Part shown: piece by piece, positions 1 to 57,282 of the stretch | How positions within the stretch are numbered: position 1 is the first letter of the stretch | Layout of the letters: the number at the start of each line of letters is the position of its first letter | From: Candidatus Sulfotelmatobacter sp. | GTDB taxonomy: Bacteria > Acidobacteriota > Terriglobia > Terriglobales > Acidobacteriaceae | Length of the DNA: 57,282 nt | Direction: 5' to 3' | Assembly (NCBI GenBank): GCA_050011375.1 | Contig: JBEKJF010000002.1 | Location: 1 to 57,282 of the forward strand | Notes under the pieces: model-generated | Database searches by the model: none | Told to the model about the DNA's origin: nothing | What the model saw: only the letters and a program-made list of their open reading frames with translations | Position numbers and translations under genes: made by a program

Positions 1-3329
<3,329 letters not shown>

Positions 3330-3470
3330 CGTCAAGAAACTCCCAATGTCAGGCGCAGCCGAGCGCTGCGATTACCCGCGGAATGTGGGGCGCACATCGC
3401 GCCGCGCTGCTTAGCTGCTGTTGCGAACCTGTTGAAGCCTAGAAAAGTGATGCGCGGAAAACACGACGAA

Positions 3471-3502
3471 GCGTCTGCGGGGACAGTCGTTCCCGCAGAC
3501 GC
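3471..3502 (-). terminator. Hairpin in the rplL-rpoB spacer, a candidate attenuator or partial terminator
   Basis: Perfect 11-bp stem gcgtctgcggg/cccgcagacgc with a 10-nt loop. On the minus strand it is followed by TTCGTCGTGTTTTCC. An rplL-rpoB attenuator is known in E. coli. Confidence 0.4.
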
Positions 3503-3701
3503 CGTGCAAGGCGTTTCGCCAATCTAAATTTGTTATCTTTCGCGCCAGTTCTCTTCGGCCGTTTCCGTTCCGCCTGCCCACGGAACAGTGCCCAAGCTTC
3601 CCTGCGGGTCTCGCCCGCGATTGAGTGAGGCCAGGGGAAGCGGTGTTAGGTTAGATGCTAACACTACTTCCCACGCTTCACAACCAGAACGTAAATATTT
3701 T

Positions 3702-3746
3702 GTAGCGCCGCCGTCCCGGCGGCTGTCACGGCGGCGTCTCGCCGCC
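3702..3746. repeat. REP-like double-hairpin element (GTAGCGCC-hairpin-CTGTC-hairpin)
   Basis: Reads gtagcgcc then GCCGCCG-tcc-CGGCGGC, ctgtcac, GGCGGCG-tct-CGCCGCC. A near-identical copy lies at 4964-5007 and a half copy at 41705-41726. Confidence 0.8.
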
Positions 3747-3754
3747 ATGAGCGA

Positions 3755-3797
3755 GGGCGGGACGCCCCCGCGACAGCCAGCCAGAGGCTGGCGCTAC
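3755..3797. repeat. Second REP-like element, inverted relative to 3702-3746
   Basis: The reverse complement reads gtagcgcc-AGCC..GGCT-ggctgtc-GCGGG..CCCGC, the same architecture with different stem sequences. The two copies form a larger palindrome. Confidence 0.7.
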
Positions 3798-3804
3798 GAT
3801 AAAG

Positions 3805-4185
3805 CTATTTCACTTCGACGACGGCACCAGCCTCAGTGAACTTCTTCTTGATGGTCTCAGCCTCGTCCTTGGAAACGCCTTCCTTGATGTTCTTGGGCGC
3901 TCCATCGACCAGTTCCTTAGCTTCCTTCAAGCCCAGGCTGGTGACCTCGCGGACGGCCTTGATTACATTGATCTTATTGGCGCCAACTTCCTTGAGGAGC
4001 ACGGTAAATTCCGTCTTCTCCTCTGCCGGAGCCGCTGCCGCCGCAGCGCCGCCGCCCGCCGCCATCACCGGAGCTGCGGCTGCCGCCGAGACGCCCAGGC
4101 GCGCTTCCAGTTTCTTCACCAGTTGCGCCGCATCCAGCAGCGACAACCCTACGATTGAATCCTCTATCTGTTGCAGGTCTGCCAT
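3805..4185 (-). CDS. rplL: 50S ribosomal protein L7/L12
   Basis: 126 aa with an Ala-rich hinge and a C-terminal [45 protein letters not shown]. Confidence 0.97.
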
Positions 4186-4355
4186 GTTAGTTTCTCCACT
4201 CTTCGAGTTATGAATTTGCTTGCTTTCGTCATCGTCGGCCGGGTTTCCAGTGCGGCAAGCTCATTTCCAGTCGCCAGACAACGCCTGGAGCAGAACCGCG
4301 CAACCCCTGACCTCGGATGACCAAATCTCTTTAGCACTGCCGACCGCCGAGACTC

Positions 4356-4940
4356 TTAAGCCTGCGCTTCCGCAGGGGCCTCGGTCGCAGGAACTTCGGC
4401 TGCAGGGCCGCCGCCAGCGAACTTGCCCTTCTCTACGCCTTGCCCGATAACCACAGCGATGTCGCGTCCCACGGCGTTCATCACCGTAACCAGTCGTTGC
4501 GCCGGAGAATTGATCAGGAACAGCAGCTTGGCGTAAATCTCTTCCTTCGACGGCATGCTGGCCAGCGCCTCGATCTCTTTGATCGAAATCACCCGGCCTT
4601 CGACCACGCCCACCTTAAAGGTGAACTCGGGCGTGTCTTTGGCGTACTTGGTGAGCGCCTTGGCCATCGCCACGGGGTCACCCGTAGTGTAAGCGATCGA
4701 GGTCACGCCAGTCAGGTTTTTCAACCCTTCCTCGATCTTCGTGCCCTTGCCGGCAAGCTCGGCCAGCGTGTTCTTCACCACTTGATATTTCGCGCCCGCA
4801 CCGCGCAGGGCCTTGCGCAGCTCGTAATCCTGGGCCACGGTCATCTTGCTGTAGGTGGCGACGACAGCATTCGAAACATTCTTCAGTTCCGAGCTCAGCT
4901 TCTCAACCTGCTCTTTTTTTCTAGCTTTAGTAACTGGCAT
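4356..4940 (-). CDS. rplJ: 50S ribosomal protein L10
   Basis: 194 aa with L10-like sequence and position upstream of rplL. It has an Ala/Pro/Glu-rich C-terminal tail. Confidence 0.93.
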   Translation of the reverse strand: MPVTKARKKEQVEKLSSELKNVSNAVVATYSKMTVAQDYELRKALRGAGAKYQVVKNTLAELAGKGTKIEEGLKNLTGVTSIAYTTGDPVAMAKALTKYAKDTPEFTFKVGVVEGRVISIKEIEALASMPSKEEIYAKLLFLINSPAQRLVTVMNAVGRDIAVVIGQGVEKGKFAGGGPAAEVPATEAPAEAQA

Positions 4941-4963
4941 TTCCTTCTTCCTCGATTCACAAG

Positions 4964-5007
4964 GTAGCGCCGCCGTCCCGGCGGCTGTCGTGGCGGCGTC
5001 TCGCCGC
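4964..5007. repeat. REP-like double-hairpin element in the rplA-rplJ spacer
   Basis: gtagcgccgccgtcccggcggctgtcgtggcggcgtctcgccgc, nearly identical to 3702-3746. Confidence 0.8.
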
Positions 5008-5023
5008 TACACGCCGTTGCGAT

Positions 5024-5731
5024 TTACGCTTTAGCCGCAGTCTCAATCGGAGCCGTATCCAGCAAAATCCCCGGCCCCATGGTCGAACTCAACGTGCAGC
5101 CTTTGATGTACTTGCCCTTCGCCACCGACGGCTTGGCCTTGATCACGCTCGTGATTAGCACGGTCGCATTCTCGATGAGCTTGTCAGGCGAGAACGAAAT
5201 CTTGCCCACTGGCACATGCACAAGCGCCGTCTTGTCGGTGCGGAATTCAACCTTGCCCGCTTTTACTTCCTGCACTGCCTTCGCCACATCGACAGTGACA
5301 GTTCCGGTCTTCGGATTCGGCATCAAGCCCTTCGGACCAAGAATCTTGCCCAGCCGGCCAACGGATTTCATCACGTCCGGCGTGGCGATCAAAGCGTCGA
5401 AGTCGGTCCAGTTTTCTTTGGTGATCTTCTCGACCATTTCTTCGCCGCCGAAGTAGTCGGCGCCCGCAGCCTCAGCCTCTTTGATTTTATCGCCCGAAGC
5501 GATGACCAAAACCTTCTTCGACTTGCCTAGACCATGCGGCAGCACGACTGTACCGCGCACCATCTGGTCGGCGTGCTTGGGATCGACCCCCAACCGCAAG
5601 GTGATCTCGACCGTCTCGTCAAACTTCGCAAACTTGACCTTCTGCAGCAACGGAACCGCATCCTGCAATGTGTAAGGCCGCTGCTCGACTGCAGCGTGCG
5701 CCTTCGCGATATTCTTTCCTTCTTTTTTCAT
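5024..5731 (-). CDS. rplA: 50S ribosomal protein L1
   Basis: L1-like sequence. The ORF track starts at GTG 5752, but ATG 5731 ([10 protein letters not shown]) has a GAGGAA SD ~8 nt upstream and fits typical L1 N-termini. Confidence 0.94.
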
Positions 5732-5856
5732 TCCATTTTCCTCGTCTCCCACCGCTGGTCATTGCTTCGATCAGCCGTGGTGCATTTGACTATTAGCTCA
5801 TCGGGCGATTAAGCGATCGGGCGATTTTTCAATCACGCAATCACTCCATCCCCCGA

Positions 5857-6288
5857 TCACCCAATGACTTCAATCCCCATCGACCGCGCCGTCCCGCGAA
5901 TGCTCTTAATCGCGGTCTCGACCGAAGCGGCGTTCAAATCAGGCATCTTCTGCTTGGCAATATCCTCAACCTGCTTCAACGTCACCTTGCCCACCTTATC
6001 TTTATTAGGAGTGCCCGACCCCTTGGCGATGCCAGCGGCACGTTTGAGCAGAATCGAAGCCGGAGGCGTCTTGGTGATGAAGGTGAACGAGCGGTCGCTA
6101 TAGACCGAGACCACGACCGGGATGATCAATCCCTCCATCTCTTTTTGGTTCGTGCGCGCGTTGAACTGCTTGCAGAACTCCATGATGTTGATCTGCGCCT
6201 GCCCAAGCGCCGGACCCACCGGAGGCGCCGGAGTCGCCTTACCCGCCGCAATCTGCAACTTTACGAAACCTGTAACTTTCTTTGCCAC
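5857..6288 (-). CDS. rplK: 50S ribosomal protein L11
   Basis: 143 aa, [33 protein letters not shown] start with AGGAG 7 nt upstream. Confidence 0.97.
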
Positions 6289-6290
6289 GT

Positions 6291-6325
6291 CTTAGCTCCT
6301 AGCTTCTAGCTCTTAGCTTCTAGCC
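6291..6325. repeat. Five phased heptamers YYTAGCT (mRNA sense AGCUARR) immediately upstream of rplK
   Basis: cttagct cctagct tctagct cttagct tctagcc with an exact 7-nt period. Confidence 0.9.
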
Positions 6326-6332
6326 AAGGCTC

Positions 6333-6725
6333 TCAATGGATCCTCTTAGCAACACGTCGGCTGGCCGCTAAAGCCGGCATCACCGAAGGAATCAATTTTT
6401 TCTGGACCGGATCGGCCGCCATTCCCAACCCCTCAATCGTATGCACGCCAATCACTTCCATATCGGTGGGTTCGGCCACGACAACAATGTCAGGAGCCCT
6501 AAACCCATCGCTTCCTACCCACACCGCTACCGTGTCCCGTTCGATGATGGAACCATCGATGGCGCGGAATCCGATCCGCCGCAAAAACTCCGGTCCCAAC
6601 CGCTCCAGCCGCTCGCGATGAATCCACGAAAACGCAGCGCCTGTATCCACCATCGCGACAAATTCTTCCACAGTCTCAGGAGCGCCGGGATTCCATACCC
6701 GCAACTTGGCTTTGAAACTGCCCAT
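6333..6725 (-). CDS. Small retropepsin-like (clan AA) aspartic protease
   Basis: 130 aa with an AMVDTGAAFSW active-site-like DTGA motif and the size and layout of single-domain bacterial/archaeal retropepsin homologues. The ATG lies 3 nt after the nusG TAG. Confidence 0.7.
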   Translation of the reverse strand: MGSFKAKLRVWNPGAPETVEEFVAMVDTGAAFSWIHRERLERLGPEFLRRIGFRAIDGSIIERDTVAVWVGSDGFRAPDIVVVAEPTDMEVIGVHTIEGLGMAADPVQKKLIPSVMPALAASRRVAKRIH

Positions 6726-6728
6726 AAA

Positions 6729-7355
6729 CTACGCCACCTTCTCCACCTGGTTGAATTCCAACTCCACCGGGGTCGAGCGGCCGAAAATCGTAACCATGAC
6801 TTTCAAAGTCTCGCGATCTTCATTCACTTCGTCCACAATGCCCTGGAAGGTCGCGAATGGCCCTTCCGAAATGCGCACGGTTTCGTTCTTCTCGAACTTG
6901 ACCTTGAGCTTGGGCTTCTCGCGGCTGTCGGCAACCTTGTAGACGATGTGCTGCACTTCTTCGTCGGAAAGCGGCGTGGGCTGCTGCCCGGTGCCCACAA
7001 ACCCAGTCACGCGCGGCGTGGATTTCACTACGTGCCAAACGTGATCGTCCATGTCCATTTCTACCAGCACGTAGCCGGGATAGAACATGCGCTCGGACGT
7101 ATACTTTTTGCCGCCGCGCACCTCAGTGACCGACTCGGTCGGGATCAGCACCTTGCCGATCTTTTCCTGAAGGCCAAACGCCATTACGCGCGATTCCAGC
7201 GACTCTTTCACCTTGCGCTCGAACCCGGAATAGGAGTGGATGATGTACCACTTCATGTTGGGGTTGCGAGGCGGTTCGCTGGTGGCGGCAACGCCCTCCG
7301 CGCCGGACAGCTGTTCTCCGCCCGCGCCAGCTTCGTTCTTTTCTTCGTCCTGCAT
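6729..7355 (-). CDS. nusG: Transcription termination/antitermination factor NusG
   Basis: Contains [19 protein letters not shown] and a C-terminal KOW region. The ORF track uses TTG 7361; ATG 7355 is more likely. The acidic N-terminal extension is ~35 aa. Confidence 0.94.
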
Positions 7356-7393
7356 GATCAAGTTAAACTCCAGCCTGCTCTTTCTCTCTAAGC

Positions 7394-7669
7394 TCAGTGG
7401 CTCCCGAAATAGCTGTACAAAAACGTGACGCCCCTCTGGATCACATTATCGATGATGAAAAAATAAACGCCGAAAATGAACACCGTGACCACCACCACCG
7501 CGGTGGTGCCGCGCACTTCCTTCCACGACGGCGCAGTGACCTTGCGCATCTCGGAACGCACGTCGTTGTAAAACGACTTGGTCCGCTCCGGCCAGACCTT
7601 GATCCGGTCGAGAAAACTCTCACCGGCGGTTGCGATCGACGTTGTCATCTTCTTTGTCTCCACTGCCAT
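7394..7669 (-). CDS. secE: Preprotein translocase subunit SecE
   Basis: 91 aa from ATG 7669 (MAVETKK...) with a single C-terminal TM ([21 protein letters not shown]), positioned before nusG. The longer track ORF would overlap the tRNA. Confidence 0.85.
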
Positions 7670-7711
7670 ACTGCTCCTGTCCTGACCGTTTCCCAGCATC
7701 CTTCCAAAATC

Positions 7712-7787
7712 TGGCAGGGGCGGAGGGATTCGAACCCCCAAGTTCGGTTTTGGAGACCGACAGTTTAACCGTTGAGCTTACGCCCCT
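7712..7787 (-). tRNA. tRNA-Trp (anticodon CCA), 76 nt with encoded 3' CCA
   Basis: Minus-strand sequence is AGGGGCGTAAGCTCAACGGTTAAACTGTCGGTCTCCAAAACCGAACTTGGGGGTTCGAATCCCTCCGCCCCTGCCA. The acceptor stem AGGGGCG/CGCCCCT, anticodon stem GTCGG/CCGAC with loop CTCCAAA, and T-arm GGGGG-TTCGAAT-CCCTC are all present. Confidence 0.95.
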
Positions 7788-7795
7788 GTAAGCAT

Positions 7796-7896
7796 TTGGT
7801 AATTTTGCAATTGAGTAATTTGGTAGTTTGAGAACCTTCTTCCCAGTACCGCGCGGTTTTCAATTACCAAATTACAAAATTACCCAATTACTAAAT
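7796..7896. repeat. AT-rich 7-8-nt word array (GGTAATT family), direct then inverted, forming a long imperfect palindrome between rpmG and tRNA-Trp
   Basis: The left arm is ggtaattttgcaattgagtaatttggtag. The right arm is caattaccaaattacaaaattacccaattactaaatc. Confidence 0.8.
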
Positions 7897-8049
7897 CTAT
7901 TTCACTTCTTTGTGCGGCGTGTGCTTGCGGCAACGGTTGCAGAACTTCTTAAATTCCAGCCGTTCCGTCGTCGTCTTCCGGTTCTTGGTGGTCGAATAAT
8001 TCCGCTCTTTGCAATCACCGCACTGTAACGTAACAATTTCTCGGGGCAT
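7897..8049 (-). CDS. rpmG: 50S ribosomal protein L33
   Basis: Not in the ORF track (50 aa). Translation is [50 protein letters not shown], with CxxC...CxxC, and ends at a TAG stop. Confidence 0.93.
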
Positions 8050-8061
8050 CGCTCACTCCAA

Positions 8062-8096
8062 AACAGCTTCTAGCTGTTAGCTCCTAGCCTTTAGCT
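8062..8096. repeat. Five phased heptamers NNTAGCT (mRNA sense AGCUARR-like) upstream of rpmG
   Basis: aacagct tctagct gttagct cctagcc tttagct. Confidence 0.85.
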
Positions 8097-8098
8097 TT

Positions 8099-8136
8099 GT
8101 CATCCTAAGGCGACCGGTTCTCATCGCCCAAGGATC
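8099..8136. repeat. GTCATCC...GGATC family short palindromic repeat
   Basis: gtcatcctaaggcgaccggttctcatcgcccaaggatc. The same termini occur at 24527-24571, 24597-24639 (inverted) and 51338-51397. Confidence 0.7.
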
Positions 8137-8168
8137 TATCCGGTTTTACTGACGGCTGACAGCTGCCT

Positions 8169-9365
<1,197 letters not shown>

Positions 9366-9388
9366 TTCCTAGCTCCAGTAAAACAGTC

Positions 9389-9925
9389 CTATTGCTTCGC
9401 TGATCTCCTACTCGCGATGTACTCGGCCATATCGCCGTTAATCTCAAGCCGCGGGAAGCGCTCTGGATCCCAATAGCTTGCCCCACCCTTAGAAAGTTGC
9501 TCAGCAACAAACTCTCTAACGATGCTCTTCTCGTTGAGCTTGTGATAGTCGAAAGCCATGCTCGCCAGCGTAGTGACTTCTACCCAAACCCGCTTCGCAC
9601 CTTGTCCCGATTTAAGGTCGACCGGGTACAGTACCGCCATTCGCGGAGCGCCCGTCCCTGGGATGTCATAAGCCTGCGCTGGCTGGCCCACATTCTCAAT
9701 TTCCCAATGCGCCCGGACTAAAGTCTTGACTTTTGGATTTTCGGACTTCACCGCTTCAGCGATGCGACCAAACTCCGGCAGCTTTGTGCTATCGCGGGCT
9801 ACGAGCTCGACAAAAAAATCATCCTCAAGATCGAGGAACCGGGATTCGCCCTTGTCGAGATAAGGGAGCAGCCCAGCCTGATTCAGCCGCCCCTCCATCT
9901 GCGCTTGTAAATCGATTGCTGCCAT
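9389..9925 (-). CDS. Hypothetical protein, 178 aa, with no motif I can recognise
   Basis: ORF co-directional inside the fusA-tuf spacer, 11 nt after the HEPN-like gene and 23 nt before tuf. Its composition is protein-like. Confidence 0.65.
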   Translation of the reverse strand: MAAIDLQAQMEGRLNQAGLLPYLDKGESRFLDLEDDFFVELVARDSTKLPEFGRIAEAVKSENPKVKTLVRAHWEIENVGQPAQAYDIPGTGAPRMAVLYPVDLKSGQGAKRVWVEVTTLASMAFDYHKLNEKSIVREFVAEQLSKGGASYWDPERFPRLEINGDMAEYIASRRSAKQ

Positions 9926-9936
9926 AACTAGAACCC

Positions 9937-10314
9937 TTAACCCCTCGCGTTCCGCTCAATCTCACGAAGAATGCGATTAAACACCGAAAGCCCCTCGTCA
10001 ACCTGCCGCCTAACGTCTAGCCTGAACTGTTCCAAATTTCCCTTGAACTCCCTCTCCACAAAGTTCGGATCGTAGTCCGCTTGCGACCGCAGTTGCTGTA
10101 ACTTCTCCACTTGCGCTTCTAGTTCCAAATCAACGCTTCCGAGCCTCTTCGCAATATCGCTGTGGCTAACCTTTCCAAAGAGCACATTCGCAGCGTGAAA
10201 GATCGAGTAGTACGATCTCGACAAAGCATTCCTCAGCGCCGCTTCGCTCGATCCGTCCGCCAATTCCCGCAACGCCTTTGCCAGTTCAAGCCGTGAATCA
10301 ACCACATCTCTCAT
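9937..10314 (-). CDS. HEPN-domain-like protein, 125 aa
   Basis: The helical pattern RSYYSIFHAANVL...SHSDIAKRL...LQQLRSQADYDP matches the classical HEPN (kanamycin-NT C-terminal type) layout. The start lies 8 nt after the fusA stop. Confidence 0.65.
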   Translation of the reverse strand: MRDVVDSRLELAKALRELADGSSEAALRNALSRSYYSIFHAANVLFGKVSHSDIAKRLGSVDLELEAQVEKLQQLRSQADYDPNFVEREFKGNLEQFRLDVRRQVDEGLSVFNRILREIERNARG

Positions 10315-10322
10315 CTTACGAA

Positions 10323-12410
<2,088 letters not shown>

Positions 12411-12440
12411 GGCTCTCTAACTCTTTCTGGGCTCCAAGAA

Positions 12441-12489
12441 TTCAGCTTCTAGCTTCTGGCTCCTAGCTAGTCGCTAGAAGCTAGAAGCC
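12441..12489. repeat. Heptamer array plus an inverted copy (potential hairpin) in the rpsG-fusA spacer
   Basis: ttcagct tctagct tctggct cctagct - agtc - gctagaa gctagaa gcc. Confidence 0.85.
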
Positions 12490-12495
12490 GCGTCT

Positions 12496-13000
<505 letters not shown>

Positions 13001-13018
13001 AGAACTTCTGACTTCCGG

Positions 13019-13408
13019 CTACTTCTTATCTCCGCCCTTTTTCGCGCGCTTGGCGCCGTACTTCGATCTTCCCTGCTGGCGTCCGGCCACGCCGACTGCA
13101 TCGAGCGTGCCGCGAATCACGTGATAGCGCACGCCGGGCAGATCCTTCACGCGGCCTCCACGGATCAGGACGATCGAGTGCTCCTGCAGATTGTGGCCTA
13201 CGCCGGGGATGTAGGTTGTAACCTCAATCCCATTGGTCAAGCGCACGCGCGCCACTTTTCGCAGCGCCGAGTTCGGCTTCTTCGGAGTCTGCGTGTACAC
13301 GCGGGTGCAAACTCCGCGCTTCTGCGGACAGCCCTGCAGCGCCGGACTCGCCGTCTTATAACGCGGGCGCTTCCGGCCTTTCGCCACCAATTGATTAAAA
13401 GTAGGCAC
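13019..13408 (-). CDS. rpsL: 30S ribosomal protein S12
   Basis: 129 aa, [13 protein letters not shown]...[22 protein letters not shown] start. Confidence 0.97.
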
Positions 13409-14032
13409 GCTTTGCCGCTCCTTAAATCGCTAAATCGTTCGTTTAAAAACTGCTCACCCAAGCCGCGCGCCGCATTGTGCTCAACCCGACAAACAAGCGG
13501 GCAGAGCGCAGCGCTAGCAGCTTTCCCGGAGTTCACTTCATACTCCGGGCTGGCAGGCCAAATTCGGCCAGCCATGCTTCTCACCGCACACGAATCACGG
13601 AGAGAGATTCTTGGGTACCAACTCTAGATTTATGCTGCCGACGGTGGCGCCCGGCAAAACTCGGGGGCGCTCCGTATCGCCAGCTCTGTCCTGCATATCC
13701 TTTCGCAGACCACTGTCGCGTCTTAACTTCAGGCGCTCGAGCAGCCCTCGTGATAGGGCGAAAGGCAGCGCAGGAACGTTTCAGCGAGGAAAGTTTCCGG
13801 AACTCGAATGCTTGTTACTTCTCCGAAAACGTATTTCTCAAAAGCTCTACCAGAAGTTCCCGCACAACTTTGCGGGACTCACGGCACACACCAAGCCTGG
13901 ATTGACTCGCGGAACCTTACAAATATAGCAAGTGAGTGGAAACATCGTCAACCCTATCTTTTTATATAGGAGTGTCGCAGTTTGAAATCCACAGGGCTTG
14001 AGTCTGCTTCGAGCCCGTGGGAAACCGTGGGC

Positions 14033-14242
14033 ATGGCCAAGGACGACAAATACATCCCCAAAATCAATGATCCTGTTTTCGTGAAAGGGAAGGGTCTTAT
14101 CAGATACGTTGTGGCCGTTGTTGATACCAAAAGGAAAACCGTCGATGTCAGGACGGTTTCAGGTGTCATCGTTCTTACCCGAGGCGTGCCGTGGTCAGAG
14201 CTTCCTATCTGGACGAAAGCCAGAACGCCGTACGGGTCGTGA
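14033..14242 (+). CDS. Hypothetical small protein, 69 aa
   Basis: ATG 14033 (MAKDDKYIPKINDPVF...). Third-position GC looks coding-like by eye. It converges on the Fic stop with a 6-nt gap, and no motif was recognised. Confidence 0.4.
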   Translation: MAKDDKYIPKINDPVFVKGKGLIRYVVAVVDTKRKTVDVRTVSGVIVLTRGVPWSELPIWTKARTPYGS

Positions 14243-14248
14243 GAGAGG

Positions 14249-15412
14249 CTACGGAGGACTGATGGGAAACGATAGTTGAGCTGTGCTCGGCACGAAAGGA
14301 TCAGGCACCGATTTAATATGTTCAAGCCTCAATTTGTCTACTAGGGCCTTCGTTTCGAACGATCCAACATAGACTCTTCCCCTCCGCTCCCCATCCGGTA
14401 TTAGTAATCCAGCATCTACAGCAGCTTTCAAATCGCGACTCGCCGTTACATCGTTCAATTCAGCTAAGTTGCGATAGCTAGAATTACGAACGCGGTATCC
14501 GATTGCGCCATCCGCGATTGCAAAGATCAACCGTTCAGGAAGACCACGACGGGAGATGATCCCTTCGAGTTCCTGCCAAAGCAGGTCGATGACTCTTGTC
14601 CTCATCAGCAAAGTCGTTGCCTGTCGAAAATGAGCGGTCAAATTGAACTGAATCCATGCGCGCGTGCTATTCCTCGGATTCCATGACCCTTCACCAGTCT
14701 GAGCTAGAACGTTGTAGTAGTCCTGAGTGTTTCGTCCGAGATATTCCTCGATTGAGGAAAATTCGGATTCAAGAATCCCCTCTCTCCCGAGAACAAGTGT
14801 TTGTAGACACCGTGCCATTCTCCCGTTTCCATCGGAAAACGGATGAATCATGACCAAATTTAGATGGGCCATCGCTCCCTTAACGAGGGCGTGCGGACAA
14901 TCCTCATCATCATTAAGGTATTCTATCAACTCCTCAATTAAGCCCGGTACCATCTCAACATCAGGGCCTTCGTAAACTACGTCGCCCCTCGCATCATCGC
15001 GAACGTAAACGGTCCCCGGTCTCCAATTTCCCGGATTCTTCTCAAGATCATGCTGGACCATCATAAAATGCAAACCGCGAATAAACCCTTCGCTATAGGC
15101 AAAATTTGGGTCTTTGGTCAGTTGAAGGACGAACGTCATGGCGTAGCGATACCCAGTCACAGCCAGCCAGGATTCGCGGTCTGCCGTCCGTGGTTCTTCG
15201 CCCTCGACCGCCGCGATCGCATCTTCAGCCGTGACGTTATATCCCTCAATACTATTTGAGCCCCGAACGGCGCGAGCTAACGTGTTGCGACGAAGCAGCC
15301 CTTTCCATCGTCGCGGCGTAGCCAAGTTGTATCTCAGCGCCTTTCTCGTTTCCTCAATCCTGGCGATAACGTCCGTTTCAGATTGTGTGAGTTTTTCCGC
15401 TTTGAAGAGCAC
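14249..15412 (-). CDS. Fic family protein (class II, auto-inhibited), probable AMP-transferase with a C-terminal winged-helix region
   Basis: The Fic motif HPFSDGNGRMAR is present. The N-terminal inhibitory-helix motif SNSIEG fits (S/T)xxxE(G/N). 387 aa with a GTG start. Confidence 0.9.
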   Translation of the reverse strand: MLFKAEKLTQSETDVIARIEETRKALRYNLATPRRWKGLLRRNTLARAVRGSNSIEGYNVTAEDAIAAVEGEEPRTADRESWLAVTGYRYAMTFVLQLTKDPNFAYSEGFIRGLHFMMVQHDLEKNPGNWRPGTVYVRDDARGDVVYEGPDVEMVPGLIEELIEYLNDDEDCPHALVKGAMAHLNLVMIHPFSDGNGRMARCLQTLVLGREGILESEFSSIEEYLGRNTQDYYNVLAQTGEGSWNPRNSTRAWIQFNLTAHFRQATTLLMRTRVIDLLWQELEGIISRRGLPERLIFAIADGAIGYRVRNSSYRNLAELNDVTASRDLKAAVDAGLLIPDGERRGRVYVGSFETKALVDKLRLEHIKSVPDPFVPSTAQLSFPISPP

Positions 15413-15415
15413 GAA

Positions 15416-15488
15416 AAAGATAGTATGATAATTTAATATTTATGTCAAATAATATTTGCCATTACGCAGTTAATATCATACTATCTTT
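15416..15488. promoter_or_regulatory. Perfect 15-nt inverted repeat flanking an AT-rich core directly upstream of the Fic gene; candidate operator/promoter
   Basis: aaagatagtatgata (15416-15430) and tatcatactatcttt (15474-15488), separated by a 43-nt spacer that contains aatatt palindromes. Confidence 0.4.
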
Positions 15489-15770
15489 CTTGAAGAGTGA
15501 CAGATCATGAATCGCTTAAGCACTTCTCGCCAGCGGTATCCGCACTAGTAGAAGGTAGTTCCATTAAACGCAACAAAGTAAGAGATGTGGTCTGGGTCGG
15601 GGTTTCCTGCGAGAACTCCAGTGCGGCATCCGATGCAAGTTGCGGGGCTGTAGCGCGATTCGGGATTCTCGTTCGATGCGCCGTAAATCTTTGGCAATAT
15701 GCGCACTCGACCGTGTCATTCTGCCACGTCGTCTTTGCCTTTCGGAAAGCGCCGTATAATCGAACGAGTC

Positions 15771-17915
15771 ATGAAACAGGTCGTCCATGCCGCTTGTCCG
15801 CACGATTGCCCTGATGCTTGCGGCGTTTTGATCACGGTCGAAGACGGCCGGGCGACGAAGATTCAGGGCGATCCGGGGCATCCGGTGACGCGGGGATTTC
15901 TGTGCGGGAAAGTGGCTAAATATCTGGACCGGGTTTATTCGCCGGACCGGGTGCTGTACCCGATGCGGAGGATTGCGGCTAAAGGAGTAGCGGCTCGCGC
16001 CACCAGCGCGGGCGAGTCGCCCACACAGGTTTGGCAGCGGATTACTTGGGACAAGGCGCTCGACGAAATTGCTTCGCGCTTTCGCTCGGTCATTGCCGAG
16101 TTCGGCAGCGAGGCGATTCTTCCTTATTCTTATGGTGGCACGCTGGGCGCGCTGAATGGCGCTTCCATGGACCGCAGATTTTTCGGACGCCTCGGCGCTT
16201 CGCAGCTGGAGCGCGCGATTTGTTCTGCGGCGGGTGAGGCCGGATTGATTTCAGTGCTCGGCGTGAAGCTTGGCACTGAGCCCGAGCAGTTCGTCCATTC
16301 TCGTTACATCATTGCCTGGGCTTCGAACATTCACGGAAATAATGTTCATCTGTGGCCGTTCATCGAGGAAGCGCGGCGCAACGGCGCGAAGCTGGTGGTG
16401 ATCGATCCCTATCGCACGCGCACTGCGGCTTGCGCCGACTGGTACCTTCCCATCAATCCCGGGACGGATGGCGCTCTCGCGCTCGCCATGATGCATGTGA
16501 TCATCGGCGAAGGTTTGCATGATGCCGATTACGTGGCGAAGTTCACTCTGGGCTTCGAAGAGTTACGTGAGAAAGTAAAGGCTTATTCACCGGAGCGTGT
16601 GGCGCAGTGGACGGGGATTGCGGCCGAAGATATTCGCAAGCTGGCACTGGAATATGCCACGGTGAGGCCGTCGGTAATTCGTCTGAATTATGGTGTGCAG
16701 CGGTCGGAGGGCGGCGGCATGGCTACGCGAGCCATCGTGATGCTGCCTTGCATCATCGGATCTTGGAAAGAAGTCGGCGGTGGACTGCAGATGTCGACCA
16801 GCGGTTCGTTTGGATTGAATAAAGATGCATTGACGCGCCCCGACCTTAAGCCGGACGATCTCGACCACATCCCACGCACTGTGAACATGGTCGAACTGGG
16901 CAAGGCGCTGAATACGCTGAGCGATCCTCCGGTGAAGGCGCTGTTCGTTTACAACTCAAATCCTGCAGCGGTTTGCCCGAATCACAACGAAGTGGTTCGT
17001 GGGCTGAAGCGTGCGGATTTATTTACCGTTGTCCACGAGCAGTTCTTTACTGACACAACCGACTATGCCGACATTGTGTTGCCGGCAACAACTTTTTTCG
17101 AGCACAAGGATTTGCAGGCAGCCTATGGCCACTACTATCTGCAAGTGTCGGATCAGGCGATTGAGCCGTTAGGAGAGTGCCGCGCCAACGTTGAAGTGTT
17201 CCGCGCGCTAGCTCAGAGGATGGGATTCGAAGATGCGTGCTTCAAGGACAGCCTCAACGAAATGATCGATGGCGCGCTTGCTTCGAGCAATCCGTGGCTT
17301 CAGGGAATTACTCGTGAGCGGTTGGAGAAAGAGCGGCAAGTGCGGTTGAACTTCAGGGGTCAGGGGGCAGGGGATAGGGAACAATCAGGAACGACAGAAC
17401 CATTTCTTCCATTCGCTCGCGGCAACTTCCGTACGCCTTCGGGCAAGGCTGAACTTTACAGTGAAGCAATTAAAGCGCAGGGGCTTGATCCGGTGGTCGA
17501 GTTCACGCCTCCAGCGGAATCGCGGCATGGAGTCGAGAAGAAAACTTTCCCCTTGGAACTTCTGGCGCGCAAGGCCGACAACTTTCTGAACTCAACTTTT
17601 TCCAATGTGCCTTCGGTGCAAACGATGGAAGAGACGAATCTTCTCGAGATGCATTCCGTGGATGCGAGGCGGCGTGGCATTGCCAACGGAGACACGGTCC
17701 GGGTCTACAACCATCGCGGAGAAATCTTGTTGAAGGCGCGAGTCGACGGCGCGGTTCAGCCCGGAGTAGTTTCGGCGACGCTGAATTGGGCGAAGCTCGC
17801 TCCTGGATTTCGGAATATTAATGTGCTGACCTCAGAAAAACTTTCCGACCTGGGCAACTCCGCCACGTTTTATTCCGTCTTGGTTGAGGTGGAGTCAGTG
17901 AAGTCTTCTTCATAA
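15771..17915 (+). CDS. Molybdopterin (bis-MGD) oxidoreductase family protein
   Basis: From ATG 15771, MKQVVHAACPHDCPDACGVLI...C provides the N-terminal 4Fe-4S Cys motif. The length and sequence resemble the DMSO-reductase superfamily. TATAAT lies at 15755-15760, 10 nt before the ATG. Confidence 0.88.
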   Translation: MKQVVHAACPHDCPDACGVLITVEDGRATKIQGDPGHPVTRGFLCGKVAKYLDRVYSPDRVLYPMRRIAAKGVAARATSAGESPTQVWQRITWDKALDEIASRFRSVIAEFGSEAILPYSYGGTLGALNGASMDRRFFGRLGASQLERAICSAAGEAGLISVLGVKLGTEPEQFVHSRYIIAWASNIHGNNVHLWPFIEEARRNGAKLVVIDPYRTRTAACADWYLPINPGTDGALALAMMHVIIGEGLHDADYVAKFTLGFEELREKVKAYSPERVAQWTGIAAEDIRKLALEYATVRPSVIRLNYGVQRSEGGGMATRAIVMLPCIIGSWKEVGGGLQMSTSGSFGLNKDALTRPDLKPDDLDHIPRTVNMVELGKALNTLSDPPVKALFVYNSNPAAVCPNHNEVVRGLKRADLFTVVHEQFFTDTTDYADIVLPATTFFEHKDLQAAYGHYYLQVSDQAIEPLGECRANVEVFRALAQRMGFEDACFKDSLNEMIDGALASSNPWLQGITRERLEKERQVRLNFRGQGAGDREQSGTTEPFLPFARGNFRTPSGKAELYSEAIKAQGLDPVVEFTPPAESRHGVEKKTFPLELLARKADNFLNSTFSNVPSVQTMEETNLLEMHSVDARRRGIANGDTVRVYNHRGEILLKARVDGAVQPGVVSATLNWAKLAPGFRNINVLTSEKLSDLGNSATFYSVLVEVESVKSSS
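17353..17380. repeat. Heptamer array NCAGGGG/ATAGGGA inside the oxidoreductase CDS
   Basis: tcagggg tcagggg gcagggg ataggga, translated RGQGAGDR. It is the reverse complement of the word family in the intergenic array at 47339-47373. Confidence 0.8.
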
Positions 17916-18110
17916 AGCCACCGGCAAGAGTGGCGCTTGGACGCTTTCTATTTTTCTACCGTATAATGATCGTTTTCCCACATCCCAGAGGCTGAGGTCG
18001 TAGCGATTCATTTTTGCTCTCATACAGATAGTGCTGTGCCCCGGCGCAGCAACGATTCTTCCGGCGCTGTTCAGCCTTCATCTTCTTCATCCGCACGCTT
18101 TTGCCGGAGA

Positions 18111-20963
18111 ATGAAATGGCTTGGGTGGGCGCTCGGAATGTTGCTCGTTGTGCTTTCCGCCTCCGCGAGCTGGGCACAGACCGATGTGATCTCTGAGATC
18201 AACATCCAGGGAAACCGCAGAATTCCCGCCGAGACGGTGAAGGCGCGCATCTTCACTCATCCTGGAGACATTTACGATCCCGCCGCGCTGGAGCGCGATT
18301 TTAATTCACTCTGGAACACCGGCTACTTCGAAGACATCAAGTTCAGCCGCGAACAGACTCCGAAGGGATGGCGGCTGATTATCCAGGTGAAGGAAAAGCC
18401 GACGATCCGCGAGATCAACTATGTGGGGTTGAGTTCGGTCTCCACCAGCGACGTCTTGGACCGCTTCAAGGAAGCGAAGGTCGGCTTGTCGGTAGAGAAT
18501 CAATACGACCCGACGAAAGTGAAAAAAGCGGAAGTGACGATCAAAGGCCTATTGGCCGAACATGGGCGGCAGTTTGCCACCATCCGGACGGAAATAAGGC
18601 AGATCCCTCCGGCGGCGATCGGCGTCACGTTTGTGATTAAAGAAGGTCCAAAGGTTAAGGTGGGCAAGATCACGTTCACGGGAAACAAGAACGTCAAGAC
18701 GCGAGTTCTGCGTTACGCAATGAAGAACTTGCGGCCCATCGGCGTCCCGCATTCCATCTTTCTGGAAAACATTTTCGCTCGAACCTACGACGCCACCAAG
18801 CTCGAAGAAGATGTGGAACGCGTCCGCATCGAATACCAGAATCGCGGCTATTTCAAGGCCAACATTGCCGAGCCCAAAACTGAGATTCACGACACCGGGC
18901 ATACCGGCATTCACGTTCCGCTGTTGCAAGGCGGATCGGGCAAATCGGTCGACGTCACCATGCCCATCGATGAGGGCGAGCGCTACACGCTGGGCGGAAT
19001 CACGTTCAAGAACAATAAGGCGGTTCAGAACGTGAAGGCGCTGCGATCCATCTTCCCCATTAAAGACGGAGATGTCTTCAGCAAAGAAAAGGTCGGCAAG
19101 GGCCTGGAGAACCTGCACAAGGCTTATGGGGAGTTGGGCTACATCAACTTCACTCCGGTGCCGGAGACCCGGTTTGACGATGAGAAAAAACTGATCTATC
19201 TCGATATTGATGTTGATGAAGGCAAGCAGTTCTATGTGCGCCGCATCGAGTTCGTAGGCAACACCACGACTCGCGACAAAGTTATCCGCCGCGAAATCGC
19301 ACTGGAGGAAGGTGGCATCTACAACTCGAAACTCTGGGAGTTGAGCGTGCTGCGCTTGAATCAATTGGGATACTTCGACCAGTTGAAGCCGGAGGATCCC
19401 AACGTGACCACGCGACAACTGGATGAGAAAAACGGTCTGGTCGATCTAACGTTGAAGGTCCACGAGAAGGGCAAGAACAGCATTGGACTGAATGGCGGGG
19501 TCAGCGGCCTGGAAGGCGCATTTATCGGCATCAACTATGCCACCAATAACTTCCTCGGCCTGGGTGAGACGCTTCAGGTGCAGGCCAGCGTGGGTAACCT
19601 GGCAAAGAGCATCCGCTTCGGCTTTACGCAGCCCTACATGTTTGACCGGCCATTGCAGTTCGGCTTCAACGTCTACTACACCAAGACCAAGTACGATCAG
19701 GCGCGGCAACTCTCCATTTTCAGGGGGGAGAACCTGAACCTGCCCAATACGGTATTGCAGAACCTGCAGAATTACACACAGGCAAGCGCCGGGTTTACCA
19801 CGTCGTTGAGCTATCCGCTGCGCGCGCGCAACAAGCGCCGCTTCAATCGCCTGGGAGTCACGTATTCGTTCGATCGGTCCTCGCTGGCGGCGCTCAGTTC
19901 GGCGTCGAAGAATCTGTTTGAGTTTTTGGCCTTCCGCGGAATCTCCGGGCCCAATGCGCTGGAAGGAATTATTACCAGCAAGATTTTTCCCAACTTCTCT
20001 TTCAACACCATCAACAGTCCCATCTCGCCGCACAGCGGGCACCAGTTCACGCTGGGCGCCGAACTCGCCGGGCTTGGAGGCACGATTCGGTCCGTCCGTC
20101 CCATCGTTCAATACAAGCGTTTCATTCCGGTGCAGAAGGGGCGCAACGCGATCGGCTTCAATATGCAGGGATCTTTCATCACTGGTTACGGCGGCCTGGT
20201 TGCGCCTCCGTTCCAGCGCGCGTACATGGGCGGTGAAAACGATCTGCGCGGTTTCGATATCCGCTCTGTATCGCCGGTGGCATTTCTGCCGAGCGTGGGA
20301 TCGATTGCTCTCACCAATCGCGATGGAACGCCGGTACTGAAAAATGCGCAGAACCCGCTGCAAGGACCCGTGACGATTCCGATTCCAGTGGATCAGATCG
20401 TTTTCCCAGGTGGCGATTTCAGCTTCTTCACGAACATGGAGTATCGCATCACGATCGTTGGGCCGGTGGCTGTGGCTCCATTCGTCGACGCGGGCATTGA
20501 CCCCATTATCCGAAAGTCGCAGTTGCAGATTGCGCAGGTGCAATACGATGGCGTGATTGGGCAGGCCTTTGGCTGTCCGCAGTTGTTGCAGACTGGAACC
20601 ACGAATACTTGTACGATCGGCAGCGTGTTGAACCCGCCGCCAGGGCAAGATCTGCAGGTTCTGGGCACGACCAACTGGCGGCCGAGAATGTCCACGGGGC
20701 TTGAACTTCAGGTTTTCCTGCCGGTCGTTAATGCGCCCTTCCGAATTTACTGGGCCTATAACCCACTGCGGCTGGATAGCCCGGCGATGCCGCCGATTCC
20801 GATTACTCCGAGCATGTTCCCGCAGGTTTGCGGACCATCGGGCTGCCACTTGACCCAAGCGGGTGACTATACGTTTAACCTGGCGAAGAACGCTTACTCG
20901 CCGAGCTTCCTGCTGCGGGAGCCGCGCAAGACATTCCGCTTCACCGTGGCGACGACTTTCTAA
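18111..20963 (+). CDS. bamA: Outer membrane protein assembly factor BamA (POTRA repeats + Omp85 barrel)
   Basis: The signal peptide MKWLGWALGMLLVVLSASASWAQ is followed by INIQGNRRIP and repeated POTRA-like segments. The C-terminal barrel ends in F. The start is uncertain (the track ORF starts at 18036). Confidence 0.9.
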   Translation: MKWLGWALGMLLVVLSASASWAQTDVISEINIQGNRRIPAETVKARIFTHPGDIYDPAALERDFNSLWNTGYFEDIKFSREQTPKGWRLIIQVKEKPTIREINYVGLSSVSTSDVLDRFKEAKVGLSVENQYDPTKVKKAEVTIKGLLAEHGRQFATIRTEIRQIPPAAIGVTFVIKEGPKVKVGKITFTGNKNVKTRVLRYAMKNLRPIGVPHSIFLENIFARTYDATKLEEDVERVRIEYQNRGYFKANIAEPKTEIHDTGHTGIHVPLLQGGSGKSVDVTMPIDEGERYTLGGITFKNNKAVQNVKALRSIFPIKDGDVFSKEKVGKGLENLHKAYGELGYINFTPVPETRFDDEKKLIYLDIDVDEGKQFYVRRIEFVGNTTTRDKVIRREIALEEGGIYNSKLWELSVLRLNQLGYFDQLKPEDPNVTTRQLDEKNGLVDLTLKVHEKGKNSIGLNGGVSGLEGAFIGINYATNNFLGLGETLQVQASVGNLAKSIRFGFTQPYMFDRPLQFGFNVYYTKTKYDQARQLSIFRGENLNLPNTVLQNLQNYTQASAGFTTSLSYPLRARNKRRFNRLGVTYSFDRSSLAALSSASKNLFEFLAFRGISGPNALEGIITSKIFPNFSFNTINSPISPHSGHQFTLGAELAGLGGTIRSVRPIVQYKRFIPVQKGRNAIGFNMQGSFITGYGGLVAPPFQRAYMGGENDLRGFDIRSVSPVAFLPSVGSIALTNRDGTPVLKNAQNPLQGPVTIPIPVDQIVFPGGDFSFFTNMEYRITIVGPVAVAPFVDAGIDPIIRKSQLQIAQVQYDGVIGQAFGCPQLLQTGTTNTCTIGSVLNPPPGQDLQVLGTTNWRPRMSTGLELQVFLPVVNAPFRIYWAYNPLRLDSPAMPPIPITPSMFPQVCGPSGCHLTQAGDYTFNLAKNAYSPSFLLREPRKTFRFTVATTF

Positions 20964-21267
20964 GTGACGGCTTTTGAAGACAGATGTTCTAACGAAGATT
21001 CGCGGCAGCAGGTTTGACGGCGTCTGAGGATGCTCTCTATAATTGTTGTGATCCACGGGCATAAGAGAGTTGAGCAGGTGGACGACACGTCGCAACCCCG
21101 GCGTGTAGCGCTGGCAGTCCAGTGTGCCTTGTCTTAGCGACGAATGTCTGACGGCCGTTGCCAGAACGCGGTCCAATAATTCCGGCCCAGAGTTGCCTGA
21201 AAAGGTGGTCTGAGTTCATTCCCGGAAAAATCTACGGAACTATGTTCCAAGGAGTTTAAGAGATCCA

Positions 21268-21969
21268 ATGACAAGCAAGTTTCTGCGATCTGTCCTGGCT
21301 ATTGCGGTGTTCTCGATGATTTCCGCATGGGCCCAAACCGGTGGCGCTGCCACTCCCTCTAGCCCATCTGCCGCTGCTGCAAGTCCTGCAGCTTCCCCGA
21401 CCACGACTGGCCCTGGCACCAAGGTGGGGACGATCAACGTGGAAGCCGCCGTCTTCGGTTCCAACGAGGGCCGCCGCGACGCCGATGCTTTGACCAAAAA
21501 ACTGGAACCCAGACAGAACGAACTTAAGTCCCAGAAAGAAGAGCTTGATGGTCTGCAGAAACAGTACGACACGCAGGGCGACAAGCTGAACGAAGATGCC
21601 AAGGCCACTCTGCTCAAACAGATTGAGACCAAGAAGAAATCGTTCGAGCGTGCCTACCAGGATTTTCAAGAGGACGGGCAGAATCAAGGGAAAGAGATCT
21701 TCGCACGCATCCTGCAGAAGATGGCTCCTACCATCGTGAAGTACGCGCAGGACAATTCGTTCCAGCTGATTGTGGATACGTCGAACAATTGGCCGCAAAG
21801 CCAGGTCCTGTGGTCTGGTGAGGGCGTGGACATCACCAAGGCGATCGTGGAGGCATACAACACGTCGTCGGGTGTGGCCGCTCCTGCTCCAACTGGCGCT
21901 CCAGCCAAGGTGCCTGCGAAGCCCGCGGCTCCGAGGCCTGCAGCCCCGTCAACCACTCCACCGAAATAA
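21268..21969 (+). CDS. skp: OmpH/Skp family periplasmic chaperone
   Basis: Signal peptide, a coiled K/E/Q-rich core (KVGTINVEAAVFGSNEG...), and a position directly after bamA. AAGGAG SD. Confidence 0.85.
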   Translation: MTSKFLRSVLAIAVFSMISAWAQTGGAATPSSPSAAAASPAASPTTTGPGTKVGTINVEAAVFGSNEGRRDADALTKKLEPRQNELKSQKEELDGLQKQYDTQGDKLNEDAKATLLKQIETKKKSFERAYQDFQEDGQNQGKEIFARILQKMAPTIVKYAQDNSFQLIVDTSNNWPQSQVLWSGEGVDITKAIVEAYNTSSGVAAPAPTGAPAKVPAKPAAPRPAAPSTTPPK

Positions 21970-22004
21970 CTTTCGCGACACCGTATGTGTCGAAAAAGTT
22001 CCTG

Positions 22005-22033
22005 AAAGGCCGCGTCTGACGCGGCCTTTTTTA
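22005..22033 (+). terminator. Rho-independent terminator after skp
   Basis: ggccgcg-tctga-cgcggcc followed by tttttt. Confidence 0.75.
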
Positions 22034-22105
22034 TTTGTTTTCAGCGCACCCGACCGTCGTGCGTCCGGTGTCCTTATCAGCAACCCAGTCCACGAGGAGG
22101 ACACT

Positions 22106-22861
22106 ATGTTTAGCGAGACCAGATTCACAGATGGTATGTTCGCCAGCACAATCAATTCATCGTGGAACGAGCGTTCGCGCCGCGGATTGACCGCTTTGAC
22201 ATCCTTCGGCTTGCAGGCCCTTGCATGCGCGGCATTGCTTGTCTTGCCGCTGCTCCGCCCCATGAGATTGCCATTGTTGCGACCACTGTCTACGCCGGTC
22301 ACGCTCGGTCAACCTTTGGCGGAAGCTCAAACGGTTACAAGGCACGCGAGTGCAAATGCAACCGCAACAAACACTCCTGCGGTTTTCATTTTCAGAGCGC
22401 CCGCGCGAATTCCGAATGGCATTCCGGCACCCGGCGATGATGGCCCACCGCAAATCGGGCCGTCGGGTCCGGGTAACGATGCATTGGGACCGGGAAGTCC
22501 GGATGGAGTGTTGAGTGTGTTGAGAACGGGTGCACGTCCGGTTCTGCCGCCTCAGCCGGTGGCCGTAGCTCCCCCGCTCCGCATCTCGCATATGGATGAA
22601 GGAGATTTAGTTCATAAGGTGCTGCCTATTTATCCGCCGCTGGCTCGTGCCGCGCGCATTCAAGGACAGGTCGTGCTGCAAGCGCTGATTAGCAAGCAAG
22701 GCGTCATAGAGAACCTTAAAGTTCTGTCAGGACATCCCATGCTAGCGCCGGCGGCGAAAGAAGCCGTGCGGCAATGGCGTTACCGGCCTTATGTTTTGAA
22801 CAATGAGCCAGTGGAAGTGGAGACGCAGATCACCGTGAACTTCTCTCTGGCGGGAAACTAG
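22106..22861 (+). CDS. TonB-like energy transducer
   Basis: ATG 22106 with a GAGGAGG SD. It has an N-terminal TM, a Pro-rich linker, and a C-terminal TonB domain (IYPPLARAARIQGQVVLQALISKQG...VEVETQITVNF). Confidence 0.8.
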   Translation: MFSETRFTDGMFASTINSSWNERSRRGLTALTSFGLQALACAALLVLPLLRPMRLPLLRPLSTPVTLGQPLAEAQTVTRHASANATATNTPAVFIFRAPARIPNGIPAPGDDGPPQIGPSGPGNDALGPGSPDGVLSVLRTGARPVLPPQPVAVAPPLRISHMDEGDLVHKVLPIYPPLARAARIQGQVVLQALISKQGVIENLKVLSGHPMLAPAAKEAVRQWRYRPYVLNNEPVEVETQITVNFSLAGN

Positions 22862-22928
22862 AAACTGCTGCGGGAGTAGCCCAAGCGTAACCTGAGTGCG
22901 CGAGTTACTCCCGCTATAATCGAGCGCA

Positions 22929-24101
22929 GTGGCGACAACTGTAGAAATTCTGAGCCGCGTGGCTACCCGCCCTACCTGGGCGGAAGTTTCTCTCACTACG
23001 TTGCGGCAAAACTTCCGCGCGGTTGTGAAACATGCAGGTGCGGGAGTGACGGTGTGCGCTGTGGTGAAAGCTGACGCCTATGGCCATGGCGCGGTGGAGT
23101 GTTCGCGCGCTTTGCAGGCGGAGGGCGCGAAGTGGTTGGGTGTTACATCGCTCGATGAGGCGATCCCGCTGCGCGAGGCCGGCATTGAATCTCGGATTCT
23201 GCTGATGACGGGTTTCTGGCGCGGCGAGGAAAGCGAGATCGTCCGCTCGCGGCTCACTCCTACCGTGTGGGAACCCTGGCATATCGAGTCTCTGGAGACT
23301 GCCGCGGCGCTCGGAGCGGTGCGGCACGCAGTGCATTTGAAAGTGGATACCGGGATGGGCCGGCTTGGTGTATCGCTGGATCAGCTTCCCGCGGTGCTGA
23401 ACGCTCTCGGCGCGGCTCCGCATCTGGTTCTCGAAGGGCTCTCAACTCACCTGGCGTCTTCGGAAATTATGGATGCTCCTTCGGTGGCTGAACAGGAGCG
23501 CCGTTTCGAGGAGGCGTTGCGCATGGTGCGCGCGGCTGGTTTCGATCCGAGTTTGATCCACATGGCCAACACCAGCGCCCTGATTTCGCGGCGCGAGACC
23601 TGGAACAACATGGTGCGTCCGGGCATTGCCGTCTACGGATATTATTTGCCATTCCAGCGCGCGGGCCGGGAAGTGAGCGGAGGAACACTGCGCCTTCCGG
23701 TAAAGCCGGTGCTGACCTGGAAGACGCGCATTCTGTCGATGCGAGATTTCGCCGCCAACCAGCCTCTCGGTTACGGCGGAACTTATGTGACCAAGGCGCC
23801 AGCGCACGTCGCCGTGCTGCCCGTGGGATATGCCGACGGATACAACCGCCAACTTTCCAATCGCGGTCGCGTGATCGTCCGCGACCACTACGCGCCGATC
23901 GTGGGCAGCATTTCGATGGACCTCACGCTCGTCGATGTTACAGGCATTCCTGAAATTGCAGTTGGCGATGAGGTGATCCTGCTTGGAACTCGTGACGGGC
24001 TGAGCGTCGATGCGCTCGAACACGCGCGCCTGGCGAACAGCTCACCGTATGAGATTCTCTGCAACATCTCGAAGCGCGTGCCGCGAAAATACGGGAACTA
24101 G
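22929..24101 (+). CDS. alr: Alanine racemase
   Basis: The PLP-lysine motif VCAVVKADAYGHGA is present. 390 aa. Confidence 0.93.
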   Translation: MATTVEILSRVATRPTWAEVSLTTLRQNFRAVVKHAGAGVTVCAVVKADAYGHGAVECSRALQAEGAKWLGVTSLDEAIPLREAGIESRILLMTGFWRGEESEIVRSRLTPTVWEPWHIESLETAAALGAVRHAVHLKVDTGMGRLGVSLDQLPAVLNALGAAPHLVLEGLSTHLASSEIMDAPSVAEQERRFEEALRMVRAAGFDPSLIHMANTSALISRRETWNNMVRPGIAVYGYYLPFQRAGREVSGGTLRLPVKPVLTWKTRILSMRDFAANQPLGYGGTYVTKAPAHVAVLPVGYADGYNRQLSNRGRVIVRDHYAPIVGSISMDLTLVDVTGIPEIAVGDEVILLGTRDGLSVDALEHARLANSSPYEILCNISKRVPRKYGN

Positions 24102-24201
24102 ATTTTCAGCGCTTAGGAACTGAAGCTCTTAAACCCGAAGCTGCGATGAAACTGCCCCCAAGCTTACTTGGGAACCCACTCGTACCTCGGATTTAATCCG
24201 A

Positions 24202-24388
24202 CTAAAAATATTCAGATCAATCGAGCTAAAATATCTGCAATCAACAAGTTGCGCGTCTTTGATCCGGCCTGAATCCAGCTAAAATATTGATAACAAACGA
24301 CTTGTCCGTAAAATATTCCATTTAAAGGACTTAGGTGCGCCTAGCTCGGCTGAACCGCCTGGAATCAGCGGCCTGATCGCAAAATATT
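24202..24388. repeat. AT-rich island with five copies of a (G)CTAAAATATT motif
   Basis: Copies lie at 24202-24212, 24225-24235, 24278-24288, 24307-24317 and 24378-24388. Three share the longer form AATCNRRCTAAAATATY. Confidence 0.8.
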
Positions 24389-24526
24389 GAATCCGCGGTA
24401 GTTAACTCGTTGCTATTCAATTGTCAAAGAGCAAATGCGTAAAGAATATGATTGCAGGAGGCAGAGTCGAAGTCAAGCGAATTCCGTGAAGAGGTGGCTC
24501 AGCTTGAGTTCTGAATCTCGCGATCC

Positions 24527-24682
24527 GTCATCCCGAAGGGCCCGCGTTTTCGCCAGCGGGCCGAGGGATCTCCTGTGGCACACAGCGTCATAGCGGAGAT
24601 CCTTCGCTCCGCCTGGAGAGCGGCTACGCTCAGGATGACGCCATCTACGAGCGCCGGTGTCATCCCCGTAAGCCCCAGATCC
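24527..24682. repeat. Cluster of three GTCATCC...GGATC family elements (forward, inverted, degenerate forward), MITE-like
   Basis: The three copies are at 24527-24571, 24597-24639 (inverted) and 24659-24682. Each has an internal GC hairpin. Confidence 0.7.
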
Positions 24683-24930
24683 GTCCCACGTCCACCCCTG
24701 TGGATTTCTTTTCTTCGCTTATTCACATTTGATTCATAACCTAGTAACCCCGCAGCGGCTACCTTGGCGATGTAGGTTATGCGTGGTTTTCTGGGGGCGG
24801 GAAGTCATGGGTACAGCAGGGGTCCCGAGCGTCGACCTGGAGTAGCGAATCATCCTCATTTACCAATGCAAGGTAACGTGGTAGAGTTCTGCGCTAAAAC
24901 TTGAGTAAGTACGGATTCTGGAAGCAGCTG

Positions 24931-26628
24931 ATGCTGAAGACCCTCCCCATTGCGCTTTTATGTCTGTGCTTTGTTGCGCCGGCGCAATATGCGCATGCCG
25001 CTGAGGATCTTTGCCCGCGCCCTTTGCCGGGCAGCACTGTCACCGGTCCGACTGATCTGCGCAGCCGCAACGGAGTGCTGAAGGTGGAAATCACCGCCCA
25101 CAATGCGAAGCAAAGCGACGGCACGACTCGCTACTGCTTCGTCGACGAGAACGGATCGGAGTCACCGACTCTTCGTGTAAGTCCCGGCGATCTTGTCATC
25201 TTGACGCTGAAGAATGATTTGACCGTGCTCACTTCCGGCGCAGCGATGGCCCATCGACACGCGCACGAGGATGCGGCGAAGAATGGCAATTCGTGCACCA
25301 GCGAACTGATGACGCGGGAATCTACGAATCTACATTTCCATGGCTTGACGATTCCTCCAGTTTGCCACCAGGATGATGTGCTGCACACGTCGATTCAGCC
25401 GGGCGATACGCCGTTCGAATACCGCTTCCGCATTCCGGAGAACGAACCTCCCGGGCTGTATTGGTATCACCCGCACATTCACGGTTTCACCAAAGAGCAG
25501 GTGCTCGGCGGCGCATCGGGCGCCATCATCGTCGAGGGAATCGAGCGTGCCGATAAGGCAGTTGCGGGACTGCCGGAAAGAGTCTTGATTATTCGCGATC
25601 AGGATCTGCTGAACCCGAACGCTCCGCCTTCGAAATCAGAACCAATTGTTCCGAAGATGCTGTTTGATCGCGATGGAGACGCAGCCAACACGGGCACAGG
25701 ATTCGGCAAGCCCGCGAAGGATCTGTCGATCAATTTCGTGCCCGTGCCTTATCCGGATTACCGGCCGGCTGTCATCGAAATGAAGCCGGAGGAGCAGCAA
25801 CTGTGGCGCGTGGTAAATGCGTCAGGAATCACCTACCTTAACCTGCAAGTCCTGTTCGACCATGCTCCGCAGAAACTCGGCCTTATTGCCATGGACGGTG
25901 TGCCATTAAACGCGAACGGTCTACCCGCAGATTTTGTGGATTGGCAAACGCATCTCGGAGTGCCGCCGGGGGCGCGCGTGGAATTCATCGTGAAGGGGCC
26001 ACCAGCAGGCGTTTCGGGACTTCTAGTCACGAAGACGGTCGACACAGGCGCTGGTGGCGAGAACGATCCTAATCGCACGATCGCCTCAATTACAGCTTCC
26101 AACGATGCGCCGGAGCCGGTCTCAAAACTTGCGGCATCGCCCCAACCGCTTCCGGCTTCGCAGACGCCGTGGCTGGGAAGCGTAGCTCCAGTGCGCACGC
26201 GAAAACTCTATTTCTCCGAGAAGCTTCTCGATCCGGATGATCCCAACAGCGCGACGGAATTTTACCTTACCGTTGAAGGCCAGGCGCCGGTGCAGTTCGA
26301 TCCGAAATCAGGAATTCCAAACATCATTGCGAAGCAGGGCACGGTCGAAGATTGGATCATCGAAAACCGGTCCAGCGAACTGCATGCATTTCATATTCAT
26401 CAGCTTCATTTCATGCTGATTGATTTCCACGGCAAGCCTGCGAACGAACCGTTCCTTCGCGATACCGTCAACGTTCCGTATTACAACGGCAGGGCGTTGG
26501 AATATCCCAGCGTCCGGCTGCGGATGGACTTTCGCGATCCCAATACGGTTGGCGATTTTCTGTACCATTGCCATCTTTTAGAACACGAGGATGGAGGAAT
26601 GATGGGGCTGATTCGCGTAGAGCCATGA
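24931..26628 (+). CDS. Multicopper oxidase (laccase/CueO-like)
   Basis: Copper-site motifs are HFHGL, WYHPHIHG, HAFHIHQLHF and HCHLLEHEDGGMM. The signal peptide starts at ATG 24931 (the track uses TTG 24901). Confidence 0.9.
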   Translation: MLKTLPIALLCLCFVAPAQYAHAAEDLCPRPLPGSTVTGPTDLRSRNGVLKVEITAHNAKQSDGTTRYCFVDENGSESPTLRVSPGDLVILTLKNDLTVLTSGAAMAHRHAHEDAAKNGNSCTSELMTRESTNLHFHGLTIPPVCHQDDVLHTSIQPGDTPFEYRFRIPENEPPGLYWYHPHIHGFTKEQVLGGASGAIIVEGIERADKAVAGLPERVLIIRDQDLLNPNAPPSKSEPIVPKMLFDRDGDAANTGTGFGKPAKDLSINFVPVPYPDYRPAVIEMKPEEQQLWRVVNASGITYLNLQVLFDHAPQKLGLIAMDGVPLNANGLPADFVDWQTHLGVPPGARVEFIVKGPPAGVSGLLVTKTVDTGAGGENDPNRTIASITASNDAPEPVSKLAASPQPLPASQTPWLGSVAPVRTRKLYFSEKLLDPDDPNSATEFYLTVEGQAPVQFDPKSGIPNIIAKQGTVEDWIIENRSSELHAFHIHQLHFMLIDFHGKPANEPFLRDTVNVPYYNGRALEYPSVRLRMDFRDPNTVGDFLYHCHLLEHEDGGMMGLIRVEP

Positions 26629-26798
26629 GCGGTAAGCGCAGGGTTCAAACCGAATTCGTTCTGACACAAAACTTTTCTACAGCATCACTTGCACACCAAC
26701 GCTTCACTCTGGCCCAGCTTCAGGTTGTTTTCCCGGAAGAGTTTTTTAACGTTGGTGTCCCCTTAACCAGCAACTCAACCCCACGAGGAGAAAAGAAA

Positions 26799-28976
26799 AT
26801 GACTGTTACATCACCCGGATCGAAAGGCGTGCATTTTTTGCGCAATGGACTGGCATGGCTTGCCATGTTCCAGCTGGCAATCGGCGTTCCCTTCGCCAGC
26901 GCAGCTGATCAACCCAAACACGCAGCGGATGCGGCGACCACCACGCCGATTAAGCATGTCATCGTGATCATTGGAGAAAACCGTAGCTTCGATCACGTCT
27001 TCGCCACTTACCCTCCAAAAAAGGGAGAGACTATCAATAACCTTCTCTCAGAAGGCATCGTCCAGTTGGACGCCAACAAGAACGCGGTTGCCGGGCCCAA
27101 CTTTTCACAAGCTCAACAGTTTGCCGCCACGGATACCGACACCTTCCTGCTAGATCCGCCGACGCAGGAATTTCCCAGCAACCTTCTGCCTGCGCCGCTA
27201 GTGGGCGGGCCGAAAGGGGAGAACGGATATTTCACGGGTCCCGCCTCCTGCCCGGCGTTTCCAAACCTCACTCCACTGCAGTGCGCTGAAATTACGGAGA
27301 ACGGTCTGCCCGCCGGCCATTACTATGCTCTGACCAGCGGCGGCTCCGGCCTCTCGAAGTACACTCCCGATACGCGCATCACCAACGTTACGACGCTGCC
27401 AGCCGGACCGTTTCAGTTGACCAACGGCAGCACGTTTACCGACGACTCCTACGCGGCGAGCCCGGTCCATCGCTTCTACCAGATGTGGCAGCAGATGAAT
27501 TGCGGTTTGGGTCACGCTACCAGCAGCAATCCTTCTGGTTGCAATTCGCAGTTGTTTTCCTGGGTTGAAGTAACCGTTGGGGCGGGCACCAATGGCACCA
27601 CGCAACCACCGCTCTGTTCGACGGACGGCAACACGCTTCCCTGCTTCACCACCAATTACTTGCCCAGCGTCCCTGACGCGCAAACCACGGGTGAAGGATC
27701 AACCTCCCTTGGTTTTTACAACATGCAGAAGGGCGATGCTCACTACTTCAAGAACCTGGCGGATGAATACACGATCAGCGACAACTTCCATCAGTCCGTC
27801 AGCGGCGGCACCGGGGCCAATCACATCATGTTAGGTCACGCCGATGCGATCTGGTTCAGCGATAGCAATGGCAATGCCGCGGAGCCACCGGAGAACCAGC
27901 TCGTATTTACCGCGCCCTACGACGGAGGCCCGAATCCGGACGAAGGAACCGTGAGTGAAGTTATGAATCCCAACCCCGCCTCCGGCACTAACAACTGGTA
28001 CACCGAAGATGGCTACGGCAACAGCTACAACTCCGGCTACCCGCCACCGTATTACACGAATCCGGCTTCGGGTGGCGGATCGTACAGCAATTGCTCCGAC
28101 ACCACGCAGCCGGGCGTTGCGCCGATCGTGGATTACCTCAACTCCCTCGGCATCGACCCGCGCTGTCAAACAGGCCACTACTACCTGCTGAATAACTACA
28201 ACCCAGGCTATTTTGGCAATGGCAACAATGCCTATATTGACCAGAATCCTTCCAACACTCCGTTTACGATTCCGCCTTCGTCGACGCCCAGCATCGGCGA
28301 CGACCTCAACAGCCACAACATTTCGTGGGCGTACTTCGGCGACCAGTGGAACAACTACGTCAACGATCCTTACCAGTTGAATTACGGAACCAATGGTCCG
28401 AATGCCGACGAATATTGCAATATCTGCAACCCGTTCCAGTACGACACGTCCATCATGGCGAACCCGGCTCAGTTGGCGGAGCACATTCAGGATTCCATCA
28501 ACCTGTATGCGGACATTGCCACGGGAACTTTGCCGGCGGTTTCGATTGTGAAGCCGAGCGGTTACGTCGATGGCCATCCGGCATCGTCGAAGCTCGATCT
28601 GTTCGAGCAATTCACGAAAAAAATCGTGGACCTGGTTCAGGCTTCGCCGTACTGGAACGATACCGCGATCTTCATCACGTTCGACGAAGGCGGCGGCTAC
28701 TATGATTCAGGCTACATTCAGCCCGTCGACTTCTTCGGCGACGGAACTCGCATCCCGCTGCTCGTGGTCTCGAAATACTCCACGGGTGGGCACGTTAATC
28801 ACGACTATGGCGATCACGTTTCGATCGACAAGTTCATCGAGAGGAACTGGAGCATCGGCACGATCACTTCTCGCAGCCGTGACAATTTCCCGAACCCAGT
28901 TACGACGGCGAGCAATCCTTACGTCCCAACGAACGGACCAGCACTGACTGATTTGTTTGGAGCATTCACGTTCTAA
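26799..28976 (+). CDS. Phosphoesterase family protein (phospholipase C / acid phosphatase AcpA type)
   Basis: ATG 26799 with a GAGGAG SD and a signal peptide. The hallmark IKHVIVIIGENRSFDHVF is present. Confidence 0.85.
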   Translation: MTVTSPGSKGVHFLRNGLAWLAMFQLAIGVPFASAADQPKHAADAATTTPIKHVIVIIGENRSFDHVFATYPPKKGETINNLLSEGIVQLDANKNAVAGPNFSQAQQFAATDTDTFLLDPPTQEFPSNLLPAPLVGGPKGENGYFTGPASCPAFPNLTPLQCAEITENGLPAGHYYALTSGGSGLSKYTPDTRITNVTTLPAGPFQLTNGSTFTDDSYAASPVHRFYQMWQQMNCGLGHATSSNPSGCNSQLFSWVEVTVGAGTNGTTQPPLCSTDGNTLPCFTTNYLPSVPDAQTTGEGSTSLGFYNMQKGDAHYFKNLADEYTISDNFHQSVSGGTGANHIMLGHADAIWFSDSNGNAAEPPENQLVFTAPYDGGPNPDEGTVSEVMNPNPASGTNNWYTEDGYGNSYNSGYPPPYYTNPASGGGSYSNCSDTTQPGVAPIVDYLNSLGIDPRCQTGHYYLLNNYNPGYFGNGNNAYIDQNPSNTPFTIPPSSTPSIGDDLNSHNISWAYFGDQWNNYVNDPYQLNYGTNGPNADEYCNICNPFQYDTSIMANPAQLAEHIQDSINLYADIATGTLPAVSIVKPSGYVDGHPASSKLDLFEQFTKKIVDLVQASPYWNDTAIFITFDEGGGYYDSGYIQPVDFFGDGTRIPLLVVSKYSTGGHVNHDYGDHVSIDKFIERNWSIGTITSRSRDNFPNPVTTASNPYVPTNGPALTDLFGAFTF

Positions 28977-29040
28977 CTGGCGCGGATGCAACTGCCTGGA
29001 TTGATTAAGGCGGATTGATTCAGGCGCCAGTCAAATTAAT

Positions 29041-29076
29041 AGCCGATCAGGAAGAAATCCCTGATCGGCTTTTTTA
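29041..29076 (+). terminator. Strong hairpin terminator between convergent genes
   Basis: agccgatcagg-gaagaaat-cctgatcggct followed by ttttt. Confidence 0.8.
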
Positions 29077-29118
29077 GTTCAAGTTGGATTGTTAGTTCGG
29101 ACTCGAATCGCTGAGAAT

Positions 29119-30405
29119 CTAAGGCGTCACTTCAAACGCGACGCCACTGCCAGAACTCCCACCGTTAAAGGTGGTGCCGTACAGATTGCCCGCGGCGTCA
29201 GCTACTAATCCTCCGGTCGGACCGCAGCCGTCATTTCCGCCGGTAAAAGAGTAGAGCACGGTCTCGTTTAATGCCTGCTTGTTTTGCGCAACCTCGAAAA
29301 CGACGCCATTGCCATTCGGATACAAGCCGCACGCGCCATTCACGATGCCGCCTTGCTGCGTTACTCCGTATTGCAGCTCTCCATGCAGCAATACGGGCGC
29401 CATGGGCTGCGCCCCGTTGGTAAGGTCGAAAGCGCTTGCGGTCAACTGCCATCCGCTTGCGGTTTGCGCCAGTTCGTACACGCCTCCGTAAGGTCCGGCG
29501 CCTCCGCCGTTGATTGTTGTTCCGTAGATTCGATTCCCGCGTAGCGTTACCCCAGCCTCTGGCAGATTTCCGTCGGAGCAATCATAGTTTGAACAAAAAT
29601 TGTGAATGATCGCCTCGTTCCACGTTCCATCCGATGCGGCAGTTAATTCAAAGACGGTACCGGGAGCCCCACCGCCAAGAAAAGTGTGACCTCCATTTAC
29701 GGTCGTGCCAAACAGGTTACCGCTGCCGTCAAAGACCAACGCGCTCGCCGGATTCGCACCATCATCCGGATTGCCCTCAAAAGAGTGCAGGACATTTTCG
29801 CTCCACTGTTCGGTACGCACCAATTCGAACACGACCCCACACCCATAGGTGCAGTCGCCCGCGCCTCCGTTGTAGGTTGTACCGTAAAGATTTCCTTTGT
29901 CATCCAGAATCAGCGCATTGTCGGGCGTTCCTCCGTCCGTACCGCCGGTGAAGGTATGCAACAGCCTTTCCGTCCATCCGGTTTCCGAAGGAACCAATTC
30001 GAAAGCCACACCGCATCCTGCCGAGCAGGTGCCGCTGCTAAACATTCCCCCCTGCTGCGTGGTCCCGTAAAGATTTCCCTTCGCGTCGAGAACGACGCCG
30101 CCGAGGGGGCCGCCTCCATCGGCGATGCCGCTGAAGCTGTAAAGAACCTTCTCCGTCCAATCGCCGTTCGCCGACGGAGTCAACTCGAAAACAGTTCCGC
30201 CACCGTGGGCGCCCCCGCCCACCGCGGTGCCGTAAAGATTTCCCGCCCCATCCATGATCAGCCCGCCCCCGGGCAAAGAGGCATCCGAACTGCCGCTGGT
30301 CCCGAACGTATAGATCACCTTGAACGGGGATGCGTAGGCGCTGCTTGCAATGGCCAGCACGATTCCCAAACCAAGAACGGAGGGCAATCTCAGATTGCTT
30401 TTCAT
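29119..30405 (-). CDS. Secreted GloVer (Gloeo_Verruco) tandem-repeat protein
   Basis: A signal peptide is followed by ~8 repeats of the G.GNLYGTT..GG....G.VFEL type. Confidence 0.8.
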   Translation of the reverse strand: MKSNLRLPSVLGLGIVLAIASSAYASPFKVIYTFGTSGSSDASLPGGGLIMDGAGNLYGTAVGGGAHGGGTVFELTPSANGDWTEKVLYSFSGIADGGGPLGGVVLDAKGNLYGTTQQGGMFSSGTCSAGCGVAFELVPSETGWTERLLHTFTGGTDGGTPDNALILDDKGNLYGTTYNGGAGDCTYGCGVVFELVRTEQWSENVLHSFEGNPDDGANPASALVFDGSGNLFGTTVNGGHTFLGGGAPGTVFELTAASDGTWNEAIIHNFCSNYDCSDGNLPEAGVTLRGNRIYGTTINGGGAGPYGGVYELAQTASGWQLTASAFDLTNGAQPMAPVLLHGELQYGVTQQGGIVNGACGLYPNGNGVVFEVAQNKQALNETVLYSFTGGNDGCGPTGGLVADAAGNLYGTTFNGGSSGSGVAFEVTP

Positions 30406-30582
30406 GGGGAGCTCCCTCAGAAGACGTCGAGCGAAAAACAGCTTATTTTGGATGAAAGCTCGACCTTCAGGGTTGGTTCCCTTTCTGGGAGTTTCGAAGG
30501 ATGGGCTTCACTCATAGCTAACCAACCGAGGCGAATCCTGCGCGGATGTCCTCTCATCCTTTATCCTAGTATTCGAATTCTT

Positions 30583-33102
30583 ATGACTCCGAAATCCAAG
30601 ACTTCCAACGGCAACGCCGCCGTTCTCGAGAGCGCGTCGAATAACGTCAACCTGGAGCGCGAGCGTGTCTTTAATGCATTTCGCCAATGGGGATACCTTG
30701 AGGGCGATCTCGATCCCCTCGGCTTCCTCCGTCCGCGCATCGCTCCCGAGCTACAAATCGAAGGCGAGTACGCTCGCGAAGCTCGCGCGATTTATTCCTC
30801 GACCATCGGCGTCGAGATCAATCACATCTACGCTCCCGAACGCCGGCGCTGGATTTATGAGCGGATGGAATCGCCGTCTCCTGAATTCGACGTTACCGCA
30901 GAACACCAGCAGCGAATTCTCGACCTGCTCATCCGGGCCGACACCTTTGAGCAAGTCATGCAGCAGCGTTATCTTGGCAGCAAGCGCTTCTCGCTCGAAG
31001 GCGTCACGGCACTGATTCCGCTGGTCGATGAACTGCTCGATACTGGCTCGCGCCTCGGCGCTTCTGAACTTGTGATGGGCATGAGCCATCGCGGACGCCT
31101 TAACGTGATTGCCCAAGTTGCGAAGCGGCCTGCCAATGAAATTTTCGCTGGCTTTGAAGACGTTGACCCGCGCAGCGTTTTAGGCTCTGGCGACGTGAAG
31201 TTCCACATGGGCGCCACCGGCGAATACGTCACGCGCAGCGGCAATAAAGTTCATATTCACCTAGTGTCAAATCCCAGTCACCTCGAAGCTGTCGATCCAG
31301 TGACTGTCGGTCGAAGTCGCGCCAAACAGGATCGCTTCGGCGAAGGCGGGCGCGAAAAATATCTTCCGCTGCTGGTTCACGGCGATGCAGCATTTGCTGG
31401 ACAGGGCATTCTTGCCGAAACCATGAATTACGCCGACTTGCCCGGCTATACCGTCGGCGGAACAATTCATGTCGTGGTTAACAACTTGCTCGGGTTTACG
31501 ACCAGCTATTTCGAAGAACACTCCACGCGGTTTGCCGCCTGCATTGCGCGTCGCCAGTCGATCCCCATCTTCCATGTCAACGGGGAAGACGTAGACGCGG
31601 TTGTCCGCATCGCCCGCCTTGCCACGGAATACCGCTACCAGTTCGGCACTGACGTAGTCATCGACCTCATCGGCTACCGCCGCCACGGACACAGCGAAGT
31701 CGACGACCCCACTGTTACCCAGCCGCTGCTATATAAAAAGATTAAAGAGCATCCGCCGCTGTGGTAGATTTATGCCGACGACATCGGCGCAACCGACGCC
31801 GCAGCGCAGGCAGCCGCCATTAAGGCGGAGTTTGAGTCGGCGCAGAAAGATGCCGGCAAGATTACCAAGAAGCCGCTGATGCGCGACCTGCCCAACTACT
31901 GGGATCAATATTACGGCGGCCTGCACAAGGCGGAATTTGAAGTTGAAACCGGGCTCTCGATGGAAGAGTTGGGCGGACTTAGCGAGCATCTCACTACTTA
32001 CCCAGAAGGCTTTCACATTCATCCGAAGGTGAAAAAACTCCTGGAGCAGCGCGCTGAGATGGGTGCAGGCAAACGGCCGGTCGATTACGGAATGGCGGAA
32101 GCTCTCGCATTCGCCAGCCTGGTGAAGGCCGGGACTCCCGTTCGGCTCTCGGGGCAGGACTCACGGCGCGGCACTTTCAACCAGCGCCACTCCGTTCTCA
32201 TCGATATCGAAAACGAAAACGAATATGTGCCGCTGGAAAACATTGCGCCAGACCAGGCGCGGTGCGGCATTCACAACTCAACTCTTTCTGAACCCGGCGT
32301 GCTCGGTTTCGAATACGGCTACAGCCGCGACTATCCGGAGGCGCTCGTTCTCTGGGAAGCTCAGTTCGGCGATTTTGTGAACGTCGCGCAGGCCATCATC
32401 GACCAGTTCATTTCCGCGGGCGAAGCCAAGTGGAGCCTGCTCTCGGGTATCGTACTGCTCCTGCCGCACGGCTACGAAGGCCAGGGACCGGAGCACTCCA
32501 GTGCACGCATCGAGCGCTTTATTCAGCTCGCTGCGAAGCATAATATTCAGATTGCGCAGCCTTCAAACGCCGCGCAGTATTTTCATCTGCTCCGCCGCCA
32601 GGCCCTGCGCCACTGGCGCAAGCCCTTGATCGTCTTCACTCCGAAGAGCATGTTGCGTCATCCCGACGCTTCATCGCCCATCGCAGATTTCACGCGTGCG
32701 ACTTTCCAAAACGTGATCCCCGACATGGAAGTTGAACAAGCCGACCGCATCCTGGTCTGCACTGGCAAGATCGGTCACGAACTGCAAACGGAGCGCAAGA
32801 AAAGAAAAGACACTTCGACGGCGATCGTGTTTCTCGAACAGCTCTACCCTTTCCCGGAGAAAGAACTCGCCGAGGAATTCGCCCGCCACGGCAGCACCGG
32901 CGACATCGTCTGGGTGCAGGAAGAGCCTGCGAACATGGGAGCGCTATACAACATGCTTCCGCGCCTGCAGCGCATCGCCGGCGAACGCCACGTGCTTTCA
33001 GTGAAGCGCAGTTCCAGCGCCAGCCCTGCAACCGGCAGCGCCAAGGCACATGAGGTAGAGCAGAAAACGCTGCTGACGCTGGCCTTCACTACCAAGGGAT
33101 AA
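30583..33102 (+). pseudogene. sucA: 2-oxoglutarate dehydrogenase E1 component interrupted by one in-frame TAG (31765-31767); pseudogene, sequencing error or readthrough
   Basis: The two track ORFs (ending 31767, starting 31879) are in the same frame. Translation across the stop is continuous: ...LYKKIKEHPPLW*IYADDIGATD...KPLMRDLPNYW. The true start is ATG 30583 (MTPKSKTSNG...). Confidence 0.85.
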
Positions 33103-33139
33103 ACGAAGGCAATCGCAACGGCACGTGGGCAGACAGCCG

Positions 33140-33166
33140 CCTTCGGCAAGCTCAGGGCAGGTTCTC
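33140..33166. repeat. 27-nt repeat ccttcggcaagctcagggcaggttctc
   Basis: 26/27 identical to the reverse complement of 41734-41760. Confidence 0.85.
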
Positions 33167-33229
33167 GGCTGTCCAGCGACAAAGGGTAGCGCACTCATCT
33201 CTTTGAAGTTGTTGTGCCGAATGCCACTT

Positions 33230-33255
33230 ATGACTATAATGACCATGATAGTCAT
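33230..33255. promoter_or_regulatory. Inverted repeat ATGACTAT-N10-ATAGTCAT overlapping a TATAAT; candidate Phd/VapC autoregulatory operator
   Basis: atgactataatgaccatgatagtcat lies 23 nt upstream of the antitoxin ATG. Confidence 0.5.
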
Positions 33256-33277
33256 CTGGATCATGTGAGGTTCCCCG

Positions 33278-33529
33278 ATGAACGCGCAAACCTGGACAGT
33301 GGCCCAAGCCAAAGCAAAATTCAGCGAAGTGATTGACCGCGCTATTTCGGAAGGGCCGCAGACCGTAACGCGCAAGGGCCGCACCGCGGTCGTCGTAGTG
33401 GACGCGGAAGAGTGGGATCGAAAAACCAAACGCGTGGGAACTCTTGCGGAATTTCTTGCCAACTCCCCGTTGCGCGAGGGGGGATTGAGGCTTCCGCGTC
33501 GCACTCGCCCTCGCAAGGTCGAGCTATGA
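33278..33529 (+). CDS. Type II antitoxin, Phd/YefM-like
   Basis: 83 aa, MNAQTWTVAQAKAKFSEVIDRAI...TVTRKGRTAVVVV. It has a 4-nt ATGA overlap with the following PIN gene. Confidence 0.85.
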   Translation: MNAQTWTVAQAKAKFSEVIDRAISEGPQTVTRKGRTAVVVVDAEEWDRKTKRVGTLAEFLANSPLREGGLRLPRRTRPRKVEL

Positions 33530-33948
33530 CCTTTCTACTCGATACTAACGCCATTTCAGAATGGCAAAAGCTCCGGCCCAATCGCGGCGTGCTCGCCTGG
33601 ATGGACGCCACCGACGAAGACAGCCTATTCCTGAGCATCGTCACGCTTGCAGAACTACGGTATGGAATCGAGCGTATGACCGTGGGGGGCCGGCGTCGGA
33701 GGTATGAGCAATGGCTGGAATACGAGTTGCCGCTGCGATTTGAAGGAAGAATTTTGTCCTTGGGTCCGGCAATCGCCGATGCGTGGGGAAGACTGGTTGC
33801 CCGTGGCGCGGCAGCGGGACGGCCGATCAACGCCATGGATGCCTTCTTGGCTGCCACTGCGGAAGTTCATCGGCTGACCCTGGTAACGCGCAACGTTTCA
33901 CATTTTGTCGTCCTCAAGGAGGTTTTCAATCCTTGGACTGAGACCTAG
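33526..33948 (+). CDS. vapC: PIN-domain toxin VapC (FitB-like)
   Basis: Contains MTFLLDTNAISEW...IVTLAELRYG...DAFLAATAEVHRLTLVTRNVSHF. The acidic PIN residues are present. Confidence 0.9.
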   Translation: MTFLLDTNAISEWQKLRPNRGVLAWMDATDEDSLFLSIVTLAELRYGIERMTVGGRRRRYEQWLEYELPLRFEGRILSLGPAIADAWGRLVARGAAAGRPINAMDAFLAATAEVHRLTLVTRNVSHFVVLKEVFNPWTET

Positions 33949-34014
33949 ACGATGGGTCTCTCCCATTCTCTGTTATAGCCGCGAGTGTTAAGGTAAGTCT
34001 CCGAATTCAACCTC

Positions 34015-36111
34015 ATGCCGCGCCGCGCCCACCCACTTCGCGTAGCCATCGACACTGGCGGCACCTTTACAGATTGTGTCTGGATCGACCGTGGCCGCCT
34101 GCGCATGTTGAAGGTTTTCTCCACTCCAGCCGATCCCTCGCAAGCCATCGTCGAAGCTCTCCGCAAGATCGATCACAAAGGCGAGTTAGTGATCTTGCAT
34201 GGCACTACTGTCGGCACGAACACTCTTCTCGAGCGCAAAGGCGCGCGCACCGCTCTGGTGACCACCGCCGGTTTCGAAGACGCCATCGAGATCGGACGCC
34301 AAGCCCGTCTCAAGCTCTATGATTTTTTCTTCGATCGCGTGGAACCTCTCGTGCCGGCGGATCTCCGCTTCGGCATCGGAGAGCGTACATCTGGCGATGG
34401 TGAAATCCTGACGTCGCCGTCGGCGGCGGACCTGAAATCGCTCGTCTCCGAAGTGACAGCGAAACAGCCCGAGTCGATCGCCATCTCGCTACTATTCTCG
34501 TTTGCAAATCCGAAGAACGAGCAAGCCATCGCAAAGGCGCTCAGGCTGACGGGAGCTCCGCTCTCCATCTCTCACAGGATCCTCCCGGAATTCCGTGAAT
34601 ACGAGCGCGCGTCAACGGTAGTGATCAATGCCTACCTGCAACCCGTCATGCAGCGCTATCTGGAAAATCTTAAAACTCGCGCACGACATTTAGTGGAAGA
34701 GCGGCGCTTCAGCGCCGCGAAAATGTCTCCCAAGAAGCGAGCTTCAGCCCCTGCGCCGCGAATCTTCGTGATGCAATCGAGCGGAGGGATTGCTGCGCTG
34801 GTCGCTGCCGCAAGCGAGCCCGTTCGCACTGTGCTCTCAGGCCCCGCCGGAGGCGTAGTTGGAGCCGCCGGCAGCGCCCGCGCGAGCGGTTTCGATCGCA
34901 TCATCGCCTTCGACATGGGAGGAACCTCCACCGACGTTTCGCTAGTCGAAGGCGCAATCACCACGGCGAGCCACGCCGAAGTGGCTGGGCTTCCCGTTGG
35001 CGTCCCGATGCTCGACATCCACACCGTCGGCGCCGGTGGAGGTTCTCTTGCACGCTTCGACGCCGGGGGCGCACTCCGCGTCGGACCCGAATCCGCGGGA
35101 GCCGATCCCGGCCCTATCTGCTATGGCCGCGGCGTGCAGCCCACGGTTACCGACGCCAATCTTCTGCTTGGCCGCCTGCAGCCCACCCGCTTTCTTGGCG
35201 GTGATTTCACGCTCGATCTTGACCGCACTCGCCGCATCACGGGCGAATGGCTGAAGCGACAGGGAAGCTCACTGACTCTCGAGAAATTCGCTGCCGGCGT
35301 TGTTAGAGTTGTGAATGCCACCATGGAGAAGGCCATCCGCGTGGTCTCGATTGAGCGCGGCCGCGATCCCCGCGACTTCGCCCTGGTAGCGTTCGGCGGC
35401 GCCGGAGGCCTGCACGCCTGCGCCTTGGCCGAAGCGCTCAGCATTCCGCGCGTGATTTTGCCTGCGCTGCCCGGCGCGCTTTCTGCACTTGGCATTTTAC
35501 TCAGCGACGTAATCAAGAATTACTCGCGCACGGTCTTGTGGCGAGTCTCCAGCGAACTTCCTGTTCCGCGATTGGATCGCGAATTCTCTTCGCTGCAGAA
35601 ACAGGCCGCGAAAGATTTTCGGGAAGAAGCGTGGCAAGGAAAAATACACCTTCAACGTAGCGTCGACCTCAGCTATCGTGGCCAAGGATACGAACTGAAC
35701 TTGCCGTTCACCAGCAATCTCTTGAAGGAATTCGAACGCGAACATCAGCGCCGCTACGGCTACACTTACTCCGGTCGAGAAGTAGAGCTGGTAACCCTCC
35801 GCCTTCGCGCGTCGGTAAAATCAGCACCAGCTCACGCCGGGAAGATGGACCATGGGAAGATGGACGATGTGAGGATGGGCACTCTAGCCCGTCCAGACCG
35901 AGCAACGCTCGGCTCGCCTTCCGTGCCCAAAGCCAAGGTCTTGTTCGATGGCAAAAAACTCGCAACGGAAATCCACGCTCGAGAGACGCTGAAGCCCGGA
36001 AAGACGTACTCCGGCCCTGCCATCATCACAGAATACAGCGCCACCACGGTGATCCCGCCTGGGAAGCGATACCGCATTGACGATAAGGGGAATCTCTTAA
36101 TCGCCATCTAA
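34015..36111 (+). CDS. Hydantoinase/oxoprolinase family protein (HyuA-type)
   Basis: Contains VAIDTGGTFTDCV and MQSSGG motifs. 698 aa. It carries two repeat-derived inserts (see findings). Confidence 0.9.
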   Translation: MPRRAHPLRVAIDTGGTFTDCVWIDRGRLRMLKVFSTPADPSQAIVEALRKIDHKGELVILHGTTVGTNTLLERKGARTALVTTAGFEDAIEIGRQARLKLYDFFFDRVEPLVPADLRFGIGERTSGDGEILTSPSAADLKSLVSEVTAKQPESIAISLLFSFANPKNEQAIAKALRLTGAPLSISHRILPEFREYERASTVVINAYLQPVMQRYLENLKTRARHLVEERRFSAAKMSPKKRASAPAPRIFVMQSSGGIAALVAAASEPVRTVLSGPAGGVVGAAGSARASGFDRIIAFDMGGTSTDVSLVEGAITTASHAEVAGLPVGVPMLDIHTVGAGGGSLARFDAGGALRVGPESAGADPGPICYGRGVQPTVTDANLLLGRLQPTRFLGGDFTLDLDRTRRITGEWLKRQGSSLTLEKFAAGVVRVVNATMEKAIRVVSIERGRDPRDFALVAFGGAGGLHACALAEALSIPRVILPALPGALSALGILLSDVIKNYSRTVLWRVSSELPVPRLDREFSSLQKQAAKDFREEAWQGKIHLQRSVDLSYRGQGYELNLPFTSNLLKEFEREHQRRYGYTYSGREVELVTLRLRASVKSAPAHAGKMDHGKMDDVRMGTLARPDRATLGSPSVPKAKVLFDGKKLATEIHARETLKPGKTYSGPAIITEYSATTVIPPGKRYRIDDKGNLLIAI
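34697..34751. repeat. Copy of a ~55-nt hairpin-containing element lying in frame inside the hydantoinase CDS
   Basis: aagagcggcgcttcagcgccgcg...gcttcagcccc. Compare the intergenic copy at 56092-56147, aagagcggcgcttcggcgccgcg...gcttcagcccc. Confidence 0.75.
35839..35880. repeat. 15-nt tandem repeat (2.8 units) inside the hydantoinase CDS
   Basis: gggaagatggaccat gggaagatggacgat gtgaggatgggc, translated GKMDHGKMDDVRMG. Confidence 0.85.
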
Positions 36112-36413
36112 GGACAAAGAACATTCCAGTAGACTTTCAAGTCCCCCGTGGAAGAGAAAAACCCACCCAAACATTCTTTGAGAGAAATGTTTAAAACATG
36201 TTCACTTCCCGCTGCTTTTCGATTGCAACTCTCTGAGTCCGTTAGGCCTCTAACAATTAGCAGGTGAATGGCCGTTAAAGGAGGCTTCGATGCGTGCACT
36301 TAGGAATACTCTGCAGAGACCCCTACCGGTACCTGTATGCCAATGTGAATGCCGCGCTTGCGATATCGGGATTCACTGCTCGAAACACCCCTGCGAATAC
36401 CGTTCTCAACGGA

Positions 36414-36605
36414 TTACTCCGAACGTACACGCGCGCCGTCCCGTTGCTTCCGCCTCAATTCCTTTTCGACCCACTCCACAAAAAACGACTGAAACTCTTC
36501 CTGCGTATACACTCCCTTTCGAATCAGCAGAATGTTTATCGCGTAAACGGTAGCCTTGAATCCTTCGTCTCTTGACGCGGCGGCGAGCGCTTCTTCAAAC
36601 GACAT
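36414..36605 (-). CDS. Hypothetical small protein, 63 aa
   Basis: MSFEEALAAASRDEGFKATVYAINILLIRKG... Its codon third positions are more GC-rich than the overlapping plus-strand ORF, and AAGGGA lies ~12 nt upstream. Confidence 0.35.
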   Translation of the reverse strand: MSFEEALAAASRDEGFKATVYAINILLIRKGVYTQEEFQSFFVEWVEKELRRKQRDGARVRSE

Positions 36606-36828
36606 CTGAGTGTTTGTCCCTTGGAATTGTCCGAATTAGACCGAACTCCATCAAAACATCCTCGCCGCCGGCAGTCAACGACAAATCCCCTCCGCCAGGC
36701 CGCAACAGGCCCGACCCATCAGTCTGCCGCCGTCTCGATTGTTACAATCCAATGAAAATCGTTGTGCTCGCCCCACTCTCGCCACTCGGTGCTAGGTACT
36801 CGCAACTAGCTTCGTTACAATAAAACCC

Positions 36829-37521
36829 GTGAAACCAAGCATCTTCGTCGTCGAAGACGATCCCGATATTTCCCGCCTCGTTCGCCACCACTTGGAAAAC
36901 GATGGCTTTGCCGTGCGCATCTATTCCAACGGCTCGACTGTAATCGCCGACGCCGAACGCCAGCGGCCGGCGCTTTTCGTACTCGATATTATGGTCCCCG
37001 GCAAAGACGGACTCGAACTTTGTCGCACCGTGCGCCAGACTCCCGGCCTCGCATCCGTGCCCGTGATTTTTCTTACCGCTAAGAGCAGCGAAGCCGACCG
37101 CGTCCTCGGCCTCGAGATTGGTGCCGATGACTACATCGCCAAACCTTTCAGCCCGCGTGAACTCGTCGCCCGCGTTAAAGCCGTTCTCCGCCGCTTTGAG
37201 CGCCCGCTTCCGCCCAGCCCGCTCAAAGTTGGAGATATCGCCATCGACCCCGCCGCCATGGTCCTGACCGTTCGCGGGCAAACCGTTCCCACGACTGCCA
37301 CGGAATTCCGTCTGCTCGATTATTTCGCTCGCCATCTTGGCCGTGTATTTTCTCGCGACCATCTGCTGGATTCCGTTTGGCGCGACACTTCCTACGTGAC
37401 TCCGCGCTCGGTCGATGTCTACGTCCGCCGCATCCGCGAGAAGATCGAACCGGACCCGGAAAATCCGCGCTATCTCAAGACCGTGCGTGGTGCGGGCTAC
37501 CGTTTCGAGGCTCCAAAGTGA
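36829..37521 (+). CDS. OmpR/PhoB-family response regulator
   Basis: The receiver (FVVEDDPDI...FVLDIMVPGKDG) is followed by a winged-helix output (LTATEFRLLDYF...VDVYVRRIREKIE). GTG start. Confidence 0.93.
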   Translation: MKPSIFVVEDDPDISRLVRHHLENDGFAVRIYSNGSTVIADAERQRPALFVLDIMVPGKDGLELCRTVRQTPGLASVPVIFLTAKSSEADRVLGLEIGADDYIAKPFSPRELVARVKAVLRRFERPLPPSPLKVGDIAIDPAAMVLTVRGQTVPTTATEFRLLDYFARHLGRVFSRDHLLDSVWRDTSYVTPRSVDVYVRRIREKIEPDPENPRYLKTVRGAGYRFEAPK

Positions 37522-37540
37522 GCCCCGAGAGAGAAAAGAA

Positions 37541-39307
37541 TTGAGGAACGGAATTTTTCTCAAGCTGATGGCGGCGTTCCTGTTCGTCATTCTTGCGGCT
37601 GCGGTAACTTTCGACCTTATGCTGGGAGGGGCGTGGCAAGCTTCGCTGCGCGCCGAAATCGAGCGCAACCTAATCCAAAAGACCGAGCTTCTGGCTCACC
37701 GCGTGGAAAGCGATCGCAGCCATTCCCTCGCTGATATCGCAGCTCAAGAAGGACAAGCCGCCGGCGCTCGTGTCACTATCATCGATCCCAAGGGCCAAGT
37801 TCTCGCCGATTCGGAAGCGAATCCCGGCGGGATGGAGAATCACTCGGCCCGTCCCGAATTCGTCGCTGCTCTTTCCGGCACAATGGGTCGTGATGAGCGC
37901 CGCAGCGCGACCATCGGCGTTCCGTTTCTCTATGTGGCCGTTCCCATCTCCGGTGGCGCTGTCCGTCTGGCCTACCCGCTTTCCGACGTTGAAGCGGTTT
38001 CCGCGCTGGTTCACCGCAGGCTGGCGCAGGCTTCCGGCTTGGCCTTTCTTTTCGCTCTTCTTGTAGCCGGCATCGCAGCGAATTGGACGGCTCGCCGCCT
38101 CGAACGCATCGTTGGTGTCGCCGCCCGTATCGCCGAAGGCGATCTGCAGGCCCGCATTCGCGAAGCTTCGCAGGATGAAATCGGCCGCGTTGCCGCCGCC
38201 ATCGATGGCACAGCCCGCCGCGTCGAAGAAAGTTTTGTCGCCGTCCGTTCCAGCCAGCGCCAGCTCGAGACCCTGCTCAACAGCATGCAGGACGCCGTTA
38301 TCGCCGTCGGCGCCGATGGCTTGGTGCAGTGGGCCAACCAGCCCATGGATCGCCTGGTTCCGCAGGGCACGCGCTTGCACCAACCCGTGGTCGAAACCAT
38401 TCGCGACCCTGATTTCCTCGGGACCGTGAACGAAGCGATTTCTACGCGTGAAGTCAAAACTGCTCGCGCCACTTCCATCGTTCCCGGCCGCGCCTTCGAC
38501 GTTACCGCTGCGCCTCTGCCTGAAGGCGGCGCTGTTGCCGTGCTGCGCGATCTTACCGAAACCGAGCGCGTGGAAAAAACCCGCCGCGACTTCATCGCGA
38601 ATGTTTCCCACGAACTGCGCACGCCGCTCACTTCGATTCAAGGTTACGCCGAGACTTTGCTCGACAGCACTTCCGAAAATACAGCGCCCACACGCGAGTT
38701 CCTGGAGATCATCCGCAAGAACTCCTCTCGCATGTCGCGGCTCACCGAAGATCTGCTTACCCTAGCGCGCGTCGAATCCGGCGAAACCCGTTTCGATTCT
38801 GAGCCGGTTCCGCCCGCCGAACTGCTTCACGACGCCGAAGAAAGTTTCCGCGAAATCGCGCGCACTCATGGAATTGATCTGCAAATCCAGGATTCTCCGG
38901 CGCACCATTTGCAGAGTTCAAATTTTCCCGGCCCCAACCCACTTCCCGAAAATCTGCCTTCCGTTCTTGCCGACCGCGAAGCCATCCATCAGGTTTTTTC
39001 CAACCTGATTGACAACGCTCTCAAGTATGGCGCTTCCGGCGGACGCATCGTGCTCGGCGCCCGTGCCGTGCCCCATGCTGTGGAATTTTTCGTTCAGGAT
39101 TTCGGCGGAGGCATCGCCTCTGAACATCTACCGCGCCTGTTCGAGCGCTTCTATCGCGTCGATAAAGCCCGTTCCCGTGAATCGGGAGGCACTGGCCTGG
39201 GCCTGGCCATCGCCAAGCACATCATGCTGGCTCACGGCGGCTCCATCCGCGCCGAAAGCGATCTTGCTCACGGCAGCACGTTCTTGTTTACTCTTCCCAC
39301 GGCGTAG
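37541..39307 (+). CDS. Sensor histidine kinase, PhoR-like (TM-HAMP-PAS-HisKA-HATPase)
   Basis: Has the H-box FIANVSHELRTPLTSIQGYAETL and the G-boxes GGTGLGLAIAKHIM. The start is uncertain (TTG 37541 or ATG 37568). Confidence 0.9.
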   Translation: MRNGIFLKLMAAFLFVILAAAVTFDLMLGGAWQASLRAEIERNLIQKTELLAHRVESDRSHSLADIAAQEGQAAGARVTIIDPKGQVLADSEANPGGMENHSARPEFVAALSGTMGRDERRSATIGVPFLYVAVPISGGAVRLAYPLSDVEAVSALVHRRLAQASGLAFLFALLVAGIAANWTARRLERIVGVAARIAEGDLQARIREASQDEIGRVAAAIDGTARRVEESFVAVRSSQRQLETLLNSMQDAVIAVGADGLVQWANQPMDRLVPQGTRLHQPVVETIRDPDFLGTVNEAISTREVKTARATSIVPGRAFDVTAAPLPEGGAVAVLRDLTETERVEKTRRDFIANVSHELRTPLTSIQGYAETLLDSTSENTAPTREFLEIIRKNSSRMSRLTEDLLTLARVESGETRFDSEPVPPAELLHDAEESFREIARTHGIDLQIQDSPAHHLQSSNFPGPNPLPENLPSVLADREAIHQVFSNLIDNALKYGASGGRIVLGARAVPHAVEFFVQDFGGGIASEHLPRLFERFYRVDKARSRESGGTGLGLAIAKHIMLAHGGSIRAESDLAHGSTFLFTLPTA

Positions 39308-39332
39308 TTGTCTCCGACGCGACCAACCCAAC

Positions 39333-40358
39333 CTACGCGCCCGGATGAATCCATCGCACCAGCCAGAAAGCAACCGCCGCAACCCCCGCCGACGCCGGAA
39401 TGGTCACCAACCACGCCCACACGATGCGTCGTGCCACCCCCCAGCGCACAGCCGATAGCCGCTGCGTCGCTCCCACACCAACGATTGCTCCCGTAATCGT
39501 GTGCGTGGTGCTGACCGGAATCCCGGCAAGAGCAGTAGCGAAGAGAGTGATCGCACCCGCCGATTCCGCGCAGAATCCTCCTACCGGCTTCAGCTTGGTG
39601 ATCCGCGAGCCCATTGTGTGAACAATTCTCCAGCCTCCAAAATAAGTTCCCAGCGCGATGGCAGTGTGCGCGGCCAGAATGATAGGCCAGTGAAATTTTC
39701 CCCAGTTGCCCGCAACTTCCGCCGAAGTCAAAAAATGAGCGCCATAAAGAGCGCTGGCTACAATGCCCATTGTCTTCTGTGCATCATTGCCTCCGTGGCC
39801 CAGGCTGTAGGCGGCTGCCGAGAGAAGTTGCAACTTGCGAAACCAGGCATCAATCCGTTGCGGAGGTTTATTGCGCAAAAGCCAATAGATGGCGACCATG
39901 AACGAAAAACCCAGAATCAACCCCATGATCGGCGCCACCACAATGAAAATCAGAGTCTTGTACCAGCCCGCGGCAATGATGACGTGCCATCCCGAACGCA
40001 TCACCGCCGCACCCGCAAGGCCACCAATCAAAGCGTGCGACGAAGAAGTCGGCAGCGCCCACCACCAGGTCAAAATATCCCAAACAATAGCGCCGAACAA
40101 CCCTGTGATTACCACATACTGAGTCACATCCTCGATCCGGATCATCCCCACGCCGATGGTCTTGGCAACCGCGGTTCCAAGGAGAAAAGCCGCTACGAAA
40201 TTGAAGAACGCCGCCCATGCCACTGCCAGTTTTGGGGACAAGACCCGGGTTGACACCACAGTCGCGATGCTGTTGGCGGCGTCGTGAAATCCATTCAGGA
40301 AATCGAAAGTCAGGGCGACGAGGACGGTGATGATGAGCAGCAGCAGGTCAGGCTTCAC
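39333..40358 (-). CDS. pit: Inorganic phosphate transporter, PiT family
   Basis: The motif FDFLNGFHDAANSIATVVSTR appears, and is repeated as GGNDAQKTMG in the second half. The protein is polytopic. Confidence 0.92.
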   Translation of the reverse strand: MKPDLLLLIITVLVALTFDFLNGFHDAANSIATVVSTRVLSPKLAVAWAAFFNFVAAFLLGTAVAKTIGVGMIRIEDVTQYVVITGLFGAIVWDILTWWWALPTSSSHALIGGLAGAAVMRSGWHVIIAAGWYKTLIFIVVAPIMGLILGFSFMVAIYWLLRNKPPQRIDAWFRKLQLLSAAAYSLGHGGNDAQKTMGIVASALYGAHFLTSAEVAGNWGKFHWPIILAAHTAIALGTYFGGWRIVHTMGSRITKLKPVGGFCAESAGAITLFATALAGIPVSTTHTITGAIVGVGATQRLSAVRWGVARRIVWAWLVTIPASAGVAAVAFWLVRWIHPGA

Positions 40359-40389
40359 CAGTTTTCCCGTTGGCTTAGATTATTTCAAC

Positions 40390-41004
40390 TCAGGTATTCT
40401 TCAAAACAACCGTTTCCAGCACGTTCGCGACGTCTTCCGCTTTGTCGGTCGCCCGCTCCAGGAATTCCAGCAGTTCTTTGACTTTGATTAAGTTGATCGG
40501 GTCTTTCTCATATTCAAAGAGCTTGGCAATGGCCTGCTGTGAGACCAGATCCGCTTCGTTCTCCAGGCGGTTGATCTCCACGCAATGGGCCAGAATATTC
40601 CCGTTCTTCTGCATCAGAGAAACAGCCGCCTGCAACTCCCGGCACTGCATCAGGATGATCTTCGCTATTTCTCCGGCGGCCGGCGGTGGATCCGTGATCC
40701 GGTACATCACCAACCTGGCCCCGGAGGCATTGATGAAGTCCAAAACATCATCCAACTTCGAGGCCAATTGGTGAATGTCTTCGCGGTCGAAGGGCGTGAT
40801 GAATGTCTGGTTTAGTTTAGTGAGGATGGAATGCGTGAGTTCATCCCCTTGGCGCTCAATGCGGCGAATTTCGTCTATCTTTCTGTCTACATCGCGGTAG
40901 TCCGCAAACAGATCGACAAGCGTTCGCGCTCCCGCGATGAGGTTGTCAGACATCGCTGAGAACATCTTGAAAAAGCTTGTATCCTTCGGAATGAGCTGCA
41001 TCAT
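40390..41004 (-). CDS. DUF47 / PhoU-like phosphate transport regulator partnered with Pit
   Basis: From ATG 41004, MMQLIPKDTSFFKMF...RIERQGDELTH...ENEADL...DKAEDVANV, the typical Pit-associated family. The track ORF extends to 41058. Confidence 0.85.
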   Translation of the reverse strand: MMQLIPKDTSFFKMFSAMSDNLIAGARTLVDLFADYRDVDRKIDEIRRIERQGDELTHSILTKLNQTFITPFDREDIHQLASKLDDVLDFINASGARLVMYRITDPPPAAGEIAKIILMQCRELQAAVSLMQKNGNILAHCVEINRLENEADLVSQQAIAKLFEYEKDPINLIKVKELLEFLERATDKAEDVANVLETVVLKNT

Positions 41005-41467
41005 TTGGGGGAAGCGACAAACTCCAAGCGGGTTAGGTTTTAAGACCGGTTGCGGCACTCAAGGCCAGTCACTATCTCACGCCGCGCCGAACCCAGTCAA
41101 ACCAGGTAAGCCTGTATGACTTATGGCAATTTTTCCGGCAGAGATCTTCTGGAACGGCAGGGCCGCTCCGCTAGTTGGCTGTGCGGCGGGAGTCTTCGAT
41201 GCGCGAGCGTCTCGGCAGAACAACCCAAATGGCGAGGAGTATGGCAAATACTGCGCACGCCCCAACCGCGATCCGCTGTAGGAAATCGAGCAAAACCGAA
41301 ACCACATCCATTTCGGTATTGTGCGATTCACCGGGCGGAAGCGCGAGGTAACGACAAGCCATGTCCTGCCGTGCCCGAGCCTGCGGCGAGTTTTAAGACA
41401 TCACTCTCCCGCCGGACATAACTTCAGTGTTAACATCACTCAAAGGATTCCCCCGCCCGGTGACGTT

Positions 41468-41701
41468 ATGAAACGAATCTCGATGTTCTTGCTTCTGGTC
41501 GTTTTGAGTGTTGCGTGGTCGATGCCGGCCAGCGCTCAGCGTGAAAACAGAAGCATCGGTGAAAACAGCCGCGAAGCCAAAAAGGCGGCTAAGCAACAGC
41601 AAAAGTACTCAAAGAAGCAGGCCAAGAGGCAGCGCAAGGCGGCGAAGAAATATCAGAAGGCGCAACGCAAGGCGGCCAAGCGGCAAAAACATCGAAAGTA
41701 A
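41468..41701 (+). CDS. Small secreted, extremely basic K/R/Q-rich protein, 77 aa
   Basis: The signal peptide MKRISMFLLLVVLSVAWSMPASA is followed by KKAAKQQQKYSKKQAKRQRKAAKKYQKAQRKAAKRQKHRK. Confidence 0.6.
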   Translation: MKRISMFLLLVVLSVAWSMPASAQRENRSIGENSREAKKAAKQQQKYSKKQAKRQRKAAKKYQKAQRKAAKRQKHRK

Positions 41702-41704
41702 ATG

Positions 41705-41760
41705 GTAGCGCCGGCGTCTCGCCGCCTATCGTCGAGAACCCGCCCTGAGCTTGCCGAAGG
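41705..41760. repeat. Half REP-like unit plus a 27-nt repeat
   Basis: gtagcgccggcgtctcgccgcc (compare 3702-3746) is followed by gagaacccgccctgagcttgccgaagg, the inverted copy of 33140-33166. Confidence 0.8.
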
Positions 41761-41944
41761 GGCATCCGGCCATCGCTGCCTGCGCCACCCGGCCAGGCCA
41801 AGAAATAACCAAAAATTCACCGCCCCTTAACCCATTCCGCGGGAAGAAAACCTATGCTTAATCGTTGACCATCCGGTTCTGGATACGTCAGAATCAGAGT
41901 CAACAGTTACGCGCACGTCCAATCCGCGCCACAGGGATGGCCCC

Positions 41945-42664
41945 ATGAGCACTGCCCGCGCAGCAAGCCTGCCCCCCGAACCGGTTCACCATCACATCGT
42001 CAGGCGCACCATCGAAGCCTGCCGTCTAGCCCAGGAGGCCGCAGGGGCCGCCGCTGAAGGCATTGCCACCGGCTCTGCTCCACTGCTGAACTCTCTGCGA
42101 CAGCGTGAGCGCGAACTCGACACGCTCGACATGGAAATCGACAGCGCCGTCACTACCGCCATCACCGAGGTTGAGCCCGCCGAGGCTCGCGAACTGCTGG
42201 CCTGCATGAAGTTTATGATCAGCCTCGAACGCATTGGCGACCTGCTTCTCAGCTTCGCCAACAGCGCCCAAGCTGCCGCCGGTCGCGTCGATTCCGACGA
42301 CACCCGCGACCTCACTCACATGGCAACGATTCTGGAAAAAATGTTGACTGACGTCGGCGATGCCTTCTCTGCCCGCGATGTCTCGAAAGCCGTTGACGTT
42401 CTTCGCGCCGATTCCGAGATCGACCGCCTGCGCAACCTGATTTTCCTCCGCCACATCGAGAATCCCGAAAACATTGCGCGGCAAGCCAGCCTGCAAGTCA
42501 TCTTCATGACTCAGTCACTCGAACGCGCCGGGGATCACGCCAAGAATCTCGCCGAAGAAGTCTGCCACGTAGTCAGCGGACGCACCGTTCGCCACGTCCT
42601 GATGGCCTACGACAAACCGGTAGAACAAATGTTCATCGACTATTTACGCCGCCGCGAGCGCTAG
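41945..42664 (+). CDS. phoU: PhoU family phosphate signalling protein
   Basis: Two PhoU repeats are present (E.D..VD...ISLERIGD and ...SLERAGDHAKNLAEEV). Confidence 0.85.
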   Translation: MSTARAASLPPEPVHHHIVRRTIEACRLAQEAAGAAAEGIATGSAPLLNSLRQRERELDTLDMEIDSAVTTAITEVEPAEARELLACMKFMISLERIGDLLLSFANSAQAAAGRVDSDDTRDLTHMATILEKMLTDVGDAFSARDVSKAVDVLRADSEIDRLRNLIFLRHIENPENIARQASLQVIFMTQSLERAGDHAKNLAEEVCHVVSGRTVRHVLMAYDKPVEQMFIDYLRRRER

Positions 42665-42705
42665 CTGAAATCTCAGTTCCTTCACTAGGTACTCGGTACC
42701 GGCCT

Positions 42706-43470
42706 CTACTTCGCCGGCACCCAGTAAATCTCTTCCTTGATTGCTACCTTGTCCAGAAAACCGCGCCGCTTGAGAATCGCCTTGCTATTCGCGATCATGT
42801 CGGGATGGCCGCAGAGATAAGCGTGAGTATTGCTGGCATCGAGCCCCCACGAGTCCGCATACTTGCGCAGGATGTCGTCGGCACGCCCAATCTCACCCGG
42901 CCAGTCGGCATGATCCCATGGCCGGCTCACGGTAGGAATATATTTCAGCCACGGCAATTCCTCAGCGAAGCGAGTTAGTTCGTCCTTGTAACCGAACTCC
43001 CAGGGACGGCTGGCGCCGTTGAGCAGATACAGTTTGTGAGCGCCGTCAAATCGCCCTTCCTTCCAGTCTTTCGACAGCGTGCGGATGAAGCTGACGAACG
43101 GGGCCACGCCCGTAACCGTAGACACCAGCAAATGATTCGTGCGTCCGTTTCCGGTTTCGAGTACGAACCTTCCCTTGGGCGCCTTGCGCATCAGTAATCT
43201 GTCGCCCGGCTGGAGTTTGTAAAGCCGGGGCGTGAGCGCTCCTTCGGGCACCAGTTCGAAAAAGAATTCGACTTCGCTTTCGCTGGGAGATGAAGCAATC
43301 GAATAAGGACGCTCGATGCGCTTGCCGCCGTCTTCGACCCCAAGCGTCGCATATTGCCCCGGAACAAAATTGAACGCTCCGCCAGCCTCGATGCGAAACA
43401 TCCAGAGATCGGGAGCGAAATCGACGCGTTTAGTGACCCGCGCCTGAAAAAACTTGTCGTCCACAACCAT
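42706..43470 (-). CDS. fpr: Ferredoxin-NADP+ reductase
   Basis: Contains FVPGQYATLG, the RPYSIASSP FAD motif and the GVAPF NADP motif. 254 aa. Confidence 0.88.
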   Translation of the reverse strand: MVVDDKFFQARVTKRVDFAPDLWMFRIEAGGAFNFVPGQYATLGVEDGGKRIERPYSIASSPSESEVEFFFELVPEGALTPRLYKLQPGDRLLMRKAPKGRFVLETGNGRTNHLLVSTVTGVAPFVSFIRTLSKDWKEGRFDGAHKLYLLNGASRPWEFGYKDELTRFAEELPWLKYIPTVSRPWDHADWPGEIGRADDILRKYADSWGLDASNTHAYLCGHPDMIANSKAILKRRGFLDKVAIKEEIYWVPAK

Positions 43471-43618
43471 AATTTCGAAATCTCCCGAGGGCCCAAGGCT
43501 TAAATTCGATGCAGAATCGAGCGGAAATATGGACTGTTAAAGTGGAGAAAATCATACATGCAAACGAAGTGGTTGACAACCGAACGGTCGTTCGAGATTC
43601 GCTGCTTAGAGTGGGTCG

Positions 43619-44983
43619 CTAGGGTCGAGCTGCGAAGACCTTCCCAGAAAGTTCATCCAGCTCCACTCCGTCGCTGCGAATTTCAGAAGTAGTCTTGCCC
43701 GCCGGCGCAGTCTCCGGCAGGGCGCGCAGTTTTTCGACTTCGGCCTCAGTTTTTTGCCAGTCTGCCGGATTTTTCTTGGTCGCGTTCGGCGCATTCGGAT
43801 CGGAGTAGAAGGCCAGAATATTGGCACGCAAGTCGTGCGTGATCTCGTCGAAGTTGTGCCCTGCCAACTCATCGAGTAGGCGCGCGTAGGTCTTATCCGT
43901 CAGGCCGTATTCCCCCGCCCGCGTGTCGTGCCCTGTGTCGAAGTCCGTGTTCGTGAGTTGAACTCTTCCGGCGGCAGCCTCTTGCAGCAGCTTCGCATAG
44001 TTCTCCATCGTGCGGTCAACGCTGGCGATATAGAGATCTTCAGTCTGCTTGCTAGGAATCTTGAAGTCGAGCGCTTTGAACGGGCCAATCTTGGGTACGA
44101 ACCTGAAAAAAAACGCCAGCACACGCGTTCCGAAACCCGGCTGTCGATAAGTTCTCCCCCATTCCTTTTGATAACTCGCGCGCGACAAATAATAGCGAAA
44201 TTGTCTCGTCCGGAAGTTCGGTGTCTCGGCGGCGACGATCTCTTTTTTCCGTGTGGTCAGCGCCACCCGAGTCATCTCAGGGATCACTTTGCTGATGGCC
44301 CGCCGGAAAGTGCCGAAAGCCATGTCTTCATTCTTGATCACATCGCTGAGCGGAATGGCGTAGGTATCCAGAAATGCCCTCTCCAGCACCGGCTTCGAAA
44401 TCTCGAAACCGATAAAGTCGTGATAGGCGTCCGAGGTATAACGGTTCTTCGCGACCTGAGTTACGTCGAAGCCGAATTCCGTGCGGATGTGGGCTTTCGG
44501 ATTGTCCTCATACGTCACAACTTTCCCATACTTTCTCTCAAGCCTGGGAAATTCAATGCCAACCACCTGATTGATCGTGGGATGTCCGCTGTTGTCGGCA
44601 GAATAATGAGCCAGCGCGCCCAGTGCAAACGCATATTCGTTCACGTCAGACGCTTCCTTGAGCAGGTTGACGATAAAGTCGCCGCTGCGCACGTAGTGCG
44701 TAAGATCGCTGAAAAATTTGTTGCCGAAGGGATAGTAACCCATGTCCTGCATTACCGATCCACCGTAGGCGAAGGCGTGCGCCTTCTTCAGATCGTCGTC
44801 GGTTGCAGTTGGAAAGCGCCTTTTCAGCAAGGGCAAAAAGTTGTACTTCCACGCCAAATCCACAACCTCTTCGTGGGTCAGCACGGAGTAGCCTGCGCAC
44901 GGCTCTACGCCGTAACCAGCCAACACAACAATCGTCAGCACAAGTGAAACCGCGACTCGCCAGGCATCGAACGGACGCTTCAT
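43619..44983 (-). CDS. Zinc-dependent phospholipase C-like family protein (exported)
   Basis: Signal/TM region. It has His-rich motifs THEEVVD, YGGSVMQDMGYYP and LGALAHYSADNSGHP as in proteins annotated this way, recalled from memory only. Confidence 0.55.
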   Translation of the reverse strand: MKRPFDAWRVAVSLVLTIVVLAGYGVEPCAGYSVLTHEEVVDLAWKYNFLPLLKRRFPTATDDDLKKAHAFAYGGSVMQDMGYYPFGNKFFSDLTHYVRSGDFIVNLLKEASDVNEYAFALGALAHYSADNSGHPTINQVVGIEFPRLERKYGKVVTYEDNPKAHIRTEFGFDVTQVAKNRYTSDAYHDFIGFEISKPVLERAFLDTYAIPLSDVIKNEDMAFGTFRRAISKVIPEMTRVALTTRKKEIVAAETPNFRTRQFRYYLSRASYQKEWGRTYRQPGFGTRVLAFFFRFVPKIGPFKALDFKIPSKQTEDLYIASVDRTMENYAKLLQEAAAGRVQLTNTDFDTGHDTRAGEYGLTDKTYARLLDELAGHNFDEITHDLRANILAFYSDPNAPNATKKNPADWQKTEAEVEKLRALPETAPAGKTTSEIRSDGVELDELSGKVFAARP

Positions 44984-46020
44984 TTGCCTACAACCAGGAC
45001 TACGAAGCTGTCGGGCAAGATAGATCGCCGGGGATGCGGATTATCCGCAGTCGCGGCCGGAGCCGGACCAAAGTCCGCCGTCACAACGTATATATTGTGC
45101 GTTTTGGAGTCGAGCGCCAGCGTGCGCGCACCTTGTTGTGTCGGAACATTTTCCGCCACGCTGAACTTGTCGGGCGAGAGCTCGCGCACCACAGTTAACA
45201 CGCCTTCGCCGCAAGAAGCAAAAGCCAGCCCGGTTTCGTCGTCGAAAGCGGTTGCGTCCACTCCGTCACCGATAGTGGGCGTGCCAAGAACCTTGCCCGT
45301 ATCGGCGTCCACTACAGCCATCATCTTGTTGTCGCAACCCACGAACAGCCGCCGATTCTTCCGGTCCATCGACAAGCCCGAAGGCGATTCGCACGGCGCC
45401 AGAGGCCACTTTTTCTTGACCGCCAACTGGGTCGGATCAATCACTTTCAGTTCGCTCTTGTCTTCGATATTTACGAAGATCTCGCCCTTGCCGTCGCTGG
45501 CGGCAAATTCCGGCTTGCCATCCAGTTTGATCGTACCCAGCACCGTCCCCTTCACCGCATCAATCGCGGTTGAATCCTGGCTGCGGCCGTTGAACGTGAA
45601 AACCCTCTTCGTCGCCGGGTCGTAAAGAATCGCATCCGGATTATCTCCAACTTTCACTTTGCTGCTGGTCGCCAACGTCTTCATATCAAAAATGCTGACC
45701 GTACCGTCGCGGCCATTGCTGATAAAACCGCGTCCCAGATCCGGCGCGAGAGCGATGCCATGAACTCCTGGCGTATCTGGAATGTCCCCAACCGCCTTGC
45801 CGGAATCGAGATCGAGCACGATGACGTGAGTCGCTCGCGAAATATAAAGACGCCGCGCCACCGCATCCGCCGTCAAGTAATCCCAACCGCCATCGCCGCC
45901 TACCTTGTAAGTGTTCACGACCTTGTACCCCGCACCGGCTGCGGCTAGAGCGGCAGTGCAGAACAGCACAGCGAGTGACGCCGATAACCAACCGCGTATG
46001 ATCTTTCTCTTGCTCAACAT
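44980..46020 (-). CDS. YncE/YVTN-type beta-propeller protein (exported)
   Basis: Signal peptide from ATG 46020, then repeated propeller blades (GVHGIALAP..G.GFISNG.DGTVSIFD...). It has a 4-nt ATGA overlap with the downstream PLC-like gene. Confidence 0.75.
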   Translation of the reverse strand: MLSKRKIIRGWLSASLAVLFCTAALAAAGAGYKVVNTYKVGGDGGWDYLTADAVARRLYISRATHVIVLDLDSGKAVGDIPDTPGVHGIALAPDLGRGFISNGRDGTVSIFDMKTLATSSKVKVGDNPDAILYDPATKRVFTFNGRSQDSTAIDAVKGTVLGTIKLDGKPEFAASDGKGEIFVNIEDKSELKVIDPTQLAVKKKWPLAPCESPSGLSMDRKNRRLFVGCDNKMMAVVDADTGKVLGTPTIGDGVDATAFDDETGLAFASCGEGVLTVVRELSPDKFSVAENVPTQQGARTLALDSKTHNIYVVTADFGPAPAATADNPHPRRSILPDSFVVLVVGK

Positions 46021-46162
46021 TATTTCCTCCGCAAATTTCCGTCGCGGCTCATAATCCGATGCCGATTTCTCCCCGCAGGTGGCCGAGATCTTTTGCATCA
46101 ATCTCACTGGGGCGGGTCCCGAAGTAACTTTACCCCGTCCCGCGCCCTCCTTAGACTTGCTT

Positions 46163-47275
46163 ATGGACGTATCGCGACCGAACTTGCCGCCACAACTTCA
46201 GGGTGTGGATACGCGCTCTAAGGATCCGCGCATGCGGCCCTCACCTGATTATGGCACGCTCGGTCCCACCTCGGATGTCGTGAATCTTGCCGCGTCTGCG
46301 TCTGGTTTGCTAACCCCGGCGTCTACGGTTTCAGGCGGTTCCTCGTTCAGTCGCCCGCGACCACAAAACCTACGCCGGCTCCAAGTATTCGCAGCGATCG
46401 TGGGGGCAGTGGTTGCGCTCGTGGTTTCCAACTCCAGAGGCTCCGGCGTGCTTAGGGGAAGGGTCGCCAGCCCGCTCCCGCAGCCAGCGTCTGCCGTATC
46501 CTCCGGCGTACTTTCAGATCGCGAACTCGATCGCCAGAGGCCACAGAAACAAGCTGAGATACTTCTCGAACGCGCCGTAAGCCGCTCCAGTACAGGCGAG
46601 AACCAGGGCCAGTCCGAAACTGCAGCGCAGATCGAAGCCCGCATCGATGCCTGGCGCGGCCAGCTTAAGTGGGATTCAGAACTCGGCGAACTCACCACGG
46701 CGGCGCTAAATTCCGATGACCAGAATGTGCGCGCTTCCGCGATCGATGTGCAACTCGCAGCCTACGGATTAACCAAGAGCGAGTCGAGCGTCAACGCGTT
46801 AGTGCGGCAGGCCGATTCCTCCGACCACGCGCAGAAAGATTGGGCTTTGTGGGCTCTGGGCTTGCTCGGCAATCGCGGGATTGAAACCGATCGCGTGGTC
46901 CGGGTATTGACCGCGCATCTGAAAGACTCTGGCAAGAATTCAGCGTCAGACTCAGATGAAGAGACGCGCCGTTGGGCCGTCGAAGGCCTCGCGCTGGTCG
47001 GGACGACTTCAACCATCGTCCCACTACTCAATGCGATGCACAACGATCCGTCTCCCATAGTTCGAGAAAGGGCTGCGTGCAGTCTCGCAGAATCCGGTAT
47101 GTTGACGCATCAGCAGCGCATGGCCGCAGTGCCGCAACTGATCAATTACTCCGACGATCCCGCGCTCGATGCTCAGACCCACGCCTGGGCATTCCAGGCT
47201 CTCGCTGAAATCACGAAACAACATCTTCCCAACGACTCCGCAGCGTGGCGAAAAGCAGTGGCCAGCGGCCAGTAA
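46163..47275 (+). CDS. Membrane-anchored HEAT-repeat protein
   Basis: One TM (VFAAIVGAVVALVV) and C-terminal HEAT-like repeats (DQNVRASAI..., ETRRWAVEGLA..., PSPIVRERAACSLA...). The start is uncertain. Confidence 0.6.
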   Translation: MDVSRPNLPPQLQGVDTRSKDPRMRPSPDYGTLGPTSDVVNLAASASGLLTPASTVSGGSSFSRPRPQNLRRLQVFAAIVGAVVALVVSNSRGSGVLRGRVASPLPQPASAVSSGVLSDRELDRQRPQKQAEILLERAVSRSSTGENQGQSETAAQIEARIDAWRGQLKWDSELGELTTAALNSDDQNVRASAIDVQLAAYGLTKSESSVNALVRQADSSDHAQKDWALWALGLLGNRGIETDRVVRVLTAHLKDSGKNSASDSDEETRRWAVEGLALVGTTSTIVPLLNAMHNDPSPIVRERAACSLAESGMLTHQQRMAAVPQLINYSDDPALDAQTHAWAFQALAEITKQHLPNDSAAWRKAVASGQ

Positions 47276-47279
47276 GTCA

Positions 47280-47373
47280 GGGATTAGGCCTCGGGATTAG
47301 GGGCAGAAAAAGCCACTGGCTCCAATCCCTAACCACTTCCCTAATCCCTATGCCCTGATCCCTATCCCCTGCC
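47280..47373. repeat. GGGATTAGG words followed by five phased inverted heptamers CCCTNNN between convergent genes
   Basis: gggattagg (47280) and gggattagggg (47293) are followed by ccctaat ccctatg ccctgat ccctatc ccctgcc (47339-47373). Confidence 0.9.
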
Positions 47374-47376
47374 TTT

Positions 47377-48570
47377 TCACTCTGCCATCTTCGCCACATG
47401 GACATCGAAACCAGTCTTCGGCAACAGAGACGTCAGTGAGAAAGCCTTGAATCCATCGCCGTTCACCTCTGTGTGACGATAGACTCCCGGCTCGCTCTCA
47501 ATCGTTTCCCTGCGTCCCTCCATGTTTCCGAGAAACGCTTCGGCCTGCGCCATGCTCGCTTCGCCGCCTTTCGCCCGCGACACCACGGCCTCTGACGCAT
47601 AGGACCGCACCAGCTTCGGCCAGTATTTTTCGAGCAGCTCCGTGCTGGCGAAAACATCGGCCCAAATGACGCGCCCGTTCACCGCAACCACCACCCCGAC
47701 CGCTTTGCGATCGCGCAACTGCTTGATCAGGCTTTCGTAATTGTGTTCGATCGGCGCGGCAATCTCATCCACCTTCTGCTTGACGTCTTTGTTCTCCATA
47801 ACTCGCGCGTAAGAACTAGTGGATTGAATCTCCTCGGTGCTGACGGACGGGGATCCTGCGACTACTTCGACTGTCTGCATCGCCTGTTGCTGCTTCCTTA
47901 CTTCGGCCCACACCTGGTTCTGATCTTTATCCCCCATCGCTTTCGCGCGCACCGACGGCTGAGCCATAAGCGTGCCTGACGCCGCCGCGGACTTCCCGAA
48001 CATCGGACCTCCGACTGCGCCTCCATACGTCGCCCCCGAAGCCCCGAAGTGCTCGCTGGTCGCAACCCAGCGCCCCGGCTCCACGCAGAACACACTAAGA
48101 TCCACCGGATCGCTTTCCGCGGGAACGATGCGATCTTTGCCAATCACGCGATCCTGCTTGCCTCCAGCAACAATCTCGCCAGCCAGCAGCAGCAGCGGAC
48201 GCTTCGAGTTGTTAATCAGCACCAGCCGGTTCACCTCGGCACTTTCGCGGCGCACCGCCGGCGCAGGACCTCTTCGCACCAGCCCGCGAACATTTCCATA
48301 CTCGGTGACCACCACTTCGCCGGATCGCAATCCTTCATCGAGCGTCAGAAACTCTCCGGTCGCGTAGGACTTAGGAGCGACAACTGGAAACACCGTCAGA
48401 CTTCCATGCCGGATCGGCTCCAGCACCTTGTAGCCAGAAGCAGAAGGCTGCTCTCCGGCCTGCACTGGCCGCAGATCCAGACAGACCATTCCGGCCACGA
48501 TCACCACCGCGATCACTGCCACAAATAATCTCGGACGCATAACGCTCCTCCCCGCGCGGGCGGCGCGCAC
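47377..48570 (-). CDS. Uncharacterised exported/anchored protein with LTVFPV ... GGKQDR ... CVEPGRW motifs
   Basis: 397 aa with an N-terminal TM. The motif constellation resembles a family of hypothetical proteins I recall as ARPP-1/DUF-type; this is unverified. Confidence 0.6.
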   Translation of the reverse strand: MRAARAGRSVMRPRLFVAVIAVVIVAGMVCLDLRPVQAGEQPSASGYKVLEPIRHGSLTVFPVVAPKSYATGEFLTLDEGLRSGEVVVTEYGNVRGLVRRGPAPAVRRESAEVNRLVLINNSKRPLLLLAGEIVAGGKQDRVIGKDRIVPAESDPVDLSVFCVEPGRWVATSEHFGASGATYGGAVGGPMFGKSAAASGTLMAQPSVRAKAMGDKDQNQVWAEVRKQQQAMQTVEVVAGSPSVSTEEIQSTSSYARVMENKDVKQKVDEIAAPIEHNYESLIKQLRDRKAVGVVVAVNGRVIWADVFASTELLEKYWPKLVRSYASEAVVSRAKGGEASMAQAEAFLGNMEGRRETIESEPGVYRHTEVNGDGFKAFSLTSLLPKTGFDVHVAKMAE

Positions 48571-48740
48571 CGGTCCCAGGAGGCTGTAGGTCCAGCTCCA
48601 CGGAGCGCACCGCCCGTTCGACTCGACGGAAGAACGAAATAAACCGCAAGCCTTGCGGCCAAAATTAACGTTGCAAACGTCAAATAATTGGTAGCATCGT
48701 GCAGAGTCTCGTCGTACTCTCTTTCTTTTAAACCTTTTTA

Positions 48741-49667
48741 ATGCGCGCTACGAAACCGATCTCCGCTGCAGTCGAATCGGCAGCCGCCGATCTGCTCGCG
48801 GATCTGTACGCGAAAAGTGGCTGCGAAAAAATCGGTCTCTCCCGCGAATCCTTCACGGCGATTCTTTGTGAAGTGGCGACGAAGTATCTTGCTGCTGAAA
48901 CGAATCAGTCAGAGGCTCGCACTTTTCTGCTCACTCTGCGCGTCGACGAACTAGCGCTAGCCCGTGCCTGCGCCGCAGGCCACAACGCCGCCTGGGAACT
49001 ATTTCTCACGCGCTATCGCGAAAAACTTTTTCTATCCGCGTTGCGCATCGCGCGGGAAGAATCCGCCGCCCGCGATCTGGCAGACAGTCTTTACGCCGAA
49101 CTCTACGGCACCACCACGCGCGAAGGCGAACGCGTTTCAAAGCTAGCCTCGTTCACGGGACGCGGATCGCTCGAAGGCTGGCTGCGCACCGTGCTGGCGC
49201 AGGAATTCGTGAACCGCTATCGCCGGACCAAACGCCTGGTCAGTCTCGAAGAAGAAAGTGAAGAGGGCATTCAGTTCGCCGCTCCCGTACCCGAGCCGCT
49301 TCCCTCTGCCGACGCGCGCCTGGAATCCGCCACCGACGCCGCTCTGGCCGCCCTCGACAGCGAAGACCGTATGGTGCTCTCGGCGTATTATCTCGATGGC
49401 CGCACCCTGGCCGAGATCGCCCGCATGCTGGGCGTGCACGAATCCACCATCAGCCGCAAAGTGGACAAGCTGGGCAAGTCATTGCGCAAGAAGATCATGG
49501 CTGGCATGATGCAGCAAGGCATGGCCCGCCGCCAGGCCGAAGAGGCATTAGAGGTGGATGTCCGCGACCTGCAGGTGGATATTCGCCGAAGCCTGGCGCA
49601 AGATTCCCCGACACCAGCGTTCTTAGAGAAGAAAGTTCAGGTTAGAACAAGGGAAGGCTCAGGATAA
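48741..49667 (+). CDS. Sigma-70 family (ECF-like) sigma factor with a ~90-aa N-terminal extension
   Basis: Region 2 is AWELFLTRYREKLFLSALRI. The region 4 HTH is RTLAEIARMLGVHESTISRKVDKL. Confidence 0.85.
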   Translation: MRATKPISAAVESAAADLLADLYAKSGCEKIGLSRESFTAILCEVATKYLAAETNQSEARTFLLTLRVDELALARACAAGHNAAWELFLTRYREKLFLSALRIAREESAARDLADSLYAELYGTTTREGERVSKLASFTGRGSLEGWLRTVLAQEFVNRYRRTKRLVSLEEESEEGIQFAAPVPEPLPSADARLESATDAALAALDSEDRMVLSAYYLDGRTLAEIARMLGVHESTISRKVDKLGKSLRKKIMAGMMQQGMARRQAEEALEVDVRDLQVDIRRSLAQDSPTPAFLEKKVQVRTREGSG

Positions 49668-49709
49668 GTAGCCCGTAATCTGTGTAGCGTAGCGGAAGAA
49701 CCGATTCAG

Positions 49710-49737
49710 AGCTAGGAGCTAGAAGCTAAAAGCTAAA
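49710..49737. repeat. Four phased AGCTARR heptamers ending at the anti-sigma ATG
   Basis: agctagg agctaga agctaaa agctaaa ATG. Confidence 0.9.
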
Positions 49738-51318
49738 ATGCAACACGTCCCCAAAATCGTGAGAGCCAGATTGCAGCGGACAACGCCGGCCACGGCAGAG
49801 ACACATCCCGATGCCGACCTGCTCACCGCGTTCGCCGAGCGCTCGTTAGTCGGTGGCGAGCGCGACCACGTGCTCGAACACTTAGCTCGTTGCGCCGATT
49901 GCCGCGACGTAGTGGCGTTTGCCTTGCCCGCCACTGAAGACGTTGTGCTGGCAAAGTCCGCAGCTCCGCGACGCGGATGGCTTACCCTGCCCGTCCTTCG
50001 TTGGGGCGTAGTTACCGCAGGAATCCTGGCCCTCACGTCGGTGGGGATCGTGCAATACCGGCAGCGCGGTCAAGAAAAGACAGCAGTAGCTACCAGGCTC
50101 ATGTTGCGCGATCAGCCGGCGGACTCTGCCGCGCAGAGTCCTGCGCCTAGTCCGCAAGTGGATGCTTCCCAATCGTTTACTTCGCCGACGGCGATGGGAA
50201 AACAAACTGTGATGGAGAAGCGCGCTCCGGTGCCGTCGGGAGCCCAGAGCGCCTTTTCCGCAGGGCTGTCCGCAGATAAGTCTGCTCCCGCGCCTCGTCC
50301 AGTCTTCCCCCAATCCCAGTCCGCACAACGCGCAGCTTCGGCAGGTAAGGTTCACGGCAGTATCGGCGGTCCGGTCCGCGGCCTTGGCTTCAGCTCCGCT
50401 GGCGGTCGAGCCTCCAGACGTGCCGAGGCTGCGACTCCGCCCGGCTCTTCGGCTTTTGCCGACAACTCAAAGAACGCGACATCCGCCATCGTGCCACAGA
50501 ATCCAAATTTCGGAGCCGTTCAGCGCGCTCCGGCCACTTCCACCACTGTCGAGGTGTCGGGGGCAGCTCCGCTGGTCACGACCCAAACCACCGCGCAAAA
50601 CCAGCTTCAGGATCAGCTTGTTCAGAATGACGCGGCCGGGGCGCCGTCCTCAGCCGATCGCGTGGGCAAGGCAAAACCCGCGTCGCCGCAAGTGTTGGTC
50701 ATGGCGCCGGCGCCTTTGCTGCACGCAGAACCCGCTCTCACGAAAATTGCAACCGCCCCACGTTGGACCATCAGCGCAAGCGGCGCACTGCAACGCTCGT
50801 TCGACGGAGGCAACACCTGGCTCGATGTAGACGTCACAGCGAACGCCTCTCAGAGCGCCAATCTCGCGAGCCGCGCTCGCGCCGGAACAACCGTCGAAGT
50901 CGCCAACTCGGCAGTCGAAGTCCAAACCGAGAACCGGAACGAAGCCCCAACCGAAATTCAAACCGAAACCCAAACCGCGGGGAAGTCCGAGAAAAAGACA
51001 ACGGCGAAGTCCATGGCAACATCCGGCGCGCGATCCGCTGCGAAGTCGTCGCCAGGCACGCACACAATCTTCCGCGCCGTTTCTGTATCCTCGAACGCCG
51101 CCGACGTCTGGGCTGGAGGTTCAGCGGCTGCCCTGTATCACACCGTAGACGGCGGCAATCGCTGGACCCGCGTGGTTCCGTCCCAAGCCGGAGTTCTTCT
51201 CGCCGGCGACATTATCGCCATTCAATTCTCCGACCCCCGCAACGGAATCGTAACCACATCGACCGCCGAAGTCTGGACGACCGTCGACGCCGGTCAAAAC
51301 TGGCACAAGCAGCAATAG
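49738..51318 (+). CDS. Anti-sigma factor (zf-HC2, one TM) with an extracytoplasmic Asp-box/BNR (Ycf48-like) domain
   Basis: Has HLARCADCRDVV and the TM VVTAGILALTSVGIV. Three SxDxGxxW-type boxes are present (FDGGNTW, VDGGNRW, VDAGQNW). Confidence 0.75.
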   Translation: MQHVPKIVRARLQRTTPATAETHPDADLLTAFAERSLVGGERDHVLEHLARCADCRDVVAFALPATEDVVLAKSAAPRRGWLTLPVLRWGVVTAGILALTSVGIVQYRQRGQEKTAVATRLMLRDQPADSAAQSPAPSPQVDASQSFTSPTAMGKQTVMEKRAPVPSGAQSAFSAGLSADKSAPAPRPVFPQSQSAQRAASAGKVHGSIGGPVRGLGFSSAGGRASRRAEAATPPGSSAFADNSKNATSAIVPQNPNFGAVQRAPATSTTVEVSGAAPLVTTQTTAQNQLQDQLVQNDAAGAPSSADRVGKAKPASPQVLVMAPAPLLHAEPALTKIATAPRWTISASGALQRSFDGGNTWLDVDVTANASQSANLASRARAGTTVEVANSAVEVQTENRNEAPTEIQTETQTAGKSEKKTTAKSMATSGARSAAKSSPGTHTIFRAVSVSSNAADVWAGGSAAALYHTVDGGNRWTRVVPSQAGVLLAGDIIAIQFSDPRNGIVTTSTAEVWTTVDAGQNWHKQQ

Positions 51319-51337
51319 GCGGCATCTGAACTCTCTT

Positions 51338-51397
51338 GTCATCCTGAGCGGAGGCTGTGCTTCGCGAACGCGAAGCACAACCGCAGTCGAAGGATCC
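51338..51397. repeat. GTCATCC...GGATC family element with a perfect 10-bp internal hairpin
   Basis: gtcatcctgagcgg..gtgcttcgcg-aa-cgcgaagcac..gtcgaaggatcc. Confidence 0.75.
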
Positions 51398-51518
51398 CTT
51401 GTCACTCGCTGCACCATTAACGCCTCAGGGAATTTCGACAACGTGCCCTGCGCGTTCCCTTTGTGTCCCGATTAGTGCACGCCTGAATAACCGGGAAAAC
51501 CCGATTACTAAAGTGACG

Positions 51519-51547
51519 TTTACACGAAATCACTAGTTCTCTAATAT
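51519..51547 (+). promoter_or_regulatory. Near-consensus sigma-70 promoter TTTACA-N17-TAATAT
   Basis: tttaca lies at 51519-51524 and taatat at 51542-51547, with an exact 17-nt spacer. It is flanked by the inverted hexamers cgaaat/atttcg. Confidence 0.45.
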
Positions 51548-51554
51548 CCATTTC

Positions 51555-51621
51555 GTGGTTTGGCAGTTCTGGGGGAGGGCTGCCGAGGCGTCTTGAACTG
51601 AAAAGTTCAAGACGCTTTTTA
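51555..51621 (+). ncRNA. Candidate ~65-nt small RNA (promoter + hairpin + intrinsic terminator), adjacent to fur
   Basis: The predicted transcript is GUGGUUUGGCAGuucugggggagggCUGCCgag-GCGUCUUGAACU-GAAA-AGUUCAAGACGC-UUUUU. No plausible ORF or SD is present. Confidence 0.4.
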
Positions 51622-51678
51622 CTTGCTCGCGTTAAGTTGATGCTGTGGGAACAGCCGCGCGTCAAGCTGATTATGTGG

Positions 51679-51717
51679 GGACAGCCGCCATCGGCTGTCC
51701 GCCGGGCGAAGCCCGGC
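51679..51717. repeat. Two adjacent GC hairpins (REP-like) just downstream of the fur stop
   Basis: ggacagccg-ccat-cggctgtcc and gccgggc-gaa-gcccggc. Confidence 0.7.
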
Positions 51718-51730
51718 GCCAAGCCTGACT

Positions 51731-52177
51731 CTACTTCGAGCATGCCGCGCAGTACCCGCCAATTTCCAATCGCGACACCACAATCCGGAACCGGCAATCT
51801 TTTTCCACTTGTCCCTTCAGCTTCTCGAAAATGTCGCTGACAAATTCCATGATCTTGCCGCAGCGCAGGCACGCCATGTGGATGTGGTCCCGGTTCACCT
51901 TACGCTCGTAGTAATGTCCCTCGCCATGAATGTGCATCAGGTCGAGTTCGTCGATCAACCCGTGCCGCTTGAGCATCCGCAGGGTCCGGTAAACCGTGCT
52001 GCGGTCCACGCTGGCATCCAGCTTCTGCGCTTTGCGCAAAAGTTGGGCAGCGTCCAGATGTTTGCTCGCGGTCTCCATCACTCGCAGAATCGCGCGTCGT
52101 TGCTGGGTCATGCGGATTCCACGCTCGGCAAGATGCGCTTGCAACCGGCCCGGCATTTCAGTTTGCGGTAACGGCAT
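51731..52177 (-). CDS. fur: Fur family transcriptional regulator
   Basis: Contains TQQRRAILRVM...DRSTVYRTLRML...HGEGHYYE...HIHMACLRCGKI...CxxC. The start is uncertain (52213 GTG, 52177 or 52156 ATG). Confidence 0.88.
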   Translation of the reverse strand: MPLPQTEMPGRLQAHLAERGIRMTQQRRAILRVMETASKHLDAAQLLRKAQKLDASVDRSTVYRTLRMLKRHGLIDELDLMHIHGEGHYYERKVNRDHIHMACLRCGKIMEFVSDIFEKLKGQVEKDCRFRIVVSRLEIGGYCAACSK

Positions 52178-52277
52178 AAGGCCTCTTCCACTGTCGCAAC
52201 TGGTCGCAATCACGCTGCGACGGAATCTTCCGCCGGTTCTTGACGCCGCACGCCGTATCCGTCACTATGAAAGGTTC

Positions 52278-52415
52278 AGATGCGACTCGATTGCAACTAG
52301 CAGCACTTCGCTTCTTCCCCCTCGAATCCCGGCGGATTAGCAATCGAAGGCTAAAGCATAGCGTTAGATGCGACTGATTTGCAACTGGAAGATTTACAAC
52401 TGAAGCTTGCAAGCT
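52278..52415. promoter_or_regulatory. Repeated GAT(T)TGCAACT boxes and a perfect 12-nt palindrome in the fur / TonB-dependent receptor divergent region
   Basis: agatgcgactcgattgcaactag (52278-52300), agatgcgactgatttgcaactgg (52366-52388), agatttacaactga (52390-52403) and agcttgcaagct (52404-52415). Confidence 0.4.
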
Positions 52416-52437
52416 GGAAGCGCTTTTCAAGAAATCA

Positions 52438-55400
52438 ATGCGGAGTCTTTTCAAAACAATCTTGCGCCGCTTGTGCCTATCCCTGTGCTTCGTGGCGACA
52501 GCCTTCGCCGGCGTAGGCGGCAGCATCTCCGGCACAATCCAAGATCCCTCGGGCGCGGCGATCGCCAAAGCCTCCGTCACTGTGATCAATACCAGTACAG
52601 GCGTCCGCCAATCTGCTATCACCGACAGTCACGGCACTTATGTTTTCCCAGTCCTTCCCGTCGGCGGCTACGCCCTCGAAGTGAACGAGCCTGGCTTCAA
52701 ACCTTACCGCCGCACCGGAATCACGCTCGACGCCAACAGCGCGCTGTTACTCGATGTTGTGCTGCAAGTAGGCGAGAGAACCGAAGCCATCACAGTCAAC
52801 CAGAACGCGGTTCACGTCGAAACCTCCAGCTCTCAAATGGGCGAAGTCATCACCGGCACCACCATGACCGAGGTCCCTCTGAATGGCCGTAGCTATACCG
52901 ACCTGCTCTCTCTTCAGGCCGGAGTCGCGCCCGCCACATCCATCACCTCCAGCACGGTGCAGGATGTCGGCGCGAGCGCCTTCTCACCCTCCGGAGACTT
53001 GAACCCCGGCACCGTTTCCATCAACGGCCAGCGCGAGTTCGCAAACAGTTTCATGGTGAATGGCAGCGACGTCGAAGAAGACGTCAACATGGGTACTGCC
53101 ATCATTCCCAATCTCGATTCCATCGCCGAGTTCCGAATTCTCACCAACAATTTCGACGCGGAATACGGCGAATACAGCGGCGGTCAGATCAACGTCATCA
53201 CCAAGTCCGGCACCAACGCATTTCACGGCGACGTGTTTGAATTCCTGCGCAACACCAATCTGGACGCTCGCAATTACTTCTCTCCCACTCGCGGCTCCTT
53301 TAATCAAAACCAATTCGGCGCAACTCTCGGCGGACCCGTCACTCGAAACAAGATCTTCTTCTTCTCCGACTATCAAGGCACGCGCCAGACCCAGGGCGTC
53401 GACACGGGACGAATTGTTGTGCCGTCCGCTCTGGACCGATCTGGCAATCTGTCGGACCTGTCCAGTTCCTTCTACACCACAGAACTTGTGAATGGGCAAC
53501 CAGTCGTAGTGCCAGTGCTTGTAACTGGCCCCGCTTGGGCGAGCACGCTCTCTCAGAATTTTCGTTACGCTGTCTACGTCGGGGAGCCCTATTATTTCCC
53601 GGGCTGCACCAACACAAACTATTCGCCAGGCACCACCACCGCGTGTGTTCTTCCCACGCTGCAAATCCCCACAAGTGCGTGGTCTGCTCCCGCCCAGCAT
53701 TTGCTGCAATACATTCCCGCGCCGAATCAGTCCGGCAACTACTTCGCAACATCCGTCAACGACCAGACCCTCCATGACAACAAAGGCGCACTTCGCCTCG
53801 ACGCCAACACGCGCTGGGGCCTATTCTCGTCCTACTATTTCCTCGACGACTTTTCGCAGGACAATCCCTATCCCACAGCTCAAGGCGGAGCGAATGTGCC
53901 GGGCTTCAACGCCTTGAATCTGGGTCGAGCGCAACTCCTGAACTTGGGCAACACGAGAACGCTGGGTGGAACGGCAGTCAACGAATTCCGCTTCAGCTAC
54001 TTGCGGGACTCGAATGATCTGGGTCGTCCGCAGGGAGGACTCGGCGTCAGCCTCGCATCTCAGGGTTTCGAAGTCGGGCCGAATACTCCCGGAATCGTAC
54101 CTCTTTCGCCGCAAACCGAGGGCGTGGAGAACGTCGTCTTCAACAACTACTCCATCGGAACCAACACCAACGAGCTCCATCAAACCAACAACACCTTCCA
54201 GTGGCTCGACAACTTTTCAAAAGTCGTCGGCACTCATACCATGAAGTTTGGCGGCGAGTTTCACTACGACCAGGTCAACACTCACGCCATCGCGCAGTTC
54301 AATGGCAGCTTCCTGTTCTTCGGCAGCCAGACCGGATCTGATTTCGCCGATTTTCTTCTCGGCGCTCCCACGCAATACAACCAAAGCCAACTCCAACCCT
54401 TCTACGGACGCAACAAATATCTCGGCCTCTACGCCCAGGACAGTTGGCGCCTGCGGCCCAAGCTCACGCTGAATTATGGTTTGCGCTGGGATCGCATTGA
54501 ACCTTGGTATGAAAAATACAATCAAGTCGCGACCCTGGAGCCTGGCCGCCAGTCTGTTGTCTTTCCCGGCGCTCCTGCTGGAATCCTCTTTCCAACCGAC
54601 CCGATGGGTGGCGGAAAACAAGTTCCGCGCACCTTAGCTCCGCCCGGCAACAAAGACTTCGCGCCGCGCGTCGGCATCGTCTACTCGCCCACGGCAGACT
54701 CACGTTCGCTTCTCGGCAAGATCCTCGGAGGCCCGGGCCAAACCAGCCTCCGCGCCGGCTTCGGCACGTTCTACACCGCCATCGAAGCGCTCACCATCGG
54801 AGTGCTCAGCGCCAACGCACCCTACGGCACCACCTATACCAGTCCCACACCGCCGCTGTTCGCCACGCCATTCCTTTCCGCCTCCACCGGCCAGGGCAGC
54901 CAATACTTTCCGGTGCAACTGGCCCCGCTCGATTCCTCGGCGAGCCATCCCGACCCCAACATCGATTGGTCGCAGTACGAGCCCATCAGCGGACTTCCCG
55001 CCTATCCCACCACCAACCGCATTCCCTACACTGAGGAATACATGTTCTCCGTGGAGCGCCAACTCTCTCCAAACACCGTGCTCAGCGCCAGCTACGTGGG
55101 CACCCAAGGACATCGCCTGCTCGCGCTCGTAGAAGCTAACCCCGGCAATCCCGCTCTGTGTTTATTCCTGAGCAATCCCGCAACCCTCCAGCCGCAATCG
55201 CCGCCGCAAACGCCTTGCGGTCCATTCCTCGAAGGCAATACCTACCAGCCAGTTTCAGGCCAGACCATCAACGGAACTCGCGCCCCGCTGGGGTCAAACT
55301 TTGGCAGCGTCACAAACCAGGCCACAATCGGCAACTCCAACTACAACGCGTTAGAAGTCACTCTGCGCCACCACACCGAACACCTGGAGATTCTTGCCGG

Positions 55401-56052
55401 CTACACCTACAGCAAGTCGCTCGATCAGGCTTCGAATCTTGGCGAAGAGATCAACCCTATCAACCCCGCGCTGAGCAAGGCTCTCTCAGCCTTCGATGTG
55501 AAGCAGAACTTCGTGGTGAGCTACAACTATGAACTTCCCTTCGAACATCTCTCCGGCCATTCGAATCGCTGGACCCAAGGCTGGGCGCTCTCCGGCATTA
55601 TTCGCTACAGCACCGGATTTCCAGTCACGCTCTACAACTACGGCGACAACTCCTTACTGGGAACTGAACCAAACGGCGTGAACAACTTCGGCGTCGACGA
55701 ACCTCAGTACACTCCCGGCCCGCTTGCGCTGAATCACAATCCCCGCAACGCCGCTCCGTACTTCAATACCAGCCTCTTCAGTCTTCAGCCTTTGGGCGAA
55801 CCGGGCAACGCCAAGCGGCGTTTCTTCTACGGCCCGGGCATCGACAACTACGACATGGCGCTGCTAAAAAATGTGGCCCTTACTGAATCCAAGTCGCTTC
55901 AATTTCGCTTCGAGGCATTCAACGTCTTCAACCACGCTCAGTTCTATGGACCGGCTTCCGTAAACGGCAACGTCAACAGCTCTTCCTTCGGAGAGGTAGT
56001 CAGCGCGGCCGCTCCCCGGCTGATGCAGGCCGCGGTCAAGTTCATCTTCTAG
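52438..56052 (+). CDS. TonB-dependent outer-membrane receptor with an N-terminal carboxypeptidase-regulatory-like domain
   Basis: 1204 aa. The signal peptide is followed by GSISGTIQDPSGAAIAKASVTVIN...GTYVFPVLPVGGY, then the plug and barrel, with a C-terminal ...AAVKFIF. Confidence 0.9.
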   Translation: MRSLFKTILRRLCLSLCFVATAFAGVGGSISGTIQDPSGAAIAKASVTVINTSTGVRQSAITDSHGTYVFPVLPVGGYALEVNEPGFKPYRRTGITLDANSALLLDVVLQVGERTEAITVNQNAVHVETSSSQMGEVITGTTMTEVPLNGRSYTDLLSLQAGVAPATSITSSTVQDVGASAFSPSGDLNPGTVSINGQREFANSFMVNGSDVEEDVNMGTAIIPNLDSIAEFRILTNNFDAEYGEYSGGQINVITKSGTNAFHGDVFEFLRNTNLDARNYFSPTRGSFNQNQFGATLGGPVTRNKIFFFSDYQGTRQTQGVDTGRIVVPSALDRSGNLSDLSSSFYTTELVNGQPVVVPVLVTGPAWASTLSQNFRYAVYVGEPYYFPGCTNTNYSPGTTTACVLPTLQIPTSAWSAPAQHLLQYIPAPNQSGNYFATSVNDQTLHDNKGALRLDANTRWGLFSSYYFLDDFSQDNPYPTAQGGANVPGFNALNLGRAQLLNLGNTRTLGGTAVNEFRFSYLRDSNDLGRPQGGLGVSLASQGFEVGPNTPGIVPLSPQTEGVENVVFNNYSIGTNTNELHQTNNTFQWLDNFSKVVGTHTMKFGGEFHYDQVNTHAIAQFNGSFLFFGSQTGSDFADFLLGAPTQYNQSQLQPFYGRNKYLGLYAQDSWRLRPKLTLNYGLRWDRIEPWYEKYNQVATLEPGRQSVVFPGAPAGILFPTDPMGGGKQVPRTLAPPGNKDFAPRVGIVYSPTADSRSLLGKILGGPGQTSLRAGFGTFYTAIEALTIGVLSANAPYGTTYTSPTPPLFATPFLSASTGQGSQYFPVQLAPLDSSASHPDPNIDWSQYEPISGLPAYPTTNRIPYTEEYMFSVERQLSPNTVLSASYVGTQGHRLLALVEANPGNPALCLFLSNPATLQPQSPPQTPCGPFLEGNTYQPVSGQTINGTRAPLGSNFGSVTNQATIGNSNYNALEVTLRHHTEHLEILAGYTYSKSLDQASNLGEEINPINPALSKALSAFDVKQNFVVSYNYELPFEHLSGHSNRWTQGWALSGIIRYSTGFPVTLYNYGDNSLLGTEPNGVNNFGVDEPQYTPGPLALNHNPRNAAPYFNTSLFSLQPLGEPGNAKRRFFYGPGIDNYDMALLKNVALTESKSLQFRFEAFNVFNHAQFYGPASVNGNVNSSSFGEVVSAAAPRLMQAAVKFIF

Positions 56053-56091
56053 AGGTCGCGGAGGAAATCGCAAACGCGTGCAGTGCCGTGC

Positions 56092-56147
56092 AAGAGCGGC
56101 GCTTCGGCGCCGCGTCAGATACCCTGGATGAAACGGGCTTCAGCCCC
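56092..56147. repeat. Intergenic copy of the ~55-nt hairpin element also found inside the hydantoinase CDS
   Basis: gcggcgc-ttcg-gcgccgc hairpin, then gcttcagcccc. Confidence 0.75.
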
Positions 56148-56410
56148 CGGCAGGCCGGCCCTGCATTGGCCACCCCTTTTAGCGGTGTCAACCCCGCAAG
56201 CACCTTATCAGACCGTCATCGCCTTCCTGCGACTTCCACCCCACCCCAAGCATCAAACGGCAGTGATACGATATTAAGGTTGACCCCAATTTGGGGTAGC
56301 CATCATAGGTATTCAAATACGATCGTCCGGGTCCCGGCAAAGACACTCGTTGTTTCCAAAACACGGGAGCGTCCGCCGACAACGCGACGTTACAACGAGG
56401 AGATACGAAT

Positions 56411-56743
56411 ATGGCAGGTAATGGAATCGTCGAAGTCACCGATGCGAACTTCGACCAGGATGTATTGAAATCCGATACGCCCGTTCTGGTGGATTTCTGG
56501 GCAACATGGTGCGGCCCTTGCCGCGCCATCGCTCCGATCGTCGAGGAGCTGGCCAAGGACTACCAGGGCAGAATCAAAATCGGCAAGATGGATGTCGACT
56601 CCAACAGCTCCACTCCGATGCGCTACAAAGTGACCGGCATCCCAACGCTGCTCGTCTTCAAAGGCGGACAAGTCGTGGAGCAGATAGTCGGCTACAAGCC
56701 CAAGGAAGCCATCGCGCAGGCGCTCGACCGCCACGTGGGTTAA
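56411..56743 (+). CDS. trxA: Thioredoxin
   Basis: The WATWCGPCRAIAP active site is present. 110 aa. Confidence 0.96.
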   Translation: MAGNGIVEVTDANFDQDVLKSDTPVLVDFWATWCGPCRAIAPIVEELAKDYQGRIKIGKMDVDSNSSTPMRYKVTGIPTLLVFKGGQVVEQIVGYKPKEAIAQALDRHVG

Positions 56744-56770
56744 GGCGGCTTCTAGCTTTCTAGCTGCTAG
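56744..56770. repeat. Short TCTAGCT-type word array after trxA
   Basis: ggcggct tctagct ttctagct gctag. Confidence 0.7.
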
Positions 56771-56788
56771 TCGGAAAACTTAATCTTA

Positions 56789-56828
56789 AACGCACGCGGA
56801 CACAGTGAGTCGCGTGCGTTTTCTTTTT
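56789..56828 (+). terminator. Hairpin terminator between convergent trxA and the DUF3224 gene
   Basis: aacgcacgcg-N12-cgcgtgcgtt followed by ttcttttt. Confidence 0.75.
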
Positions 56829-56867
56829 CCCGACACCCACCGCGTCGCCCGAAGGCCGAAGCCCGAC

Positions 56868-57269
56868 CTACTGCGTTTCCGGCACCGTGTATTCGAATTC
56901 GTACGAGTGCTTCCCGGCATCGATCTTGATATTCATCGTCCCCGTAAGCCCCTCGAGTTGGCCAGTGCCCGAATCGGGCACAACCGTGACGCTCAACTGC
57001 GGCGTGCCCCGCGTCATGGTGCCGCTGTGCTGCAAGACGAAGCTGCCCGTGCGTCCTTTCAGTGTCCCGGTAACGCGCTCCATCGCGACATATCCCCCGG
57101 AGCCCTTGACCACGGCCGCAGCCGAGGCCAGCATGAACCCCCTGCTGGTTCCCTGCAGATCGCCATGAAACTGCTTGTCAATCGACATCCGGCCCAGCCC
57201 CGCATCCCCATCTTCAACCGCCTGCGGCGTAACCTTCACGTCAAACATTCCACCAGCATGCATCATCAT
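56868..57269 (-). CDS. DUF3224 domain protein
   Basis: 133 aa with FDVKVTPQ...GRMSIDKQFHGDLQGTS.G.ML...GGYVAMERVTGTL.GR.GSFVLQH, typical of this family (recognised from memory). Confidence 0.75.
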   Translation of the reverse strand: MMMHAGGMFDVKVTPQAVEDGDAGLGRMSIDKQFHGDLQGTSRGFMLASAAAVVKGSGGYVAMERVTGTLKGRTGSFVLQHSGTMTRGTPQLSVTVVPDSGTGQLEGLTGTMNIKIDAGKHSYEFEYTVPETQ

Positions 57270-57282
57270 AACTTTGTCCGTA

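Follow-up and report, generated by a model that had tools for sequence, protein, structure and literature searches.

A HEPN-domain gene and a partner gene of an undescribed family directly upstream of tuf in soil Acidobacteriota

Two small genes (orfA and orfB) lie between fusA and tuf in the window (i.e., the whole stretch of DNA analyzed here; 57,282 nucleotides of a Candidatus Sulfotelmatobacter sp. contig). The product of orfA is an AF0298-like HEPN domain (HEPN-T type), and orfB encodes a conserved HEPN partner that belongs to an undescribed family and is not a minimal nucleotidyltransferase (MNT). With somewhat less than even confidence, we read the pair as a horizontally exchanged accessory conflict module (of the toxin-antitoxin or abortive-defense kind) in a cargo hotspot immediately before tuf. 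Among RNA-targeting toxins and defense effectors, HEPN modules form a major class. To our knowledge, the HEPN-T (COG2250) branch is essentially uncharacterized.

Gene layout and conservation of the pair

The features of the locus are as follows.

13922..13951, minus strand: sigma-70-like promoter match upstream of rpsL, presumed str-operon promoter from which orfA and orfB would be driven as well (consensus match only)
12496..13408, minus strand: rpsL and rpsG, upstream genes of the same operon as fusA and tuf
10323..12410, minus strand: fusA (EF-G), ultra-conserved left flank and putative recombination arm (ORF list)
9937..10314, minus strand: orfA, 125 aa, AF0298-like HEPN-T domain (PF05168/UPF0332/COG2250), candidate RNase (toxin) subunit
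10162..10164, minus strand: His51 codon of orfA, candidate alternative catalytic His (invariant column; description in PMC3710099)
10072..10089, minus strand: R76-S-Q-A-D80-Y81 of orfA at the C terminus of helix 3, where HEPN proteins carry the Rx4-6H motif (alignment A2 and AF2 helix limits)
9389..9925, minus strand: orfB, 178 aa, alpha/beta HEPN partner, candidate antitoxin or regulator (ORF list)
9704..9715, minus strand: R71-A-H-W74 (VRAHWE) of orfB (alignment A3)
9464..9487, minus strand: signature GGASYWDP (G147-P154) of orfB, with G148, W152, and P154 nearly invariant family-wide (alignments A1 and A3)
8169..9365, minus strand: tuf (EF-Tu), right-hand neighbor of the pair (ORF list)
7394..8049, minus strand: rpmG, tRNA-Trp (7712-7787), and secE, downstream of tuf

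An earlier note had described the two ORFs as co-directional and tightly spaced, and its coordinates are exact: the spacers measure 8 nt between fusA and orfA (10315-10322), 11 nt between orfA and orfB (9926-9936), and 23 nt between orfB and tuf (9366-9388). On this contig, the str operon continues straight into the rpmG-secE-nusG cluster. A scan of positions 7800-14300 for sigma-70-like promoters returned a sole match, upstream of rpsL, and none within or beside orfA-orfB, while the sole terminator-like hairpin (9837..9822, within orfB) is weak and no more than chance expects. Co-transcription of the pair with the str operon is therefore plausible on the basis of these sequence features. In an Rfam scan of the locus for regulatory RNAs, tRNA-Trp alone was matched. 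A Fic-family gene is located just upstream of the str promoter in this strain; it is unlinked to orfA-orfB in other strains (e.g., L080 carries the Fic gene and an empty fusA-tuf gap).

Both ORFs are real genes, with 161 homologs found for orfA and 100 for orfB. The dN/dS values range from 0.02 to 0.13 for orfA and from 0.01 to 0.24 for orfB (0.01 to 0.17 where identity is at least 50%). Long non-coding spacers in the same gap of some relatives (e.g., ~330 nt in L074) and frameshifts of the HEPN gene in three independent loci, where orfB is intact, might have suggested chance frames or decaying, functionless remnants in a long fusA-tuf spacer. This explanation is refuted by dN/dS values of 0.01 to 0.17 in many pairs with measurable dS, by about 100 or more full-length homologs per gene, by confident structure models, and by the conservation of start positions and spacing.

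The pair is co-conserved in ~58 of 61 distinct loci. Thus, the expectation that orfB would consistently adjoin a HEPN gene holds for most loci but not for all, as orfB also occurs without HEPN (in L069 and L071, between tRNA-Tyr and tRNA-Thr). The gene order is HEPN, orfB, tuf, and tuf follows directly in 53 of the 56 informative loci; upstream stands fusA in ~30 loci and tRNA-Gly or a further gene, orfC, in ~16. The spacer between orfA and orfB is ~5 to 60 nt in other loci, or the genes overlap. Since the pair also occurs in a second context, i.e., after a tRNA Thr-Tyr-Thr-Gly cluster and directly 5' of tuf, its link is with tuf and not with the str operon itself. A pattern scan of GTDB matched 9 of 185,579 species representatives. 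Two small, co-directional, tightly spaced genes kept as a pair are a general feature of type II toxin-antitoxin systems. An autoregulated promoter of the pair's own and a DNA-binding antitoxin were not found; HTH, RHH, and AbrB domains are absent from both proteins in a Pfam scan.

The HEPN-T protein and its partner

The earlier note had assigned the 125-aa protein to HEPN from its helix pattern, and the peptide motifs that it quoted are present and highly conserved. Profile searches agree with the assignment. The window protein itself remains below the Pfam cut-off for PF05168 (13.2 bits against a cut-off of 22; E = 0.1; profile positions 24-113 of 117), while 16 of 31 orfA family members match this profile and a Korobacteraceae ortholog (L001:5617-5991) exceeds the gathering cut-off (23.7 versus 22 bits; E = 5.6e-5). 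The family profile also detected a HEPN domain-containing protein in the PDB (9xbd/9xbc; E = 0.002 to 0.0035) and, weakly, AF0298; a PDB search with the orfA sequence by itself gave no informative match. The AF2 model (pLDDT 92) is an all-helical bundle (H2-19, H24-46, H54-61, H63-81, H85-90, and H94-124), i.e., four long helices with a short helix at 54-61. Its best Foldseek matches in the PDB were HEPN toxins (7ae9, 7ae8, 7bxo, and 2q00; E = 0.5 to 3; TM = 0.41 to 0.55), values that are non-significant for a small helical bundle. Many orfA orthologs are already annotated as "UPF0332 family" by JGI. In a search against the known anti-phage systems of PADLOC-DB 2.0, no match was significant: orfA hit only HEPN_IX, marginally (E = 0.017; 13.2 bits), and orfB had none at all.

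Eight residues (R33, S34, Y35, Y36, S37, H40, H51, and R76) are invariant in the 31-sequence orfA alignment (A2), and A79, D80, and Y81 are nearly so. The canonical Rx4-6H histidine is absent, as the earlier note had observed: the sequence reads R76-S-Q-A-D80-Y81-D-P, with no His after R76. A HEPN variant of this kind (AF0298-like or AbiV-like) retains the basic residue of the motif, has lost the His, and carries a second, strongly conserved His ahead of the motif, within the helix 2-3 insert (PMC3710099). In orfA, R76 and H51 are invariant in 31 of 31 sequences, and H51 is located between helix 24-46 and helix 63-81 of the model. Judged by sequence pattern, the missing Rx4-6H motif is thus no evidence against catalysis, as R76 with His51 corresponds to the known AF0298/AbiV-type variant. 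Further likenesses to AF0298-like HEPN-T proteins (COG2250; UPF0332) are the length of ~125 aa, the predicted four-helix bundle, the "YYxxFHAA" pattern in helix 2, and the arginine that ends helix 3. The usual partner of COG2250 proteins is a COG1708 minimal nucleotidyltransferase encoded upstream, and the family is enriched in thermophiles (PMC2701414). In contrast, the host of orfA belongs to the mesophilic soil Acidobacteriota, and orfA is followed by the gene of a different partner protein.

Among 1.84 billion representatives, the small orfB family accounts for 119 clusters (50% identity), and it has been seen only in Acidobacteriota and soil metagenomes. The protein is acidic (pI 5.3) and is modeled as an alpha/beta fold (pLDDT 92.6). 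Among 79 distant family members, W74 alone is invariant, and R71 is nearly so. No match was found in Pfam, NCBIfam, PADLOC, PHROGs, or PDB sequences, and Foldseek returned no fold match in the PDB or among the viral folds of BFVD (best TM at most 0.29). The earlier note had recognized no motif in the 178-aa protein, and these searches place it in no known family. About 75 residues resemble the ferredoxin-like C-terminal domains of CzrB and MamM (TM = 0.45 to 0.52, normalized to the small target). A homolog search with the distant-family profile (A3) returned mostly the same close family.

Several candidate identities for orfB were rejected. A diverged minimal nucleotidyltransferase is contradicted by the lack of a GS...DxD motif, of any Pfam, NCBIfam, or PADLOC match, and of a pol-beta-like fold in Foldseek, which bears out the earlier view that the MNT partner is missing. 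A known fold was dismissed on the empty PDB sequence profile search and the low Foldseek scores. The fusion of a HEPN-T domain to a "dyad of ferredoxin domains" in Cpin_6617 (PMC3710099) led to the idea of an internal duplication, and comparison of the two halves by hhalign gave a probability of <1%. A 378-aa protein (P0302) was discarded as a HEPN-orfB fusion, because its N-terminal extension did not look HEPN-like by eye.

Like HEPN-MNT systems (HepT-MntA), the pair consists of two genes, one of them for a small HEPN protein, is patchily distributed, and can be inserted in unrelated operons; HEPN-MNT modules have been found within biosynthetic operons (PMC2701414). In MNT-associated HEPNs, a conserved Tyr that immediately follows the R motif is the proposed site of nucleotidylation (PMC3710099), and orfA has a conserved Tyr (Y81) at this position. 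Unlike in HEPN-MNT systems, the pair includes no nucleotidyltransferase, orfB lies 3' of the HEPN gene (i.e., the reversed order), and the subtype of orfA is HEPN-T and not DUF86.

HEPN domains without the motif can be non-catalytic binders, and HEPN can serve as the substrate-binding subunit of nucleotidyltransferases (PMC3710099). Together with the missing canonical His, this allows orfA to be a non-catalytic RNA- or nucleotide-binding adaptor (like MtlR or nucleotidyltransferase-fused HEPN) in a two-subunit complex of non-toxic activity, in which orfB would be the effector or enzyme; the conserved R71, W74, Y151, W152, and D153 of orfB could line a ligand pocket. We consider this quite unlikely. 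The (near-)invariant R76, D80, Y81, H40, and H51 form the alternative active site pattern proposed in PMC3710099, while orfB, with one invariant residue in its distant members, presents no obvious catalytic constellation and no enzyme-like fold among the PDB and BFVD models.

Exchange of the cassette and its association with tuf

Between nearly invariant borders, the fusA-tuf gap has a hypervariable content. Among relatives with an identical S12 protein, four (L073, L076, L080, and L081) have an empty gap and two (L075 and L079) carry an unrelated 113-aa gene instead; the latter are the nearest relatives of the window by their flanks (fusA, 100% amino acid identity; dS = 0.20). Four genes occupy the gap in L072. 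The 3' end of fusA is near-identical in relatives that carry other cargo. These junctions bear out the idea, put forward in the earlier note, that the pair was inserted.

Synonymous divergence indicates exchange of the cassette itself. Between L016 and the window, dS is 0.74 to 0.97 in the flanks versus 0.14 and 0.25 in the cassette; for L015, the flank values are 0.11 to 0.12 and the cassette value is 0.00. Sliding-window identity is highest over the cassette and falls off into both flanks, and the orfB tree intermixes members from the fusA and tRNA contexts. Overall, identity in the cassette rises with identity in the flanks (Spearman 0.60), and much of the inheritance is therefore vertical. 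Pairs with similar flanks and a divergent cassette (e.g., L011 versus the window) are weak evidence of exchange, since codon bias holds third positions of fusA and tuf at least 58% identical; the reverse case (i.e., L016) is robust. The presence/absence pattern among identical-S12 relatives and the dS contrast show the patchy distribution and horizontal mobility of type II toxin-antitoxin systems.

The lower G+C content that the earlier note had perceived by eye is confirmed by computation: 0.521 for orfA and 0.546 for orfB versus 0.587 for fusA and 0.586 for tuf. Third-position values (0.60 to 0.61 versus 0.73 to 0.75) and the codon adaptation index (0.47 to 0.48 versus 0.65 to 0.73 for translation genes and 0.51 to 0.62 for other genes in the window) depart in the same direction. 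The cassette composition is thus foreign-like, though the drop in G+C content is modest.

A repeat search of positions 9250-10450 returned only short chance matches, none at the cassette borders. No integrase or transposase is present, the neighbors being rpsL, rpsG, fusA, tuf, and rpmG. An origin from a phage or mobile element was rejected, as no relatives turned up on IMG/VR contigs and no flanking repeats were found. The arrangement resembles the minimal mobile elements of Neisseria (PMC3787668), in which cargo varies between the same conserved flanks, identical cargo occurs in distant genomes, and exchange proceeds via the flanks without integrase, transposase, or repeats; here, the closest relatives hold different cargo and the distant L016 holds the same. 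Unlike those elements, the hotspot lies in the str operon or tRNA-tuf leader of uncultured Acidobacteriota, and the same cargo recurs at a second site that shares the tuf flank only.

The association with tuf extends to distant relatives. Homologs of orfB at 26 to 33% identity still reside in tuf operons, arranged as HEPN-orfB-tuf-rpsJ in L067 and L068, as orfB between two tRNA genes without HEPN in L069 and L071, and as a long orfB immediately before tuf in L063 and L072. The three separate insertion points are all in tuf operons. In the long orfB forms, the C-terminal domain is a homolog of orfC (tblastn E = 4e-7 to 6e-6); in 9 of 9 related loci, orfC resides in the tRNA-tuf leader, immediately preceding tuf. 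The tuf association of distant orfB genes and the fusion to an orfC domain suggest a tie to the tuf operon that is functional and not merely positional.

Proposed roles and significance

The persistence of this association, the strong purifying selection, and the orfC homology allow the pair to be read as a translation-linked accessory system, in which orfB, with orfC and HEPN, would act on or with EF-Tu, aminoacyl-tRNA, or the co-transcribed tRNAs (e.g., in tRNA-end surveillance or repair, or in regulating or guarding EF-Tu), and selection would keep its dosage following that of EF-Tu. tRNA acceptor ends are the ligand of EF-Tu and are cut by HepT-type HEPN toxins, which also favors this reading. 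We regard it as possible but rather unlikely. The closest relatives have nothing or an unrelated gene in place of the pair, which is therefore dispensable for translation; codon adaptation of the pair is the lowest in the operon; exchange is cassette specific; and one lineage with HEPN and a long orfB (L064-L066) sits off tuf, beside an ABC transporter. Moreover, ultra-conserved sequences border the gap at each of the three insertion points, which a hotspot model explains with no functional link. The bolder form, i.e., that orfB, HEPN, and orfC make up a previously unknown translation-surveillance system wired to EF-Tu and the co-transcribed tRNAs, seems unlikely. In such a system, an RNase could be turned on by disturbed supply or integrity of EF-Tu or tRNA (e.g., by phage), and the position before tuf would reflect the mechanism and not just a site suited to recombination. 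The EF-Tu-centered conflict systems (the Doc/Fic kinase-AMPylases and the Lit protease with the Gol peptide) share with the pair the genomic proximity to tuf; unlike them, orfA and orfB have no sequence or fold relation to these proteins, and an action on EF-Tu is pure speculation.

We infer a toxin-antitoxin or defense function for the pair, as the earlier note had proposed. As a conflict module, the HEPN protein would be a dimeric, metal-independent RNase that uses R76 and His51, with translation RNAs (tRNA or rRNA) as its likely targets by analogy with HepT and AbiV. The AbiV-type HEPN has been shown experimentally to be an RNase that degrades rRNA and is restrained by a co-encoded antitoxin (preprint, bioRxiv 10.1101/2024.05.05.592566). 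Unlike orfB, the antitoxin of the lactococcal AbiV is an RNA, and the likeness of orfA to AbiV is one of motif pattern and not of demonstrated sequence similarity. The orfB protein would bind and restrain the HEPN protein. In some lineages, orfB persists by itself, and the partner that acquires frameshifts is HEPN. Since no promoter belongs to the module itself, its supply would depend on str/tuf operon transcription, and if host transcription were shut off (by phage or the stringent response), the pair would fall out of balance. Homologous recombination, or recombination with tuf as its sole anchor, may spread the module, with tuf, fusA, and tRNA genes sufficiently conserved to serve as arms between lineages that have diverged; such anchoring would explain why the pair is found next to tuf in different operon contexts. 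Against the conflict-module reading stand the HEPN-first order, which is the reverse of that in HEPN-MNT and most type II systems, the absence of the canonical motif, of a DNA-binding domain in orfB, and of a promoter or autoregulation signal, the marginal PADLOC match, the largely vertical inheritance indicated by the correlation of cassette and flank identities, and the tuf-operon association that persists among distant orfB relatives.

A HEPN-T protein whose partner is neither an MNT nor a member of a described family would constitute a new two-component HEPN system, possibly one of three components with orfC. The rpsL-rpsG-fusA-tuf operon, the most conserved of the cell, and the tRNA-tuf leader appear to be usable as sites where accessory conflict genes are exchanged in uncultured soil Acidobacteria, probably because the flanks are conserved well enough for recombination between lineages. 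Should the link to tuf prove functional, the pair would represent a new way to couple an RNase to the condition of the translation machinery.

Two genes inside the str operon

In the str operon (rpsL-rpsG-fusA-tuf), a cassette of two genes, orfA (125 aa) and orfB (178 aa), lies between the genes for EF-G (fusA) and EF-Tu (tuf).

Genes of the str operon region in the window
13019-13408, minus strand, rpsL
12496-12966, minus strand, rpsG
10323-12410, minus strand, fusA
9937-10314, minus strand, orfA (125 aa)
9389-9925, minus strand, orfB (178 aa)
8169-9365, minus strand, tuf
7897-8049, minus strand, rpmG, then tRNA-Trp and secE

These coordinates match the spacers of 8, 11, and 23 nt that an earlier note on this DNA had reported around the pair. 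In a promoter and terminator scan of positions 7800 to 14300, the sole sigma-70-like match was upstream of rpsL, and no element separated orfA/orfB from fusA or tuf; the lack of a promoter match for the pair is established. A weak terminator-like hairpin with a T-run inside orfB (window 9822-9837, minus strand; codons for LDLEDDFF) is probably a chance match, and terminator-like sites in the region total fewer than the shuffle expectation. The spacer between rpmG and tRNA-Trp (window 7792-7893) can form a hairpin and matched Rfam models of miRNA precursors weakly, below threshold (E = 0.07 to 0.08); a simple stem-loop or terminator is the likeliest explanation.

Both orfA and orfB are genuine genes, with 161 and 100 homologues, respectively. 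Purifying selection is established (dN/dS = 0.01 to 0.17 in pairwise comparisons with unsaturated dS). The lower G+C content that the note had judged by eye was borne out (orfA, 0.521; orfB, 0.546; fusA, 0.587; tuf, 0.586). The pair also has lower GC3 values (0.60 to 0.61 versus 0.73 to 0.75 for fusA/tuf), and its codon adaptation, with the local translation genes as the reference, is 0.47 to 0.48, compared with 0.65 to 0.73 for translation genes and 0.51 to 0.62 for ordinary genes of the window.

The domain identities are established. orfA encodes an AF0298-like HEPN domain (HEPN-T type), and the HEPN assignment previously made from sequence alone is backed by profile matches. Pfam PF05168 matches 16 of 31 orfA family members; the window protein covers nearly the whole profile at a sub-threshold 13.2 bits, while a Korobacteraceae orthologue exceeds the curated cut-off (23.7 versus 22 bits). 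Against the PDB, the orfA family profile matched a "HEPN domain-containing protein" (9xbd/9xbc; E = 0.002 to 0.0035) and, weakly, AF0298. Many orthologues carry the JGI name "UPF0332 family." The AlphaFold model (pLDDT 92) has helices at residues 2-19, 24-46, 54-61, 63-81, 85-90, and 94-124, and its top Foldseek matches were HEPN toxins, none of them significant.

Anantharaman et al. (2013; PMC3710099) locate the HEPN motif Rx4-6H where helix 3 ends. [quoted passage not shown] The invariant residues of orfA include R33, S34, Y35, Y36, S37, H40, H51, and R76, and A79, D80, and Y81 are nearly invariant. In the alignment and the predicted structure, orfA fits the AF0298-like pattern exactly: helix 63-81 ends with R76, and H51 lies inside the 47-62 insert. 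The absence of Rx4-6H that the note had remarked on is therefore a subfamily characteristic and not evidence against catalysis. A HEPN domain that acts as a noncatalytic adaptor, a role to which the missing motif might seem suited, is improbable in our judgment, with R76 and H51 both invariant. AbiV has since been reported as an rRNA-degrading RNase (preprint).

The orfB product is not a minimal nucleotidyltransferase (MNT), the usual HEPN partner, and falls outside every described family. It had no match in Pfam, NCBIfam, PADLOC, PHROGs, or PDB sequences, in agreement with the initial impression of an absent MNT and of a protein devoid of recognizable motifs. Its confident alpha/beta model (pLDDT 92.6) had no Foldseek match above TM 0.29 in PDB or BFVD. 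Only 119 orfB clusters, in two length classes (about 180 to 200 aa and about 290 to 308 aa), emerged when 1.84 billion representatives were searched exhaustively with a profile. W74 is invariant across this acidic family (median pI, 5.2), and R71, G107, G148, W152, and P154 are nearly so, the last three within the signature GGxSYWDP. Sources with a taxon name, which do not cover the most distant members, are all Acidobacteriota (Terriglobales, Korobacteraceae, "Candidatus Acidoferrum," and "Acidobacteriaceae" MAGs), and no relatives were found on viral contigs.

The tie to tuf and the orfC family

We surveyed about 61 distinct loci (numbered L001 onward) in other genomes and metagenome contigs, which established co-conservation and gene order: HEPN, orfB, and tuf follow one another in 53 of the 56 loci having downstream sequence. 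The left neighbor is fusA in about 30 loci, which run on into rpsJ (L001 and L004) or rpmG-secE (the window and L057). In about 16 others, it is the tRNA Thr-Tyr-Thr-Gly cluster of a tufB-type operon. Loci of both kinds are intermixed in the orfB tree. Even distant orfB relatives (26 to 33% identity) remain within tuf operons, in the order HEPN-orfB-tuf-rpsJ (L067/L068), between tRNA-Tyr and tRNA-Thr without HEPN (L069 and L071), or as a long orfB immediately 5' of tuf (L063 and L072). The fusA-tuf gap of L072 (5724-7894) holds four genes (154 aa, 95 aa, HEPN, and long orfB). Only in L064-L066 do HEPN and a long orfB lie away from tuf, adjoining an ABC transporter. Each of the three insertion points (fusA/tuf, tRNA-Gly/tuf, and tRNA-Tyr/tRNA-Thr) is a gap whose borders rank among the most conserved sequences in a genome, and a fixed tuf adjacency with a changing left neighbor is the outcome we would expect of recombination anchored by tuf only.

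In many tRNA-context loci, tRNA-Gly and HEPN are separated by a third gene, orfC, which encodes a conserved protein of about 112 aa without a match in Pfam or the PDB; orfC follows orfB in L061 and immediately precedes tuf in L069.

Positions of orfC
L010:5260-5598
L069:6878-7213
L082-L090, about 4120-4670

Its C terminus reads ...REFYLSKLE..ALRHKFKKLYQYY. Related Acidobacteria usually have orfC between tRNA-Gly and tuf: all nine related genomes retrieved via an identical L33 protein have a gene of 110 to 118 aa directly 5' of tuf, clearly of the orfC family by alignment, and HEPN and orfB are missing from all nine. Homology to orfC was detected in the C-terminal extension of long orfB (L063, L064-66, and L072; tblastn E = 4e-7 to 6e-6; alignment A4). 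No other observation hints as strongly as this fusion at a functional connection between orfB and a gene resident in the tuf operon. The 57-kb window contains no orfC. The main rival to the mechanism proposed below is that the tuf linkage is functional, via EF-Tu, tRNA, or orfC; we consider this rather unlikely.

Accessory status and exchange between lineages

The accessory status of the pair and its exchange between lineages are established. Among close relatives retrieved by an exact match to the S12 protein of the window, the fusA-tuf gap is hypervariable: it is 80 to 144 nt, geneless, and with hairpin repeats in L073, L076, L080, and L081, about 330 nt in L074, and occupied by an unrelated 113-aa gene in L075/L079 (11130-11471), while L077/L078 carry the cassette of the window. 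The last approximately 36 nt of fusA and the first approximately 25 nt of tuf hardly differ between any of these relatives. Insertion of the cassette, as the note had proposed, is thus upheld by gaps that are empty or hold another gene. No extra protein of these gaps or of the L072 gap had a Pfam match, and no repeats, integrase, or transposase lie alongside the cassette. The gaps of L073, L076, and L080 (about 11087-11220) contain REP/MITE-like inverted repeats.

The pair is absent from L075/L079 despite their being the nearest flank relatives of the window (fusA protein 100% identical; dS = 0.20 for fusA and 0.11 for rpsG). L016 (and the MAG locus L005) is far more distant in the flanks (dS = 0.74 to 0.97), but the L016 cassette differs by a dS of only 0.14 (orfA) and 0.25 (orfB); nucleotide identity with the window is highest across the cassette (92 to 99%) and falls off on either side. 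In L015, the cassette is identical and the flank dS is 0.11 to 0.12. Since cassette and flank identities correlate overall (Spearman, 0.60), inheritance is largely vertical with replacement episodes.

A Fic/DOC-family gene (387 aa; window 14249-15412, minus strand; PF02661, E = 1.4e-14) is situated just upstream of the promoter-like site of the str operon and has a foreign-like composition (GC, 0.51; GC3, 0.51; CAI, 0.42). EF-Tu is a known target of Doc-type Fic proteins. The gene occurs in the window strain, L077, L078, and L080 and is absent from L015 and L016; because L080 has it with an empty fusA-tuf gap, the Fic gene and the HEPN pair are not linked. Another small accessory gene within a core operon, for a 129-aa retropepsin-like aspartyl protease (Asp_protease_2; E = 5.8e-5; 24.2 bits, just below the 24.3-bit cut-off), lies between nusG and rplK in L084 (7324-7713).

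Many long contigs break inside tuf (L005, L009, L015, L035, L036, and L049 among them), and tuf is therefore probably duplicated in those genomes. The 1.2-Mb contig Ga0185299_10000003 (L081 and L082) carries two copies of the tuf-rpmG-secE-nusG-rplKAJL-rpoB block that agree in all gene coordinates, one following fusA and the other following orfC. Taken together, these observations suggest that tuf is present in two nearly identical copies, or that larger stretches are duplicated, and the assembly may be ambiguous downstream of tuf. Given the probable duplication, the order that short-read assemblies show downstream of tuf, including the tuf-rpmG-secE join of the window, could be a choice made by the assembler. 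The sequence of the upstream context, of the cassette, and of the 5' end of tuf is unique and can be relied on.

A candidate toxin-antitoxin-like module

Three independent loci have a frameshift in the HEPN gene, always within about 10 codons (residues about 66 to 75) just before R76.

Frameshifted HEPN genes
L009:5614-5989 (= L035:6614-6989)
L025:184-557
L046:103-458

At all three, orfB is intact; L069 and L071 have orfB but no HEPN, and a nonexhaustive search revealed no intact HEPN lacking orfB. These small numbers follow the pattern expected if HEPN is harmful and orfB protective; the frameshifts could reflect toxin inactivation, a mutational hotspot, or assembly error.

By analogy, the pair may work like a HEPN toxin-antitoxin or Abi module. 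A HEPN dimer would act as an RNase, using R76 and H51, and would be held back by orfB. Both proteins would be made from the str/tuf transcript, so that their ratio would depend on continuing transcription of the translation operon, and the module would persist and spread as its flanks recombine across lineages. The HEPN belongs to the HEPN-T family, and the pair behaves in genomes like the cargo of minimal mobile elements. Unlike HEPN-MNT systems, it has no nucleotidyltransferase, their defining component; it also has neither the promoter nor the DNA-binding antitoxin that classical type II systems possess, and no PADLOC model matched it significantly. We found no publication that connects HEPN, tuf, and Acidobacteria. 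The pair is a real, conserved, and largely undescribed module of a HEPN-T protein and a novel partner, with clear signs of being an exchangeable, accessory cassette in an unexpected place.
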